Counted from the first letter of the stretch, positions 1 to 64,000 are shown. The stretch: DNA of 64,000 nucleotides from Acidobacteriota bacterium (GCA_965209055.1 OZ242374.1:4672001-4736000), one strand, 5' to 3'. The notes: generated by a model not told the origin, from the letters alone. Program-made: numbers and translations.

Positions 1-2
1 GG

Positions 3-806
3 GTGGATGTCGACATGGTGGCCCTTCGGGTCACCGTGACCGATCCCCTGAACCGTTATGTGATCGGCCTCGAACCCGAGCACTTCCGAGTCTTCGAACG
101 CAAGGTCGAGCAGTCCATCATCCACTTCTCCGTCGACAAGGCGCCCATCAGCGTCGGCATCATCCTGGACCGAAGCGGGTCCATGGGCGACAACATGATG
201 AGTGCGCGCAACTCCGTCGTCCGCTTCCTGAAGCAGGGCAACCGCCAGGACGAGTATTTCCTGATCACCTTCAACGACCGGACCTCGGTGGTCCAGGACT
301 TCACCGCGCAGAGCGAGAATGTCCAGAATCAGGTCACCATCTCGAACCCCAAAGGCCGGACCGCTCTCTACGACGCCATCTATCTGGGCTTGGAAAAGAT
401 TCGCGCGGCGCGCCACGACAAGAAAGCTCTGATCGTGATCACGGACGGGGAAGACAACAGCAGCAGATACACCTTCAGCGAGTTGAAACAATACGTCAAG
501 GAATCGGATGTCCAACTCTACGTGATCGGGGAACGGGGCCGGCTGCCCTATGGCCGGGACATCATCGCCGAGATCATCAGCCTGACCGGCGGCCGGGCTT
601 TCTTTCCCAACAACTTCAAGCAGTTGGACTACTTCGTGGATCTGATCCACACCGAGCTTCGTAATCAGTACCTGTTGGGCTACGTCCCCACGGACCGAAC
701 CTTCAACGGTAAATGGCGGAAGATCAAGGTCAAGCTGGATCCCCCCGAAGGACTGCCCAGGCTGATCGTCCGCGCCAAGAAGGGTTATTTCGCTCCCAAC
801 AAGTAA
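3..806 (+). CDS. VWA domain protein, Acidobacterial VWFA-related family (5' end probably outside window)
   Basis: MIDAS DRSGSM, GRTALYDAI, ITDGEDN, ELRNQYLLGY, C-terminal AKKGY. Confidence 0.9.
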   Translation: MDVDMVALRVTVTDPLNRYVIGLEPEHFRVFERKVEQSIIHFSVDKAPISVGIILDRSGSMGDNMMSARNSVVRFLKQGNRQDEYFLITFNDRTSVVQDFTAQSENVQNQVTISNPKGRTALYDAIYLGLEKIRAARHDKKALIVITDGEDNSSRYTFSELKQYVKESDVQLYVIGERGRLPYGRDIIAEIISLTGGRAFFPNNFKQLDYFVDLIHTELRNQYLLGYVPTDRTFNGKWRKIKVKLDPPEGLPRLIVRAKKGYFAPNK

Positions 807-832
807 CCGTTTGCGGGGTCCGGGTCACCGCC

Positions 833-1810
833 ATGTTCCTTTCCACTTCGATCAGGGCCGCTCTGGCCGGCCTTCTCTTTCTGAACCCGGCTCTGGCGGC
901 ACAATCATCGGGCGGCACGGACGCCGGACGGGACCGCCCCTTCTTCCGCACCGAAGTCGACCAGGTCGTCCTTTACGCCGCCGTTTATGACGAAGACGGC
1001 GAACTGGTTTCGGGACTGACCGCGGAGGACTTCGTCGTTTTGGAAGATGGAGCCGAAGTGGAGATCACCTACTTCGGTCAGGACGACGTTCCCTCCACCA
1101 GTGGAATCGTCATGGACAAGAGCGGCAGCATGAGGCCCAAGCAGGATCTGGCCCACCGGGCGACGAAGCTGTTTCTTGCCCTGAGCCATCCGGACAATGA
1201 ACATTTCCTGATCATGTTCGACGACGACGTGAATCTGGAAGAGGACTTCACCCGGGACCCGGAGGATATCCGGGACATGCTGGACAACACTGTCGTCGGC
1301 GGGGGAACCGCCCTCTACGACGCCATTTATCTCGGTCTCGACAAGGCGCAGAACGGGTCCGAAGCCAAGAAGGTGGTCACCGTGTTCACCGACGGCGAGG
1401 ACAAGGACAGCTACTACCGGCATGAAGAGCTTTTGGAGAAGATCGCCCGGTCCAACGAAGTCCAGCTCTACGTGGTGGCCCTGCTGGACCAGTCGTTGAG
1501 CCGGGACCGGGGCTTCTTCGGCGTGTTCAAATCCCAGTACGACAAGCTGAGGGCTACGGTCGATGCGATTTCGGGACAGAGCGGAGCCAAGGTCTACTTT
1601 CCCGAGGAGCTTTACGAGCTCAATGACGTCTTTCGACGAATCGCCAGCGAGCTCAGGAACCAATACCGGATCGCTTACATCACCCCCAATTCGTTGACCA
1701 ACGGCGGTTGGCGGACCATTGAGGTCCAACTCCGAAACCCCGGAGAAAAAAAGTTGACGATTCAGGCCAAGAAGGGTTACTACGGCGGCCCGGAGAAGGC
1801 CGGGGAATGA
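833..1810 (+). CDS. Secreted VWA domain protein (VWFA-related)
   Basis: Signal peptide after ATG 833; DKSGSM, GGTALYDAI, FTDGED, ELRNQYRIAY. Confidence 0.9.
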   Translation: MFLSTSIRAALAGLLFLNPALAAQSSGGTDAGRDRPFFRTEVDQVVLYAAVYDEDGELVSGLTAEDFVVLEDGAEVEITYFGQDDVPSTSGIVMDKSGSMRPKQDLAHRATKLFLALSHPDNEHFLIMFDDDVNLEEDFTRDPEDIRDMLDNTVVGGGTALYDAIYLGLDKAQNGSEAKKVVTVFTDGEDKDSYYRHEELLEKIARSNEVQLYVVALLDQSLSRDRGFFGVFKSQYDKLRATVDAISGQSGAKVYFPEELYELNDVFRRIASELRNQYRIAYITPNSLTNGGWRTIEVQLRNPGEKKLTIQAKKGYYGGPEKAGE

Positions 1811-1890
1811 CCAACGGGGGGTGGGCATCAGATCGGATGTCACCTGTGGTTCGCTATTATTGGAGCATGCTCAAACACCGGCTCCGGAGT

Positions 1891-1919
1891 TTGACTTGAA
1901 CCGGACCGGCACCTATTCT
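1891..1919 (+). promoter_or_regulatory. sigma70-type promoter of ilvE, probably leaderless
   Basis: TTGACT 1891-1896, 17-bp spacer, TATTCT 1914-1919, ATG 8 nt downstream, no SD. Confidence 0.6.
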
Positions 1920-1927
1920 GAATCGTT

Positions 1928-2872
1928 ATGACCGAGCCCAAGAGCAGTTTCGTCTGGTACAACGGAAAGCTGGTTCCGTGGGAAAAGGCGACTGTTCACG
2001 TCATGTCCCACGCCCTTCACTACGGCACCTCGTGGTTCGAGGGGATCCGCTGCTACGAGACTCGCCGCGGTCCCGAGATCTTCCATTTCGGGGAGCACGT
2101 TCGGCGCCTCTTCAACTCCTGCAAGATCTACCGGACCGATATTCCCTTTTCTCCGGCCGAAATCGAGGAAGCGATCCTGGAGACGATCCGGGCAAACTCC
2201 CTGCGGGCGTGCTACATCCGGCCGCTGATCTTCCGTGGCTACGGAGAATTGGGCGTCAACCCCCTCAAGAATCCTATCGACGTGGTCATCCTGGTCTGGG
2301 AATGGGGACGTTATCTGGGAGAGGAAGGCCTGGAACAGGGGGTCGACGTCTGTGTCTCCAGTTGGGCCAGGGCCGCTCCCAACACCTTTCCGACCCTGGC
2401 CAAGGTGGGCGGCAATTACATCAACAGCACCCTGATCAACATGGAGGCCACCCTGAAGGGGTACACCGAGGGCATCGCGCTGGACACGAACGGCCTGGTG
2501 AGCGAGGGCGCGGGAGAGAACATATTCGTGATTCAGGACGGGACGATATCGACGCCTCCCATGGCCAGCGCCATCCTTCCGGGAATCACCCGGGGCGCGG
2601 TGATCACGTTGGCCCGGGAACGAGGTTACCCCGTCATTGAAGAGCCGATATCGCGCGAGCGCCTCTATATCGCCGACGAGGTCTTCCTGACCGGCACGGC
2701 AGCCGAGGTCACCCCCGTCCGTTCCGTGGACGGCATCGCCGTGGGCCCGGGGAGACGGGGGCCCGTCACCAGCCGGATTCAGGAAGACTTCTTCGACTAC
2801 GTCGGGGGTGAGGTGGAGGATCGGCACGGCTGGATGACCAGCGTGTATCGGGAGGCTCACGTCGGAGCATAG
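1928..2872 (+). CDS. ilvE: Branched-chain amino acid aminotransferase
   Basis: HALHYGTSWFEGIR, AKVGGNY (PLP lysine), EGAGENIF, ILPGITR, FLTGTAAEVTPV. Confidence 0.96.
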   Translation: MTEPKSSFVWYNGKLVPWEKATVHVMSHALHYGTSWFEGIRCYETRRGPEIFHFGEHVRRLFNSCKIYRTDIPFSPAEIEEAILETIRANSLRACYIRPLIFRGYGELGVNPLKNPIDVVILVWEWGRYLGEEGLEQGVDVCVSSWARAAPNTFPTLAKVGGNYINSTLINMEATLKGYTEGIALDTNGLVSEGAGENIFVIQDGTISTPPMASAILPGITRGAVITLARERGYPVIEEPISRERLYIADEVFLTGTAAEVTPVRSVDGIAVGPGRRGPVTSRIQEDFFDYVGGEVEDRHGWMTSVYREAHVGA

Positions 2873-3000
2873 TCCGCATTTCTCACCAGGGGCGTGACGA
2901 TCGCGCAGGACTCCCGCCCCGGACCCGGCGGGGGCCGGATGATTTCCGAAACGCCTACCCCGTCCCTCCGAACCGCCGCCCTCAACCTGGGAACGCAACC

Positions 3001-5643
3001 ATGAAGACATCCGCGGAAATCCGCACCACCTTTCTGGATTTCTTCCGGGAACAGGGCCATCGCGTCGTCAAGAGCAGTTCCCTGATTCCAGGAGACGACC
3101 CGACGCTGCTCTTCACCAACGCCGGGATGAATCAGTTCAAGGAGGTCTTTCTGGGCCTGGAACAGAGGGAATACAACCGTGCCGTCACCTGCCAGAAATG
3201 CATGCGGGTGAGCGGCAAGCACAACGATCTGGACACCGTGGGCCGAACGCCCCTCCACCACACCTTCTTCGAGATGCTGGGAAACTTCTCGTTCGGAGAC
3301 TACTTCAAGCGAGAGGCCGTCCGGTTCGCCTGGGACCTGTGCACCGAGGTGTACGGCCTCGAGGCCCGCCGGCTCCACGCCACGGTCTACAAGGACGACG
3401 ACGAAGCCTACGAACTCTGGCGCAAAGACATCGGCGTTCCCCGGGAGCGGGTCTACCGCCTGGGAGAGGAGGACAACTTCTGGGCCATGGGAGACACCGG
3501 CCCCTGCGGCCCCTGTGCCGAGCTGCACTTCGACCTGGGCGTCAGTCCGCTGTGTCCACGGGACTGCAAGCTGGGATGCGAATGCGGCCGTTACGTGGAG
3601 ATCTGGAACCTTGTCTTCATGCAGCTCAACCGGGATTCCCAGGGACGAACCTCTTCCCTGCCCTCGCCTTCCATCGATACGGGCATGGGCCTGGAACGCA
3701 TCACGGCGATTCTTCAGGGCGTGACCAGCAACTACGACACCGATCTGTTCCAACCTCTCATCCAGGAGGCTGCGCGCCTCACCGCCAGCACCTACGGAAA
3801 CGACGACCGGACGGACGTGAGTCTGCGCATCCTGGCCGACCACAGCCGCGCTTGCGCTTTCCTCATCGGGGACGGGGTCATACCGGACAACGAAGGCCGC
3901 GGCTACGTGCTCAGAAAAATCCTGCGGCGCGCCACTCGCCACGGTCAGTTGCTGGGTCGGGAAGAGCCATTCCTGTTCACTCTGGCCACCCTGGCAGCCG
4001 ATCTGATGAGCGAGCCCTATCCCGATCTGGAGCCCCAACGGGAGTACCTGGCGCGGGTGGTGCGCTACGAGGAGGAGAAGTTCCGGGCCACGCTCGACCA
4101 CGGAATGGGCCTGTTCGAAGAGATCGTGGACCGGGTTCGGGGATCGGATGGCGGAACCCTTCCGGGCAAGGATCTGTTCCGGCTCTACGACACCTTTGGG
4201 TTTCCCCTGGACCTGGCGCGGGACCTGGCCCAGGAGCGCTCCCTGGAAATCGACGAGCCCGGTTTCTTCGCCGAGATGGAGAAGCAGCGGCAGCGGGCCC
4301 GCGCCAGTTGGAAAGGGGCGGGCAAGACTCTGCAGCCGGTGCACCAGGAGTTGGCCGGGAAGGGGTACGAAACGGAGTTTACGGGTTACGAGCAACTGGA
4401 AGCCGTCCCGGGCTCGGTCCTGGCGCTGGTGGAGAACCAGAAACTGGTTCCGCGGCTGGGACCTGGAGAAGAGGGCGAAGTGGTGCTGGACCGCAGTCCT
4501 TTCTATGCCGAGGCGGGAGGCCAGGTCGGAGATCGGGGGACTCTGGAGACCGACTCCGCCCGGTTCCGGATCCTCGACACCTACACTCCCGCCCAGGGAC
4601 TGCGCCTCTCCCGCGTCCGTGTCCAGCAGGGCGAGCTCAAGCCGGGAGACGCCGTTCGGTCCAGCGTGGATCTTCCCCGGCGGCGGGCCACCGCCCGAAA
4701 CCACACTTCGACACACCTCATGCACGCCGCCTTGCGCCGGATCCTGGGAGTCCACGTCAAGCAGGCCGGATCTCTCGTCGCCCCCGATCGTCTCCGGTTC
4801 GACTTCACCCATTTTCGGTCGGTGACGCCTGAGGAGCTTTCCCAGGTAGAGGATCTGGTCAACCGGGAAATCCGCCGCGACAGCGGTGTCGACACCCGTG
4901 TCCGGAGCCTGGATCAAGCTCTGGAGGAGGGCGCCACCGCACTTTTCGGAGAAAAGTACGATTCGCAGGTGCGGGTGGTCTCCATTCCCGATTTCAGCTT
5001 GGAGCTCTGCGGCGGCACCCACGTGGGAAGGACCGGAGAGATCGGCCTCTTCAAGATCACCGGCGAAGGAAGCGTCTCCGCCGGCGTGCGGAGAATCGAA
5101 GCTCTGACGGGAGAGGCGGCCATGTCCCGTTACTCCCGGATGGACGCCGTCGTATCCAGCCTCTCCCGGCGATTGAAGACTCCCATGACGGCCCTGGAAG
5201 AGGAGATCCGAAAGTCCCTGGAGGACCTCAAGCAGGTCCGGAAGCAGGTGGACGCCCTGCAGTTGAAGTTGGCCGGGCAGAAGAGCCTGGACACCCTGGA
5301 CCGGTCGCGCCGGGTCCGGGGAATTCGCGTCGTGGCCGAAGAGGTGGCGGATCTGGACCGGAGCTCATTGCGCCAATTGGCCGATCAACTCAAGAACCGG
5401 CTCCAGTCCGGGGTCGTGGTCCTGGGAACGCCCATTGATGGGAAGGTCAGCCTGATCGCCATGGTCAGCGACGATCTGACCGATCGGATCCAGGCCCACG
5501 TTCTGATTCGCAAGCTGGCCCGGCTGGTGGGGGGAGGCGGAGGCGGACGGCCCGACATGGCCGAAGCCGGAGGCAGGGACGTTTCCCGGCTGGGAGAAGC
5601 CCTGAAGCAGACCTACCGGCTGGTGGAAGAGTCGCTGAACTGA
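3001..5643 (+). CDS. alaS: Alanine--tRNA ligase
   Basis: DPTLLFTNAGMNQFK, HHTFFEMLGNFSFGDYFK, editing HTSTH...ELCGGTH, C-terminal GGGGGRP. Confidence 0.98.
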   Translation: MKTSAEIRTTFLDFFREQGHRVVKSSSLIPGDDPTLLFTNAGMNQFKEVFLGLEQREYNRAVTCQKCMRVSGKHNDLDTVGRTPLHHTFFEMLGNFSFGDYFKREAVRFAWDLCTEVYGLEARRLHATVYKDDDEAYELWRKDIGVPRERVYRLGEEDNFWAMGDTGPCGPCAELHFDLGVSPLCPRDCKLGCECGRYVEIWNLVFMQLNRDSQGRTSSLPSPSIDTGMGLERITAILQGVTSNYDTDLFQPLIQEAARLTASTYGNDDRTDVSLRILADHSRACAFLIGDGVIPDNEGRGYVLRKILRRATRHGQLLGREEPFLFTLATLAADLMSEPYPDLEPQREYLARVVRYEEEKFRATLDHGMGLFEEIVDRVRGSDGGTLPGKDLFRLYDTFGFPLDLARDLAQERSLEIDEPGFFAEMEKQRQRARASWKGAGKTLQPVHQELAGKGYETEFTGYEQLEAVPGSVLALVENQKLVPRLGPGEEGEVVLDRSPFYAEAGGQVGDRGTLETDSARFRILDTYTPAQGLRLSRVRVQQGELKPGDAVRSSVDLPRRRATARNHTSTHLMHAALRRILGVHVKQAGSLVAPDRLRFDFTHFRSVTPEELSQVEDLVNREIRRDSGVDTRVRSLDQALEEGATALFGEKYDSQVRVVSIPDFSLELCGGTHVGRTGEIGLFKITGEGSVSAGVRRIEALTGEAAMSRYSRMDAVVSSLSRRLKTPMTALEEEIRKSLEDLKQVRKQVDALQLKLAGQKSLDTLDRSRRVRGIRVVAEEVADLDRSSLRQLADQLKNRLQSGVVVLGTPIDGKVSLIAMVSDDLTDRIQAHVLIRKLARLVGGGGGGRPDMAEAGGRDVSRLGEALKQTYRLVEESLN

Positions 5644-5665
5644 GATTCGGGTTATACTGGCTCGA

Positions 5666-6373
5666 ATGGCGGCGACCAGCGCAACGCATCGAATCATCCC
5701 GATTTCGACTCGGCCATCCCGGCGGCCTGTGCATCCTATCCGGCAAATGATGGTTTTGTTGCTGGTGCTGCTGACGGCGTCGCCTTCCCTGCTGGCGAAC
5801 CGGATCCACAGCTATTGGAGAGAAGACGGCGTGCGCGTGCTCACCAACCTGGCCCCGGCCCGGCCGGAACGGCACGGCCTGCGGTCTCAACCCGGCCACG
5901 GACCCGGCCTCTATCAATCCACGGTACAGGAGATCTCTCTGCGCTACGGCGTGGACATGGAATTGGTGAACGCCGTCATCCGCGTCGAAAGCAACTTCCG
6001 CCCGGAAGCCGTCTCTCCCAAGGGATGCCTGGGACTGATGCAACTGCACCCCGATACGGCTCGCCGGTTCGGCGTCCGCGACGTGTTCGATCCGGTCCAG
6101 AACATCGAAGGAGGAGTCCGATACCTGGAATTCCTCCTCGACTATTTCCAAGGCGACCTGGAACTGGCTCTCGCCGGATACAACGCGGGAGAGAACGCGG
6201 TGATCCGATACGGGGGCGTCCCTCCGTACCCGGAAACCATCGACTACGTGAAAAAGGTCCGGCGGCTCTACGGATTTGCCTCCGCCCGCGTCCCCGGCGA
6301 CCGGATCCTTCGGGTGGTCCAACCGGGTGGACGGGTTCTGCTGACCAACCTCCCCCAATCGAATCCCTTTTAG
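5666..6373 (+). CDS. Lytic transglycosylase (SLT domain), exported; start uncertain
   Basis: VIRVESNF, GLMQL, ALAGYNAG, PPYPETIDYV. Confidence 0.92.
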   Translation: MAATSATHRIIPISTRPSRRPVHPIRQMMVLLLVLLTASPSLLANRIHSYWREDGVRVLTNLAPARPERHGLRSQPGHGPGLYQSTVQEISLRYGVDMELVNAVIRVESNFRPEAVSPKGCLGLMQLHPDTARRFGVRDVFDPVQNIEGGVRYLEFLLDYFQGDLELALAGYNAGENAVIRYGGVPPYPETIDYVKKVRRLYGFASARVPGDRILRVVQPGGRVLLTNLPQSNPF

Positions 6374-6470
6374 GGCCGGGAGCCCCACACTCGCCTTTTC
6401 GAAGTTGACAGTCGCAGTGTGTACAATTGCGGTTGGTATCAGTCCACCCCGGGGCCAAAGGAGTGTGACT

Positions 6471-8123
6471 GTGCTGATCCGATTTCGTCTGCTTCCGGCG
6501 CTGTTCCTGGTGGTGGTTGGCGGGTCCCCGATCCTGAGTCAGGACCGCACGGCCGCTGAATCGGCCTACGCCGAGGCCTTCCGGTTCGGACTCGAGCTGC
6601 TGGCCAAGCCGGAATCCAAGCGGACGATTCCCGACTACCGGAAGGCCGTCTCACTCTACCGCCGCGTCGTCGACCTGGATCCGGATCCGGAAATCGCCGC
6701 CGATTCCCTCTTCGCCGTCGCAACCCTGTACGACCGCATGGCCGATCGTGCACCGCAGGGCGAATTCCGCCGGGAAGCCGTTCGCGCCTATCGCCGCCTG
6801 GCCCGGGAATACCCGCGGTCGCGCCATCGCGGCCCCGCCCTCGACCGTGCCGAACAGTTGGAAACGCCGGTCCTCCGAAAGGCCCCGGTTTCCGGAAAGA
6901 CGCCTCTGGCCGTGGTCTCCGAGATTCGCTACCGCGCCAGCGAGAACTACACCCGCGTCGTCATCCAACTGGACCGGGAGGTGCAGTTCGAGAAACAGGT
7001 CCTCCAGTCACCCGACAGGATCTATTTCGACCTTGCGGGAACCCGCCCGGGGCCCGATCTGAATGGACGAACCATCAGCGTGGACGGCGTCTTCATCAAA
7101 CGGATCCGTGTCGCCCGAAACCGCCCGGAGGTGGTCCGCGTGGTTCTGGACTACAACAAGATCCGCAAACAAACCGTGTTCGCCCTGTTCGAACCGTTTC
7201 GCATCGTCATCGATACCCATGGCCACGGCTCCAGTCGGAAGGCCAAAACGACCCGGGAGTTCAGCACCGCCCGACCGGCTCGTCCGGCCCCTTCGGCCGT
7301 TGCGACTCGCAGAAAACCTCCGGAAACGGGGCGGGCCGCCAAACGCGGACCGCAGGAAGACCTCACCCTCACCCGGGTGTTGGGATTGAAGGTGGGACGT
7401 GTCGTCGTGGACCCCGGCCATGGCGGTCACGACCCGGGAGCCATCGGTCCCGGAGGCCTACGGGAGAAGGACCTGGTCCTGAGCATCGCCAAACGCCTGA
7501 AGCCGTTGTTGGAACAGCGCCTCGGCACCCAGGTGATCATGACCCGGGACGACGACCGTTTCATCCCCCTGGAAGAGCGTACCGCCATCGCCAACCAGCA
7601 CCAGGCCGATCTCTTCATCTCCATTCACGGAAACTCCAGCCACGGGAGACGGGCCACCGGGGCGGAAACCTTCTACCTGAACTTTGCCCGCTCCGCTTCG
7701 GCGCAGGAAGTGGCCACGCGGGAGAACGCCGCATCCCAACGCACGGTCGGAGAGCTCGAAGACCTGGTGCGCCAGATCACCAAGGGAACCCACAACGCCG
7801 AGTCGCGTAAATTGGCCGGTGTGGTGCAGGCCAACCTGTTCTCGGGAATCAAGAAGCACCGCCGGCCATTCCTGAACCGCGGTGTCAAGACGGCTCCCTT
7901 CATCGTGCTCATGGGAGCCAGCATGCCCAGCATCCTCACCGAGGTCGGATTCATCAGCAATCCGGACGAAGAGAGGTTCCTGACCACTGCCGAGAACCAT
8001 CAAAGGGTCGCCGAAGCCCTGTTCGAGGGTGTAAAACAGTACCTCCAAGACTTGGTTAACGCCGGCTCCAAGGGAGACTTGGCCGGAATTCAGGTGCGGG
8101 ACCGAAAGGGGAAAAAGAAGTGA
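6471..8123 (+). CDS. N-acetylmuramoyl-L-alanine amidase (TPR-like + AMIN + Amidase_3)
   Basis: VVVDPGHGGHDPGA, EKDLVL, FISIHGN, ILTEVGFISN; RBS AAGGAG 7 nt before GTG 6471. Confidence 0.92.
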   Translation: MLIRFRLLPALFLVVVGGSPILSQDRTAAESAYAEAFRFGLELLAKPESKRTIPDYRKAVSLYRRVVDLDPDPEIAADSLFAVATLYDRMADRAPQGEFRREAVRAYRRLAREYPRSRHRGPALDRAEQLETPVLRKAPVSGKTPLAVVSEIRYRASENYTRVVIQLDREVQFEKQVLQSPDRIYFDLAGTRPGPDLNGRTISVDGVFIKRIRVARNRPEVVRVVLDYNKIRKQTVFALFEPFRIVIDTHGHGSSRKAKTTREFSTARPARPAPSAVATRRKPPETGRAAKRGPQEDLTLTRVLGLKVGRVVVDPGHGGHDPGAIGPGGLREKDLVLSIAKRLKPLLEQRLGTQVIMTRDDDRFIPLEERTAIANQHQADLFISIHGNSSHGRRATGAETFYLNFARSASAQEVATRENAASQRTVGELEDLVRQITKGTHNAESRKLAGVVQANLFSGIKKHRRPFLNRGVKTAPFIVLMGASMPSILTEVGFISNPDEERFLTTAENHQRVAEALFEGVKQYLQDLVNAGSKGDLAGIQVRDRKGKKK

Positions 8124-8142
8124 AAGAAGAGGCGTTTGAACC

Positions 8143-9279
8143 GTGAGAGTGCCTTTGCTCTACGGGTTTGTTTTCTCCGCATTCCTGGCGCCACTCCATT
8201 CCCAGGATTCGCCCGCGGGAGTTCAGCAGTATTTGGAACGGTTGTCCGGGTACCGATTCCACCTGCTTGAGAAGTCAGCCGGCTCGGAACGGGCGGCCGG
8301 GGATTTTTCGCGGCCCGTGCTGGAAGAATACGCCGTTCAGTCCTATTCCCGGTGGCGCCTCCAGGGACCTGGCGACTCCCCCCTGGCAATGGAGGTCCAC
8401 GAGACGCTGCATCAGCAGGGCGCATTCGGCTTGTACCGGCTCGATTCGCTGCTGCGGCCCGGCGCCCGGGACCGGCTCGAGCTGCCGGTGGAGAACCGCT
8501 ACAGAGAAGGGAGTTGTATCTTCTGGCGGGGCCCCTTTCTGTTTCGACTCACCGCCGGACCGGGACCCCGGGCGCGGGATCAGCTCAAAGGCGCCGTGGC
8601 GGCTCTCGTGGAAGCGATCCCCATCGTCAATCTCCATCCCGTGACGGTGTTGCACCTGCCGCGTCAGGACCTGGTCACGGAATCGGTCGGCATCTATCTG
8701 GGGCCGGCGGCCCTGGCCAACAACGATCGCTTCCCCGACCCGCTCATGGACAAGATCGGTTTCCAGGACCGGGTCGAAGTCGCCTTCGCGGACTATGGCC
8801 CGGAGGTCGGTTCCCTGTTTCTGCTGGCCTACCCGACCCCGTCACTGGCGGCCGACTACTTCCTCGAGCTGCAGAACTCATTGCATTCGTTCTTTTCTCC
8901 CGACGGCATCTACATCAAGCGGAGCGGCTTGCTGCTGGCTGTCTTTCTGGGAACCGAATCCCGGGCACAGGCCGTATTGGGAGAGGTTCAATGGGCGCCG
9001 GCGGTGAAATGGGTCCATGACCGGACCGTTCAGGTGGAGCCAAAGGGCGAGGCCCGGAGTTTTCTGGACATGCTGTTGCGAACGGCATTGGCCACAGTCT
9101 GCTTCATCGTGGGCAGCTTGGGTTTCGGCTGTTTCCTCGGCTACATCTGGCACCGGATTGACGAACGCTTCCCGGCGTGGTCGTCCAGGAATGACGCCAT
9201 ACACCTGAATCTGTCGGGCTCCGCTCCCACGGCGGACCGCGTCGAGAGGCCATCCTGGCCGGGATTCCGAAAATCATGA
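8143..9279 (+). CDS. Exported/membrane-anchored hypothetical protein
   Basis: Signal peptide, C-terminal TM helix, ATGA overlap with next gene. Confidence 0.7.
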   Translation: MRVPLLYGFVFSAFLAPLHSQDSPAGVQQYLERLSGYRFHLLEKSAGSERAAGDFSRPVLEEYAVQSYSRWRLQGPGDSPLAMEVHETLHQQGAFGLYRLDSLLRPGARDRLELPVENRYREGSCIFWRGPFLFRLTAGPGPRARDQLKGAVAALVEAIPIVNLHPVTVLHLPRQDLVTESVGIYLGPAALANNDRFPDPLMDKIGFQDRVEVAFADYGPEVGSLFLLAYPTPSLAADYFLELQNSLHSFFSPDGIYIKRSGLLLAVFLGTESRAQAVLGEVQWAPAVKWVHDRTVQVEPKGEARSFLDMLLRTALATVCFIVGSLGFGCFLGYIWHRIDERFPAWSSRNDAIHLNLSGSAPTADRVERPSWPGFRKS

Positions 9280-10634
9280 CCGGCGGGAAGTCAATCCGGT
9301 TGGAAAGGGTCCTCGAGCTTGTCTACCGTGCGGCTCTGGCGGCGGTGGATCCGGGCCGGACGGTTCGAGACTCCTTGTTTCTGGACGATGAAGTGCTTCG
9401 CGTGGGAGACCGGAACTATCCGCTGAGCGGGTTCCGCAGGGTCTTCCTGGCCGGCGCCGGGAAGGCCGCCGTTCCCATGGCCCGCGCCGTCGAGCAGATC
9501 CTGGGAGATCGTCTGAGCGGTGGTCTGGTGGTCGTCAAGTACGGGCACGGCGGAGAACTGGACAGAACCCGGGTGATGGAGGCCGGGCATCCCGAACCGG
9601 ATGAGAACGGCGTCGCCGCCGCGTCCGGGATCCTGGAATTCCTGGACCGGAACCTGACGTCCCGGGACCTTCTCCTGGTGCTCATCTCAGGGGGCGGCTC
9701 GGCCCTGACTCCCTGTCCCGTCCCGGGAATCACGCTCTCCGACAAGCAGGCGGCCACCTCCGTCCTCTTGAACTCGGGCGCCACCATCCACGAGATCAAC
9801 GCCATTCGGAAGCACCTGAGCCGATTCAAGGGAGGCCGCCTGTTGCGGCACACCCACGGCGCCCAGGTGGTTTCCCTGCTCCTCTCCGACGTGGTCGGGG
9901 ACGACTTGAGCAGCATCGCCTCGGGACCCACCGTTCCCGATCCCACCCGCTTCGAAGACTGTCTGGGAATCCTGAGACAGTACGGGATCCGGACCGCCGT
10001 GCCCAATCCCGTGCTGCGGTACCTGCAGGAGGGCGCCGCCGGTGGAGTGAACGCTCCGCGGGAGACCCCCAAAGAGAACGACCCGGCCTTCGTGAAGGTC
10101 CAGAACAGGGTGGTGGGAAGCAACATCCTGGCTCTGAAGGCGGCGGCAGCCGAATCCCGCCGCCTGGGCTTCGCACCCCTGATCCTCTCTTCCTCCATCT
10201 ACGGCAACACGGAGGACGTGGCCAAGGTCCACGTGGGCATCGCCCGGGAAGTGCTCCAGAGCAGCCTTCCGGTCGCCCCACCCTGTTGCATCATCTCCGG
10301 AGGGGAGACCACGGTCAGAGTCACCGGATCGGGAAAGGGCGGCAGGAACCAGGAGTTCGCCCTCTGGTGCGCCCGCGAAATGGAAAGTTGGGGAGGCGAG
10401 CCGGTTCTCATCGCCTCCATCGGTTCGGACGGCAACGACGGTCCCACCGACGCCGCCGGGGCCTGGGCCAGACCGGAAACCACACGAAGGTCCCGCTCGC
10501 TGGGACTCGATCCTGAGTCCTACCTGGGCGACAACGACTCCTACCACTTTTTCGAGAAGCTGGGCGACCTCATCATCACCGGCCCCACCCGGACCAACGT
10601 GATGGACCTCCGGTTCATCCTGGTGGGAAGCTGA
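9276..10634 (+). CDS. Glycerate 2-kinase (MOFRL/TtuD family)
   Basis: GAGKAA, LISGGGSAL, IASGPT, SGGETTV, GGRNQE, DGNDG, TGPTRTNVMDL. Confidence 0.94.
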   Translation: MTGGKSIRLERVLELVYRAALAAVDPGRTVRDSLFLDDEVLRVGDRNYPLSGFRRVFLAGAGKAAVPMARAVEQILGDRLSGGLVVVKYGHGGELDRTRVMEAGHPEPDENGVAAASGILEFLDRNLTSRDLLLVLISGGGSALTPCPVPGITLSDKQAATSVLLNSGATIHEINAIRKHLSRFKGGRLLRHTHGAQVVSLLLSDVVGDDLSSIASGPTVPDPTRFEDCLGILRQYGIRTAVPNPVLRYLQEGAAGGVNAPRETPKENDPAFVKVQNRVVGSNILALKAAAAESRRLGFAPLILSSSIYGNTEDVAKVHVGIAREVLQSSLPVAPPCCIISGGETTVRVTGSGKGGRNQEFALWCAREMESWGGEPVLIASIGSDGNDGPTDAAGAWARPETTRRSRSLGLDPESYLGDNDSYHFFEKLGDLIITGPTRTNVMDLRFILVGS

Positions 10635-10656
10635 CCCGCGGTTCAGAAACCGCGGG
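10635..10656. terminator. Hairpin at junction of convergent genes, possible bidirectional terminator
   Basis: CCCGCGGTT-caga-AACCGCGGG, perfect 9-bp stem; no U tract. Confidence 0.4.
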
Positions 10657-12361
10657 CCTCGCCCCAGAGGCGAGGGTCGGCCACACCTTCCCGCAGGCCG
10701 CTGACAGGGTCCACGCGGATGCAGTGGGCATCGCCGATCCGGCCGCGATAGACCACCTCGTGTCCCAATGACTCCAACTCGGCTTCGACCTCTCGGGACA
10801 AGGCGCCGGTTTCGGCCACGATCCGGTCGGGCATCCACTGGTGGTGGATCCGGGGTTCATCGACGGCCGCGTACAGATCCATCTCCTGGTCCAACACGTT
10901 GAGAATGATCTGCAGAACCGTGTTGATGATGGTGGGTCCGCCGGGACTCCCCAGAACCAGCAAGACCTTGCCGTCCTGCTTGACGAGGGTGGGCGTCATG
11001 GCGCTCAGCGGCCGCTTTCGGGGAGCGATGGCGTTGGCCTCGCCCTGGAGCAGCCCGAACATGTTGGGGACTCCCGGGCGGGAGGTGAAGTCGTCCATTT
11101 CGTTGTTCAGCAGGAATCCGGCTCCCTTGACGGTGGCGCCGGAACCGAAATTACCGTTGATGGTGGTGGTGATGGCCACCGCGCTCCCCGCGGGGTCCAC
11201 CACCGAGAGATGCGTGGTCTGCGGCGACTCCTCGGCAAACGGACCCGCGGCAACCTGGCTGCTCTCGGTAGCGGCCGTCTCGTCCAGATCCCCCAACCGT
11301 TCCCGGGCATGTTCCCGGGACAGGAGACGATCGACGGGCACCTCGGCGAAATCCGCGTCCCCCATGGTCGCGGCGCGGTCGGCGAAGGCACGGCGCATGA
11401 TTTCCGCCAGCAGATGGAGCCGCCCAGTGGTCTCCTGCCGGCGACCCGCCAACTCCAGCATGTTGAGCATCTCGATGAGGATCACGCCCCCGGAGCTGGG
11501 AGGACCCATGGACACGACTTCATAACCCCGGTAACGCCCCCGGACCGGAGGCCGGATCCGGGCCACGTAGTTGGCCAGGTCTTCCCGCGTCATGATCCCG
11601 CCGTGAGCCTCCATGTCCCGCTGGATCAGCTCGGCGATCTCGCCTCGGTAGAAGGCCTCGGCGCCGTTGCAGGCAACGGCCTCCAGCGTGCCCGCCAAGT
11701 CGGGCTGGGTGAAGGTCCGGCCGGGTGCGGGGGGACTTCCGCCAGGCAGAAAGATGCGCCGGGTCTCGTCGAACCGCTCCAGGAGGGGAGCGGCCGACTC
11801 CAGCGATCGGGCGAAGTGTTCTTCCACTACGAAGCCGTTCCGGGCCAGTTCGATGGCCGGCTCCAGCAACCGGCTCCAGGGAAGCGTCCCGAAACGGCTC
11901 CAGGCCAAGTGGAGCCCGGCCACGGAACCGGGAACCCCCGAGGCCAGGTAACCGACGGTGGACAACTCCGGAACCACCTCCCCCGCGGCGTCCAGGTACA
12001 TGTCGCGGCCGGCGCCGCCGGGGGCCATCTCGCGATAGTCCACGCTGATCTCCCGGCCGGTCTCGGCATCGTGGTAGAGCAGGAACCCCCCGCCTCCCAC
12101 ATTGCCGGCGATGGGGTGCACGACGGCGAGCGCGAAGCTCACGGCGACGGCGGCGTCGATGGCGTTCCCACCTTCGCGCATGACATCGACACCCGCCTGG
12201 CTGGCCAACGGACTGGAGCTGACCACCATCCCCCGGGAAGCGACGGTGGGGCCCGGAGCCGTCACCTCGGGACGGCAGGAGAGGAGACCCGTGGTGACGA
12301 ACAGGATCAGGACCCAGCCCGGCAGCCGGGGTGCAGATGCCGCACGGTGGAACGAAATCAT
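10643..12361 (-). CDS. ggt: Gamma-glutamyltransferase
   Basis: GGNAIDAAVA, autoprocessing site Q/TTHLSVVD, LLNNEMDDF, RPLSAMTPT, GSPGG. Confidence 0.96.
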   Translation of the reverse strand: MISFHRAASAPRLPGWVLILFVTTGLLSCRPEVTAPGPTVASRGMVVSSSPLASQAGVDVMREGGNAIDAAVAVSFALAVVHPIAGNVGGGGFLLYHDAETGREISVDYREMAPGGAGRDMYLDAAGEVVPELSTVGYLASGVPGSVAGLHLAWSRFGTLPWSRLLEPAIELARNGFVVEEHFARSLESAAPLLERFDETRRIFLPGGSPPAPGRTFTQPDLAGTLEAVACNGAEAFYRGEIAELIQRDMEAHGGIMTREDLANYVARIRPPVRGRYRGYEVVSMGPPSSGGVILIEMLNMLELAGRRQETTGRLHLLAEIMRRAFADRAATMGDADFAEVPVDRLLSREHARERLGDLDETAATESSQVAAGPFAEESPQTTHLSVVDPAGSAVAITTTINGNFGSGATVKGAGFLLNNEMDDFTSRPGVPNMFGLLQGEANAIAPRKRPLSAMTPTLVKQDGKVLLVLGSPGGPTIINTVLQIILNVLDQEMDLYAAVDEPRIHHQWMPDRIVAETGALSREVEAELESLGHEVVYRGRIGDAHCIRVDPVSGLREGVADPRLWGEARGF

Positions 12362-12423
12362 GGCGTGATTCCGGCTATTCGAGGTGACGTCCAAGAGTCA
12401 GCAGGCAGTAAGGGTTTCAGGCG

Positions 12424-13263
12424 TCAGGTGTTCCTGGACTGTGCGGAAGAAAGTTCCAGACGCACCACCTGATTCAGGGAGCCGGACCGAAAGCTCTGCA
12501 AATCCAGAGTGACGTACTGGTACCCCAGGGAGCGGAGCTTGCGGTTGATGTCGTCGAAAAGACCCGGATCCATCAGCTTGTGGCGTTCCGTCCGGTCGAC
12601 CTCGATCCGGGCCAGTTCCTCATGGTGACGCACGCGGAAGCTGACCACCCCCAGGCTCCGGATGTAGGCCTCGGCCGCATCGACCTGTTGCAGCTTCTCC
12701 TCGGTGATGGCGACGCCGTAGGGAAAGCGGGAGGAGAGGCACGGCATGGCCGGCAGGTCCCAGGTGGGGAGACCCCACTTGAGAGACCGGGACCGGATCT
12801 CATCCTTGCTCAGTCTCACGTCGATGAACGGACTCAGGACGCCCTGCTCCCGGGAGGCGCGCCGGCCGGGCCGATAGTCGCCGATGTCGTCCATGTTGGA
12901 GCCGTCCAGAATCGCTTCCGCATTCCATTCCTGCAGCAGTCTCTTCAGATGGACGTAGAGTTCGTCCTTGCAGAAGTAGCAGCGATTCGTGGGATTCCGG
13001 GCGTAGTCGGGATTGTCCATCTCCCGGGTCTCGATCAGCGTGTGATTCAACCGGTAGCGCCGGGCGAAGTCCAGGGCCAGCCTTCGCTGGTATCCGGAAA
13101 CCGAGGGCGACAGGGCCGTGACGGCCCGCGACTCGTTGCCCAATATCCGATGGGCGCAAAAGGCCAGGTAACTGCTGTCGACGCCGCCGCTGAACGCCAC
13201 GACGACTCGGCGATACCGTTCCAGGTACTGAAAGAGATTCTTTTCTTTCTTTTCGGGATCCAC
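12424..13263 (-). CDS. larE: ATP-dependent sulfur transferase LarE
   Basis: PP-loop AFSGGVDS, RCYFCK, DYRPG, PCLSSRFPYG, FRSGSLN. Confidence 0.92.
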   Translation of the reverse strand: MDPEKKEKNLFQYLERYRRVVVAFSGGVDSSYLAFCAHRILGNESRAVTALSPSVSGYQRRLALDFARRYRLNHTLIETREMDNPDYARNPTNRCYFCKDELYVHLKRLLQEWNAEAILDGSNMDDIGDYRPGRRASREQGVLSPFIDVRLSKDEIRSRSLKWGLPTWDLPAMPCLSSRFPYGVAITEEKLQQVDAAEAYIRSLGVVSFRVRHHEELARIEVDRTERHKLMDPGLFDDINRKLRSLGYQYVTLDLQSFRSGSLNQVVRLELSSAQSRNT

Positions 13264-13417
13264 TGCCGCGATTCTACCACCCGGAGCAGGCATGAGGAAT
13301 GAGGAGCCGATCCGGTCGGACTTGCGAACTCGTTAACGGCGCCGATTCCGGTCGGGAGGTTCCCCATATGTTAATATGAAGGCAATCCAACCGGCGTCCT
13401 CAAGCCTGGGAGAAACC

Positions 13418-14449
13418 ATGAAACTAACGCCAAGACTTCTGTTGCTGGCTGCTCTCCTCGTCATCGTTGGAACGGCGCCAACGGCGGCCCTGGCCGCGAG
13501 CCAGGGATCCGACCGCGAGTCCCGCCGGATCGAGGAGGAGCGGGACCGGCCCCAGGGCCGGGCCGCCCTGACGGTGGAGGTCGATCAGGTGCGGTTGGAC
13601 GTCACGGTCCGTGACCGCAAGGGAAACCTGATCCAGGGCCTTCAGCAGGAACACTTCGACGTCTATGAAAACAAGGTGAAGCAGAAGCTCACCCACTTCA
13701 GTCCCATCGAAGCTCCCATCACGGCCGTCCTCGTGACCGAATACAGTGCCGTCCTGCCCTGGGAGATGCTCTACGAAGCTTGGCTCGGGTCCCGGATCTT
13801 CGCGGAGAATATGCGAAAGGATGACTGGGTCGCAGTGGTCGCCTACGACCTGAAGCCCGAAATCCTGGTGGACTTCACCCAGGACAAATTCGAGGTCTAT
13901 CGGGCCCTGCAGCGCCTGAACTATCCCGGCTTCCGGGAGAGCAACCTCTACGACACCATCTTCGACGTCCTGGATCGAATCGAAGAGGCGGAAGGCAAGA
14001 CTGCCGTCGTGCTCCTCTCGACCGGGCTCGACACCTTCAGCCGAAAGAACATGGGAGAGGCCCTGGACAAGGTCAAGAGAACCAACGCGGTGATCTATCC
14101 CATCAGCATCGGCCAGAACCTGAGGCTCCGGTACGAAGACCGTTTTTCCACCACGACGAGGATGGACTTCTACCAGGCCGACGTGGTCTTGAAGGAGATG
14201 GCCAAGTACACCGGAGGAGAGGCGTTCTTTCCCCGCTTCGTGACCCAGTTCCCCAACATCTTCATGACCATCGCGAATCTGCTGCGGAACCAGTACTCCC
14301 TGGGCTATATCTCGACCAACACCAAGAAGGACGGGAAGCTGCGCCGGATCAAGGTGGAAGTGAAGGTGGACGTCAACGGGGACGGCAAGATCGACAAGCT
14401 CAAGGTCGCCCACCGGAGAGGCTACCTGGCTGAAAAAAGAGACAAGTAG
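13418..14449 (+). CDS. Secreted VWA domain protein with degenerate MIDAS
   Basis: VTVRDRKG, TEYSA at the MIDAS position, STGLDTFS, LRNQYSLGY, RRGY. Confidence 0.88.
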   Translation: MKLTPRLLLLAALLVIVGTAPTAALAASQGSDRESRRIEEERDRPQGRAALTVEVDQVRLDVTVRDRKGNLIQGLQQEHFDVYENKVKQKLTHFSPIEAPITAVLVTEYSAVLPWEMLYEAWLGSRIFAENMRKDDWVAVVAYDLKPEILVDFTQDKFEVYRALQRLNYPGFRESNLYDTIFDVLDRIEEAEGKTAVVLLSTGLDTFSRKNMGEALDKVKRTNAVIYPISIGQNLRLRYEDRFSTTTRMDFYQADVVLKEMAKYTGGEAFFPRFVTQFPNIFMTIANLLRNQYSLGYISTNTKKDGKLRRIKVEVKVDVNGDGKIDKLKVAHRRGYLAEKRDK

Positions 14450-14498
14450 ACGACGGAGCGGCCCCATCGTGCTGCTCCGGCGTACCTTCTCCCCCTCC

Positions 14499-15635
14499 TT
14501 ACTTCCCGCTCGCCACTCCCCGCCGTTCCTTTTGCCCGTCTCCGGCACGGCGTACGGGAATGCTCAACTGCTCCACCACATTCAGGTTGAAGCCCTCCAG
14601 GCCGACGATTTTCTTGGGGTGGTTGGTGAGCACCCGGATGTTGCGTAGACCAAGATCGGCCAGAATCTGGGCTCCGACGCCATAGTCCCGGAAATTGGCG
14701 GGATATTGGATCTCTCCGGTGATCTCCCGCAGCAGCCGGTCCTCCTTGTCGGTGTACCTCAGATAGACCAGGACTCCCCGGCCCTCGGCCTGGATCAACT
14801 CCAGGGCCTTCCGCAGTTCGCGTCCCGAGTCATGCTTCAATCCGGAAAAGACGTCTCCCAACAACAAAGCGGAGTGGACTCGAACCAGGACCGGTTCATC
14901 GGTGTTCACCCTGCCCTTGGTCAGGACCACGTGACGGTTCCCGTCCAGCTCATTTTCATACAGGACCAGTTGGAACCGGCCCTGCTCGCACTCGAAAGGA
15001 ATCTCCTGGATTCGTTTGACGAACCGTTCGGTCCGGAGCCTGAACTTCATCAGGTCGACGACCGATACGATCTTGATGCCGTGCCGCGCGGCGAAACGCT
15101 GGAGGTCGGGCAACCGCGCCATGGTGCCGTCCTCGTTCATGATCTCGCAGATGACGCCGGCCGGGTCGAGGCCGGCGATCCGGGCCAGATCCACGGCCGC
15201 TTCGGTCTGGCCAGCCCGTTCCAGGACGCCTCCGGGCCGGGCCCGGAGCGGGAAGACGTGCCCCGGCCGGATCAAGTCTTCCGGACGTGTTCTGGGGTCG
15301 ATGGCGGTCAGAATGGTGGTGGCCCGGTCCGCGGCCGAGATTCCCGTGGAGACGTTCCGGCGGCCCTCGATGCTGACGCAGAAGGCGGTCTCGTACATCG
15401 ACTCGTTCCTGGAGACCATGAGAGGGATCTCCAGCCGATCCAGCCGTTCTGGAGTCATGGGCATGCAGATCAGGCCGCGGCCGTGAGTGGCCATGAAGTT
15501 GATGCTCTCCGGCGTCACCCTTTCGGCCGCCATGGTCAAGTCACCTTCGTTCTCGCGGTCCTCCTCGTCCACCACGATGATCATCTTGCCGTCGTGGATG
15601 TCCTCGATGGCGTTCTCGATGGAATCCAGGCTCAT
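14499..15635 (-). CDS. ribB: DHBP synthase fused to a degenerate GTP cyclohydrolase II domain (RibBA/RibBX-type)
   Basis: [41 protein letters not shown]; C-terminal domain lacks the Zn-binding cysteines. Confidence 0.92.
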
Positions 15636-15663
15636 GTCTGAAGACTGCTCCTAAAATTCTTCC

Positions 15664-16293
15664 TTACTTCACCGGCGGGAGCCGGCGAAGCCAACGCAGC
15701 GAAACCTGAGACCGGGTCTGAAAACTGACCAGGGCGAGACGATACTTGCGTTCCGTGTATTCCAGAAGGACGGGATTGTCCGGGTCCTTCAACAACACCC
15801 ATTCGGCGCCCCGATCATCCTCCGCCCGTATGACGGCGACCTCGTGCGGGCGCCGATTCACACTGAGCCGGAAACGATCGTCCTCCAGCAATTCGAGCTT
15901 GCGGGGAAAGCGGTTCACCTTGATTCGCGTCCTGCCCTTGGACACGAGCTCTCCATAGGTCTTCCGCGAAAACCAGATCGTCATGACCTTCTTGGACTCC
16001 TTTTCCACACCCGGTTCGAAGAGTCCGAAGAGGCTGAAACTGGTCCCGTTGAGCACGGAGTTGCGAAAGAGATGGAGGGTCCCCTGATTGGCGAAGGACT
16101 CCCACTCCAGGACCACGTCGGGACCGAAACGCGCCAACCGCAGGATCCACTCCCGTTCCACGGGGCCCGAATAGCTCTTGTAGATGAGAACCGAGTTGGG
16201 CCCCACCTCCAAGGATCCGGCGCCGGCCCCCGTCGAGCTAGCCGGAATAATCAGCAGGCTGCCCAGTATGGTGACGAACGTGTGTTTCCACAT
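15664..16293 (-). CDS. Exported hypothetical protein within the rib cluster
   Basis: Signal-peptide-like N-terminus; lies between riboflavin synthase and ribB on the same strand. Confidence 0.65.
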   Translation of the reverse strand: MWKHTFVTILGSLLIIPASSTGAGAGSLEVGPNSVLIYKSYSGPVEREWILRLARFGPDVVLEWESFANQGTLHLFRNSVLNGTSFSLFGLFEPGVEKESKKVMTIWFSRKTYGELVSKGRTRIKVNRFPRKLELLEDDRFRLSVNRRPHEVAVIRAEDDRGAEWVLLKDPDNPVLLEYTERKYRLALVSFQTRSQVSLRWLRRLPPVK

Positions 16294-16858
16294 ACTTGCT
16301 GATCAGATCCGCTTCCAGGTTCACTCGATCCCCGACCGCCATCGTCCCGAAGTTGGTGACCGCCATGGTGTGGGGAATGATTGTGGCCTCAAAGCCCTTG
16401 GAATTCAACGCCGACAGCGTCAGGCTCACGCCGTTGACGGCAATGCTTCCCTTGAAAGTACAGTAGCGCAACACTTCCGGCGGCGCTTCGATCCGGAAGA
16501 TCCACGAGTTCCCTTCGGGCAGCTTGGAGACCAGGCGTCCGGGCGCGTCCACATGTCCCTGCACCAGATGGCCCCCCAGGAAATCGGAAAGCTTCGCCGC
16601 CGGCTCCAGGTTCAGTGGATCTCCGGTTCGCTTGTCCGAAAGATTGGTCCGGAGCAGGGTTTCGGGTGTCGCCTCCACCTGGAAGGCCTGCCCGTTCATG
16701 CGAAATACGGTGAGGCACACGCCGTCCACGCTGATGCTGTGACCGATCTCCAGCTCCCCGAGGAGCCCGGGGCTGCATTGCAGGGTCAGCCTCGCCCCCC
16801 AAGGCCCCATCTCCTGCTCCCTGATCAGGGCCGTCTCCCGCACGATTCCGGTGAACAT
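16238..16858 (-). CDS. ribE: Riboflavin synthase (alpha chain)
   Basis: MFTGIV, GVCLTV, GGHLVQGHVD, KGSIAVNGVSLT, VNLEAD. Confidence 0.96.
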   Translation of the reverse strand: MFTGIVRETALIREQEMGPWGARLTLQCSPGLLGELEIGHSISVDGVCLTVFRMNGQAFQVEATPETLLRTNLSDKRTGDPLNLEPAAKLSDFLGGHLVQGHVDAPGRLVSKLPEGNSWIFRIEAPPEVLRYCTFKGSIAVNGVSLTLSALNSKGFEATIIPHTMAVTNFGTMAVGDRVNLEADLISKYVETHVRHHTGQPADYSG

Positions 16859-16865
16859 GCGATTT

Positions 16866-17639
16866 CTAACCTCGCTTCACGGCCTGCCGCCTGGCCAGTT
16901 TACTACGACGGGGGCTGACACCCTTCCGGCGCGCCGCTCGATTCCCCCGCTTGAGCCGGCGGACCTCCCAATCCGCAAGTTCCCGGTATTGCCCCGGCGC
17001 CAGTCGTCCCAGCCTCAACGGGCCGATGGCGACCCGTCTCAGCTTCATGACCAGGTGGCCGACGACCCCGAACATGATCCGCAGCTGCCGGTTCCTGCCC
17101 TGCACCAGAACCACTTCGTACCAGGGGTTGTTCCCCGGCTCCAGCAATCGGATGCGGTGGACCGCCATCCGTTTACCCTTGGCGCGAATCCCGCGCTGGA
17201 GGCGCCGGAGCGCGGCCGGCGACGGGGACCGCGCCACCTTGACGTGGTAGACCTTCTCCAGTCCACCGGCACGGGTGACGTTTCGGACCAGGTCCCCGTC
17301 ATTGGTGAGCAGCATCAGGCCCTCGCTTTGAAAGTCCAACCGGCCCGCGGGAACCAACCGGACCCGGGAGGGGACCAACCTGGTGACGACGGGCCGGCCA
17401 CGGGGATCGGAGACGGCGCTCAGGACGCCGCGCGGCTTGTTCACGATGTAGTATTCGGTCTTCTCCGGACGCAGCAGGACACCGTCGATCCGCACCTCGT
17501 CCCGGGCCGGATCCGCCCGCGTTCCCAGCCGGTTGACCACTCTTCCGTTGACCGTGACTCGGCCCTGGAGGATGAGCTCCTCCGACTTCCGCCGGGAAGC
17601 CAGGCCGGCGTGGGCCATGATCTTCTGCAGACGCCACAT
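16866..17639 (-). CDS. rluB: rRNA pseudouridine synthase (RluB/RsuA family)
   Basis: S4 domain RLQKIMAHAGLASRR, GRLDFQSEGL, GRNRQLR; downstream of scpAB. Confidence 0.88.
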   Translation of the reverse strand: MWRLQKIMAHAGLASRRKSEELILQGRVTVNGRVVNRLGTRADPARDEVRIDGVLLRPEKTEYYIVNKPRGVLSAVSDPRGRPVVTRLVPSRVRLVPAGRLDFQSEGLMLLTNDGDLVRNVTRAGGLEKVYHVKVARSPSPAALRRLQRGIRAKGKRMAVHRIRLLEPGNNPWYEVVLVQGRNRQLRIMFGVVGHLVMKLRRVAIGPLRLGRLAPGQYRELADWEVRRLKRGNRAARRKGVSPRRSKLARRQAVKRG

Positions 17640-17664
17640 CGTTCCGGGTAAATCTTACGCGCCA

Positions 17665-17926
17665 GGAGGGGGAATTTCCCTGTCCCCCCGTCTTTCTGCT
17701 CCCCTTTCCTTCGACAGTTCCTCGCCCGGCCCGCTGTCGCATTGGAGTTCGGCGGTAGGAAAACCGCCGCTCCTGCCGGAGGGGCGATTTCCAATCGCCC
17801 GGTTTCCCTCGCTCGCGGTCGTCCAAAGAATCGGCGGTTAGGAAACCGCCGCTCCGGCCGGAAGGGCGATTTCCTAATCACCTGGTCCGGCAACTCAAGA
17901 ATCGGCGGCTGGGAAACCGCCGCTCC
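17665..17926. repeat. BIME-like array of three inverted REP-like doublets
   Basis: Arms at 17665-17689, 17750-17773, 17778-17800, 17832-17855, 17860-17882, 17903-17926; each is GGA(G/A) + 8-9 bp stem + TCC loop, alternating orientation. Confidence 0.85.
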
Positions 17927-17935
17927 GGGAATCTT

Positions 17936-18469
17936 CTAACTGGAAAGAATCTCCTCTAACTCGGCGAGAGTCGGAAGCTCGCTCAGGTCGTTGAGGCCGA
18001 AGTGGACCAGGAATTGCCGTCCGATGCCGTACAGGATCGGGCGTCCCACCGTCTTCTTGCGGCCCTGAGCCTCGATGAGCTTCTTCTCCAGCAGGGTCCG
18101 AATCGTCGAGGTTCCCTTCACCCCCCGGATCTCGGCGATCTCGGGCATGGTCACCGGCTGCTTGTAGGCAATGACCGCCAGCGTCTCCAGTGCGGCCAGC
18201 GAGAGCCGCGCCGAAGGCCGGCTCTTCAGATACCGGCGGATGGTCTCGTGGTGCCGGGCATGACTGTTCATCCGGTAGCCTCCGGCGACCTGCCGGATCT
18301 CCACCGAGTCCTGAACCGTGTTGAACTCTTTCGCCACCTCCCTCACGAGCCTGGAAAGGTCCTGGGAGGAAGTCTCCGGAAAGACCTGGTGGAGTTGAGG
18401 GATGGATACGGGTTCCTTGGCGACGAAGAGAACCGCCAGGATCTGTGAAGCGAGCGGATTCTTCAACAT
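17936..18469 (-). CDS. scpB: SMC-Scp complex subunit ScpB
   Basis: LSLAALETLAVIAYKQPVT, EIRGV, GRPILYG, FGLNDLSELP. Confidence 0.96.
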   Translation of the reverse strand: MLKNPLASQILAVLFVAKEPVSIPQLHQVFPETSSQDLSRLVREVAKEFNTVQDSVEIRQVAGGYRMNSHARHHETIRRYLKSRPSARLSLAALETLAVIAYKQPVTMPEIAEIRGVKGTSTIRTLLEKKLIEAQGRKKTVGRPILYGIGRQFLVHFGLNDLSELPTLAELEEILSS

Positions 18470-19176
18470 GCCACGATTCGAATGTCCTGAAAGGCGCCCT
18501 TCTGGAAGAGCCGAATCTCACCCAGCCGGACCAGTTCCAGGAGCGCCATGAGGGCAACCACCAGGTGGCGCCGGGAAATGCCCCGCTTGAAGAAGAGTGA
18601 GAAGAAGAACTCGCCCTCCAACTGGAGGAGCCGGCGAATCTCGTCGATCTTGCCGTCCAGCGTCACGTCGTCCCGATCGATCTCCACCAGGATCCGGTCC
18701 TTGTACCGGTTCACGATCCGGTGAAACGCCCGGACCACGTCGAAGAGATCGACCACGACCATCTCCTTTTCTTCCTCCGCGAACTCGTTCGTTCCCCGGG
18801 TCCAGGAGGACTGCTCCAGGATCTCCTTTTCGTGGAGCAGGTGGGCCGCCTTCTTGAACTGTTCGTATTGGAGCAGATCCCGGACCAGTTCCTCCCTGGG
18901 ATCTTCCTCCGGTTCCGGCTCGGACAAGTCGTCTTCGGGTAGGAGCATTCTGGACTTGATGTGGATCAGCGTGGCCGCCATGACCAGGTATTCACCGGCC
19001 ACGGTCATGTTCAGATCCCGCATCAACTGCAGGTAGTCCAGGTATTGCCGGGTCACCCGGGCGATGGGAATGTCCCGGATGTCCAGTTCCTGGGTCCGGA
19101 TCAGGTGGAGCAGCAGATCCAGCGGGCCCTCGAAAACATCGAGCTGAACCTGGCAAGTCTCCGTCTCGGTCACCAT
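18463..19176 (-). CDS. scpA: Segregation and condensation protein A
   Basis: FEGPLDLLLHLI, YLVMAATLIHIKSRMLLP, ALLELVR. Confidence 0.96.
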   Translation of the reverse strand: MVTETETCQVQLDVFEGPLDLLLHLIRTQELDIRDIPIARVTRQYLDYLQLMRDLNMTVAGEYLVMAATLIHIKSRMLLPEDDLSEPEPEEDPREELVRDLLQYEQFKKAAHLLHEKEILEQSSWTRGTNEFAEEEKEMVVVDLFDVVRAFHRIVNRYKDRILVEIDRDDVTLDGKIDEIRRLLQLEGEFFFSLFFKRGISRRHLVVALMALLELVRLGEIRLFQKGAFQDIRIVAC

Positions 19177-20177
19177 TGCGAACGCCGGTCGTAATTTATA
19201 TTCATGGCCTGACGCACCTCCCCCAAGGTCTCCCGGGCGCGGCCCCGAACTCGCCGGCTGCCCTCCACCAGGATCTCCTTCACCTTCTCCCGGTCTTTCT
19301 CCAATTCGACGCGCTTCTGGTGCAAGGGCTCCACGACCGGGATCATTCCCTGAAGCAGCCGGCGCTTGCAGTCGATGCAGCCGATCTTCGCCGTCCGGCA
19401 CCCCTGCGCCGCCCACTCCTGTCCCTCGGGCGGCGTGAAGACCTTGTGGTGGTCGAAGACCGGACACACCTCAGGGTCGCCCGGGTCGGTCCGGCGCACC
19501 CGCGCCGGGTCGGTGACCATGGTCATGACCTTGCGGCGAATCTTGCCCGGGTCCTCCGACAACTGGATCACGTTGCCGTAGCTCTTGCTCATCTTCCGGC
19601 CATCGGTGCCCGGCAGCCGCGGCGTGGTGGTGAGTTTGGCCTGGGGTTCGGGAAAGACGCGGCCGAAGAAGTGGTTGAAGCGCCGGGCGATCTCCCGCAC
19701 CAGCTCCAGGTGGGAAACCTGATCCTCGCCCACGGGCACGACTTCTCCCTTGTAGATCATGATGTCGGCCGCCTGCAGAACCGGATATCCCAGGAAGCCG
19801 TAGTTGGAGAGGTCCTTCTCCCGCAACTGCATGACCTGCTCCTTGTAGGTGGGAACCCGCTCCAGCCAGGGCACGGGAACCACCATGGACAAGAGCAGAT
19901 GGAGCTCGGCATGCTCCGGCACCAGGGACTGGATCATCAGGACCGATTTTTCAGGATCGAGCCCGGCCGCGATCCAGTCGATGGCGATTTCGATCACGTT
20001 GTCCTGGACCGCGCGGGTGTCCTGGTACTCGGAGGTCAACGCGTGCCAATCCACGATCCCGTAGATGCAGTCGTACTCCTCCTGCATGCCGACCCAGTTG
20101 TCCAGGGCGCCGATGAGGTGTCCCAGGTGCAACCGTCCCGTCGGCCTCATGCCGCTGAAAACCCGTTTCTTGGTCAC
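19170..20177 (-). CDS. trpS: Tryptophan--tRNA ligase
   Basis: SGMRPTGRLHLGH, YPVLQAADI, VPVGEDQ, KMSKSYGN; GGAGG RBS before GTG. Confidence 0.97.
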   Translation of the reverse strand: MTKKRVFSGMRPTGRLHLGHLIGALDNWVGMQEEYDCIYGIVDWHALTSEYQDTRAVQDNVIEIAIDWIAAGLDPEKSVLMIQSLVPEHAELHLLLSMVVPVPWLERVPTYKEQVMQLREKDLSNYGFLGYPVLQAADIMIYKGEVVPVGEDQVSHLELVREIARRFNHFFGRVFPEPQAKLTTTPRLPGTDGRKMSKSYGNVIQLSEDPGKIRRKVMTMVTDPARVRRTDPGDPEVCPVFDHHKVFTPPEGQEWAAQGCRTAKIGCIDCKRRLLQGMIPVVEPLHQKRVELEKDREKVKEILVEGSRRVRGRARETLGEVRQAMNINYDRRSQW

Positions 20178-20278
20178 GTTTTCGGCCTCCCTATCGCCGC
20201 GGCCGCCGTCCGTCTTCGAAAGCGACGCCCATGATTTACCAGATACCCCCGTCTCGCAACCGGGGGAAAGGCGACTCC

Positions 20279-20359
20279 GGAGCGGCGACATTCTTGTCGC
20301 CGGCTGGGCCAGGCGACGTTCCGGTCGCCTCTCGTCGGCGACAGGAACGTCGCGGCTCC
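20279..20359. repeat. REP-like inverted doublet with a central third hairpin
   Basis: GGAGCGGCGACATTCTTGTCGCCG ... CGGCGACAGGAACGTCGCGGCTCC; central AGGCGACGTTCCGGTCGCCT. Confidence 0.75.
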
Positions 20360-20375
20360 ACTATAATGGCCCCCC

Positions 20376-21179
20376 GTGAGCGGCCTCCTTTTCAACACTG
20401 CCTTTGCATTTTATGTGGCCGGACTCGCATTCAGCACTCTCGTCTTCTTCGCCAACAAGGCAGCCCTCTTTCGAATTGCGGTCGTCACGGTGGGGATCGG
20501 CTTCGGATTGCACTCCGGATTCCTCATCGCTTCCGCGGTGGAGACGGCACACTTTCCGCTCACCGGTCTTCGCGATTCCCTGGGGTTTTTTGCCTGGACC
20601 GTCTCCCTGTGCTTTTTCGTTTCCTACGTCCGGTACCGGATCCGGGCCCTGAGCACCTTTCTGCTGCCGGCGGTGGCGGCACTGATGCTGGGAACGGTCT
20701 TTCTGAAGGCCTCGCCCATAAAACCAATGCTTAGCAGCGCTTGGCTCTACGTGCATACGCCGCTCATGTTCCTGGCCTACGGCATGTTTCTGGTCACTTT
20801 CGTGGCGGGCGTCCTCTACGTGTTCGAGGAACGCGAGCTCAAGAACAAGAAACCCAAGACCTTCTACTATCAGCTCCCTTCCCTGACCACACTGGACGAT
20901 CTGTTCCTGAAGTTCCTGGTGGCCGGTTTTTCCTTCATGACCGCCGGGCTCCTGACGGGGATCGTCTGGGCCGAGCAGGACTGGGTCAACGGATGGCACA
21001 AGGATCCCAAGGTCGTATCGGCCATGGTCACCTGGTGCATCTATCTGGCTCTGATCTATCTGCGGCTGACGGCAGGCTGGCGGGGAAAGAGAGCCGCGGT
21101 GGTGAGCATGGCCGGATTCCTGTGGGTGCTGTTCACCTATCTGGGCGCCAGCTACTTTGGAGGCCTTCACCAGTTCTAG
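20376..21179 (+). CDS. Cytochrome c assembly family membrane protein (CcsA/HemX-like)
   Basis: About 8 TM helices, LPSLTTLD, GIVWA, WHKDPK, GWRGKRAA; first gene of the hem operon. Confidence 0.88.
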   Translation: MSGLLFNTAFAFYVAGLAFSTLVFFANKAALFRIAVVTVGIGFGLHSGFLIASAVETAHFPLTGLRDSLGFFAWTVSLCFFVSYVRYRIRALSTFLLPAVAALMLGTVFLKASPIKPMLSSAWLYVHTPLMFLAYGMFLVTFVAGVLYVFEERELKNKKPKTFYYQLPSLTTLDDLFLKFLVAGFSFMTAGLLTGIVWAEQDWVNGWHKDPKVVSAMVTWCIYLALIYLRLTAGWRGKRAAVVSMAGFLWVLFTYLGASYFGGLHQF

Positions 21180-21222
21180 CCCCATCGTTCCCCTCCACAA
21201 GCGGAGCGGAGAGACCTCGAAC

Positions 21223-22488
21223 ATGCATCCTGTCCTGGTCGGATTGAGCCACAAGACGGCTCCCATCGAAATTCGGGAACGGGTCGCCTTCCGCGAGGAA
21301 GCGGTCGCGTCGGCCCTGGCGGCGTTGCGCCGCGACTACCAGTTGCGGGAGAGCATGATCCTGTCGACCTGCAACCGGGTCGAAGTTCTGGCCCAGGGTG
21401 GAGACGACGCAGAGACCATCGACGGCATCAAGGACTTTCTTTACCGTTACCACTCGCTGGAGCCCGATTCGCTCGAGCAATATCTGTACGCCCTCCGGGA
21501 ACAGGATGCCGTCGTACACGTTTTCCGGGTGGCCAGCAGCCTCGACTCCATGGTTCCCGGAGAAGCCCAGATCCTGGGACAGTTGAAACAGGCGTATGCC
21601 GTTTCGGGGCAGGCGGGAGCTGCGGGAACGGCGCTGAAGGCACTCCTTCCGTCGGCGTTTCGGGTCGCCAAACGGGTCCGGACCGATACCGGCATCTCCC
21701 AATCCGCGGTTTCGGTCAGCTCGGTGGCGGTGGAGCTGGCCCGCAAGATTTTCGGGAGTCTCAAGGACAAGTCGGTTCTGCTGCTGGGCGCGGGGAAGAT
21801 GGCCGAACTGGCCACCCGCAGCCTGGTCCGCTCCGGGATCTCCCGGGTCTTCGTCGCCAGCCGGACCGAGGCGCGCTCCCGGCAACTGGCTTCGCTGTTC
21901 GGCGCCACGTCGATTCCCCTGACCGACCTGGAAGAGCGCCTGCCCGAGTCGGACATCCTGCTGGTCTCCACCAGTTCCGACTCCTACATCCTGGGTCCCG
22001 AGACCGTCAATGACGCGGTCCACCGGCGCAAATACGCGCCCCTGTTCATCATCGACATTGCGGTCCCCAGGAACGTGGACCCCCGGGTGAACCAGATCGA
22101 AAACGTCTTCCTTTACGACATCGACGACTTGCAGACGGTGATCGGGGCCAATTTGCGGGAACGCCGGCGCGAAGCCGAGCTGGCCGAGGAGATCGTCCGG
22201 CAGGAATCCGAGCGCCACATGCAGCGCATCGCTTCCATGAGCCTCGGCCCGCTCATCGCCGACCTGAGAGGCCGCCTCGAAGAGATCTGCATGGCTCAAC
22301 TGGAACAGAGCCGCCAGGGGATGACCGACGCCGACTCCAACCGGATGGAACAGATTCTCCGCAAGACGGCCCGCCGCATCGCGCACCCCATCATCATGGA
22401 GATCAAGTCGCCGGCGCAGGACCCGCAGCGGCGTCTGCACAACATCCAGATGATCAAGCAGGCATTCGGTCTGGACAAAGGGGAATGA
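21223..22488 (+). CDS. hemA: Glutamyl-tRNA reductase
   Basis: GLSHKTAP, LSTCNRVE, SLDSMVPGEAQILGQ, GAGKM, DIAVPRNV. Confidence 0.97.
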   Translation: MHPVLVGLSHKTAPIEIRERVAFREEAVASALAALRRDYQLRESMILSTCNRVEVLAQGGDDAETIDGIKDFLYRYHSLEPDSLEQYLYALREQDAVVHVFRVASSLDSMVPGEAQILGQLKQAYAVSGQAGAAGTALKALLPSAFRVAKRVRTDTGISQSAVSVSSVAVELARKIFGSLKDKSVLLLGAGKMAELATRSLVRSGISRVFVASRTEARSRQLASLFGATSIPLTDLEERLPESDILLVSTSSDSYILGPETVNDAVHRRKYAPLFIIDIAVPRNVDPRVNQIENVFLYDIDDLQTVIGANLRERRREAELAEEIVRQESERHMQRIASMSLGPLIADLRGRLEEICMAQLEQSRQGMTDADSNRMEQILRKTARRIAHPIIMEIKSPAQDPQRRLHNIQMIKQAFGLDKGE

Positions 22489-23423
22489 CGCGAATCCGCG
22501 TGGGGTCGCGGGGCAGCCCCCTGGCGTTGCGGCAGGCCGAGATCGTCTGCCGCGAACTGGAGCGGCGCCACCCCGGCGTCACGACCGGGATCCGGGTGAT
22601 CCGTACCAGCGGTGACCAACCTCGGCCCGAACCGCAGTTCGCAGGACTCTCGGTGAAGCGGATGTTCGTCAAGGAGATCGAGGATGCCCTCCTCCGGGAG
22701 GAGATCGACCTGGCGGTCCACAGCCTCAAGGACCTTCCCTCCGAGCTGCCTCCGGGACTCTGCCTGGCCGCGATCCCCGAACGTGAGGACCCAAGGGACG
22801 CGCTGGTTTCCTCGCTCGCCGTTCGAAGTCCAAGGGAGATCCGCCGAAACGGGCGAATCGGCACGAGTTCCCTGAGACGCACCGTCCAATTGCGGCTTCT
22901 TCGTCCCGACCTGGAGATCCTCCCACTGCGGGGGAACGTGGGCACGCGAATCCGAAAGATGGAAGAGCAACGCCTGGACGGGATCGTATTGGCGGCCGCC
23001 GGTCTCAAGAGGCTCGGCCTGGAAGACCGGATCGCATTCACCTTTTCCCAGGACCAGATGCTGTCCGCCATCGGACAGGGCGCCCTTGCCGTGGAATGCC
23101 GGTGCGGCGACCGGCAGACCCGGGAGCTGCTGGCTGCCCTCGACCATTCTCCGACCCGCGTCTGCACCGACGCCGAACGGCGGTTCCTGGAGCGAATGGG
23201 CGGAGGCTGCCAGGTTCCCATGGGGGCGCATGCCTCCCTCACGTCCCACGGCAGCGAGTTTCAAGCCGTCCTGGCCAGCCCTTACCGGCCGATCAGTCTC
23301 CGCCACCGCGTCCACGGACCCGAAGAGGAGCTTCCGCAGATGGCCCTCGACGCCGCCGAGTCGATCCTCTCCCGGGGAGGCGGCGAAATCCTTCGCGAAT
23401 TGGAGGAAAGGGGGCCGGCATGA
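22485..23423 (+). CDS. hemC: Hydroxymethylbilane synthase
   Basis: GSRGSPLALRQ, AVHSLKD, GTSSLRR, LRGNVGTR, GGGCQVP. Confidence 0.97.
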   Translation: MTRIRVGSRGSPLALRQAEIVCRELERRHPGVTTGIRVIRTSGDQPRPEPQFAGLSVKRMFVKEIEDALLREEIDLAVHSLKDLPSELPPGLCLAAIPEREDPRDALVSSLAVRSPREIRRNGRIGTSSLRRTVQLRLLRPDLEILPLRGNVGTRIRKMEEQRLDGIVLAAAGLKRLGLEDRIAFTFSQDQMLSAIGQGALAVECRCGDRQTRELLAALDHSPTRVCTDAERRFLERMGGGCQVPMGAHASLTSHGSEFQAVLASPYRPISLRHRVHGPEEELPQMALDAAESILSRGGGEILRELEERGPA

Positions 23424-24223
23424 GCCGTCCGTTGGAAGGACGAAAGATTCTGGTGACCCGGAGCCGCACGCAAGCGAGCGAGTTCTCCCGGTTCCTGCGC
23501 CAGGCCGGCGCCGACGTCGTGGAGATCCCGTCCATCGAGATCGTGCCCCGGCCCAACCGGGAGCTGGATCCATGCATCGCCAGGGCCCACCGGTTCGACT
23601 GGCTCTTCTTCACCAGCGTCAACGGCGCCGGGATCTTCCTCTCACGGGCACGGGAGTCGGACTCGCCCTTGTCCGGGAAGGACGAACCGCCCCCCCGGAT
23701 CTGCGCCATCGGACCGGCCACGGCCCGGCGAGTGGAACGGTTCGGCCGGGAGGTTCACCTGGTGCCGGCGCGCTACCAGGCGGAGGGGGTCCTGGAGGCG
23801 TTTCTGGAACTGCACTCGAACCGCATCGAGGGCTTGAACATACTGATTCCAAGAGCCAGCCAGGCCCGTTCTCTGTTGCCCCGGGAACTGACCCGCCACG
23901 GTGCTCAGGTGGAAGTGGTTCCCGTCTACGACACAGTGGTCCCGGAGGAGAGTCGATCGGTGCTCAAGCAGGCCCTCGCCGCGGGCGCGCCCCATCTCAT
24001 CACCTTCACCAGTTCGTCCACCGTTCACCATCTGATGAATCTGGCGACCGATCCGGACGGTGTTCGGTCCGTTCCCTGCGCCGCCATCGGACCCATTACC
24101 GCGGCAACGGCCCGCGAGCATGGATTCCAAGTAGCGGTCGAATCCCGGGAATCCACCATCCCGGGCCTCTTCGCGGCCATCTGCAACTATTGCGACCGGA
24201 AGGGTGTTCGGAGCCGATTGTGA
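23420..24223 (+). CDS. hemD: Uroporphyrinogen-III synthase
   Basis: ILVTR, FFTSVNG, AIGPATA, FTSSSTV, AIGPITA. Confidence 0.93.
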   Translation: MSRPLEGRKILVTRSRTQASEFSRFLRQAGADVVEIPSIEIVPRPNRELDPCIARAHRFDWLFFTSVNGAGIFLSRARESDSPLSGKDEPPPRICAIGPATARRVERFGREVHLVPARYQAEGVLEAFLELHSNRIEGLNILIPRASQARSLLPRELTRHGAQVEVVPVYDTVVPEESRSVLKQALAAGAPHLITFTSSSTVHHLMNLATDPDGVRSVPCAAIGPITAATAREHGFQVAVESRESTIPGLFAAICNYCDRKGVRSRL

Positions 24224-24329
24224 AGGAACGGTATCTCGAACACCGCGGCCGCGGCGAGCAGTGACCATTCTTCCCCGCCCGGTTTCCGCAGATTTCCATC
24301 CCCGGTCTCGCGCTCTCACAGGACTGCCG

Positions 24330-24425
24330 TCAGGTACTGCTGGCGGGCCAGGCAAGGTGGGTCCTGGCCTGCTCAAGATCGAACGTCTCCGGGTCCCAGT
24401 GACCGTACCATTCCTTGAGCTCGGC
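24330..24425 (-). pseudogene. C-terminal remnant resembling plasmid pRiA4b ORF3 family
   Basis: Minus strand reads ELKEWYGHWDPETFDLEQARTHL...stop; no N-terminal part. Confidence 0.4.
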
Positions 24426-25053
24426 GGCGGATGCCAGATCGCTTCGGCATGCCGGTTGCGTGTTCTCATGGCTACTGCGCACCTCAACATTCCAACGAGG
24501 TCTTGTGGAAATCGCGAATCAGCAGTTGAAGATGGAATGGGCTTACGACAGCGCGTTCCGCTTTTTTCCGGTCCAAACGGACGACCTCTGCGGTTATCGG
24601 CTACATGACGCCGACGCTGCGACCAACAAGATTCTGGCCCTGGCGGGACGCAGTGAGATTCGCGACTTTGTGGATGTGTTGCACCTGCACGAAACGTACC
24701 TTTCGCTTGGCGCTCTGGTATGGGCGGCCAGCGGCAAAGACCCTGGCTTCACGCCGGAGTTCCTGCTGGACCAAATGGGACGGCACGTCGCCTACCGGCA
24801 AGCGGATCTCGATCGCCTCAGTTTGAGGAAACCGCTTGATCTCAGGAGACTGAAGCTGCGCTGGATTGCGGCAGCGGATTCGGCGGCAACAACCGTGAGC
24901 AGGCTCCCTCCTGAAGAGGTGGGCTGCCTCTATCTCGGACCGGATCTAAGGCCTCGGACCCCGGATCCGGCTTCACCCGATTTTCCCCGGCTGACACGCC
25001 ACTTCGGGCGCGTTCGAGGGGCCTGGCCGACGCTTTCGCCGTACCTGGGGTGA
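24415..25053 (+). pseudogene. 5'-truncated AbiEii/nucleotidyltransferase-toxin-like gene
   Basis: EWAYDSAFRFFP, DAATNKILALAGRSEIRDFVD, AASGKDPG; N-terminal catalytic G...DLD part absent. Confidence 0.6.
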
Positions 25054-25073
25054 CGGCTTCCTTCGCGGGTAAG

Positions 25074-25101
25074 AGGGCACCCACACAAGGGGTGCCCCGA
25101 C
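25074..25101. repeat. GTAG-class-like REP hairpin (second family)
   Basis: GGGCACCC-acacaag-GGGTGCCC-CGAC; related copy CGGCACCCTCAAGGGGTGCCGCTGC near 28120-28144. Confidence 0.6.
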
Positions 25102-25144
25102 ATACGGACAGCATCGGCCGTACCGGCTGGAACAGCCGCCGTCA

Positions 25145-26005
25145 CTACCTCCGGAACCGCACGTTCAGCGTCAGCTCGCTCGTGACGATCTCTCCCTTGG
25201 AGATCGCCGGCAGGAAGCGCCAGGAGTTGCGGATCGTGTCGAGGGCCATCTGGTCCAGCGTCTCGTCGACGCCCTCCACCACTTCAAGGTCGTAGACGCC
25301 TCCCCAGGGACTGATCATGACGCTGACGACCACCACCACCGGATCCTCCAGGTGGGCGGCGGCGCTCGGGAGTTTCGGTTCGGAGCCCTCCGCGAGAACG
25401 GTGGGAATGACCTCCGAGTCGGGAAAGTACCCTCGGAGCCGGGCGTCGATGTCCGAGGCCTTGTGGAGAATTCCATATCCCCGGGTGAAACCGATGTCCC
25501 GCACCATGGCGGCCGAATTGGCCGCCTTCAGATCCAACTCGGTCACCATGGAGGCCAACTGGTCGAATTGTTCCCCGGTCAAGGGTTCCAGTTCCAGAAT
25601 GCGTCCTCCCACCTTGAGGTAGCACCTGTCCGGCGGCGTCGCGAAATGATACCGCCCCGCAATGTTGTATCCCAGGAAGGAGTGGGGCTTGATCAGGCCG
25701 CTCACTTGGTAGACGTCCCTCGGGCTGGGCGGATCCTCCCGGACGATCAGGTGTCCCTGGCCGGTTCGGCCCTCCGCGTCCACCAGCACCAACTCGTAAG
25801 CGCGCACGGCTTCGAAGCTGTCCCCCAGGTTGATGAAATTCAGGATCGCCATCGCGGGGTCCAGCAATTCCACCGTCACGACACGTTGATCGGACAGATA
25901 GAGAAAATACCGGGATCCCTCTGCAGCCACGGAACCTGCTGAGAGGGCCCAGACCAGCAGTCCCAGAAACATTCCCGGCTTCTTCCACATATGCCAGCAC
26001 TCCAT
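25145..26005 (-). CDS. Exported protein with C-terminal TonB-like domain
   Basis: Signal peptide; VVVVSVMI...G.V..LEVVEG...LDQMALDTIRNSWRFLPA. Confidence 0.75.
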   Translation of the reverse strand: MECWHMWKKPGMFLGLLVWALSAGSVAAEGSRYFLYLSDQRVVTVELLDPAMAILNFINLGDSFEAVRAYELVLVDAEGRTGQGHLIVREDPPSPRDVYQVSGLIKPHSFLGYNIAGRYHFATPPDRCYLKVGGRILELEPLTGEQFDQLASMVTELDLKAANSAAMVRDIGFTRGYGILHKASDIDARLRGYFPDSEVIPTVLAEGSEPKLPSAAAHLEDPVVVVVSVMISPWGGVYDLEVVEGVDETLDQMALDTIRNSWRFLPAISKGEIVTSELTLNVRFRR

Positions 26006-26099
26006 GATCCGGAATTCTAACCGGTCACCAATTCTCGCTGCCGCTGAACCCAATACGCGGCCCCCTCGTCTAGATAGATGAAATCAGGAAGACGAAAGG

Positions 26100-27992
26100 T
26101 TGAAACGAATCTCAGGCGCTTCAATTCCACTCCTTATCGTCGCCCTGTTCCTGACCCCCGCCTCCCGGGCATCCGAATCCACCGGGGAGCAACTGCTTTC
26201 GGTGGCGGCGGGTGGAACGCTTCAGGTCCACAACGATTTCGGGCGAACGTTCATCCGGGGTTGGGACGGCGACCGGGTCAAGCTCCGGTTTCGGAAGCTG
26301 GCTTCCGATCCGAATCGTCTGGACAAGATCGCCCTCGAGACCCGGGAAGGCCCCAAGCAGACTCAGATCTCGGTTCGATTCGACGATCACGTGTCCGAAT
26401 CCGCCTACCTGGAGATTCATGCTCCACGCTCGCTCGGCATCCTGGTGTGGGGAACCCATAGTGCCATCGAACTCCACGGGTTGGAAGGTCCGGTGCAGGC
26501 CTGGACTCTCTCCGGACTGTTGACCTCGGAGGACGTGACCTCTTCCGTATCTCTTCGCACCCAGAGCGGCGACATCCTCTTTCGGACTGGAACCCAACCC
26601 CGCGGCGATATCCGTCTGGAGTCTTTCGGGGGCAAAATCACCTGCCAACTGAGTCCGGATTTGGACCTCCGTGGATGGATCCGAGCGGGCGGCACCCTCT
26701 CCTGGAACGGGGAACTTGAATTGCAGAACGGGTCCCTGCAGAGGAACCTCGGGGTCGGGGGGCCTCTGCTCTACGCCAGCAGCCTCAGTGGCAACGTGCT
26801 CTGCAAGATCTTCCGGCCCGACGGCTTTCGAAAACCGCCGAAGAAAGTCGACCAAGTGCCGGTAAAACCGTTGCTTCCCCCGGCTGGAGTCCAAGGCATT
26901 TCCCATGTGCCGGAGGAGAATCGGGAACGAGACGTTCCGCGGCCGGTTGCGGAGAATCCTCACCCCGACGAACCGGACGAGCCTGCGGAACCCGGCGATC
27001 CGGTGCGCACTCAAGTAAAGGCTCCGGGTCCCGGATACTCTCTCAAGGTCCTGGTGAACTGGGTCTACCTGAACGTCTCGGTTCGGGACCCGCGCAACAA
27101 CCGGAGCGTCTCAAACCTGACGCGGGACGACTTCCTGGTCTACGAAGACGACGTGCTCCAGACCGTCGAGAAGTTCGAACCCACCGAGGCGCCCTTCCGG
27201 GTGCTCCTGCTGTTGGACGTGAGCGGAAGCACGCGGCCCCACCTGGACATGCTCCAGCGGGCTTCGGCCGACTTCTCCCGTGAAATCAGGAACAACGACC
27301 AGATCGCGATCGCCACCTTCAATTCCCGCAGTTGGCTGATCCTTCCCTTCACCAGCGATCGCGAGAAGGTGCGCACCGCTATTGACGGGATCTACTCCGG
27401 CGGCGGGACGGCGCTCTACGACGCCCTCATGGACTCTTTGACCGAGTACTCGGACGGAAGCCACGCGCGCCAAGCCATCGTGGTCTTTACGGACGGCATC
27501 GACAACCAGCTCACCGGAAACCACACCGAGGGTTCCAGCACCACTTTCGGACAACTGTTCGGAGAGATCCGGGAGTCGGATTCCTTGATCTATCCCATCT
27601 TCCTGGATCACCGGAACAACGTCGGGCCGAGGCCGCGCGGGATGTTGGGAGGCCTTCTTCAGAAGATTCCACAGCGCAGGCGTCCGACCATCTCCATCAA
27701 GCAAGAGGACCGGAACGTCTACCTCCAGGCGCGCCGGCAACTTGCCAGCATCGCCGACCAGACGGGCGCCCGGTTTTACTCGCCGCGGCGGATCCAGGAG
27801 ATGGAGACGATCTTCTCGGAGATCGCGGACGATCTCCGGGTTCGCTATCTGCTGGCCTACAACGTTCCCCAGCCACAGCGGAACCGGTCGTGGCGCTCCA
27901 TCCGGGTCGAGATCCGGGATCGTCCGGACCTGGTGACGCGCACGCGGCAGGGATACTACTCCAGTTCGGATTCGGACAGACCTCGGCGGTGA
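26100..27992 (+). CDS. Adhesin-like beta-repeat (DUF4097-like) + Pro-rich linker + VWA domain protein
   Basis: Repeated (T/S)xSG/GG units, Pro-rich linker, DVSGST, GGTALYDAL, FTDGID, RTRQGY. Confidence 0.85.
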   Translation: MKRISGASIPLLIVALFLTPASRASESTGEQLLSVAAGGTLQVHNDFGRTFIRGWDGDRVKLRFRKLASDPNRLDKIALETREGPKQTQISVRFDDHVSESAYLEIHAPRSLGILVWGTHSAIELHGLEGPVQAWTLSGLLTSEDVTSSVSLRTQSGDILFRTGTQPRGDIRLESFGGKITCQLSPDLDLRGWIRAGGTLSWNGELELQNGSLQRNLGVGGPLLYASSLSGNVLCKIFRPDGFRKPPKKVDQVPVKPLLPPAGVQGISHVPEENRERDVPRPVAENPHPDEPDEPAEPGDPVRTQVKAPGPGYSLKVLVNWVYLNVSVRDPRNNRSVSNLTRDDFLVYEDDVLQTVEKFEPTEAPFRVLLLLDVSGSTRPHLDMLQRASADFSREIRNNDQIAIATFNSRSWLILPFTSDREKVRTAIDGIYSGGGTALYDALMDSLTEYSDGSHARQAIVVFTDGIDNQLTGNHTEGSSTTFGQLFGEIRESDSLIYPIFLDHRNNVGPRPRGMLGGLLQKIPQRRRPTISIKQEDRNVYLQARRQLASIADQTGARFYSPRRIQEMETIFSEIADDLRVRYLLAYNVPQPQRNRSWRSIRVEIRDRPDLVTRTRQGYYSSSDSDRPRR

Positions 27993-28233
27993 CGATTCCG
28001 CATCGTTCCGCTACGCAGCCGCCATTTCGCCCATTCTTCGCGTGATTGCGGCCTCCGGTTCTTTCGTACAGGCGATCTCCAATTGGATTCCGGGGGAACC
28101 CGGTCGTTTAAACGAAACACGGCACCCTCAAGGGGTGCCGCTGCGAATTGCGGGTTGGACGCGCCGGGATGGGTGGGTGAGGGATTTGGCACGATCGTGG
28201 TGGAATCGTCACCGGATCAATCGCCAAAAGACA

Positions 28234-28287
28234 GGAACGGAGGCTTTCCAGCCTCCGATTCGGGGGGACAGGAGAGTCCCCCCCTCC
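28234..28287. repeat. REP-like inverted doublet
   Basis: GGAACGGAGGCTTTCCAGCCTCCG and GGGGGGACAGGAGAGTCCCCCCCTCC between convergent genes. Confidence 0.7.
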
Positions 28288-28302
28288 AACGGCGCGACGG
28301 GA

Positions 28303-29220
28303 TTAGGCGGCCGGGACCGTGAGGTAGCCGGCGACCTGATTCCGAACGATACGGGTGATGACCACTTCGTAGGGCTTGTCGACCCCGTCCACGAAGAAAT
28401 AGACCGGTTCGTTGGCGTACTGGCGCTTCTTTTCGATCCGCTTGCGGCCCACGTAGATGTCCAGATCGAACCGTTGCTTCTTGGCGTTGGCGTCCCGCAG
28501 ATTCAGATGAACGTCGAGGACCTTGATGAATCCTCCCTTTTCCTGCAGCTCGAATTCGATCTTTTCCCGCTCCAGAGACCGGGAGAGCTCAGCCAGGCGG
28601 TCGCTGGTGGAGTCCAGATCGCGGTCCAGCCGGTCGAGTCTCCGCTTTGAATTGGCCAAGCCGGCCCGGTTGACGCCGGCGATCTCCGTCAGATTGGTCA
28701 GACCGGCCGAGACCTGGTCCACCTGCTTGCGAACGCCCTTGTTCGCTTCCCGGAGCCCCTCGGTTTCACCTTGGAGCTTCGTGACGTCCTCCCGGTCCGC
28801 CTTGTTCGTCGCCAACGAACTCAGACCCTGAGTCTGCTGTTCCTGCTCCGACTTCAGGCCCTGGAACAGATCCCGATACTGGCTCAGCTCCTTGTCCTGA
28901 GATTGGATGCGGTTCCCGCGCCGGGTCGCCCCTTCCTCCAGCGTCCTGATCTTTTCGCCGGAACTCTCCAGGATTCGCTTCATCTGATCCAACCGCGACT
29001 CGCTGTCCGTCAGGTCCTGGTTGAGACGTTGGATCTCCTGGTGCGTGTCCCAGAAGAGGTATCCCCCCAGACCCAGGCCAATGCCGACCATCGTCCAGAT
29101 CACCGCTCCGACGAGGCGAGCTGCCCGGGGTGGGGCCGGAACCGGCTCCCGGTCAGGGTCTCCGCCCACCGCCGCCAGCAACGGATCCGCAAACTGTTTC
29201 TTGTCATCCGATCTATCCAT
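28303..29220 (-). CDS. Membrane-anchored coiled-coil hypothetical protein
   Basis: GGAGG RBS, one TM helix, long heptad region, beta-rich C-terminus. Confidence 0.8.
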   Translation of the reverse strand: MDRSDDKKQFADPLLAAVGGDPDREPVPAPPRAARLVGAVIWTMVGIGLGLGGYLFWDTHQEIQRLNQDLTDSESRLDQMKRILESSGEKIRTLEEGATRRGNRIQSQDKELSQYRDLFQGLKSEQEQQTQGLSSLATNKADREDVTKLQGETEGLREANKGVRKQVDQVSAGLTNLTEIAGVNRAGLANSKRRLDRLDRDLDSTSDRLAELSRSLEREKIEFELQEKGGFIKVLDVHLNLRDANAKKQRFDLDIYVGRKRIEKKRQYANEPVYFFVDGVDKPYEVVITRIVRNQVAGYLTVPAA

Positions 29221-29418
29221 TTCGATCCTCCCTGCGAACTGTTTCAGACCTCGCCAGATCAACCTCGATCTGCCTGTTTGGATAGACGATGGAGAGTTCC
29301 GGAAGGTTCAGACGCGGCGACGGCGCCGTGTTCGCCGGGTTTTTGCGCGCCCACGAGAAGCCGTCGGGGCCGGATGGCGCGTCGACTCGCATGCCGGAAT
29401 GACACCGACTTGTATAGA

Positions 29419-29846
29419 ATGAAGAGCCTGATGTCGCGTGCCGCGGGAGTGATGATTCTCATGGGATTGGCCCTGCCCGCCTTCATCTTCTACAGCATCT
29501 TTTTCTCCGGACCGTCCACTCCCGGATTGGCCGAGGCGGTGGAGATCACCGAGCAGTTCAACCACCTGGCCGGTGGGGATTTCCGGGTCCTCAGCGTCCA
29601 TGAGGCCGGTCCCACCGTCCGAGCCAGGATCGTCCTGGAGCCGCCTGCCACCGATGACGGCGACATGCACCTGAGGGGCTTGAATGCCCAGTACGACTTC
29701 CAGTCGGTATTGGGGCGGGACCAGGATCTGGGGGTCGTGGTGGGTGAAACCGACGACGCCGGAGCTTTCAGGTCCCTGGGCGTGATCTTCTTTTCCGCGG
29801 CGACGCAGCAGTCCCACTTTCGCCGTGTCTCCGCCGGGTCCTCCGA

Positions 29847-29850
<4 letters not shown>
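29419..29850 (+). CDS. Small membrane-anchored hypothetical protein coupled to gcvT
   Basis: N-terminal TM helix; ATGA overlap with gcvT; start 29419 or 29431. Confidence 0.65.
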
Positions 29851-30929
<1,079 letters not shown>

Positions 30930-31029
30930 TCGGTGTTGAATCATCGAGCCCGGTTGGGTAAATAGTGGACGCCCCCCAACGGGGCGGGTGCCCGGCGGTT
31001 CGGGCCCCCAAAACCGGAAGGAAGAGAAT

Positions 31030-31425
31030 ATGACGATCCCGGAAGGGCTTCGATACACCAGGGAACATGAATGGATCCGTGTCCTTGAGGAGGGCCGGGG
31101 CCGCGTGGGGATCACGCATCACGCCCAGGATGAACTCGGCGACGTGGTTTTCGTCGAACTCCCCCGGACGGGCGACGAATTGAGCGGTGACGACGTCTTC
31201 GGCACCGTGGAATCGGTGAAGGCCGTCTCCGACCTCTACAGCCCGGTTTCGGGGAAAGTCACCGAGGTCAATGAATCCCTGGAAGATCAACCGGAGCTGG
31301 TCAACGACGACCCCTACGGCGAGGGCTGGATGATCCAGGTGGAACTGGGCGACCCCGCCGAGTTGGACGGGCTCATGTCCGCCCAGGAGTACGCCGTGTA
31401 CCTGGCCGAGGAATCCGGCCACTGA
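31030..31425 (+). CDS. gcvH: Glycine cleavage system H protein
   Basis: YTREHEW, VESVKAVSD (lipoyl Lys), NDDPYGEGW. Confidence 0.97.
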   Translation: MTIPEGLRYTREHEWIRVLEEGRGRVGITHHAQDELGDVVFVELPRTGDELSGDDVFGTVESVKAVSDLYSPVSGKVTEVNESLEDQPELVNDDPYGEGWMIQVELGDPAELDGLMSAQEYAVYLAEESGH

Positions 31426-31437
31426 TCCGCTTGACCC

Positions 31438-32775
31438 ATGCGCTACATTTCCCTGACCCCGCAAGAAAGGCAACACATGCTCCAGGCCATCGGCGTGGAG
31501 AAGACGGAGGACCTGTTCGAGTCCATCCCGGTGGGAGTCCGCCTGGGCCGGCCGCTGGATCTTCCGGAGCCGCTCTCCGAATCGTCGCTTCTGGCCGACT
31601 TCAAGTCCATGGCCCGCAGGAACGCCTGCGCCGAGGATTTCGGCTACTTTCTGGGCGCCGGCGCGTACCACCACTTCATTCCCTCCGTCATCGACACCCT
31701 GGTTTCGCGCTCCGAATACTTCACCGCCTATACGCCCTACCAGCCGGAAGTCAGTCAGGGAACTCTCCAGGCCATCTTCGAATACCAGACCCTCATCGCT
31801 CAGCTCACCGGGATGGAAGTGGCCAACGCCAGCCTCTACGACGGGGCCAGCGCCTTGGCCGAAGCGGTCATGATGGCCTCCCGGGTGACCCGCCGGACAC
31901 GAATCCTGGTTCCGGAGGCGCTCCATCCGAACTACCGGAAGGTTCTCGGCACCTATACGGGGAACCACCTTTCCGTAACCACCGTCCCCGCCAATTCCGC
32001 CGGCTCCATGGATCCGGAGACCGTGGACGCTCTCCTGGACGACGGGACGGCGGCGGTCGTGGTCCAGTCCCCCAACTTCTTCGGCATCGTGGAGGAGATG
32101 GAGGAATTGGGCCGGCTGGCTCACCGGCGCCGCGCTCTGCTGGTGGCCGTCACCACCGAGGCGCTCTCCCTGGGGCTGTTGAAACCGCCCGGCGAGATGG
32201 GCGCCGACATCGTGGCCGGAGAGGGGCAGAGCCTGGGACTCCCTCTGAGCTTCGGGGGACCGTATCTGGGGCTGTTCGCCACCCGCGACCGCTACAAGCG
32301 GCAGATGCCGGGCCGCCTCGTGGGCCAGACCGTGGACCGGAAAGACCGGCGTGGTTTCGTCCTGACCCTCTCCACCCGGGAGCAGCACATCCGCCGCGAG
32401 AGGGCCACCTCCAACATCTGCACCAATCAGGGCCTCTGCGCCCTGGCGGTGTCCATCTTCCTGTCCACTCTGGGCAAGAACGGCATACGAGAGCTGGCCG
32501 AGCAGAACCTGAAGAAGGCCCACTACCTCAGGCGAAGATTGGCCGGCCGCCTGGTCTTCTCGGGGCCCGTATTCAACGAAATGGTGCTGCGGGTGGACGA
32601 CCCCGAGAGTCTCAACCAGGAGCTCTACCGGGAAGGGATCATCGGGGGCCTGCCCCTGGGAACCTGGTTTCCGTCGCGCCGGGACCAGATGCTGGTCTGC
32701 GTCACCGACCAGAACACCCGGCGCCAGATCGACCGCTTCATCCGCGTTCTCCAGCAAAGCCGCGTGACCGTATGA
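31438..32775 (+). CDS. gcvPA: Glycine dehydrogenase subunit 1
   Basis: FLGAGAY, TAYTPYQPEVSQG, NASLYDG, REQHIRRERATSNICTNQ. Confidence 0.97.
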   Translation: MRYISLTPQERQHMLQAIGVEKTEDLFESIPVGVRLGRPLDLPEPLSESSLLADFKSMARRNACAEDFGYFLGAGAYHHFIPSVIDTLVSRSEYFTAYTPYQPEVSQGTLQAIFEYQTLIAQLTGMEVANASLYDGASALAEAVMMASRVTRRTRILVPEALHPNYRKVLGTYTGNHLSVTTVPANSAGSMDPETVDALLDDGTAAVVVQSPNFFGIVEEMEELGRLAHRRRALLVAVTTEALSLGLLKPPGEMGADIVAGEGQSLGLPLSFGGPYLGLFATRDRYKRQMPGRLVGQTVDRKDRRGFVLTLSTREQHIRRERATSNICTNQGLCALAVSIFLSTLGKNGIRELAEQNLKKAHYLRRRLAGRLVFSGPVFNEMVLRVDDPESLNQELYREGIIGGLPLGTWFPSRRDQMLVCVTDQNTRRQIDRFIRVLQQSRVTV

Positions 32776-34256
32776 ATCGAACCAGTCCCGTCAACAACCT
32801 CAACGAGCCGCTCATCTTCGAGCAGTCCTCACCGGGGAAGGCCGCCTACAGTCTCCCTCCCCTCGACGTGGAGGACACGCCCATCGAAGAGATCCTGGAT
32901 CCGGGACTGACCCGGCAGGAGGTCGGGGGATTCCCGGAAGTGAGCGAGGTGGAGATCATCCGGCACTACACCCGGATGTCGACCTGGAACTACCACATCG
33001 ACCTGGGAATGTATCCGCTGGGTTCCTGCACCATGAAGTACAACCCCCGGCTCAACGAGCGGACCGCTCGCATGGCGCAAATCGCCATGGTGCATCCCAT
33101 GCAGGAGGCTGCTCTGTCGCAGGGCAACCTGGAGCTCATCCACCGTCTCCAGGAGTGCCTGCAGGAACTCACGGGCCTGGACGCCGTCACGCTCCAGCCG
33201 GCGGCCGGGTCTCAAGGAGAAATGGTGGGGATCCTCATGGTGCGCGCCCACCATGAGGCGCAAAAACGGCAACGGCGCTACGTCCTGATCCCCGACTCGG
33301 CACACGGCACCAACCCGGCCAGCGCCGCCATTGCGGGGTACCAGGTGGTCTCGATTCCCTCCGACTCCGCCGGCAGGATCGACATCCGGATCCTGCGCGA
33401 GCGCATGAACGAAGACGTGGCCTGCCTGATGTTGACCAATCCCAACACGCTGGGGATCTTCGAGAGCCGGATCGAGGAGATCAGCCGGATCGTCCACGAT
33501 CAGGGCGGACTCATCTACATGGACGGGGCCAACTTCAACGCCCTCATGGGATATGCGCGTCCGGGGGACATGGGGATCGACGTGCTCCACCTGAATCTGC
33601 ACAAGACCTTCTCGACTCCCCACGGCGGGGGAGGTCCCGGCTGTGGAGCCGTCGCCTGCCGTGGCTTGCTCTCCCCCTATCTGCCGTTACCCGTGATCGA
33701 ACGGGACGGCAGCGGTTACCGCGCCGACTCGGATCGCCCCCATTCCATCGGTCCGGTCCACGCCTTCCACGGCAACTTCGGCATGATGGTGCGGGCTCTG
33801 ACCTACATCCTCACCTGCGGCGGGAGCGGACTGAAGCAGCTCACCGAGACCGCGGTGCTCAACGCCAACTACATCCGCGCCCGGCTTCAGGAATACTTCC
33901 ACCTTCCCTACCCGACTCCGTCCATGCACGAGGCGGTCTTCTCGGACAAGACCCTGGAGCCTTACGGAGTCAAGACACTGGACGTGGCCAAGCAGCTCAT
34001 CGACGAGGGCTTCCATCCGCCGACGATCTACTTTCCCCTGATCGTCCGGGGTGCCATGATGATCGAACCCACCGAAAGCGAGAACAAGGCGGAGCTGGAC
34101 GCTTTCGTGGACGCCATGGTCCGGATCTACCATCGAGCCCGGGAGGATGCGGACGCCGCTCATGAAGCGCCCCGCCTGGCCAAACGGACCCGGCTGGACG
34201 AGACCCGGGCCGCCCGCCGCCCGGTGCTGAGGTGGAGTCCCGGGGAGGCAGGGTAA
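32772..34256 (+). CDS. gcvPB: Glycine dehydrogenase subunit 2
   Basis: YPLGSCTMKYNP, AHGTNPASA, HLNLHKTFSTPHGGGGPG, IEPTESE. Confidence 0.97.
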   Translation: MNRTSPVNNLNEPLIFEQSSPGKAAYSLPPLDVEDTPIEEILDPGLTRQEVGGFPEVSEVEIIRHYTRMSTWNYHIDLGMYPLGSCTMKYNPRLNERTARMAQIAMVHPMQEAALSQGNLELIHRLQECLQELTGLDAVTLQPAAGSQGEMVGILMVRAHHEAQKRQRRYVLIPDSAHGTNPASAAIAGYQVVSIPSDSAGRIDIRILRERMNEDVACLMLTNPNTLGIFESRIEEISRIVHDQGGLIYMDGANFNALMGYARPGDMGIDVLHLNLHKTFSTPHGGGGPGCGAVACRGLLSPYLPLPVIERDGSGYRADSDRPHSIGPVHAFHGNFGMMVRALTYILTCGGSGLKQLTETAVLNANYIRARLQEYFHLPYPTPSMHEAVFSDKTLEPYGVKTLDVAKQLIDEGFHPPTIYFPLIVRGAMMIEPTESENKAELDAFVDAMVRIYHRAREDADAAHEAPRLAKRTRLDETRAARRPVLRWSPGEAG

Positions 34257-34284
34257 CCAGGAGGACCGAGACCCGGAGGGCCCG

Positions 34285-35283
34285 GTGGTGAGTCGTCGGA
34301 GTCGAGCTATTGTGCTCAGCGCCTGCTGGCTGATGGCGGTCCAGTTTCTCCAGGCCCAACCCTCCTCGGATCCCGTTCCCCCCTCCTTTCGGGTCCGGGC
34401 CAACTTCATCCGGGTCCCGGTCACCGTCTTCGGGCCGACGGGGAAACTCCTGACCCATCTGGAACGGGAACACTTCTCCCTGCTGGATGAGAACAGCCCC
34501 CGGGCCATCGAGAACTTCGTGCTGGACCAGGACCGCATCCACGTCGCTCTCCTGCTGGACGTGAGCGGCAGCATCCGCCACGAGTTGAAGCAGATCGCAC
34601 AAGCGGCCCTGGACTTCGCCCGTTCCTTTCAGCGAAACGACCGGTTCTCCGTCATCACCTTTTCCGACCGCGTCCAGGTGCTCCAGGACTGGACTTCGAG
34701 CATGAGGGCGGTCCGCCGGGCCCTCAGGAAGCTGGAACCGGGCTATCGGACCGCCATGTATGACGCGCTGTGGACCACCACCAACAGGCAACTGTCCCGG
34801 GTCGCCGGGAAGAAGGCCATCATCCTGCTCACCGACGGGTTGGACAACGAGAGCGGTCAAAGCTACGACCAGATCGTCCGCCGCCTGATCGCTTCCAACG
34901 TCGCCCTCTACATCATCAGCAGGACCCGCCTGATCCAGGACGAAGTAGGCCGCAGCAATCGCGTGGAATTCCTGAACCGGGTGATGTCCGAGTTGGTGAA
35001 TCCGGAAGAGGACTTCGTGGACGCCTACTTCGAGCAGAAGGAGCAGGCCATGCTCCACCTGGCCGAAGCCACCGGGGGGAGGGCCCTCTTTCCCGAGCGG
35101 CTGGAGGAGCTTACGGACAGGTATCTGGAACTGGCGCGGGAGCTCAAGAGCCAGTACGTCCTCACCTTCCGTCCTCCGCCCAGTTCGGAACAGCCCTTTC
35201 GAAGCATCCGGGTCCAATGCAGCGAACCCACCGGCAAGATCCTCCACCGCCGCCAGTACTATTGGCCGAGTCCCCGGTTCTGA
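34285..35283 (+). CDS. Secreted VWA domain protein
   Basis: LLDVSGSI, TAMYDAL, LTDGLDN, TGGRA, ELKSQYVL. Confidence 0.9.
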   Translation: MVSRRSRAIVLSACWLMAVQFLQAQPSSDPVPPSFRVRANFIRVPVTVFGPTGKLLTHLEREHFSLLDENSPRAIENFVLDQDRIHVALLLDVSGSIRHELKQIAQAALDFARSFQRNDRFSVITFSDRVQVLQDWTSSMRAVRRALRKLEPGYRTAMYDALWTTTNRQLSRVAGKKAIILLTDGLDNESGQSYDQIVRRLIASNVALYIISRTRLIQDEVGRSNRVEFLNRVMSELVNPEEDFVDAYFEQKEQAMLHLAEATGGRALFPERLEELTDRYLELARELKSQYVLTFRPPPSSEQPFRSIRVQCSEPTGKILHRRQYYWPSPRF

Positions 35284-35303
35284 GGAATGAAGCGCCGGTC
35301 CCC

Positions 35304-35326
35304 GGAACGGCGGTTTCCAACCGCCG
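35304..35326 (+). repeat. REP-like hairpin, left arm without an adjacent partner
   Basis: GGAA-CGGCGGTT-TCC-AACCGCCG. Confidence 0.75.
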
Positions 35327-35458
35327 ATCTCCCACGTAATCAAACGGCGCAAGAGCGCCGGATGAAATGAGCTCACGGCGCAACTATGATATTCCGTCCT
35401 GGAGCAGAGATCGGCGAGCGGGTCCCGGTTTGAATGGACAGGGTCGAAACACAATCAC

Positions 35459-35750
35459 TCAAGTCTTTACGGCGACGATCGCCGTGGCGCACAAATGCTG
35501 AGCGTAACGCCGGAACGTCGCGTACATCGCCCGGATGCTACGGCGCACGGAAGGGGTCTTGACCGCGTTCCAGATGATGCGAAGCGCCCGCGGCAGACCC
35601 TCGTCGCGCACGAGTCGTCTGAGCTCGAGCAAATGCATCGGGACGCTCATCTGCTTCTCGACCCTGAACCCCTGGGCGGCGAGCAATTCGCACCATCCGT
35701 TCGCCGTGAGGGGCCACGCTCCCACATGGATGGCGTCGGACAGAGCCTGG
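35459..35750 (-). pseudogene. C-terminal fragment of a class I SAM-dependent methyltransferase-like gene
   Basis: ALSDAIHVGAWPLT..W..LL...GF...PMHLLE..RLVRDEG...MYATFRRY resembles a methyltransferase C-terminus; no SAM-binding N-terminus. Confidence 0.5.
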
Positions 35751-35952
35751 GGAATGATTATATGGCCTCACCAGCCTGCTACGCGCAATACTCGGACCGC
35801 ACGCTCAGCGATGCCCCGTCTTCTCACCGCAGCATTCGACCGATCATCGGAGCCAACCTGACCGGCTCGGGCGCCAACGGGGTATCGCGCCGAGTGCTGT
35901 CCATCGACCGGCCCCCCCTCCAATTGGAAACGCAGACCCGGAAGTAACCGAC

Positions 35953-36432
35953 ATGACCCGATGGGAAGCCTGGTCGTTTCACACCCTGTCGATCGTTCTC
36001 TCCGTCACCGGGATACTCCTTTTCGTCATGAAGTACCTGATGGAGAACCATGACCCGTTTCAACTGGTCAACCACCCCTGGCAACCCTTGATGCTGGATC
36101 TGCATATCCTGATGGCGCCCGGCCTGGTCCTGGTCCTGGGGATGATCTGGTCGAGCCACGTCGTGGGAAACCTGCGCACCCGCTCCCGAAACAACCGGCG
36201 CACGGGGATTCTGCTGCTGGCGACGTTCCCGGTAATGGTGCTCTCCGGCTACCTGATCCAAATCCTCGTCCATCCCACCCTTTCCGTCCTGACCATTATC
36301 ATGCACGCGGTCAGTTCGTCGGTCTTCGTCATCGCCTACGTCTGGCACCAGTGGCTGACGTTGCGGATCTGGCTTCGCCGGCGCCGAAAACGCAGATTCA
36401 AGTCCCTTGCGTCTGAACTCGGGCAGCTTTGA
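35953..36432 (+). CDS. Four-TM membrane protein with intramembrane His residues
   Basis: Four hydrophobic segments; His in LHIL, SHV, MHA, WHQ. Confidence 0.75.
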   Translation: MTRWEAWSFHTLSIVLSVTGILLFVMKYLMENHDPFQLVNHPWQPLMLDLHILMAPGLVLVLGMIWSSHVVGNLRTRSRNNRRTGILLLATFPVMVLSGYLIQILVHPTLSVLTIIMHAVSSSVFVIAYVWHQWLTLRIWLRRRRKRRFKSLASELGQL

Positions 36433-36527
36433 GTTGGAACGTCCGGCAGCAAAAAACCCGTTTACCGTGGAAGCGAAGCGAGATAGGAAACGGGGAAGAG
36501 CGTGCCGGCTTTCAGAAACCGGGTCTA

Positions 36528-36673
36528 CTGCCTGTTTGTCGCGCGTTCAGCATGTCAAACATGGGGAGCCAACCACTTTACCGATTCGGCGAAGAACCTG
36601 GTAAACGTCTGAAACAGTTACTGTTTAGCAGTTCTTGACTGAGGGGCGGACGGGTTTGGGAATCGCTCCTCCT
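36528..36673 (+). mobile_element. Orphan attR-like copy of the right end of the 49841-60463 element
   Basis: 123/146 ungapped identity to 60327-60472 (manual count); ends in core-like GTTTGGGAATC plus REP arm. Confidence 0.8.
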
Positions 36674-36852
36674 CGCAGTTTTCCTGCATTCCAGCGTTAA
36701 AGAGTTTACTGGATGTTCCACTGGAAAAGCTGGGCCGTTTTTGCCTTTTCAACCCTTGTCTCGTCATTGCGTTCCTGCTGGGTGCGGGCCGCCTCCTGAC
36801 CGAGGAGCAGCAGCGTCCCCGACTCGCCTTTGACCGGACACAGACCGTCGAA

Positions 36853-39099
36853 ATGGTGGGCCGGATCGATCACCCGCCATTTGCGCTGAAGCAGGGTCTG
36901 TATCTGGAGATCATGCCGCTGGCGGTCCAACAAGGGGGACGGGTTCTTGCCCTTCCCGGCAAGGTGGCTCTCTACGTCTACTCCCTCCCCGACGGAACCG
37001 AAACGGAGCCCTTCCTCCGATACGGAGACACACTGCGGGTCAGCACCTTCCTTGAGGATCCGCCCCACCATGGAATCCCGGGAGTAGAGGACCTGCGCCT
37101 GCGCTTCTGGCAACGAGGAATCGTGGGCGTGATGCGCGTCAAGTCACACCTCCAGGTCCGGCGCTTGGCGCCGGATGCCGGATGGGACCCCCGAAGACCG
37201 CTGTTCGCCTATGTCCGATCGTTCGAGCGCTTCTGCCGGCGGACACTGCAGCCGGAACAGCAAACCCTGGTCCTGAGCACCCTTCTGGGCCAGACCCGCC
37301 GCCTTGAGGAGGTCGATCGCATCAGCATCGAGAAACTGGGAATCTTCCACCTTTTCGCCGTCTCCGGGTTCCACGTCTCGCTGGTCTACCTGTTTCTCCA
37401 TCTCCTGTCCCGTCCCCTGGGATTGGCCGGGCGCCTCCTGGCGCTGGGCGCCGTCTGGAGCTACGTGGTGGCCGTGGGGGCTCCCATCTCCGCCATCCGG
37501 GCCGGACTCATGGCCAGTTGGATCCATCTCCTGCTGTCCCTGGGCCTCAAATCACAGTTCCTCAACGGGCTGGGAATCGCCGCCCTGATCATGCTGGGGA
37601 CCCGGCCCCAATCCCTCCATACGGCGAGTTTCCAGTTCTCTTATCTGAGCCTCCTGGCCATCGGACTCTGCGTCTTTCCGATCCATACCCGGATCCGCAC
37701 CTTGCAGCGATCCGCGTCATCCCTCTTTCTGCCCCAAGTGAGGGTCGAGCCGACGGCTCGGGGGCGGCTGGGACGGCAGATCCGGTACCGGCTGGAGGGT
37801 CTCCTGGAGCCGCTGCCCAGAACCCTGTCGAAAACCCTGGTTCCCTGGTTGGGACGCGGCTCCGAATCGGTGCTTTCACTGGTCTCGTGCACGCTCTGCA
37901 TCCAACTGTTCACCCTGCCCCTGGCCCTCTACTACTCCAACGTCTGGTGCTGGACCCATTGGCTGTCCAACCTGGTTCTGGTGCCCTGCTTCTCCCTCAT
38001 CCTTCTGGCGGCGTTCGCGCTGCTGGCCACCTTTTGGCTCCCCACGGGAAACCTCTTGTCGTGGCTGGTGGGGACGATGGCCGACCTGATCCGCGAGTTG
38101 ATGGACCTGGTGCAGCGCGTCGCCACCATTCAATACGTGCCCCACCCCACGACCGCAGAGCTGATTCTCTATTTCCTGCTCCTTGGGCTGGCTTTGATCC
38201 TGGGCCGGAGGGCGTACCACCTCCTCTGGCTGGCCCCGGTTCTTCTCTTCCTCTCCGTGACCCGGGAGCCTGCGCCCGCCACCGAAGAGCTCGAGGTCAC
38301 CCTGTTGGACGTGGGCCAGGGAGAAAGCATCCACATCTCCTATCCGGACGGCGGCGACGCGCTGGTGGATACCGGAGGACGCTGGTCGTGGAACGCGGAA
38401 CCCAGCCGCTTCGTCGGGCAGAGGCTGGTGGGACGCTATCTCTGGCACCGTAGAATCCGGAACCTCTCCTTCGTCCTCTTGACCCATCCCCACCAGGACC
38501 ACGTGCAAGGGTACGAATTCATCCGCCGCGCCTTTCCCGTGGAAAGATTGATGTTCGCGGAACCTCCGCCTGGAGAGCTGCCGGAGCAACGCCGGACCCT
38601 CAGCGACGGTCAGACCTTCTTCTTCTCGGGCGTCGAGCATCGGGTGCTCAACCCGCCCGAGAGGGGAGACCCGATATGGAACTCCTCCAGCTCCAACAAC
38701 AGGTCGGTGGTCCTGCTCCTCATATACGGGCGGTTCCGCCTGCTGTTGACGGGAGACATCGACCGGGACATCGAACGGCGATTGACTCCCAGGCTGGGAC
38801 CCACGGCGGTGCTGAAGGTGGCCCACCACGGAAGCCACTCCAGCAGCTCCTCCGGGTTCCTCTCACGGCTGAGGCCCCGAGTGGGTCTGATCTCGGCCGG
38901 ACGCAAGAACGCCTTCGGTCATCCCGCCCCAGCCACCCTGCAACGGCTCCGCCGCGCCGGAGCCCTCCCCCTCTCCACCAGCCAATGGGGCAGCTTGCGC
39001 GTGAGAACCGACGGAACAAGTTGGCAGGCTTCCCATTACCGGCGCGAGACGGACAGCTTCTGCCCCATCACCGGGGGATCCCTGGAAGAGGAGAATTAA
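36853..39099 (+). CDS. comEC: DNA uptake competence protein ComEC/Rec2 (5' end uncertain)
   Basis: HLFAVSGFH, SAIRA, FQFSY, LDVGQGES, THPHQDH, LLTGD, KVAHHGS, NAFGHP. Confidence 0.93.
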   Translation: MVGRIDHPPFALKQGLYLEIMPLAVQQGGRVLALPGKVALYVYSLPDGTETEPFLRYGDTLRVSTFLEDPPHHGIPGVEDLRLRFWQRGIVGVMRVKSHLQVRRLAPDAGWDPRRPLFAYVRSFERFCRRTLQPEQQTLVLSTLLGQTRRLEEVDRISIEKLGIFHLFAVSGFHVSLVYLFLHLLSRPLGLAGRLLALGAVWSYVVAVGAPISAIRAGLMASWIHLLLSLGLKSQFLNGLGIAALIMLGTRPQSLHTASFQFSYLSLLAIGLCVFPIHTRIRTLQRSASSLFLPQVRVEPTARGRLGRQIRYRLEGLLEPLPRTLSKTLVPWLGRGSESVLSLVSCTLCIQLFTLPLALYYSNVWCWTHWLSNLVLVPCFSLILLAAFALLATFWLPTGNLLSWLVGTMADLIRELMDLVQRVATIQYVPHPTTAELILYFLLLGLALILGRRAYHLLWLAPVLLFLSVTREPAPATEELEVTLLDVGQGESIHISYPDGGDALVDTGGRWSWNAEPSRFVGQRLVGRYLWHRRIRNLSFVLLTHPHQDHVQGYEFIRRAFPVERLMFAEPPPGELPEQRRTLSDGQTFFFSGVEHRVLNPPERGDPIWNSSSSNNRSVVLLLIYGRFRLLLTGDIDRDIERRLTPRLGPTAVLKVAHHGSHSSSSSGFLSRLRPRVGLISAGRKNAFGHPAPATLQRLRRAGALPLSTSQWGSLRVRTDGTSWQASHYRRETDSFCPITGGSLEEEN

Positions 39100-39167
39100 G
39101 CGGCGACGTTCCTCCCGCCGGAATTCGTATACTAACCTCTGACCCCGTTCGCGAGACCCAAACCACC

Positions 39168-40532
39168 GTGTCTCAGACAACTCTCCACAAAAAGGGCCAG
39201 GCGCCGTCCAAGACCAACTCTCACCGGCTGGTCGACATCGTCGGCTGTTGGTGCGCCTTGGGCTACGGCGCCCTCGCCTACCTGGCCCGCCAGCCCGGCG
39301 AGCCCGATCTCCCCATCTTCTTCATCCTGGTAGCCTGGACCGGCCTGCCGGTCTTCGGACTCTACCTCTATTCCAGACAGCGCGGCGAACCGATTCCCAT
39401 CGGACGCATGTTCCTCTGGGCCGTAGCCTTCAGACTCTGCGGCCTCGCCGGTGGACCCTTCTTCGAGGACGACTTCCATCGCTATCTGTGGGACGGCTAC
39501 CGCTTCGCCACCGCCGGGACGCCTTACGGCGCCGCGCCGGAAGCGTTCTTTCTGGACACCAGCGTCCCGCCGGCGTTTCAGCAACTGCTGAACGGCATCA
39601 ACAACCCCGACCTGCCGACCATCTACGGACCGGTGACGCAGATCTTCTTTCTGCTGAGCTACTGGCTGCAACCAGGCAGCGTGACGGCACTGCAGTTGAT
39701 CCTGATTCTGGTCGACCTGGGCCTGATCTGGATTCTCCTCCGCATGGCGCCGACCCGGAACGTGATGCTCTACGCATGGTGCCCGCTCGTGATCAAGGAA
39801 ATCGCCTTCACGGCGCACCCGGACGGCGCCGGCGCCTGCCTTCTCATGGCGGCGGTCCTGCTCGTCCGGAACCGGCGCGCGGGAAGCGCCGCCGTCTGCC
39901 TGGGGATGGCCGCCGGCGCCAAGATATTTGCCCTGGTGCTGGCGCCGCTGGTGCTGCTGAGAACTCGTCCGCGCCACTGGCTGCTGTTCGGCGTTACACT
40001 GGCCGCGGTGTATGCTCCATTCCTCCTGACGGGCGGCACGAACCTCACCTCTTTGCAGGTGTTCGCCCGGGAGTGGGAGTTCAATTCCGCGGCATTCGGC
40101 TTGCTGGGGACGCTGTTGCCACGATTCGAGGCCCGGCTGATTCTGGGTCTGGCGTTCGCCGTCTTTTGGCTGCGCTATGCCGGCAAGTTCGCTCGAGGCG
40201 GTCGACACGCCATCCCCCGGGGCGATTGGCTCTTCGGGGCGCTGCTTGCCGTCTCTCCGGTGATCAACGCCTGGTATCTGCTCTGGTTGCTCCCGTTCGC
40301 GGCCATCTTCCCGAGCGCCTCGGCCTGGACGGCGTCGACTGCCGTCCTGCTCAGCTACGTGATCGGAATCCACTTGGGCGACTACACCCTGCAGGCGTAC
40401 CAGCAGCCGGCCTGGATCCGTTTCCTGGAATTCGGCTTGATCCTGGCGGCGTTGGCCTATGACCTGATCCGGCGCCGGGGGATCCAGGGGGAGCCCGCCC
40501 ACGACGCCCACGTGCCATGTACGAAGACCTGA
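39168..40532 (+). CDS. Polytopic GT-C glycosyltransferase-like protein (GT87/DUF2029-like)
   Basis: EDDFHRYLWDG, INNPDLPTIYGP, YAWCPL, HPD, WEFN, WYLLW. Confidence 0.75.
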   Translation: MSQTTLHKKGQAPSKTNSHRLVDIVGCWCALGYGALAYLARQPGEPDLPIFFILVAWTGLPVFGLYLYSRQRGEPIPIGRMFLWAVAFRLCGLAGGPFFEDDFHRYLWDGYRFATAGTPYGAAPEAFFLDTSVPPAFQQLLNGINNPDLPTIYGPVTQIFFLLSYWLQPGSVTALQLILILVDLGLIWILLRMAPTRNVMLYAWCPLVIKEIAFTAHPDGAGACLLMAAVLLVRNRRAGSAAVCLGMAAGAKIFALVLAPLVLLRTRPRHWLLFGVTLAAVYAPFLLTGGTNLTSLQVFAREWEFNSAAFGLLGTLLPRFEARLILGLAFAVFWLRYAGKFARGGRHAIPRGDWLFGALLAVSPVINAWYLLWLLPFAAIFPSASAWTASTAVLLSYVIGIHLGDYTLQAYQQPAWIRFLEFGLILAALAYDLIRRRGIQGEPAHDAHVPCTKT

Positions 40533-41275
40533 CCGTCGGCGCCGTGATCCCGGCCCACGACGAAGAAGACAACATCGGCCCCGTCGTCAGATCGCTGTTG
40601 GACCTGCAGACGGAGAGCGGGCTCCAGGTGATCGACGACCTGGTGGTGTGCGACAACGCCTCCACCGACGAAACGGCGCTGCGGGCCAGACGGGCGGGCG
40701 CCCGCGTGGCACGCGAACCGACGCCCGGTTACGGAAGAGCCTGCCTGACGGCCATCGCGGCCCTGGAACCAGTGGACGTGGTCCTTTTCGTCGATGGCGA
40801 CCAGGCCTTCCACGTCCGCCAGTCGCTCGACCTTCTGGCGCCCATCGCAACCGGCGCCGACCTGGTCATCGGATCCCGGGTCCTGGGACGCATGGAGCCC
40901 GGCGCCCTGTCGATGCCGCAGATCGCCGGCAACCGAGTGGCAAGCCTGTTGATCCGGTTGTTGTGGAGGGCGAGGATCACCGATCTGGGTCCGTTCCGGG
41001 CCGTTCGTGCGGACGCATTGCGGCGCCTGGAGATGCGGGACACCGCCTACGGTTGGACCGTGGAGATGCAGGTCAAGGCGATCCAGACTAGAATGCGCAT
41101 GGTCGAGACCCCGGTGGACACGCGGCGGCGGCGCTTCGGGAAATCGAAGGTCGGAGGGACCGTCAGAGGCGTCATCGGGGCTGGCGTCGGAATTCTTTCC
41201 ATGATCTTCGGCCTTTGGATTCGCGGTTGGACGGCCGATTCGACGGCTTCGGCCCCGCGGCGGCAAGGAGAATAA
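40517..41275 (+). CDS. Glycosyltransferase family 2 (polyprenol-P glycosyltransferase-like)
   Basis: VIPAHDEE, CDNASTD, GYGRAC, FVDGD, VIGSR, TDLGPFRA, GWTVEMQ. Confidence 0.92.
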   Translation: MYEDLTVGAVIPAHDEEDNIGPVVRSLLDLQTESGLQVIDDLVVCDNASTDETALRARRAGARVAREPTPGYGRACLTAIAALEPVDVVLFVDGDQAFHVRQSLDLLAPIATGADLVIGSRVLGRMEPGALSMPQIAGNRVASLLIRLLWRARITDLGPFRAVRADALRRLEMRDTAYGWTVEMQVKAIQTRMRMVETPVDTRRRRFGKSKVGGTVRGVIGAGVGILSMIFGLWIRGWTADSTASAPRRQGE

Positions 41276-41281
41276 ATTCCC

Positions 41282-42157
41282 ATGAGACGGATACGCTTTC
41301 GATGCCCCTTTGCCTGTATGATGCTGCGCCGGCACGCCGCCGCAGGCTTGATCGGTCTGATCCTGATCACGGGCGCCGCGCCCGGCGAGAGCAAATTGAA
41401 GCTGCTCTCGTTCTGGGACGCGAGTGACGAATCCAATTCGTCCCAGATCGATCACGGCGCATGGCAGGAGATCCTGGACACTTACCTGCGGTCCCACAGC
41501 TCCGGCATCAATCGATTCGACTACGCCGCCTTGAAGGCCAGCGCCGGGGACACCGCGAAACTGGCCGGATACCTGTCCTACCTGCAGGAACTCGATCCCA
41601 GGACCTACTCGCGGAGGGAACAAAAGGCCTACTGGTTCAACTTCTACAATTCACTGACCGTTAAGGTGGTGGCCGACGCCTATCCCGTCGACTCCATCAA
41701 GAAAATCAGCAACAGCATGCTGGGAGGTCTGATTCCGGTCGGCCCATGGGGTGACGTACGGGCCAAGGTCCGCGGCCAGGACCTGACTCTGGACAACATC
41801 GAGCACGGCATCCTGAGGCCCATCTACCGTGATCCCCGGATTCACTATGGGGTGAATTGCGCCAGCCTGGGGTGTCCGAATCTATTGGAGACGGCTTTCA
41901 CCGCGGCCAATACCGAGACACTGTTGGATGGCGCCGCCCGCGCCTATGTGAATCATTCCCGGGGCGTCGATTTTGTCGACGACGATTTCATCGTCATCTC
42001 CAGTATCTACACCTGGTTCTCGGAGGACTTCGGCGACACCGAGGAGAACGTCCTCAAACACCTGGCGCGGTATGCGGATGATGAACTGGCGGACCGCCTG
42101 AAGAACTTCGAGGGAGCCATCGACTACGAGTACGACTGGGATTTGAACCAGCCGTAA
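41282..42157 (+). CDS. DUF547 domain protein, exported
   Basis: AYWFNFYN, LTLDNIEHGILR, DPRIHYGVNCASLGCP, YEYDWDLN. Confidence 0.9.
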   Translation: MRRIRFRCPFACMMLRRHAAAGLIGLILITGAAPGESKLKLLSFWDASDESNSSQIDHGAWQEILDTYLRSHSSGINRFDYAALKASAGDTAKLAGYLSYLQELDPRTYSRREQKAYWFNFYNSLTVKVVADAYPVDSIKKISNSMLGGLIPVGPWGDVRAKVRGQDLTLDNIEHGILRPIYRDPRIHYGVNCASLGCPNLLETAFTAANTETLLDGAARAYVNHSRGVDFVDDDFIVISSIYTWFSEDFGDTEENVLKHLARYADDELADRLKNFEGAIDYEYDWDLNQP

Positions 42158-42165
42158 CCGGTGCT

Positions 42166-42216
42166 CGGCAGCTCGAAACCGCCGTTCCTGATCGGCCGCT
42201 GGAAACTGCCGTTTCT
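42166..42216. repeat. Two degenerate REP-like arms between convergent genes
   Basis: CGGCAGCTCGAAACCGCCGTTCC and CGGCCGCTGGAAACTGCCGTTTCT. Confidence 0.55.
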
Positions 42217-42226
42217 GTCTGTTTCC

Positions 42227-43096
42227 TCAGAACACGTAGTTGAGGGAGACGCCGATGACGTTGGAGACGGCCGTATTGCGTCCGGCGATCACCCTGCCGT
42301 AGGACGCTCCGATGTTGGCCCGGTCCGAAACGGCGATGCTCACCGAAGGCCCGACGACATGGAAGTCTTCCTGCAGTTCGGGAAATACCATGGGTGAGAA
42401 TCCCGGGCCTCCGATCTCCAGACCCGAAGTGGAATCTTCCATCTGATAGTTGAACGCCAGTCCGAGCCGGCTTCCCACCACCACGCCGGCCGCCAGCCGG
42501 GCAAACAGATTGGGCGGAATGTCGTGGTCGCCCGAGGTTCGATTGCGATACCCGAACTCACCCGAAACGGCAAAGCCATTGTCGAAGTACTTGCCGATCA
42601 GTGTCGACAACTCGAATCCGTTGCCTCCGTCTCCCAGCGAATTGATATAGCCCGTCTCGTAACTTCCCGCCACGATGACTCCGGCGCGAAACGCGACGGT
42701 CGGGCCGTCGCCCACCACCTCGTCCAACGCGCGCCAAACCACGCCGGCATTGATGTCGGCCAAACCGCTGATGCTGGCCTGGGACGGGGGGAGGCCCGGG
42801 CCGGTGGCGTATGAACTCTGGGCTCCACCAAACCGGAAGTCCAGCGCCAGGGAGTCGGTCATACCGTAGGTCCCCTCCACCCAGACGGTCTTCTGGGAGA
42901 GATCGTGTCCGCCTCCTGGGGTCGGACTCTTCGTAGTGCTGCGGAAGAACTCGGTGGCGTTCTGAGAAACGTAGGAAACGGTGAGGGAGCCTCCTCCGGG
43001 GGCGGGAAGCCAGGGAGAGCCACCGGCGAACGCGGGTGACCCGTTGATTGCGACGGCCGCAACTGCGGCCAATATTAATAGGTGTTTTCGTTGCAT
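42227..43096 (-). CDS. Putative outer-membrane beta-barrel protein
   Basis: Signal peptide, amphipathic beta strands, C-terminal LNYVF. Confidence 0.75.
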   Translation of the reverse strand: MQRKHLLILAAVAAVAINGSPAFAGGSPWLPAPGGGSLTVSYVSQNATEFFRSTTKSPTPGGGHDLSQKTVWVEGTYGMTDSLALDFRFGGAQSSYATGPGLPPSQASISGLADINAGVVWRALDEVVGDGPTVAFRAGVIVAGSYETGYINSLGDGGNGFELSTLIGKYFDNGFAVSGEFGYRNRTSGDHDIPPNLFARLAAGVVVGSRLGLAFNYQMEDSTSGLEIGGPGFSPMVFPELQEDFHVVGPSVSIAVSDRANIGASYGRVIAGRNTAVSNVIGVSLNYVF

Positions 43097-43155
43097 TGCC
43101 ATGTTCCTTGGTAAAGCTCGTTGATTGGAGTCGGCCGGCGTTGAGTCCGATGCCG

Positions 43156-43527
43156 TCACAGCTTGTAACGGCGCGTCAGGAAGTAGTGAACGAGTTCCTG
43201 TTCGTCCACGCCGTCATCACACGCGACGGCCTCGGAACCCGGACAGAGGACCTGGATATTCTCGTCGTCCGGCGTACCCGGCTTGTTCGCCGAGTCGCGG
43301 GCCTCGAGGCTGTTCTTCAGGTTCTGTGCGCGGGCCCGATCGAGTTCACCCTTCTGCAGCGGACAGGAGTCGCACACCAACTTTTTGTAGGTGAGCGCCT
43401 TGCCCTTGGTGTACGCGTCCCTGGGATTGATGCCCCGGCCTGCCGCAATGGAGCCGGACGCGGACAGCGACACCGGCGCCAGCACGGCGATCATCGCCAC
43501 GACCAGCAAGCCGATCAGCTTCTTCAT
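43156..43527 (-). CDS. Small secreted protein with CxxC motif
   Basis: GAGGAG RBS, signal peptide, LVCDSCP, four cysteines. Confidence 0.8.
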   Translation of the reverse strand: MKKLIGLLVVAMIAVLAPVSLSASGSIAAGRGINPRDAYTKGKALTYKKLVCDSCPLQKGELDRARAQNLKNSLEARDSANKPGTPDDENIQVLCPGSEAVACDDGVDEQELVHYFLTRRYKL

Positions 43528-43761
43528 TTCAATTCTCCTCAGTAAAGGGTCGGGGTGGTTGGGAACCGCGACTCATCTGCCAAATTTGACGAAATGCAAT
43601 TTCGCGTCGCCTCCTTCCCACCTGGCGGACGCGAAATCAGTTTTTCAAATATATAGGGTAAACAATTATCGTTGCGGTTGCGTGAAAAAAGTAAAGAATT
43701 CTCACGTCCCACGAAACGGAGAGCCGGTTGTCTCCTACGGGGACCTTTCCGGAGGTGACGG

Positions 43762-44454
43762 TTACGGTGTTTCGCCCAATTGCATGGCGAGCAGGCCGAA
43801 TTCGGGGATCTCTGCCGACTCTCTCAACTTGCGATGGATACAGTTCTCCTGCATGCGTTGGAACAGCTCCCGCGAGAGGTGCCTCTTGTAGATCTTCATT
43901 TCCTTCCGGACTTCGCTCCGGAGGCTCCGCAGCCGTTTCCGGTCCATTTCATCCCGGAGGACCTCCGCGACCAGGACCCCGATGTGGTTCAGATCCTGGT
44001 CGATCTGTCGCCCGTCGAGTTGCTCCCGGCCACCGACTTCCTGCCTCAGGGAGGACAACAGGCTCAAGGGTCCGTCGAAGTCTTCGGGACGCGCTTTGAG
44101 CGACGCGCTCAGACGGTCCACGTGTTCGAGAATGCGGGCGCTGTCCACTCCCCTGCCTTGGAAATCAGCGGGTTCGCTCGCTTCCTCTCCCGAGCCCACC
44201 ATGGCTCGTTGATGCTCCTCGAAAGCCTGAGTGACGGCCGGATGACAGTAGGACAGACTCCTGGGTGACGTCTTCCGCGACCGGGCGGTCTCGAAACTGC
44301 GGTCGATCCCTCGAATCACCACGTGTATGGGAATTCCGCTTTCCTTCCACAATTCGATCAGGCACCAATCCAGAGGAGGAACCAGCAGGTGCTTCTGGCG
44401 CCTCCGGATGAAGTGTTCCTCGACTTCCGTGAAGTAGTTGAAATAGTTATCCAA
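43762..44454 (-). CDS. Conserved hypothetical protein (Acidobacteria-type)
   Basis: NYFNYFTEVEEHF...PLDW.LIE.WK..GIP...RGID...SLSYC. Confidence 0.8.
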   Translation of the reverse strand: MDNYFNYFTEVEEHFIRRRQKHLLVPPLDWCLIELWKESGIPIHVVIRGIDRSFETARSRKTSPRSLSYCHPAVTQAFEEHQRAMVGSGEEASEPADFQGRGVDSARILEHVDRLSASLKARPEDFDGPLSLLSSLRQEVGGREQLDGRQIDQDLNHIGVLVAEVLRDEMDRKRLRSLRSEVRKEMKIYKRHLSRELFQRMQENCIHRKLRESAEIPEFGLLAMQLGETP

Positions 44455-44523
44455 GACGGTCCTGCCGAAGGTCCGGCGGCCTCCGCCATCGACGGCGTAT
44501 GACGGGGACCGGCTGATTTTTTC

Positions 44524-45297
44524 TCAACGCCGCCGTCCCGACATGCGCTCGTGATAGATCCGGAGCCCGCACAAGGTCAGATTCTCCTCGATCAGGTCGA
44601 TCCCCTCCGAGGCGCCCGCGATGAGGGGGGCCAGCCCTCCGGTGGCCACGACTCGCGCCCCGCCCAGTTCCTCCTTCATCCGTTTCAGAATCCCTTCCAC
44701 CAGTCCCACGTAGCCGTGGTAGAGGCCCGACTGGATGCTGCCGCTGGTGGAGGTTCCCACGACCTGCCGGGGACGGGCAATTTCGATCCGCGGGAGCTTG
44801 GCGGTCCGGGAGAAGAGTGCTTCGGCCGAGATTCCGATCCCGGCGGCGATGACCCCTCCCACGTACTCCCCCCGGGCCGAGATGGCGTCGAAGGTGGTGG
44901 CGGTCCCGAAGTCGACGGCGATGGCCGGGGCTCCGACCAGATCCAACGTGGCCAGGGCGTTGGCGACGCGGTCGGCGCCCACGTCCGACTTCGGCTGGTA
45001 CCGGATGGGCAACAGGGATTGACCCACGGGATCCACCATCAGGGGTTCGCGTCCGGCGTAGCGGAGGGACAAGGCCTTGAAACATTCATTCAGCGGAGGG
45101 ACCACGCTGCAGACGGCGACGTCCTCCACCCGGTCCATCCGGACGCCCGCCATGCGAAAGAGGTGGTCGCAGAGGGAAGCGTACTCGTCTACGGTCCGGT
45201 TCCTGCGCGTGGAGATCCGCCACGAATGCTCCAGAGTCGTTCCTTGGAACAGACCCAGGACGATGTTGGTGTTCCCGATGTCGATGACCAGCAACAT
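44524..45297 (-). CDS. coaX: Type III pantothenate kinase
   Basis: IDIGNT, GADR, VDFGTATT, GGVIAAG, ATGG. Confidence 0.96.
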   Translation of the reverse strand: MLLVIDIGNTNIVLGLFQGTTLEHSWRISTRRNRTVDEYASLCDHLFRMAGVRMDRVEDVAVCSVVPPLNECFKALSLRYAGREPLMVDPVGQSLLPIRYQPKSDVGADRVANALATLDLVGAPAIAVDFGTATTFDAISARGEYVGGVIAAGIGISAEALFSRTAKLPRIEIARPRQVVGTSTSGSIQSGLYHGYVGLVEGILKRMKEELGGARVVATGGLAPLIAGASEGIDLIEENLTLCGLRIYHERMSGRRR

Positions 45298-45344
45298 GGG
45301 GGTTTCGTGGTCCAGGCCGGGGCGGCCGAAAACGGCCGCTGACG

Positions 45345-46898
45345 TCAATGTCTGAAGTGGCGCATGCCGGTGAAGACCATCGCCATCCCGTGCTCGTCCG
45401 CCGCCTCGATCACTTCGGCGTCCCGGACCGATCCGCCGGGCTGCACCACTGCCGTGATCCCGCTGGCGGCCGCCTGGTCCAGCCCGTCCCGGAAGGGAAA
45501 GAAGGCGTCGCTGGCCATGCTGGCGCCTGCAGTCGAGCGTTGGGCTTTCTGAGCCGCCAGCCGAGCCGAGTCGACACGGCTCATTTGACCCGCACCGATT
45601 CCCAATGTCTGCCCGCCCTTGGCGAATACAATGGCATTCGACTTCACGTGCTTGGCGATGGTCCAGGCGAAGAGCAGGTCTTGGAGTTCACCCGGCTCGG
45701 GCGATCTTTCAGTCACCACCTTAAGATCTTCGGCCTTCGCCAGGGCCAGATCCGCATCCTGAAGCAGACAGGCCCCGGAAATCATCTTGAGATCGTACTC
45801 CGGGGACGATCCCGAAGACGGTTGCGGCTCGAGCAACATCACCCGGAGATTCTTCTTTTTGGCGAAGATCTCCAGAGCCCCCTGCGAGTAGGCCGGCGCT
45901 ATGATGGCCTCCACGAACAAGGTCCGGGTTGCCTCCGCCGTGGCGGAGTCCACGGGACGGTTGAAGGCCAATATGGAGCCGAACGCCGAAACCGGATCGC
46001 ACTCCAACGCCTTGAGATAGGCTTCCCGGGGATCGGCTCCCAGCGCGGCGCCGCAAGGGTTGTTGTGCTTGATGATCGTGCAACCGGTTTCTTCGAACTC
46101 GGAAACCAGGCCCCAAGCCGCGTCCAGATCCAGGTAGTTGTTGAACGAGAGCTTCTTTCCCTGGAGCTGAACCGCTCTCGCCAGTCCCTGGGGCGGACCT
46201 GCCGTGGGCCGGTAGATGGCGGCCCGCTGGTGGGGATTCTCGCCGTAGCGCAAGAGGTCCTGACGGTCCAGGGAGAGGGTCAAGGTTGCGGGAACTTCGG
46301 CTTCGGATCCGCTCTGCTCCTCCAGGTACTGAGAGATGGCCGTGTCGTAGGTTGCCGTATGCCGGAAGGCCTTACGGGCCAGGGTCAGGCGGGTGGACTT
46401 TCGCGTTTCTCCCCCATTTTCAGCCAGTTCCGCCAGCACGGACGGATAGTCGGAAGGGTCCACCACGACGGTGACGTGGGCCCAGTTCTTGGCCGCCGCG
46501 CGGACCATGCAGGGCCCGCCGATGTCGATCTGCTCGATGGCGTCCTCCAGGGTCACCCCCTCGCGGCTCACCGTCTCGACGAATGGGTAGAGGTTCACCA
46601 CGACCATGCCCAAGGGCTGGATCGAATGCCGGGTCAGCACCTCGCGATGGCTGGCCAAGTCGTGACGGGCCAGGATCCCGGCATGGATGCGGGGGTGCAG
46701 GGTCTTGACGCGGCCGTCCAGAATCTCGGGAAACCCCGTGTAGTCGGACACCGGAGTCACCTCGACGCCCGCATTCCGCAAGGCCCGGGCCGTGCCCCCG
46801 GTGGACAGGCAGCGGATTCCCAGATCGCCGAGTCCCCGGGCCAAGTCCGCCAGGCCGTCCTTGTTCGAAACACTGATGAGAGCCCATTCGATCTTCAT
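45345..46898 (-). CDS. purH: Bifunctional AICAR transformylase/IMP cyclohydrolase
   Basis: [42 protein letters not shown]. Confidence 0.98.
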
Positions 46899-47008
46899 CG
46901 CATCTCCCTGCTCGGGATGCATGTTAACAGTCCGCGGTGATAGGAGCATTCCTGTCTCCGGGGCAATTTCCGATTACCAATTCACCCATCCTGATTCATA
47001 ATGGCGGC

Positions 47009-48409
47009 GTGCCCACCGCCAATCAGACCCTGCGCCGCATCCCCTCCGTGAACCAGATCCTTCGCGGATCGGACGCGGAATCTCTTCTGGAGACTTATCC
47101 GCGCCACCTGGTCGTCGACGAGGTCCGGCAAGCTCTGGACCGGCTCCGGGACTCGATTCGCCGGAGCGATGACCCTGACCGCGCGCTGGAGTCGGGACTG
47201 GCGGATCTGGCGCCGGACCTGGGGAGGTCGCTCCGGAATCGCCTCCGCCCGTCCCTTCGTCCCGTCATCAACGCCACCGGAATCATTCTGCACACCAACT
47301 TGGGCCGCGCCCCCTTGAACGAAGAAACCGCCAAAGTCATGAAGAGCCTCTCCCAGGGGTACTCCAACCTGGAGTTCGAACTGGACCAGGGAAAACGGGG
47401 ACACCGGGACCGGCATCTGGACGAGCAGTTCCGGAGGCTCCTATCCTGCGAGGCGGCTACCGCGGTGAACAACAACGCGGCCGCCCTCTACCTCGTGCTG
47501 AGCACTCTGGCCCGCGGCCGAAAAGTCCTGGTCTCCCGGGGCGAGCTCGTGGAGATCGGCGGATCCTTCCGCATCCCCTCCATCCTGGAACAGAGCGGCG
47601 CCACGCTGAAGGAGGTGGGGACTACCAACCGGACCCGGATCGAAGACTATCGGGATGCCCTGGACAAAGAGACGGCTCTCATTCTCAGAGTCCACCCCAG
47701 CAATTTCCGGGTCGTGGGATTCAGCCGGCGCCCCGCCCTCTCCGAACTCGTCGCCTTGTCCCGGGAGGCCGGAATCCCCCTGCTCAAGGATGCCGGAAGC
47801 GGCTACCTCTTCCGGACCTCCCACGCTAGTCTGAGGACGGAGCCCGCGGTCGAAGAGATCTTGCAGGCGGGTGTGGACCTGGTCTGCTTCAGTGGAGACA
47901 AGCTCCTGGGAGGACCTCAGGCCGGCATCGTGCTGGGAAATCGTGCGCTGATCGAAGCGGTCCGCAAGAATCCTCTGGCCCGGGTCTGCCGTCTGGACAA
48001 AGCCACCTTCGCCGGACTGCAACGGACGCTCTCCCTCTACGAGCAGGGCACCTACCTGGAAAGGCTTCCGGTCTACCGGATGCTCGGGGCCTCCAGGGCC
48101 TCTCTGGAAAGCCGGGCCCGCCGGATCCGGAGGGTGTTGGACCCGGGAGCGTACCGGAGCCGGATCCTGGACGGCTTCTCCCTGACCGGCGGCGGATCGG
48201 CCCCGGAGGAAACCATTTCCACCACCTTGCTGGCGCTCCGCTCTACGGACGGCTCCTGCAACGAGTTGAGCCGGCGGCTCCGCCTCGGGTCCCCACCCGT
48301 CGTGGCCCGAATCGAGGACGATTGGGTCATCCTGGATCTGCGGACGGTGTTGCCGGAGGAAGACGAGGCTCTGGTCCGATCCCTGTCCCGGGCCGCGTCG
48401 GGAGATTGA
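47009..48409 (+). CDS. selA: L-seryl-tRNA(Sec) selenium transferase
   Basis: VINATGIILHTNLGRA, NNNAAA, SRGELVEIGGSFRIP, EVGTTNRT, FSGDKLLGGPQAG. Confidence 0.97.
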   Translation: MPTANQTLRRIPSVNQILRGSDAESLLETYPRHLVVDEVRQALDRLRDSIRRSDDPDRALESGLADLAPDLGRSLRNRLRPSLRPVINATGIILHTNLGRAPLNEETAKVMKSLSQGYSNLEFELDQGKRGHRDRHLDEQFRRLLSCEAATAVNNNAAALYLVLSTLARGRKVLVSRGELVEIGGSFRIPSILEQSGATLKEVGTTNRTRIEDYRDALDKETALILRVHPSNFRVVGFSRRPALSELVALSREAGIPLLKDAGSGYLFRTSHASLRTEPAVEEILQAGVDLVCFSGDKLLGGPQAGIVLGNRALIEAVRKNPLARVCRLDKATFAGLQRTLSLYEQGTYLERLPVYRMLGASRASLESRARRIRRVLDPGAYRSRILDGFSLTGGGSAPEETISTTLLALRSTDGSCNELSRRLRLGSPPVVARIEDDWVILDLRTVLPEEDEALVRSLSRAASGD

Positions 48410-48410
48410 A

Positions 48411-49238
48411 GTGGCCGAGAACCCTCTTGCTCCGCCCCGGGACCGGCATCTGCTCGAGTTTTTTGCCCGGCAGTACGATCTGCGCCTCCCAGGCGATCGG
48501 CTCCAATCCCTCGGCGCTCTGGCTCGGAGTTTTTCCCGGCTTCCCTACGAGAACCTGACCAAGATCATCCGGAGTTCCCGGAACGGCAAGGGACCGTCCG
48601 CACGGCGCCTCCCCGCCGAGGTTCTGGCGGATCACCGGGAGCTGGGGACGGGAGGGACCTGCTTTTCGTTGACGGCGACGCTGCTCCGCCTGGTCCGCAG
48701 CCTGGGTTTCAAGGCCCAGCCGATCCTGGCGGACCGTCACTATGGGGCAGACACCCACTCGGCGCTGCTGGTCCGGATCCGGGGGCGCCCCCACCTGCTG
48801 GACCCCGGCTATCTGGTGGTCGAGCCGGTACCGTTGGACGAGAATCGCGAAGTGGAGGTCAAAACTCCGTTCAACCGTCTTCTCCTCTCCCCGGAAGGCC
48901 CGGGAAGAATGCGCCTCTACACCCGGCAACAGGGCGGGCGGAGTCATCGGCTCACGTTCAAGACCTCGCCCGCCGATCCGGGACAGTTCCTGAAGGCCTG
49001 GGACGAATCCTTTTCCTGGGAGATGATGACCCATCCTCTGCTGACCCGGGTTGAAGGAGGAAAACAGATTTATCTCAACGGCCGGCGGTTGCAGATCCGG
49101 ACCCACACCGATGTCGTCCGGACGGAGTTGGACCGGGCAGAGCTTCACCGGCAGATCGCCGCGACCTTCGGCATCGCCCCGCCCGTGGTTCGCACGGCCC
49201 TCGCCATTTTGGACGACGCCTCCCGTGGCTCAGGTTGA
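48411..49238 (+). CDS. Arylamine N-acetyltransferase family protein
   Basis: PYENL; Cys-His-Asp triad in GGTCF, HSALLV, LDPGY. Confidence 0.85.
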   Translation: MAENPLAPPRDRHLLEFFARQYDLRLPGDRLQSLGALARSFSRLPYENLTKIIRSSRNGKGPSARRLPAEVLADHRELGTGGTCFSLTATLLRLVRSLGFKAQPILADRHYGADTHSALLVRIRGRPHLLDPGYLVVEPVPLDENREVEVKTPFNRLLLSPEGPGRMRLYTRQQGGRSHRLTFKTSPADPGQFLKAWDESFSWEMMTHPLLTRVEGGKQIYLNGRRLQIRTHTDVVRTELDRAELHRQIAATFGIAPPVVRTALAILDDASRGSG

Positions 49239-49782
49239 AGCGGTCGAGCCGGTCAAGCTACTGGTGGCCCTGCTCTGGGCCGACTCCCGTTCCCGGAATT
49301 CGGCGCTGGAGGATATGGAGCGCCGGTGGGGCGCCATCGACTTCAGTGGAGCCGACCACCCATTCGACGTCACCGATTACTACGAGGCGGAAATGGGACC
49401 GTCGGTGCAGAGGCGCCTGGTGAGCTTCTCCCGCATGATCCCTCCCGAGTCCCTTCCGGAGGTGAAGCTGGCGTGCAACCGGATCGAGGAGCAACTGGCC
49501 CGCCGAGGCTGCCGCCGGGTCAATCTGGACGCCGGCTATCTGGACCACAGCAAGGTGGTCCTGGCCAGCATGAAGTTCGCCGGCCAGAAGATCCACCTGG
49601 GCCAGGGTGTCTACGCCGACCTCATGAGCCGCTACCGGAAGGGCCGGTACCGGCCCCTGGAGTGGGCGTTCCCCGATTTTCGAGACGGCCGCTACGACGC
49701 GGACCTGGCCCGGATCCGGGATTTGTATATGGCCAGTCGGCGGGGAGCGGCGATTTCCAATCGCCGATCAGGGGAGGGTTAA
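49225..49782 (+). CDS. DUF4416-like conserved protein
   Basis: TDYYEAEMG, RRVNLDAGY, VVLASMK, W.FPDF; 3' end runs through a REP arm. Confidence 0.8.
   Translation: MAQVEAVEPVKLLVALLWADSRSRNSALEDMERRWGAIDFSGADHPFDVTDYYEAEMGPSVQRRLVSFSRMIPPESLPEVKLACNRIEEQLARRGCRRVNLDAGYLDHSKVVLASMKFAGQKIHLGQGVYADLMSRYRKGRYRPLEWAFPDFRDGRYDADLARIRDLYMASRRGAAISNRRSGEG
49744..49766 (+). repeat. REP left arm of the doublet whose right arm is split by the island
   Basis: GGAG-CGGCGATT-TCC-AATCGCCG. Confidence 0.85.
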
Positions 49783-49840
49783 TGGAAGGTAGTCCCCTCC
49801 GTACACTTTCCCGATCCAATTAGGTACGCAAAGACGGGAC

Positions 49841-49965
49841 GATTGGAAATCCGTTGTACTGTCCAGATGAGCTACGGGATTGGTCCTTTCTTTTCAACAG
49901 GTTATCCTGATTCTCCTCTCAAATTTTTCCCCTTGGTTCTTGCCCGTTGCCTGTTTGTTGCCTGT
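49841..49965. promoter_or_regulatory. attL: core, IHF-like site, arm-type repeats
   Basis: Core 49841-49851; TTTCAACAGGTTA 49892-49904; TGCCTGTTTGTTGCCTGT 49948-49965. Confidence 0.7.
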
Positions 49966-51008
49966 TGCGTTTGGGAGTCTTCGTTAGCCTGTGCCTCTCG
50001 AATGCTCTGGAGTGCATGCGAACTGACGTACCCGGCGTAGCGCATGGTCGTGCTGATCGCCGAGTGGCCCATCAGCTTCTGCACCGTCCTCACGTCCACC
50101 CCCTGCATCAGCCAATGGCTGCACCGGAATCGCCGCAGGTCGTGAAATCCGACCTTCAGCCCCACGCTCTCGGCAGCGCGACGTAGCGGCGTGTCGGGAT
50201 TCACCCATCTCGTCCCAGTCCGGCTGTTGACAAAGACGTAAGAGGTGTTCAAGTATCGTGGGAGCCCTGCCAGATATCCGGTGGCGTACTGCGAAAGCGG
50301 AATCTCCCTCGTCTCGTCGTTCTTGGTGAACTCCACCCATAGCAGCCGGCGGACCAAGTCCACCCGTTTCCAGGTGAGCGACAAGGCTTCGCCTTTCCGT
50401 ATCCCCGTCTCGCCGATCACCGCAACCATGGCTTGCAGGTAAGGGTTGTCCATCGCCTCGACCAGGTCGCGGAACTGTTGAACCGTCAAGGGCCGGAAGA
50501 CCTTCTTGGGTTCTTTGAGTTTGGGGAATCTCACCAGCGGGTGCGTGTCCACCTCCCCGCACTCCAGCGCGTAGGAAAACATCTTGCTGATGGCGGCGAC
50601 GGCGCGGTTCACCGTGGCCGGCTTCACCTGTTTCTTCCTCTGGGCGACGTAGCGGTGCAGGTCTTTGCGTTGGAACTCCTTCAGGGGAATGTTCCCCAGC
50701 ATGGCGTTGAGGCTCTTGAACGAACCCTCGTAGCTCCGCCAGGAGCGCATGCGAGGTTTGCAGTACTCCTCGAGAAATCGTTCGTAGAAGCTCCGGACCG
50801 TCCAGAAGGTGCGTTTCCCACCGGCGAGTTCCCGCTTGAGCTGCTTCCAAGTGCCGTCCAGGATGCTGGACTCGATTCGTGTTTGAAGCGCCTGTGCGCT
50901 CCGGTAGTTGGGGGCGTACATTCGGAGCCGACCGGATCCGTTCGGCCAGTACTTGCTGACGACGTACCGTCGTCTCCCCCGGCGATCCTTCACCTTATAG
51001 ATGCCCAT
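49902..51008 (-). CDS. Tyrosine recombinase / phage-type integrase
   Basis: TGIRKGE (R), TKN (K), FHDLRR (HxxR), MGHS (H), TMRY (Y); AAGGAGG RBS before ATG 51008. Confidence 0.96.
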   Translation of the reverse strand: MGIYKVKDRRGRRRYVVSKYWPNGSGRLRMYAPNYRSAQALQTRIESSILDGTWKQLKRELAGGKRTFWTVRSFYERFLEEYCKPRMRSWRSYEGSFKSLNAMLGNIPLKEFQRKDLHRYVAQRKKQVKPATVNRAVAAISKMFSYALECGEVDTHPLVRFPKLKEPKKVFRPLTVQQFRDLVEAMDNPYLQAMVAVIGETGIRKGEALSLTWKRVDLVRRLLWVEFTKNDETREIPLSQYATGYLAGLPRYLNTSYVFVNSRTGTRWVNPDTPLRRAAESVGLKVGFHDLRRFRCSHWLMQGVDVRTVQKLMGHSAISTTMRYAGYVSSHALQSIREAQANEDSQTQQATNRQRARTKGKNLRGESG

Positions 51009-51246
51009 GCATCTCCTCCTTTCTGGATCCGGGTTCTTCGCCTTGGGGCGAATCGTACCACGGCTCCAGAGAATCAACGCAGGCGTTCAAGTCCACTGGG
51101 GCGAAGACGCGTCGGTGCCGACCGGCGGTGTCCGGTTCGGCTCTGGCTTGGATGACGTTCAGATCGGCCAATTTGCGAATCGTGCCGATGCCCTTGCCCA
51201 GATACTGGGCTGCGGACGCAACACTGAAAAGCCTCCGGTTGGGCAC
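50995..51246 (-). CDS. Excisionase-like HTH protein
   Basis: LFSVASAAQYLG....TIRKLAD...I.A...RRVF..VDL; overlaps the integrase start. Confidence 0.8.
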   Translation of the reverse strand: MPNRRLFSVASAAQYLGKGIGTIRKLADLNVIQARAEPDTAGRHRRVFAPVDLNACVDSLEPWYDSPQGEEPGSRKEEMHGHL

Positions 51247-51352
51247 CTGGATCAGGGCGGCTGGGCGGTCGTATGCACGGACGCACCCTATACGGTCATG
51301 GAGGCGGCGTTGGGTGGTGTCCTAATTTGAAATCGGGCAGAACTACCCACTA

Positions 51353-51733
51353 TCAGTTGGTGTGGCGGTTCAGTACCGACTGATAATAGTTCTTTATCTT
51401 TTCCAGTTTGGGAAGAATGTCCCGGTCCACGACCCCACGGTCCCAGGTACGAGCCTTGTAACGTGCACAGTAGGCACTTGACTTCAGGGGGCCATAGAAG
51501 CGGACCAAATTGCGTCTCAGGTCGGGATGGGAGGCAACTACCCTCGCCCTCGTCTCGTGGCTGTGGGGGTCAAAACGACATGTTGGAATTATGTCGATGA
51601 TGGCATCGACATAATGAAGGGCCGCATATCCCGCGACAACAACCGCCCAAGTCCAGTGTGTGCGGGATTTCAACAAGTAATCCAAACACTCCTCGCACTC
51701 TTTCGCCTTCCGCAAGTGCTGTTCATAGGTCAT
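51353..51733 (-). CDS. HEPN-like domain protein (putative toxin)
   Basis: H..KA...W.VV..YAALH.V.A...H..R...Y..L.....ARY pattern; 126 aa, helical. Confidence 0.65.
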   Translation of the reverse strand: MTYEQHLRKAKECEECLDYLLKSRTHWTWAVVVAGYAALHYVDAIIDIIPTCRFDPHSHETRARVVASHPDLRRNLVRFYGPLKSSAYCARYKARTWDRGVVDRDILPKLEKIKNYYQSVLNRHTN

Positions 51734-52271
51734 TGGACAGGACTTTGAACTCGTCGGAGACAGTTACTGAGTGTGGCAGAACGTAACAGTCAAAACCGAA
51801 AATCCGATTGGAGACGATCAAGTCAGCCTCAAAATCGAAAACCTCGCCGACCTCGTCATAGTCCAGATCCTTGAAGAGAGACCAGACGACAACAGTACTG
51901 CTCCTCCGAAGATAGACCACACTGTGGGCATTCGGGAAGGTCGCAAACACGCGGTCGGCGAATGACTGCATGATGTCTTCCAAACGTGCGGCATCCCGCT
52001 GCACAACAACTTGAGTCGCTGGTTCAGTACTGAGGGAACGAACGTCTCCAGTTAGTACCGGTGCCCAACCGGAATTCCAACAGCGACCCAGATCTCCCAG
52101 GGCCATCAGGTCCAATCCATCGGCCACCTTGGGCGTTGTGCCGTCACGAACGGACTGTGGACGCTGCCACGCCTGTCCTTCAAGGAGAGCGTCCTGGCAA
52201 GATACGAATCTTGGATGGTCAACCATCACCGATCCGGTCAGGCTACGAGATGACGAGACTTGGTATTTCAT
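51723..52271 (-). CDS. Hypothetical protein, C-terminus resembles a degenerate MNT-like antitoxin
   Basis: Low-complexity N-half, then V.VW....D....VF.FE..L.....FDCYVLP; TGATG coupling to upstream gene. Confidence 0.5.
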   Translation of the reverse strand: MKYQVSSSRSLTGSVMVDHPRFVSCQDALLEGQAWQRPQSVRDGTTPKVADGLDLMALGDLGRCWNSGWAPVLTGDVRSLSTEPATQVVVQRDAARLEDIMQSFADRVFATFPNAHSVVYLRRSSTVVVWSLFKDLDYDEVGEVFDFEADLIVSNRIFGFDCYVLPHSVTVSDEFKVLSNDL

Positions 52272-52519
52272 CAATGAACCTCTTCTTCGTCAGGACTCCG
52301 CGACACGTCCACTACATTCGAAGAACGAACCAAGAAGATCGGCTCTCCGTTGGCGTCCTTTCTGTTGAGACGGTGGATCTTGGTCGCCACCAGTTTGATA
52401 CGAACCGTTGATCCGTCCTCGCACGAATACTCGTTCCAGTCTTCGCGGACCGAGGAGAACCCAAGCTCCGTCGAGGGTTCCCATTTCCCGTCAACCATGA
52501 TTCGCGTTTTCTTAGACAC
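52271..52519 (-). CDS. Small beta-rich hypothetical protein
   Basis: 82 aa, EDWNEY..EDGS..RIK.V...D.NGEP.F.V.S.NVV; GGAGG RBS. Confidence 0.75.
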   Translation of the reverse strand: MSKKTRIMVDGKWEPSTELGFSSVREDWNEYSCEDGSTVRIKLVATKIHRLNRKDANGEPIFLVRSSNVVDVSRSPDEEEVH

Positions 52520-52626
52520 TACAATCCTCCAATTTCATTAGAATCAGGTACTTACGGATTCAAGATGATTAGACGCGACCACACACCGCCAACAGTTTCT
52601 CCATCACCTCATGCAAAAGTACCACA

Positions 52627-54348
52627 CTACACAGCCTCCCCGCTAGTTGGTCGGTCGTGTCCTAGTGCGGGGGCAACGGATGCCAGCACGTCATGCAGAA
52701 GGGAATCGAGGAGACGATGGCGGGTGCCATCGGCGGTACCGATACCGGCTTCCAGCCGATGGCAGAGCACCATGAGTTCATCGACCTTGCCGACGATGCG
52801 GTGCTGCTCGGCGAGCGGCGGCAAGGGAAGCGGCAAGGCCCGGAGAATTGCCTGATTGATCTTTGGCATTGTTTTCTGCGCCCCGGTTGCGTTTTCCGAG
52901 AAGTAGTTCCTGGCCGCGGGAGATACACAAAAGAGATGTACGAATCTCAAGCTGACTTCGGAAGAAAGCCTCACGCGTATCATCAAATCCGGGAAGATGA
53001 ACTCTCCCGGCGGACCATCGTAGATCGCAGCCATGCCGACGTATTCGCGGGTATTGCCGCGCTGAAACAACAAATCGTTAGGTTGGAGCCAAAACTCCGA
53101 GTCTGGCCCGATGACCGCGTCAACTCGCTTGAAGTGGGAGATGTCAAAGGTGCCGCTTGTCGTGGCGCTAAGAGTGACTGCCCTTGGCGCATCCTCCCTT
53201 GCTGACGGGCGTGGCGACAGCCCATTCCTTGGGCCAGCAACGATTACGTGTCCTAGCTGTCCCCACGCCCAGTTGGACGGCAGCGCATACATGCCTTGGA
53301 TGGGATTGCGGCACTTGTCCGGACGCGGCGAGGACAGACGCGCAGACTTTATTCGCGCGTGAACTTCTTGACCGGAGCCCTCCTCTGGATTTGGCTCCAC
53401 GAGCTTCCCCCGCACGGCGAGGCCAAGAATCGTCTGGCGTAGATGCCTGATCTGATCGGCACGAGCGGTCAGTGCGGGCAGGGCATCGACGGCAAAGCGC
53501 GCGTGAGAACGAAACGTCGGCGCGTCGATGTCGGGTGCGTTCAGACGGGTCAGGCTGGCCTTGGTCAGCCGGTCGCGGGTGTCCTCCCGCACGGTGCGTG
53601 CTTCCTCCAACTGGTCGCAGACGGCCATGAGTTCGTCGACCTTGGCAGCTATGCGGTGCTGCTCGGCAAGGGGCGGGAGGGGAAAAGGAATGCTCAGTAA
53701 CTCTTTGAGCTTGATGCCCTTCACTGTCAGGCCAGTTCCTTCGAAACCGTGCGTCAGGAAAAAATTGTAGGTGTAGTCAACGCTCAATAGGTCCGACAGG
53801 ATAAGCGCTCGCAGGTCTTGATTAATGGCAACAGCGACCCTGTTGATCGATACCTTGCCTAGCCCCATGCGGGTCACGACAAGGAGGTTGTCCGGCTCAA
53901 TGAGGTTCGATGAACTGTTCTCAAGGCCAGCCTCTGTGATGCGGTCAATGGTGTCATCGAGATACTTGGACTTGCCAACGTCCTTGACGCTTGCCCAGCG
54001 CACCGAACCACCCCAGTATTTCCCATTGCTTTTCGAAGGTGTCCCACCTCCAAGATGCTTGACTATGACGTCGCCCAGTGCGACGAAGGACCAGCCTGAG
54101 GGCAAGTCATAAGAAGGTTCATCGACTACTTCTATCCGCTTCAGTTTCCTGATCAGTCCCGCCTTCACCAGCCGCGCCTTCTGCGCCGCCATCCGTTTCA
54201 GCAATTCCGCCGCCGGTTCATCCGACGGATCCTGCTCCACCAGCTTCCCCCGCACGGCAAGATCCAGCACGAAGCGGCGCAGACGGCCAACGGCGCCTGG
54301 TGCCTCGGCTACGCGGTCATAGAGGGCGAACAGGCGGTCGGCATTCAC
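52627..54348 (-). CDS. hsdS: Type I R-M specificity subunit
   Basis: Two TRDs with repeated LAVRGKLVE and PLPPLAEQHRI. Confidence 0.95.
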   Translation of the reverse strand: MNADRLFALYDRVAEAPGAVGRLRRFVLDLAVRGKLVEQDPSDEPAAELLKRMAAQKARLVKAGLIRKLKRIEVVDEPSYDLPSGWSFVALGDVIVKHLGGGTPSKSNGKYWGGSVRWASVKDVGKSKYLDDTIDRITEAGLENSSSNLIEPDNLLVVTRMGLGKVSINRVAVAINQDLRALILSDLLSVDYTYNFFLTHGFEGTGLTVKGIKLKELLSIPFPLPPLAEQHRIAAKVDELMAVCDQLEEARTVREDTRDRLTKASLTRLNAPDIDAPTFRSHARFAVDALPALTARADQIRHLRQTILGLAVRGKLVEPNPEEGSGQEVHARIKSARLSSPRPDKCRNPIQGMYALPSNWAWGQLGHVIVAGPRNGLSPRPSAREDAPRAVTLSATTSGTFDISHFKRVDAVIGPDSEFWLQPNDLLFQRGNTREYVGMAAIYDGPPGEFIFPDLMIRVRLSSEVSLRFVHLFCVSPAARNYFSENATGAQKTMPKINQAILRALPLPLPPLAEQHRIVGKVDELMVLCHRLEAGIGTADGTRHRLLDSLLHDVLASVAPALGHDRPTSGEAV

Positions 54349-55796
54349 CGCAACAGTGCCTCGGTCAAGATTCCTTTCAACTGGTCTCGTACCGATATCA
54401 CCTCGGCCTCGGCACGCGTCAACTCCTCCAGAAGCGTCTCGGGATCGCCATGATCTTCTTCCTCGGTATGAGGGTTCTTGATGTCGAGGTTGTATCCGCG
54501 CGCCGTAATCTCCTCAACAGTCACCTTCCAGGCGCGATCACCCTCCTCTCGACCCGTGCGTTCCATCCCACCCCACCAAGCAGCACAGTCCTCAAGATGC
54601 TCCAGCCGGATGGGTCGGGTCATGGAATAGGCTTTTTGGCCTTCGGGAACGAGATGTTCCCAGAACCAGATGTCCTTGGTCGGTTCGCCCTTCTCAAAGA
54701 ACAGCAAGTTTGTCCCGATCGAGGCGTAGGGACGGAACACCGAATTCGGCAGGCGCACGATGGTGTGAAGATTGCATTGCTCCATCAGTTGCTCCTTGAG
54801 CCGGGTCTTGACGCCCTCGCCGAACAGGGACCCGTCGGGTAGGACCACGGCAGCCCTGCCGCCCGGTTTCAGAAGCCGGATGATCAAAGCTAGGAACAGA
54901 TCCGCCGTCTCGCGCGTCTGGAAGTGCTTCGGGAAGTTGGACTCGATGCCGTCCTCCTCCTTGCCGCCGAACGGCGGATTGGTCAGCACAATGTCCACGC
55001 GCTCGTCCCTGCCCCAGGAGATATAGGGACGCGCCAGCGTGTTGTCGTGGCGCAGAAAGGACGGATCCTCGATGCTGTGCAGGAGCATGTTCGTAACGGC
55101 GAGCATGTGGGGAAGCGGCTTCTTCTCAACCGCCCGAAGGGAGGTTTGCATTCTTGCTTCGTCCTCGGGCCGCTTCACGTACCGTTCGCGCATGTGCCGG
55201 ACGGCGCAGGTGAGGAACCCGCCGGTGCCGCACGCCGGATCAAACAGGGTCTCCCCGGGTTTCGGGTCGATCATCCGGGCCATGAACGAGGTCACGGCCC
55301 GTGGCGTGTAGTATTCGCCCGCATTGCCGGCCGATTGGAGATCGTTCAGGATCTGCTCGTAGATGTCGCCAAAGTGCCGGCGGGCAGCCAGGTTGTTGAA
55401 GTCGATCCCGTTGATCTTGTTGACGACTTGCCGCATCAGTTGCCCGGACTTCATGTAGTTGTAGGCATCCTCGAACACGTCGCGCACGACGTTCGCGCGA
55501 GGGGCGGCACTGGGCAAGAGTTTCTTCAACTGCGGAAAGAGATCACCATTGACGAAGTCGAGCAGATCCTCGCCCGTGATGCCTTCCGGGTCGGCGGCCC
55601 AACTCCGCCACTGCAAGGAGTCAGGTAAGGGTGAACGGTATCCGTCCTTAAGTACTTCGAGCTCCCGGTCCTGATCGTCGATGATCTTGAGAAAGAACAT
55701 CCAGCACAGTTGGCTGATGCGCTGCGCATCGCCATCAACGCCCACGTCCTGGCGCATGATGTTCTGAATGGACTTGACGAGGGTGCTGACGGACAT
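54345..55796 (-). CDS. hsdM: Type I R-M N6-adenine methyltransferase
   Basis: GEYYTPR, DPACGTGGFL, TNPPFGG. Confidence 0.97.
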   Translation of the reverse strand: MSVSTLVKSIQNIMRQDVGVDGDAQRISQLCWMFFLKIIDDQDRELEVLKDGYRSPLPDSLQWRSWAADPEGITGEDLLDFVNGDLFPQLKKLLPSAAPRANVVRDVFEDAYNYMKSGQLMRQVVNKINGIDFNNLAARRHFGDIYEQILNDLQSAGNAGEYYTPRAVTSFMARMIDPKPGETLFDPACGTGGFLTCAVRHMRERYVKRPEDEARMQTSLRAVEKKPLPHMLAVTNMLLHSIEDPSFLRHDNTLARPYISWGRDERVDIVLTNPPFGGKEEDGIESNFPKHFQTRETADLFLALIIRLLKPGGRAAVVLPDGSLFGEGVKTRLKEQLMEQCNLHTIVRLPNSVFRPYASIGTNLLFFEKGEPTKDIWFWEHLVPEGQKAYSMTRPIRLEHLEDCAAWWGGMERTGREEGDRAWKVTVEEITARGYNLDIKNPHTEEEDHGDPETLLEELTRAEAEVISVRDQLKGILTEALLR

Positions 55797-55799
55797 CTC

Positions 55800-58154
55800 T
55801 TACGCGACCTCTTGATAGAGAGCGGACTGTACATCGTGCACCGCCCGCTCGAAACCGGGCTTCCCGCCGAACGCGCGGACCAGTTCCAACGGTGTGCCGA
55901 GTCGGTCGAGTGGAGCGATCCTGAGAAACTTGGCGTCGTCGATATTGAGCATACCCTCGTCCGCGTACTTGTCGAGCAACGCATCGAGCACAGCGCGGGC
56001 CTGACCTCCGTATTTCGTGAACACATCCCGCTTCTTGACGTTCTCGGCCCGCTCACGGCGGGTCAGCGGTTTGGCGTCGAAGGCGACGTGGCAGACGAGA
56101 TCGAAGGGGTCGAGATCCTTGTCCAGCTCTTGCGCGATCACTGTAAGCGGCAGGCCCTCGGCCTCCATCTCGTCAATGATCGCCTGCTTGCGCTCGGCGG
56201 CTTTCCATCGGGTCAGGAAGTCGTCAAGGCTCGCGAAGCGCCTACGCAAGGCCTTCCTCGTGAAATCGCGTAGCGACTCGGTCACCAGCTTGCCGTGCCC
56301 GTCGAGATACTGCACCCGCGCGGCGACGATGGCCACTTGGACGCCATCGACATAGATTTTCTTCTGTGGCCCCGGTGGCGGATCTACGTCGCCGTTCCCG
56401 TTCGGGCCGGGGTCCGGCCCATCGGGTGGCGCGATCGGACCGTCTTCCTCCGGCCTGTAAATCTGGACCGGCTCGCCGTCGAAGTCCGGGTCCGCGAAAT
56501 GACCGGTCGCCCCCCGGAAGTCGATGAGCGTGAAGTAGAACTTTCCTGTGTCTTCGTGAACGCGGGTACCGCGGCCGACGATCTGCTTGAACTCGGTCAT
56601 CGACCCCACCTTTCGGTCGAGTACGATCAACCGGCAAGTCTGGACATCGACGCCGGTGGATAGCAGGCGCGACGTGGTGACCAGGACAGGATATCTCGAT
56701 TCCGGGTCGATGAAGTTCCCGAGCTCGGCCTGTCCCGCAGCATCGCCACCGGTGATCCGCATGACGTAACATGAGTTGCCCTCGACGAGATCCGCGTTCT
56801 CGTTGATCAGTGCCTGGCGCATCCGCGCGGCGTGTTCCTGATCGACGCAAAAGATGATCGCTTTCTGGAAGCGGTCGCCACTCTCCTTCAGGAAAGTTGT
56901 GACCTTTTCCGCGACGAGTGTCGTCCGCTCGTCGATGACCAGAGTTCGGTCGAAGTCCGTCAAGTTGTAAATGCGATCCTTAACTGGCTCGCCGACGCGG
57001 TCGACCTTTCCCTTCTCTGGGCGGTAGCCCTCCACGTCACGATCGATATGGACCTTGACCACCTTGTAAGGCGCGAGGAAACCGTCTTGGATGCCCTGCT
57101 TCAAGGAGTAGGAGTAGACCGGCGCCCCGAAATAGGCAATGTTGGAGATGTACTTCGTCTCCTTCGGTGTGGCCGTGAGGCCGATCTGGGTTGCGGAGGA
57201 GAAGTATTCGAGGATCTCGCGCCATGCCGAATCGGCGGCGGCACTACCCCGGTGGCATTCATCGATCACGATCAGATCGAAGAACCCCGGCGTGAAATTC
57301 CGGTAGGCCTTCTGGTATTCCTCCGGCCCGGTAATCGCCTGATAGAGACCGAGATAGACCTCGTACGCGGGGTCGATACGGCGCGAGAGCTTGGTCATCT
57401 TACCGCCGAACGGGCGGAAATCGTTCGTCATCGTCTGGTCGACAAGCACGTTGCGGTCGGCGAGGAACAGAATGCGCCTCTTGCGTCGTGCCTTCATTAG
57501 CCTCCAGATAATTTGGAAGGCGGTGTACGTCTTGCCCGTACCTGTGGCCATGACGAGTAGGATACGGTCCTGCCCCTTGGCGATGGCCTCGATCGTCGCG
57601 TTGATGGCGTTGACCTGATAGTAGCGCGGCGTCTTGCCGCCGCCGTCATCGAAATAGTCTTGAAGGACGATCTCCTCTGCTTCCGGCGTCAGGCCCTTCC
57701 AGGCCCGATAGCGCGCCCACAGATCGGTGGGTGACGGAAAGTCTTCGAGAGAAAGGTTCGACTCAAGCGGTGTACTGGCCGCCGTGCGGTCGTGGAACAC
57801 GAAGCCGTCGCCGTTGGAAGAGAACGCGAAGGGAACGTTCAGGATCTCAGCGTAATCCAGAGCCTGCTGCATGCCGTCGCCGACGCTGTGGGAATTGTCC
57901 TTTGCCTCAATCACCGCGATCGGGATGTTCGGCTTGACATAGAGGACGTAATCGGCGCGTTTGCCTTTGCCGCGTGCGACCAGCTTGCCGCGCACGACGA
58001 TGCGGCCCTTTGTGAAGCTCACCTCCTCTCGAATCTGGGACATCTCGTCCCACCCGGCGTTGCGAAGGGCGGGCGTGATGAACTTCGTGCAGATGTCGCG
58101 CTCCGAGAGGCCTCTGTTGTCCATCCGGCTCAGAGGCCCCCCGTTCTGTTCCAC
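55800..58154 (-). CDS. hsdR: Type I R-M restriction subunit (EcoAI/EcoEI-like); alternative start 58124
   Basis: AD...IEAK nuclease motif, [38 protein letters not shown]-terminal domain. Confidence 0.96.
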
Positions 58155-58155
58155 G

Positions 58156-58344
58156 TCACTCCCGTTCCTCTGTTTCCGGTCGGGTACCAGGCATGTGGAG
58201 CGCCTTCATCGGCTCAAATTCCTCTACCGAGAACACCACGACAACCGGCCGCCGGTGCTTCGTAACCGTGAAGGGTGCGGCGCAGGCGAGGCCGATGAGG
58301 CGTCCAAAGCAGTACTTCACGTCTTTCGCGCTCAGTGTCCGCAT
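58156..58344 (-). CDS. Phd/YefM-family antitoxin-like protein, orphan, possibly decaying
   Basis: [15 protein letters not shown]....P..VTKH.RPVVVV.SVEEF. Confidence 0.75.
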
Positions 58345-58650
58345 GCCATTCCCAAAGTTGATGGCAAACGTCAATCTTGGACAATTTGGCTGACCGGAGC
58401 AAGGCGAAGTACCCACTTGGACCCTTCCCAATTCGTTATCGGACGCCAAGGTCAGCTAATCTCACTTGTCTATGGGCGTTCTGCTCCAGCGCTTCGACGA
58501 GGTCCCGGTTCCCATTCCGGATCGAGCGTTCAACCAGATCCACTTGCCACCCCGGATCAGCAAGACCGATGGCCTGCGCCGCCCCACAGAGGATTGACTA
58601 CACGGGTTGCCAGAGCCAGCCTTATTGGAGCCTTCCCGCCAGGGATAATT

Positions 58651-58752
58651 TGGACGGGAGCGACCCCCCCAAGGGGGTGTGGCGCAGATGTGAATTGCGC
58701 AACACCCCCGCGCCCGCACCGGGCAGCAAAAAGGGGGGGTCGCTCCCGTCCA
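58651..58752. repeat. Nested inverted repeats (three-way junction)
   Basis: Perfect 20-bp outer IR 58651-58670/58733-58752; 13/14-bp inner IR 58673-58686/58696-58709; small hairpin 58712-58724. Confidence 0.9.
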
Positions 58753-59567
58753 CCTCCATTTTCCCCGTGCGGCCACCCTGTGGCCGGAAATATGGCCGCA
58801 ACTGAGTGAAACGCCAAGGGATCGGGGGAGACGGATTTGTGAGTCACCGGGACCGCTTTTTGTGAATCCACCCCCTTTGTCCCATTCACATCCCGGATCG
58901 GGCGCGAGACCCTCTTTTCGCACAGCCGAAACGGCCCTCCATCAGCCTTTGCGACTGCCAAGTGCGGAACCGTCTCGGCAACCGTCTCGCAACGTTCGCA
59001 ACACTGCTCACTTGGCCCGACCCGATAGCCTCGCCTTCCGGCGCAGGTCCGCTCGAAGCCCATGGACCCCTGGATCGGTTCGGCTGTCCAGGCTCCCGAG
59101 ATTCCCCGTAGCGAGCGCGTCGGATCAATGGATGGGATCGGTCTCCAAGTCTTGAACTTCGCTGGCCTGGGAAACCGGGACCCGCCCCCGGAGATTAAGA
59201 CCACAACGGCAATCATGAGAAACGACCCTGATCGCCTTGGGCCTGATTGTTGCCGGTGGCTCTCTGGCGACGGGGGGGGCTGTTCCACGCCGTTGCGTAC
59301 CACGAAACCGTGACCGTGACGCTCATCAGGGCCTAGGGAAGTCGCTTCTCGCGGGCAGCCAACGGCCAGACGGCCACATTCTTCCCAACTCAGCCGGAGT
59401 CATCTGCCGCCAAGGCGAGGAAAGAGGTAAGGCTCTCCGCTAAAGGACCATGGGCTTGTTCAGACCTTCCCTAAAATCACGCCATCTGAACTTACCCAGT
59501 GAGCCGATTGCGGAGAAAAATACACATTTCATAGTGCGAGTCTGATCAATACCAGGAGGTAGGCATC

Positions 59568-60128
59568 ATGAGAATCCTTAGAGGCATGCGCAACAGGCGG
59601 TTTCGGAAGACGATGGCTGGGGGATTGGTCCCCTTGCTGCTCCTGGTGGTCTTGCCGGGGTGTGTCGCGCGGCACATGCCGGATTGGGAGAAGTTGGAGA
59701 ACATCCGTGACAACGCGATCACGCGGGTGGAACTGTATGAGGACAACACTCTTGGTGACGGCTCGACCAAGTACACGGGTCAGTTCTACGGGGCGTCCTC
59801 CCGGTCCATGACGATTGTGTCCACGGACGGGATGTCGCAGACGTTCCAGCGACCGGACATCCGCAAAGTGCTGGTCGAACGTGATTTCGGCAAGCGGTGG
59901 GCCGGATGGGTTGCCCTGGGCTTTGGATTGGCGCTTTGCTCAGGTTTTTTGAGTGACGATTTCGCTCCGAGTGCCCAGGTTCTATTCGGAATTGCTCTTC
60001 CTGTCGGTGTCTCCATCCCGTTTTTCATGGGCTCAAAGATGGGAGGCATTTACGAGATCCCTCCATCGCAAAGAGGAGAATGGAACCAGTATAGTGCTGG
60101 CCGACTGGAATCGAAGTCCGGCAATTAG
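59568..60128 (+). CDS. Putative lipoprotein with two C-terminal TM helices (island cargo)
   Basis: AGGAGGT RBS, basic N-region, LLLLVVLPG-C lipobox. Confidence 0.75.
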   Translation: MRILRGMRNRRFRKTMAGGLVPLLLLVVLPGCVARHMPDWEKLENIRDNAITRVELYEDNTLGDGSTKYTGQFYGASSRSMTIVSTDGMSQTFQRPDIRKVLVERDFGKRWAGWVALGFGLALCSGFLSDDFAPSAQVLFGIALPVGVSIPFFMGSKMGGIYEIPPSQRGEWNQYSAGRLESKSGN

Positions 60129-60316
60129 ATGTTTTTCCAAGGATCAACTTGTGATGAAGGTGAGTGAAGACGGGGAAGCCGTTGCCAATGGGAAACGAAT
60201 TTGTCAGGGTTCAGGGGTTGCCGAGCGTCGCTGTCCAAAGATCGATACAGCGCACGCATAATGTGTTTTGAACCTGGGGAACAAGGGAAAAGAGAAGAGA
60301 TTGTCGGCGTTCAGGA

Positions 60317-60471
60317 ACCGATTCGGCTGCCTGTTTGTTGCCTGTGCAGCACGCCAAACATGGGGAGTCAACCACTTTACCGATTCGGCGAAGAACCCGG
60401 TAATCCATTGAAAACGTTAATGTTTAGTAGTTATTGACTGAGGGACGGTTGGGATTGGAAATCGCCCCTCC
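60317..60471. promoter_or_regulatory. attR: arm-type repeats, accessory repeats, IHF-like site, core, REP remainder
   Basis: ACCGATTCGGC x2 (60317, 60379); TGCCTGTTTGTTGCCTGT 60328-60345; TAATCCATTGAAA 60401-60413; core 60453-60463, then GCCCCTCC. Confidence 0.7.
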
Positions 60472-60499
60472 TGGCGCGGACCGTTTATGATGTGGGGCA

Positions 60500-61339
60500 A
60501 TGCAAGCTACACGAAATATGCTCTCGCTGGCGGCCGGTCTGGCTTTCTCCGTCCAGCTCGGATCGTGCGGGACTGCTCCATCTGATCAGACTCCCCAGCC
60601 TCCCGAACCGGAGGCCGTCGCCGGCTGGCGGATGGTCGACCTCACTCACGCTTACGGCGGGGACACGCTCTACTGGCCCACCGACACCACCGGATTCCGG
60701 CTTGAGACGCTTGCCGAGGGACAGACGCCCGGAGGCTACTTCTACGCCGCCAGGAAATTCGCGACCGCGGAGCATGGCGGAACGCACCTCGATGCGCCCT
60801 TCCACTTCGCCAAGGGAGGCGCCACTGCAGAATCGATTCCCTTGGAGCGACTCATCCTCCCGGGGATCGTCATTGACGTCACCGCGGCGGCGGCGGCCGA
60901 TCCGGACTATCTGGTCACGCCGGCAGACATCACGGGGTGGGAGGAGAACCACGGCCGCGTGCCGGAGGGGTCGGCCGTACTGATCCGGACCGGTTGGGCC
61001 GCCCGCTGGCCTGACGCCCTCGCCTACCTCGGCGACGACACACCCGGCGAGACCGGAAACCTGCACTTTCCCGGGATCGGTGAAGCGGCGGCCCGTCTGC
61101 TGGTGCAGGAACGCGCCGTCGGGCTGCTGGGCATCGACACCGCCAGCGTGGACTACGGTCAGTCCACCGACTTCATCGTCCACCAGGTCGGGGCCGCCGC
61201 CGATGTGCCGAATCTGGAGAACGTTGCCGACCTGTCGGCATTGCCACCCCTTGGGTTCCTGCTCGCGGCGTTGCCGATGAAGATCGAAGGCGGCACCGGC
61301 GCGCCGGTGCGGATCGTCGCGCTGATCCCGCCGCGTTGA
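60500..61339 (+). CDS. Cyclase / kynurenine formamidase-like metal hydrolase, exported
   Basis: EHGGTHLDAPFHF, LIRTGW, HFPG, GIDTASVD, LENV, GGTGAPVR. Confidence 0.9.
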   Translation: MQATRNMLSLAAGLAFSVQLGSCGTAPSDQTPQPPEPEAVAGWRMVDLTHAYGGDTLYWPTDTTGFRLETLAEGQTPGGYFYAARKFATAEHGGTHLDAPFHFAKGGATAESIPLERLILPGIVIDVTAAAAADPDYLVTPADITGWEENHGRVPEGSAVLIRTGWAARWPDALAYLGDDTPGETGNLHFPGIGEAAARLLVQERAVGLLGIDTASVDYGQSTDFIVHQVGAAADVPNLENVADLSALPPLGFLLAALPMKIEGGTGAPVRIVALIPPR

Positions 61340-61391
61340 ACTACCGAAAGATGCGAGACAGAACATTTTTTCCTTGCAAAGGAGGACGAAC

Positions 61392-61775
61392 ATGAACGCA
61401 CAACGCTTGAATCCCCCGTCTCTGCCGACGCCGGCAGCCGCGTATTCCCAGGTGGTCCGGAAAGGGACGCTCGTGATCACGGCGGGACAGATCGCCTTCG
61501 ACGCCGACAGCAATCTGGTGGGCGAAGGCGATATCGAGGCCCAGACACGGCAGACACTCGAGAACCTGAAAACGGCCCTTGAGGCCGCTGGCGCCTCGTT
61601 GGACGACGTGATCAAGGTCACCGTCTTTTTGAGCGACATGGTCTATTACCAAGGCATGAACGCCGTCTTCAACGAGTATTTCGAGGGGCGCCCTCCCGCA
61701 CGCTCCACCGTCCAGTCGGGCCTGGTCCTCCCTTCCCTGCTGGTGGAGATCGAAGCCATCGCCGTGGTGGATTGA
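61392..61775 (+). CDS. RidA/YjgF family protein
   Basis: YSQVV, AGQI, KVTVFL, MNAVF, PPARSTV, VEIEAIA. Confidence 0.93.
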   Translation: MNAQRLNPPSLPTPAAAYSQVVRKGTLVITAGQIAFDADSNLVGEGDIEAQTRQTLENLKTALEAAGASLDDVIKVTVFLSDMVYYQGMNAVFNEYFEGRPPARSTVQSGLVLPSLLVEIEAIAVVD

Positions 61776-61785
61776 CGTCCGACAA

Positions 61786-63351
61786 ATGAACCTGTTCGAG
61801 AGCAGCGGCGGGCTGGCGCCCATCGACTGGATCATCATCGTCCTCTACGCCGCCGGGACGATTGTGCTGGGGAGCTACTTCACCCGCCGGCAGACCAATC
61901 TGGAGGAGTACTTCACCGGCGGCGGCCGCATGAACCCCAAGCTGATCGGGGTGTCGCTCATGGCCACCTCGCTCAGCACCATCGCCTATCTGGCCATTCC
62001 CGGCGAGGCCATCGCCAACGGGCCGGTGGGTCTGGCCAACCAGCTGGCGCAACCCTTCATGTTCCTGGTGGTCGGTTTCGTCCTCATTCCCTATTTCATG
62101 CGCACACGGGTCATCAGCGCCTACGAATTGCTGGAGGCCCGCCTGGGTCTGGGAGTCCGGATGCTGGGCGCCGCCATGTTTCTCGTTTTCCGGCTGGTCT
62201 GGATGTCGCTACTGGTCTTTCTGGGCGCCAACGCACTGGCCATCATGATGGGCCTGGACGAATCCTGGATTCCCTGGATCACCCTGATCACGGGAATGGT
62301 GGCCGTCACCTACACCTCCCTGGGCGGGCTCCGGGCCGTTGTCATCACCGACAGTTTCCAGACCATCTTCATGTTGGGAGGCGCCATCCTGGTGATCGGA
62401 CTGGTGAGCCATCGGTTGGATGGCTTCGGCTGGTTTCCCACCTCCTGGCAACCCCACTGGGACGAGCAACCCCTGTTCAGCTTCGACCCTTCCGTCCGGA
62501 TGAGCATCCTGGGCACGGCCTTCTCCACCTTCGTCCTGGCGACCTGCGGCCTGGGGGGCGACCAGACCAAGATCCAAAGACTGATGGCCACCGTTGACGC
62601 CCGGGCCGCCCGGCAGGCCTACCTGGTCAACCAGATCGTCGGCGTGACCATCGTTCTGGTCCTCTGGATTGTGGGATTCGCCCTGATGGGGCTGGTCCGG
62701 AGCCATCCGGACCTGCTGCCTGCCGGAATGGACATCGTCCGCAATGGTGACAGTCTGTTTCCCTACTTCATCGCCCACCTGTTGCCGCCCGGGATCTCGG
62801 GCCTGGTGGCGGCCGCCATGCTGGCCGCCGCCATGTCCAGCATCGATTCCGGAGTCAACTCCATCACCGCCGTCGTCAACCGCGACTTCCTGGACCGCTT
62901 CGGGTGGTTCCCGTCCGATCCGCGGACGCAGGCGCGCTGGGCCAAGATCCTGGCCTTCGTCATCGGCGCCGTCATCGTGGGGGGGAGTTCGTACATGGGC
63001 GCCGTCCCCGGGAACATCTATGCGGTGGCCAAGAAGACCTCCGGGTTGTTGATGACACCCATGTTCGGGCTCTTCTTCTTCGCCTTCTTCGTGCCCTTCG
63101 CCCGCCCCGCCGGTGTGGCTGCGGGCGCCGTCGCGGGCATCACCACGGCGGTCCTCCTGGCCTACTCGGGACCCATCTTCGGCATGCACCCGGTGACGGG
63201 CGAGGACCCGGTGAGCTTCATCTGGATCGCCCCGGGAGCCCTGGCCGTGAACTTGGCCGTGGGCCTCTCCGTCAGCTACGTTCTGCACGTTCGGCGGAAT
63301 CGGATCCCACGCCTTCCGGACGACGGCTCCGGCCGGTGCGGTGAGAATTGA
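61786..63351 (+). CDS. Sodium:solute symporter family transporter
   Basis: EEYFTGG, SAYELLEAR, YTSLGGLRAVVITD, AAMSSIDSGVNS. Confidence 0.92.
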   Translation: MNLFESSGGLAPIDWIIIVLYAAGTIVLGSYFTRRQTNLEEYFTGGGRMNPKLIGVSLMATSLSTIAYLAIPGEAIANGPVGLANQLAQPFMFLVVGFVLIPYFMRTRVISAYELLEARLGLGVRMLGAAMFLVFRLVWMSLLVFLGANALAIMMGLDESWIPWITLITGMVAVTYTSLGGLRAVVITDSFQTIFMLGGAILVIGLVSHRLDGFGWFPTSWQPHWDEQPLFSFDPSVRMSILGTAFSTFVLATCGLGGDQTKIQRLMATVDARAARQAYLVNQIVGVTIVLVLWIVGFALMGLVRSHPDLLPAGMDIVRNGDSLFPYFIAHLLPPGISGLVAAAMLAAAMSSIDSGVNSITAVVNRDFLDRFGWFPSDPRTQARWAKILAFVIGAVIVGGSSYMGAVPGNIYAVAKKTSGLLMTPMFGLFFFAFFVPFARPAGVAAGAVAGITTAVLLAYSGPIFGMHPVTGEDPVSFIWIAPGALAVNLAVGLSVSYVLHVRRNRIPRLPDDGSGRCGEN

Positions 63352-63369
63352 ACTCGCCGCGGAGGCGGC

Positions 63370-64000
63370 TCAGCTCCCCAGTCGGAAGGAATAGAACTTG
63401 GTGTTCCGGAACAGGAACCGGATCTTGACCTTGCGGTCTTTCAACGAGCTCAGATCCGATTGACCGCCCCAGCTCACGGTGTGAGCCAGGGCGTCGCTTC
63501 GGAGCGGATCGCAGCGGTCGGCCTCGAAGCCGGGAAGGGGCGAGCCGTTTTCGTCCAGCAGCTCGACTCGGACTTCTCCCTGGCCACCGGGATGTTGCAT
63601 CCAGCGGGATCCCTCGCGCCTCCAGACGGAAGGGTCGGAGGCGTCGGCGTTGACCACCAGACTCCCGCCCCGGCACCAGAGGGTCCGGGTCAGGACCTCC
63701 CCGGAATCGGCGCCGGCGTCCAGGGAGACGAACCCGTCGCGCCGGGCCACCGCCAGTCCGCCCGCGCCGCCGTGCAACGTCCAGGGCTGGGGCATCACTC
63801 CGTACCACCAGGCGGCCCCCCGACTTGGATATTCGGACAACGCCTCCTCGGTTCCGGGCGGCAGCGCGGCCGGCCGGTGGGCCAGGACCGACAGGTCTCC
63901 CGGCGTCAGCGAATGGGCCTCGTCCTGCCCCTGGTAGTAGACCCGGATCTCCTCCTCCAGGACCACCGGCGGACTGTAGACGTAGGCGGCGTGGGAATCG
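63370..64000 (-). CDS. C-terminal part of a putative beta-propeller glycoside hydrolase-like protein (continues outside window)
   Basis: IRVYYQG, RRDGFVSL, LVVNAD, GEVRVELLD..G.PLPGF, KFYSF. Confidence 0.6.
   Translation of the reverse strand, partial: DSHAAYVYSPPVVLEEEIRVYYQGQDEAHSLTPGDLSVLAHRPAALPPGTEEALSEYPSRGAAWWYGVMPQPWTLHGGAGGLAVARRDGFVSLDAGADSGEVLTRTLWCRGGSLVVNADASDPSVWRREGSRWMQHPGGQGEVRVELLDENGSPLPGFEADRCDPLRSDALAHTVSWGGQSDLSSLKDRKVKIRFLFRNTKFYSFRLGS

Follow-up and report, generated by a model that had tools for sequence, protein, structure and literature searches.

Single-site specificity is the textbook trait of tyrosine integrases, which usually target tRNA genes. In Mycobacterium tuberculosis, phiRv1 uses a large serine recombinase whose attB lies in REP13E12, a repeat of about 1.4 kb present in few copies, and the integron integrase IntI acts on folded single-stranded attC without arm sites. 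For genomic islands in tRNA genes, Islander has a class 'A' with an anticodon-centred attP (Williams 2002, cited in PMC4383910) and counts 159 islands that carry a 5′ tDNA fragment against 3,760 that carry a 3′ fragment (PMC4383910). Insertion sequences that target REPs include IS1397 of the IS3 family and IS621 and IS1594 of the IS110 family (PMC3184786), and IS110 is described as using a bridge RNA (PMC11208160). The full-text literature that we searched, which lies mostly outside subscription journals and lacks supplements, yielded no tyrosine integrase with a REP as its attB.

Here we describe a 10,612-bp island, bracketed by GATTGGAAATC, that contains an integrase, a type I restriction-modification system and small ORFs, and that lies in a window of 64,000 nucleotides (the whole stretch of DNA analysed) from an Acidobacteriota bacterium. 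From its sequence and that of its relatives, the island is very probably an integrative element whose own lambda-type tyrosine integrase moves it, using a REP hairpin, and no unique gene, as attB.

The island, its ends and its contents

The two copies of GATTGGAAATC that the earlier note had reported as a direct repeat are both present on the plus strand as exact 11-bp matches, one at 49841–49851 (the attL core) and the other at 60453–60463 (the attR core, where the X20 and X24 contigs precisely begin). Together with the reverse complement at 17786–17796 and 49752–49762, this makes four matches on both strands of the window versus 0 in 100 dinucleotide shuffles. The genome, a single-contig metagenome assembly of 6.08 Mb with an estimated contamination of 7.4%, contains 104 copies of this REP core where 0.9 are expected, as well as 79 copies of the 17-mer and 48 of the 19-mer; with 104 cores in the genome, two direct copies 10.6 kb apart are unremarkable by themselves. 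What goes beyond chance is that at each core copy half of a REP meets a conserved end of the element, an arrangement that recurs at 25 other loci.

In the host the REP has the form GGGC-GATTGGAAATC-GCCC with the 11-bp core at its centre, and it can fold with an 8-bp stem and a 3-nt loop or with a 6-bp stem and 7 nt; it is a short imperfect palindrome of high copy number, and doublets and arrays are visible among the genome copies and at 17665–17926. On the left of the island the flank reads GGAC followed by the core, GGAC being the remnant of the host REP left arm (consensus GGGC) that abuts attL at 49837–49840 on the plus strand. On the right the core is followed by GCCCCTCC, the host REP right arm (60464–60471, plus strand), and then by the leader of the cyclase gene. 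Joining these outer flanks gives a match of 22/23 to the reverse complement of the REP at 17778–17800, exactly as had been claimed, the sole mismatch being A for G at the third base, and the two flanks are the two halves of one REP hairpin. In the host, a DUF4416 gene borders the island at its left end and a cyclase-family gene at its right end, and GC content is 0.51–0.64 within the island versus 0.62–0.68 outside it. A host REP copy in the opposite orientation lies at 49744–49766, at the 3′ end of the DUF4416 gene, where it overlaps the end of the ORF as that ORF was called. The proposal that this copy is the inverted partner of the restored REP fits insofar as the arms at 49744–49762 and 60453–60471 are 95% complementary across 19 nt, but the term doublet is a loose one: the partner arm lies across a spacer of 74 nt in this genome and of 36 nt in the X24 allele.

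The integrase gene (49902–51077, minus strand) encodes 391 aa from a TTG start, although the true start may be an ATG at residue 24, giving MGIYKVK. Residues 197–348 match PF00589 (E = 1.2e-25; 90.7 bits vs a 27.1-bit cut-off), and five weaker N-terminal SAM-like or Int_N matches have E values from 6e-6 to 9e-3, one of which, PF13102 (16.9 bits), falls under its cut-off. A search of the N-terminal residues (about 90) for an arm-binding domain gave no Pfam match. Reading by eye, we found the motifs GIRKGE, HDLRR, GHS and RYAGY, which we take to be the putative catalytic R...HxxR...Y. A candidate arm-type integrase-binding motif, TGCCTGTTTGTTGCC, lies on the P′ side at 49948–49962 (plus strand), inside the 3′ end of int, and is repeated directly by a second candidate at 60328–60342 (plus strand). 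The latter falls within the conserved right end, the P arm of attP (60253–60452, plus strand), to which the genome has 30 right-end matches. With at most two mismatches this 15-nt motif occurs in one orientation in 26/26 elements of the family, counting inwards at about 97 nt from the left end and 125 nt from the right, a placement that suggests a heterobivalent (lambda-type) layout, in which candidate arm-type repeats flank the core in attP on both sides.

Pfam bears out the integrase and the cargo that had been placed between the repeats. The label xis for the 70-aa ORF upstream of int (51074–51286, minus strand) is not supported, because this ORF has no Pfam match and is found by tblastn in only 6/26 elements; neither Pfam nor a comparison of the 26 elements identified an excisionase among the element ORFs. 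The restriction-modification cargo spans 52627–58154 on the minus strand and consists of hsdS (52627–54348; Methylase_S, 1e-25), hsdM (54345–55796; N6_Mtase, 3.5e-72) and hsdR (55800–58154; ResIII, 8.8e-44, plus EcoEI_R_C and HSDR_N). The cargo has no cover in X1, X2 or X24, and we draw nothing from this gap. Next to hsdR is a small ORF on the same strand (58156–58449) with a weak Phd/YefM-like match (PF02604, 27.3 bits, under the 29.8-bit cut-off). Beyond it, at 58630–58966, lies a strongly folding, conserved non-coding backbone module that is present in 26/26 elements, has 70 matches in the genome and has the read depth of a multi-copy sequence. The module includes 20-nt inverted arms (58651–58670 and 58733–58752) and is unlikely to be coding, since its copies differ by single-base indels; the copies of these 337 nt are too alike for covariation to be decided. 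An Rfam scan of 49700–60600 gave no family over threshold, the sole match being a hairpin resemblance (31.4 bits vs a gathering score of 53.1).

Sister elements and empty sites

The genome encodes 26 full-length paralogues of the integrase (81–100% identity), and each of the 26 paired elements, which measure 2,673–25,055 bp, splits a REP-like palindrome; these paralogues are not independent of one another, and all REP-type examples come from one genus (9 genomes). By core type they fall into classes A (4 elements), B (7), C (9), D (4), E (1) and F (1), with palindromic host flanks in each. The boundaries are constant, as had been anticipated: three further elements with the ends of the island, all of class A, each interrupt a different copy of this REP, again at the 11-mer, and twenty-two more split other REP-like palindromes. 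The 11-mers are identical at both ends in 20/25 elements and differ only at positions 2 and/or 10 in the remaining 5, so that strands would be exchanged within the central 7 bp (TTGGAAA, 49843–49849 on the plus strand, in the island). In class F the class A attP sits within another REP stem, and only TTGGAAA is common to the two. The expectation of many neutral landing sites stands for class A only; the palindrome targeted by classes B and C is rare, with 13 empty versus approximately 16 occupied copies.

The 26 elements have in common int, one non-coding module and their ends, and nothing else; int is the sole gene that all of them share, and no transposase is among the common parts. One pair of copies, in different flanking sequence, shows 100% identity across 2,756 bp. 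Among the large cargo ORFs scanned, 11/19 encode restriction-modification or defence proteins, and a DDE_Tnp_1 ORF is cargo of one 25-kb element only. We also considered an RNA guide resembling a bridge RNA, an idea that found no support, as 24/25 elements have no internal exact 9-mer of their own core.

With 104 REP cores per genome some islands will lie near one, and the simplest alternative is that this is an ordinary single-site island with a REP at its border by coincidence. Because 26/26 paired elements are bounded inside REP-like palindromes, as are those in four other species, we regard this alternative as refuted, with next to no probability left to it. REPs are also dispersed repeats, so that homologous recombination between them, or segmental duplication, might have spread the copies with the integrase as a passenger. 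An empty REP of the B/C type at genome position 172933, whose left flank is that of the solo right end 484588 and whose right flank is that of the element right end at 789048, indeed hints at rearrangement between sites. We nevertheless think this explanation very improbable: the boundaries lie at the same core base in 25 elements with direct repeats of 7–11 bp, the flanks past the REP are unrelated, and elements of different content share only int, the one module and the ends. An identity of 11 bp is, moreover, too short for efficient recombination by RecA.

Relatives and reads bear on the question of whether the palindrome belongs to the host. Five genomes of the same genus have the exact 17-mer REP in 7–58 copies each (0 for a reversed-pattern control), and one of the five (G001) has no integrase homologue. 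The DUF4416 and cyclase genes are adjacent in 4/8 same-genus genomes, and in these four a REP of matching position and orientation directly precedes the conserved cyclase leader; the relatives are 87–90% identical and have other variants of the REP there, no near-identical strain being among them. In X24, a sample from another study, a 284-nt contig matches 60453–60636 with 0 differences, and upstream of 60453 it continues into the REP left arm (...GGGC), not the element, so that an intact REP abuts the cyclase flank; only the right flank of this joint is tied to the locus, since its left side consists of just 20 nt of REP arm. Contigs from the runs are short and break at the cores; none spans attL or attR, and no circle junction or excision was seen among them. 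A joint in X2 (49769 to 60456) has sides that are REP only and loose ends at 60471, probably represents a REP elsewhere, and was not used. Scanning metagenome contigs with the integrase gave 3 partial N-terminal matches and 0 junctions, and a search for genomes at the family level added none to the 15 already found. Labels of 'sponge metagenome' are attached in small shares (0.14–0.27), and we make no habitat claim.

These data weigh on the possibility that the element is a transposon that inserts anywhere and brings the REP-like arms along as its terminal repeats, so that the REP would only appear to be split. The right flank GCCCCTCC is indeed the same at all four class A elements, and few empty target copies exist for classes B and C. 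However, the left flanks vary by insertion (gaacgggc, gacgggac, gcacgtgc), class F holds the same attP in a different stem, and the REP is found 7–58 times in genomes that either lack the element or have just one, in a tRNA gene. In X24 the cyclase flank has an intact REP and no element, and four relatives have a REP at the orthologous spot; these observations likewise indicate that the GCCCCTCC arm belongs to the host, as the earlier note had supposed, and leave travelling arms a most improbable account.

Relation to integrases of tRNA-Arg genes

Homologues at least 86% identical to the integrase in four other species (G004, G005, G007 and G008) also abut REP halves, in keeping with the prediction that homologue boundaries fall in REPs. 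The prediction does not extend to the nearest non-REP homologues (70–82% identity), which lie in tRNA-Arg genes, at the anticodon loop; in G003 and G035 such junctions are accompanied by the displaced 5′ half, found at attR. The island itself carries a decayed tRNA-Arg 5′ half of 30 nt, from anticodon stem to acceptor end (49852–49881, minus strand, element-borne), that aligns with tRNA-Arg(tct) of G000 and G003 and with tRNA-Arg(tcg) of G035 and G010. ARAGORN, run on the window and on 6 REP-type loci, found no tRNA in any of them. In the sense of an element that integrates in a tRNA or tmRNA gene and restores it, the island is thus not tDNA-targeting and its relatives at 70–82% are.

In a tree from a quick search, with SH-aLRT support only and a root assumed on tRNA-Leu targeters, the REP-targeting integrases form a single clade (37 rows, support 96) nested among tRNA-Arg targeters; its sister is the tRNA-Arg element of G003 (98), followed by G035/G010 (100). 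The ancestors in which the REP habit arose seem to have been integrases of the tRNA-Arg anticodon loop. The earlier note had named three outcomes that would count against a dispersed repeat as the target, namely other boundaries at empty sites, homologous integrases at tRNA or unique genes, and an arm that travels with the element. None of them came about, and 26 elements lie in REP-like palindromes; the tRNA-Arg homologues do not refute the reading and point to the origin of the habit.

This ancestry also bears on whether another REP-specific enzyme, for example a RAYT-like Y1 transposase or one of IS110 type, moves REP-bounded segments in trans. A Y1_Tnp ORF (29.7 bits, cut-off 23) adjoins element E with related REPs on either side, and REP-targeting IS families are known (PMC3184786). 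Yet the junctions inside a hairpin loop, the duplicated core and the conserved arm motifs are the anatomy of tyrosine-integrase att sites, and members of the same int clade that target tRNA anticodon loops have element ends built in the identical way. No transposase is common to the elements, those of 2.7 kb hold int as their sole ORF with a family match, and the ORFs of the island include no DDE or DEDD transposase. We therefore consider action in trans highly unlikely.

Proposed mechanism and comparison with known systems

We propose that Int binds the G-rich and C-rich stem halves of the REP as inverted core-type sites and exchanges strands across the central 7 bp, with assistance from arm-type sites (TGCCTGTTTGTTGCC) approximately 100 nt to each side of the core in attP. 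The attP and its target would have to match in the 7-bp overlap only, so changes in the attP overlap would retarget the element; such changes, arising for example after recombination with a slightly different REP, could direct it to other REP variants or to the opposite orientation. The REP stem with its 7 nt would copy the geometry of the anticodon stem-loop, and the lineage would descend from integrases that cross over in the tRNA-Arg anticodon loop, with the tRNA 5′ half kept and now useless. Within a genome the element would spread like a transposon, carrying mostly defence cargo to dozens of neutral landing sites.

A bolder reading, which we hold only tentatively and think rather unlikely, is that the integrase reads shape more than sequence and that its attP overlap is rewritten at each recombination with a slightly different REP, which would make this a self-reprogramming family. 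Any target with a G-rich and a C-rich stem set 7 nt apart would then suffice provided that the 7-bp overlap matches attP; an anticodon arm would qualify, and so would a REP hairpin, which might be extruded as a cruciform. If so, the integrase would be one that reprogrammes itself naturally and behaves as a cargo-carrying transposon, and one genome would record the steps by which a tRNA-specific integrase escaped to a new class of target.

On the reading that we prefer, the ancestors of this lineage targeted the tRNA-Arg anticodon loop, and a shift to dispersed REP hairpins appears to have been followed by multiplication to 26 copies in one genome and by diversification into at least six target types, with one palindrome used in both orientations. 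To the question of how integrases change targets it suggests a concrete answer, structural mimicry of the anticodon arm, and it gives REPs a new role, that of landing places for defence-rich islands. The elements also offer a natural series of attP and attB pairs, in which the 7-bp overlap must apparently match and the stems may vary, that could be useful for retargeting integrases.

Like phiRv1, the island family has a site-specific integrase with attB in a multi-copy chromosomal repeat; unlike phiRv1, it employs a tyrosine integrase and a short hairpin rather than a serine recombinase and the ~1.4-kb REP13E12. With the integron integrase it shares a tyrosine recombinase that acts on many imperfect palindromes alike in shape more than in sequence, although the arm motifs and lambda-like layout found here suggest duplex substrates, unlike those of IntI. 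REP-targeting insertion sequences likewise use REPs as neutral multi-copy landing pads, with several copies per genome, but they rely on DDE or DEDD transposases, whereas here we find a tyrosine integrase with candidate arm sites, an island family with up to 25 kb of cargo, no transposase common to the elements and no internal copy of the core. The Islander class 'A' islands resemble our elements in integrase family, in a core of stem, 7 nt and stem with crossover in the 7-nt loop, and in carrying a copy of the tRNA half that the element displaces; the homologues at 70–82% in tRNA-Arg are such islands, of the rare type that supplies a 5′ fragment. In contrast to that class, the target here is a dispersed non-coding palindrome in tens of copies rather than a single essential gene, and the tRNA half has become a decaying relic in a family with 26 copies in one genome and a diversified core.

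A REP palindrome around the integrase island

The 11-mer core GATTGGAAATC occurs on the + strand of the window at 49841-49851 and 60453-60463, and as its reverse complement at 17786-17796 and 49752-49762; 0 occurrences are expected from shuffled windows (n=100). The two + strand copies form the direct repeat that an earlier note had described as bracketing an integrase island, and joining the island's outer flanks (GGAC on the left, GCCCCTCC on the right) to the core reproduced the reported match of 22/23 nt to the REP at 17778-17800. Between the two copies lie a tyrosine integrase gene (49902-51077, - strand; PF00589, 1.2e-25), a type I restriction-modification system (hsdS, hsdM and hsdR), an ORF with a weak Phd/YefM-like match and several small ORFs without family matches. 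GC content is 0.51-0.64 within this 10,612-bp element and 0.62-0.68 outside it, the genes on either side are a DUF4416 gene and a cyclase-family gene, and no tRNA gene was found in the 64-kb window. We note that the window also contains an array of several different palindromes at 17665-17926 (including GGGGGAATTTCCCTGTCCCCCC, GGCGGTAGGAAAACCGCC and GGGGCGATTTCCAATCGCCC) and, at about 36495-36663, a diverged solo right end (82.6% to the right end of the window element). This solo end has no integrase beside it, precedes GTTTGGGAATC and GCTCCTCC, and probably survives from an older insertion.

Across the source genome, a single contig of 6,077,182 bp, the core is present in 104 copies against 0.9 expected from base composition. 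Nearly all copies are framed as (G)GGC|core|GCC(C), giving a hairpin whose stem is 8 bp long; longer forms of the REP are also abundant (79 copies of a 17-mer and 48 of a 19-mer), and many core copies are grouped with a second type of palindrome in doublets and arrays. The REP context is broken on one side in eight of the 104 copies. In four of these, the core is preceded by the conserved right end of an element and followed by GCCCCTCC; in the other four, it lies between a REP left arm and the conserved left end of an element. These eight junctions pair to give four elements of 7.5, 8.6, 10.6 (the window element) and 19.6 kb, no two of which share a REP copy or related sequence beyond it. A fifth left junction with this core, at 2499713, has a non-REP outer flank and is treated as a solo attL; this solo left end (2499713-2500674) carries an integrase broken in two frames. 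More broadly, the genome holds a whole superfamily of repeats with a G-stem, a GGAAA-type loop and a C-stem, other variants of which occupy orthologous places in related species.

A family of elements in six core classes

The source genome encodes 26 full-length integrase paralogues (81-100% amino-acid identity) as well as fragments. Using the 200-bp element ends as queries, we found 29 left-end and 30 right-end matches, which pair into 26 elements of 2,673-25,055 bp and leave three solo left and four solo right ends, the solo right end in the window being one of these four. All 26 paired elements have both boundaries inside a palindrome whose left arm is G-rich and whose right arm is C-rich, a result that supports and extends the proposal of the earlier note that REPs are the integrase target. 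The core varies by class: GATTGGAAATC in class A (four elements, including that of the window), GACTGTTAGTC in class B (seven), GACTAACAGTC in class C (nine) and GATTAGAAATC in class E (one). The ends differ in the four class D elements (left GGTAGGAAATC, right GATAGGAAAAC, or GATAGGAAATC in one of the four) and in the single class F element (left GGTTGGAAATC, right GATTGGAAAAC), which has class A ends inside a class D-like stem. The class C core is the reverse complement of that of class B, and class C is the class B host palindrome entered in the opposite direction. This B/C palindrome is rare in the genome, its 45 core copies comprising 32 element junctions and 13 empty sites.

Two copies of 2,756 bp match at 100% and have unrelated flanks. 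Two class D elements (3698758-3711167 and 2810319-2820816) likewise match at 100% outside a 1.9-kb insertion, which lies in the integrase gene region of one copy (element position 1148). The elements have thus moved recently. At an empty B/C-type REP at 172933, the left flank is that of a solo right end at 484588 and the right flank that of an element right end at 789048, which suggests duplication or recombination between distant att sites. The class E element is inserted at the edge of a REP array around a 252-aa ORF (1142805-1143563, - strand; locus L109:1336-2094) whose Y1_Tnp (IS200-like) domain scores just over the Pfam cut-off; this ORF has REPs on both sides, in a REPtron-like layout.

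Common to all 26 elements are only the integrase gene, a non-coding module of about 337 nt and the two ends, and in the 2.7-kb elements the integrase is the sole ORF with a family match. The 70-aa ORF that had been named xis has no Pfam match and is found in only six of the 26, so that the label is not supported; no excisionase was identified. Every element carries two copies of a 15-nt motif, TGCCTGTTTGTTGCC (≤2 mismatches), in one orientation, the first about 97 nt inward from the left end and the second 125 nt inward from the right end. This layout is that expected for arm-type sites of a lambda-type integrase, for which the two copies are candidates. The module (window 58630-58966) has 20-nt inverted arms and nested hairpins, 70 genome matches, a consensus fold of -117 kcal/mol and no match to an Rfam family, and its copies vary too little for a covariation check; it may represent an RNA, a regulatory region or a transfer origin. 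Among 19 large cargo ORFs from 12 elements scanned against Pfam (20 had been picked, by length, so that proportions are indicative only), 11 carry restriction-modification or defence domains: HsdR, HsdM, HsdS, Type ISP, MmeI-like, ResIII, N6_N4 methylase (one such ORF with Mrr), GmrSD (one with Schlafen AlbA_2) and Cas3-like. The others comprise a leucine-rich-repeat protein, a fibronectin-III protein, a DDE transposase and five ORFs without a match; the first two, of 1,182 and 950 aa, are encoded at 1122177-1125725 and 1147602-1150454 (loci L112 and L115).

Relatives and the host origin of the REP arms

We compared eight same-genus genomes (G001-G008), all Acidobacteriota metagenome-assembled genomes. 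At E≤1e-60, integrase matches number 28 in the source genome, nine in G004 and 0-2 in the other same-genus genomes. Left junctions of the form REP left arm|GATTGGAAATC are present in G007, G005 and G008 and once in G004, where another left junction reads GGGC|GACTGGAAGTC; in G004, G005 and G007, REP right arms directly follow element right ends, with a still wider set of cores. The boundaries of homologues in these four genomes thus fall in REP cores, a check that the earlier note had suggested. G004 has 28 right-end matches (loci L053-L080) against 8-9 integrases, and many of the surplus may be solo ends or non-autonomous derivatives; GAAGGAAAGTC and GACTAGAAATC are among the further core types there.

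The REP arm belongs to the host rather than travelling with the element. The exact 17-mer REP occurs 7, 42, 58, 27 and 17 times in G001, G002, G003, G005 and G008, respectively (reversed-pattern control, 0), G001 having no integrase homologue at E≤1e-60 and the sole homologue in G003 sitting in a tRNA gene. In addition, short-read contigs of sequencing run X24, which comes from a different study than X20, the run with the best cover of the window, join 49767 to 60453 through 36 letters ending in ...GGGC. A 284-nt contig of X24 agrees with 60453-60636 throughout (0 differences), begins with 100 nt of non-element sequence and shows an intact REP adjoining the cyclase flank; because the left side of the joint is just 20 nt of REP arm, the joint can be placed at this locus by its right flank only. 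X20 contigs stop at 49851 and start at 60453, and none bridges a junction. Several runs that contain parts of the window, and only at small shares, carry a sponge metagenome label.

A DUF4416 orthologue (87-90% identity) is present in all eight same-genus genomes, and in four (G008, G002, G001 and G006) the cyclase gene follows after about 50-240 nt with a REP and no integrase between. In G001, G002 and G006, a REP of the same superfamily and orientation ends right upstream of a conserved leader (...GGTTTATGATG), the exact place of core+GCCCCTCC in the source genome; the G008 spacer holds a single REP of another variant. The cyclase gene was not found within the 1.5 kb examined in G004, G003 and G007, and G005 has only a weak partial match 1.4 kb away.

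tRNA-Arg ancestry and a model for REP targeting

The closest homologues outside the REP group, in G003 (82%) and in the further genomes G035 (71%, two copies) and G010 (70%), each adjoin a tRNA-Arg(tct) or tRNA-Arg(tcg) gene identified by ARAGORN, with the junction at the anticodon stem-loop. Since tRNA-Arg(tct) reads GGA|TTAGAAG|TCC on the displayed strand, the 11-mer corresponds to the 7-nt anticodon loop with 2 bp of stem on either side. A displaced tRNA 5′ half follows the right end in G003 and G035, indicating that these elements supply a new 5′ half. The anticodon sublocation is common and the 5′ type rare, to judge by the Islander paper, which gives 2,083 islands with an anticodon-centred attP, and a 5′ tDNA fragment in 159 islands against a 3′ fragment in 3,760 (PMC4383910). 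The first 30 nt inside the window element's left end (49852-49881) align with the tRNA-Arg 5′ half, and the other classes show this alignment at their left ends too; the source genome's own tRNA-Arg(tct) (307704-307778) is unoccupied. More distant homologues (38-53% identity) lie either at tRNA-Leu or, in the usual 3′ orientation, at tRNA-Arg.

We built a tree of 51 integrases (26 from the source genome, 11 REP-type from other genomes, nine at tRNA-Arg and five at tRNA-Leu; few genomes and many paralogues) by a quick IQ-TREE search (LG+G4, SH-aLRT support only), with the root assumed on the tRNA-Leu rows. All 37 REP-type integrases fall in one clade (support 96), sister to the G003 tRNA-Arg element (98), then to G035/G010 (100) and then to the 3′-type tRNA-Arg targeters, a topology for which a single switch from tRNA to REP would suffice. 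Sub-clades track core type (D-like, A-like and B/C), and because B and C are interleaved, orientation has flipped repeatedly.

Both 11-mers are identical in 20 of 25 elements, and the other five differ at positions 2 and/or 10 only; judging from junction anatomy, the exchanged segment would thus lie within positions 3-9, a stretch of 7 bp (TTGGAAA in the window). Lambda-type integrases require identity of the overlap rather than a given overlap sequence. We propose that the stem halves act as inverted core sites for Int binding and that Int, aided by the arm sites, swaps strands over the 7-bp spacer, a REP hairpin being accepted because its geometry is that of an anticodon arm. Overlap identity would be the only strict requirement (class F combines the same attP with a different stem), and an altered attP overlap would retarget the element. 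The data show the junction anatomy, the repeated insertions, the tRNA ancestry and the derivation of the arms from the host; that REP hairpins serve this integrase as attB is highly probable.

The window element appears to work like tRNA-targeting integrative islands but falls outside that group because there is no tRNA at its site. A full-text literature search of incomplete coverage found no tyrosine integrase with REPs as attB. The serine integrase of phiRv1 has a multi-copy repeat as its target, and the substrates of integron integrases are hairpins of varied sequence, but neither is the same thing as a REP-targeting tyrosine integrase. Use of REPs is described for IS1397, IS621 and similar insertion sequences in the review PMC3184786; the target is common to those systems and the elements studied here, whereas the enzyme differs.
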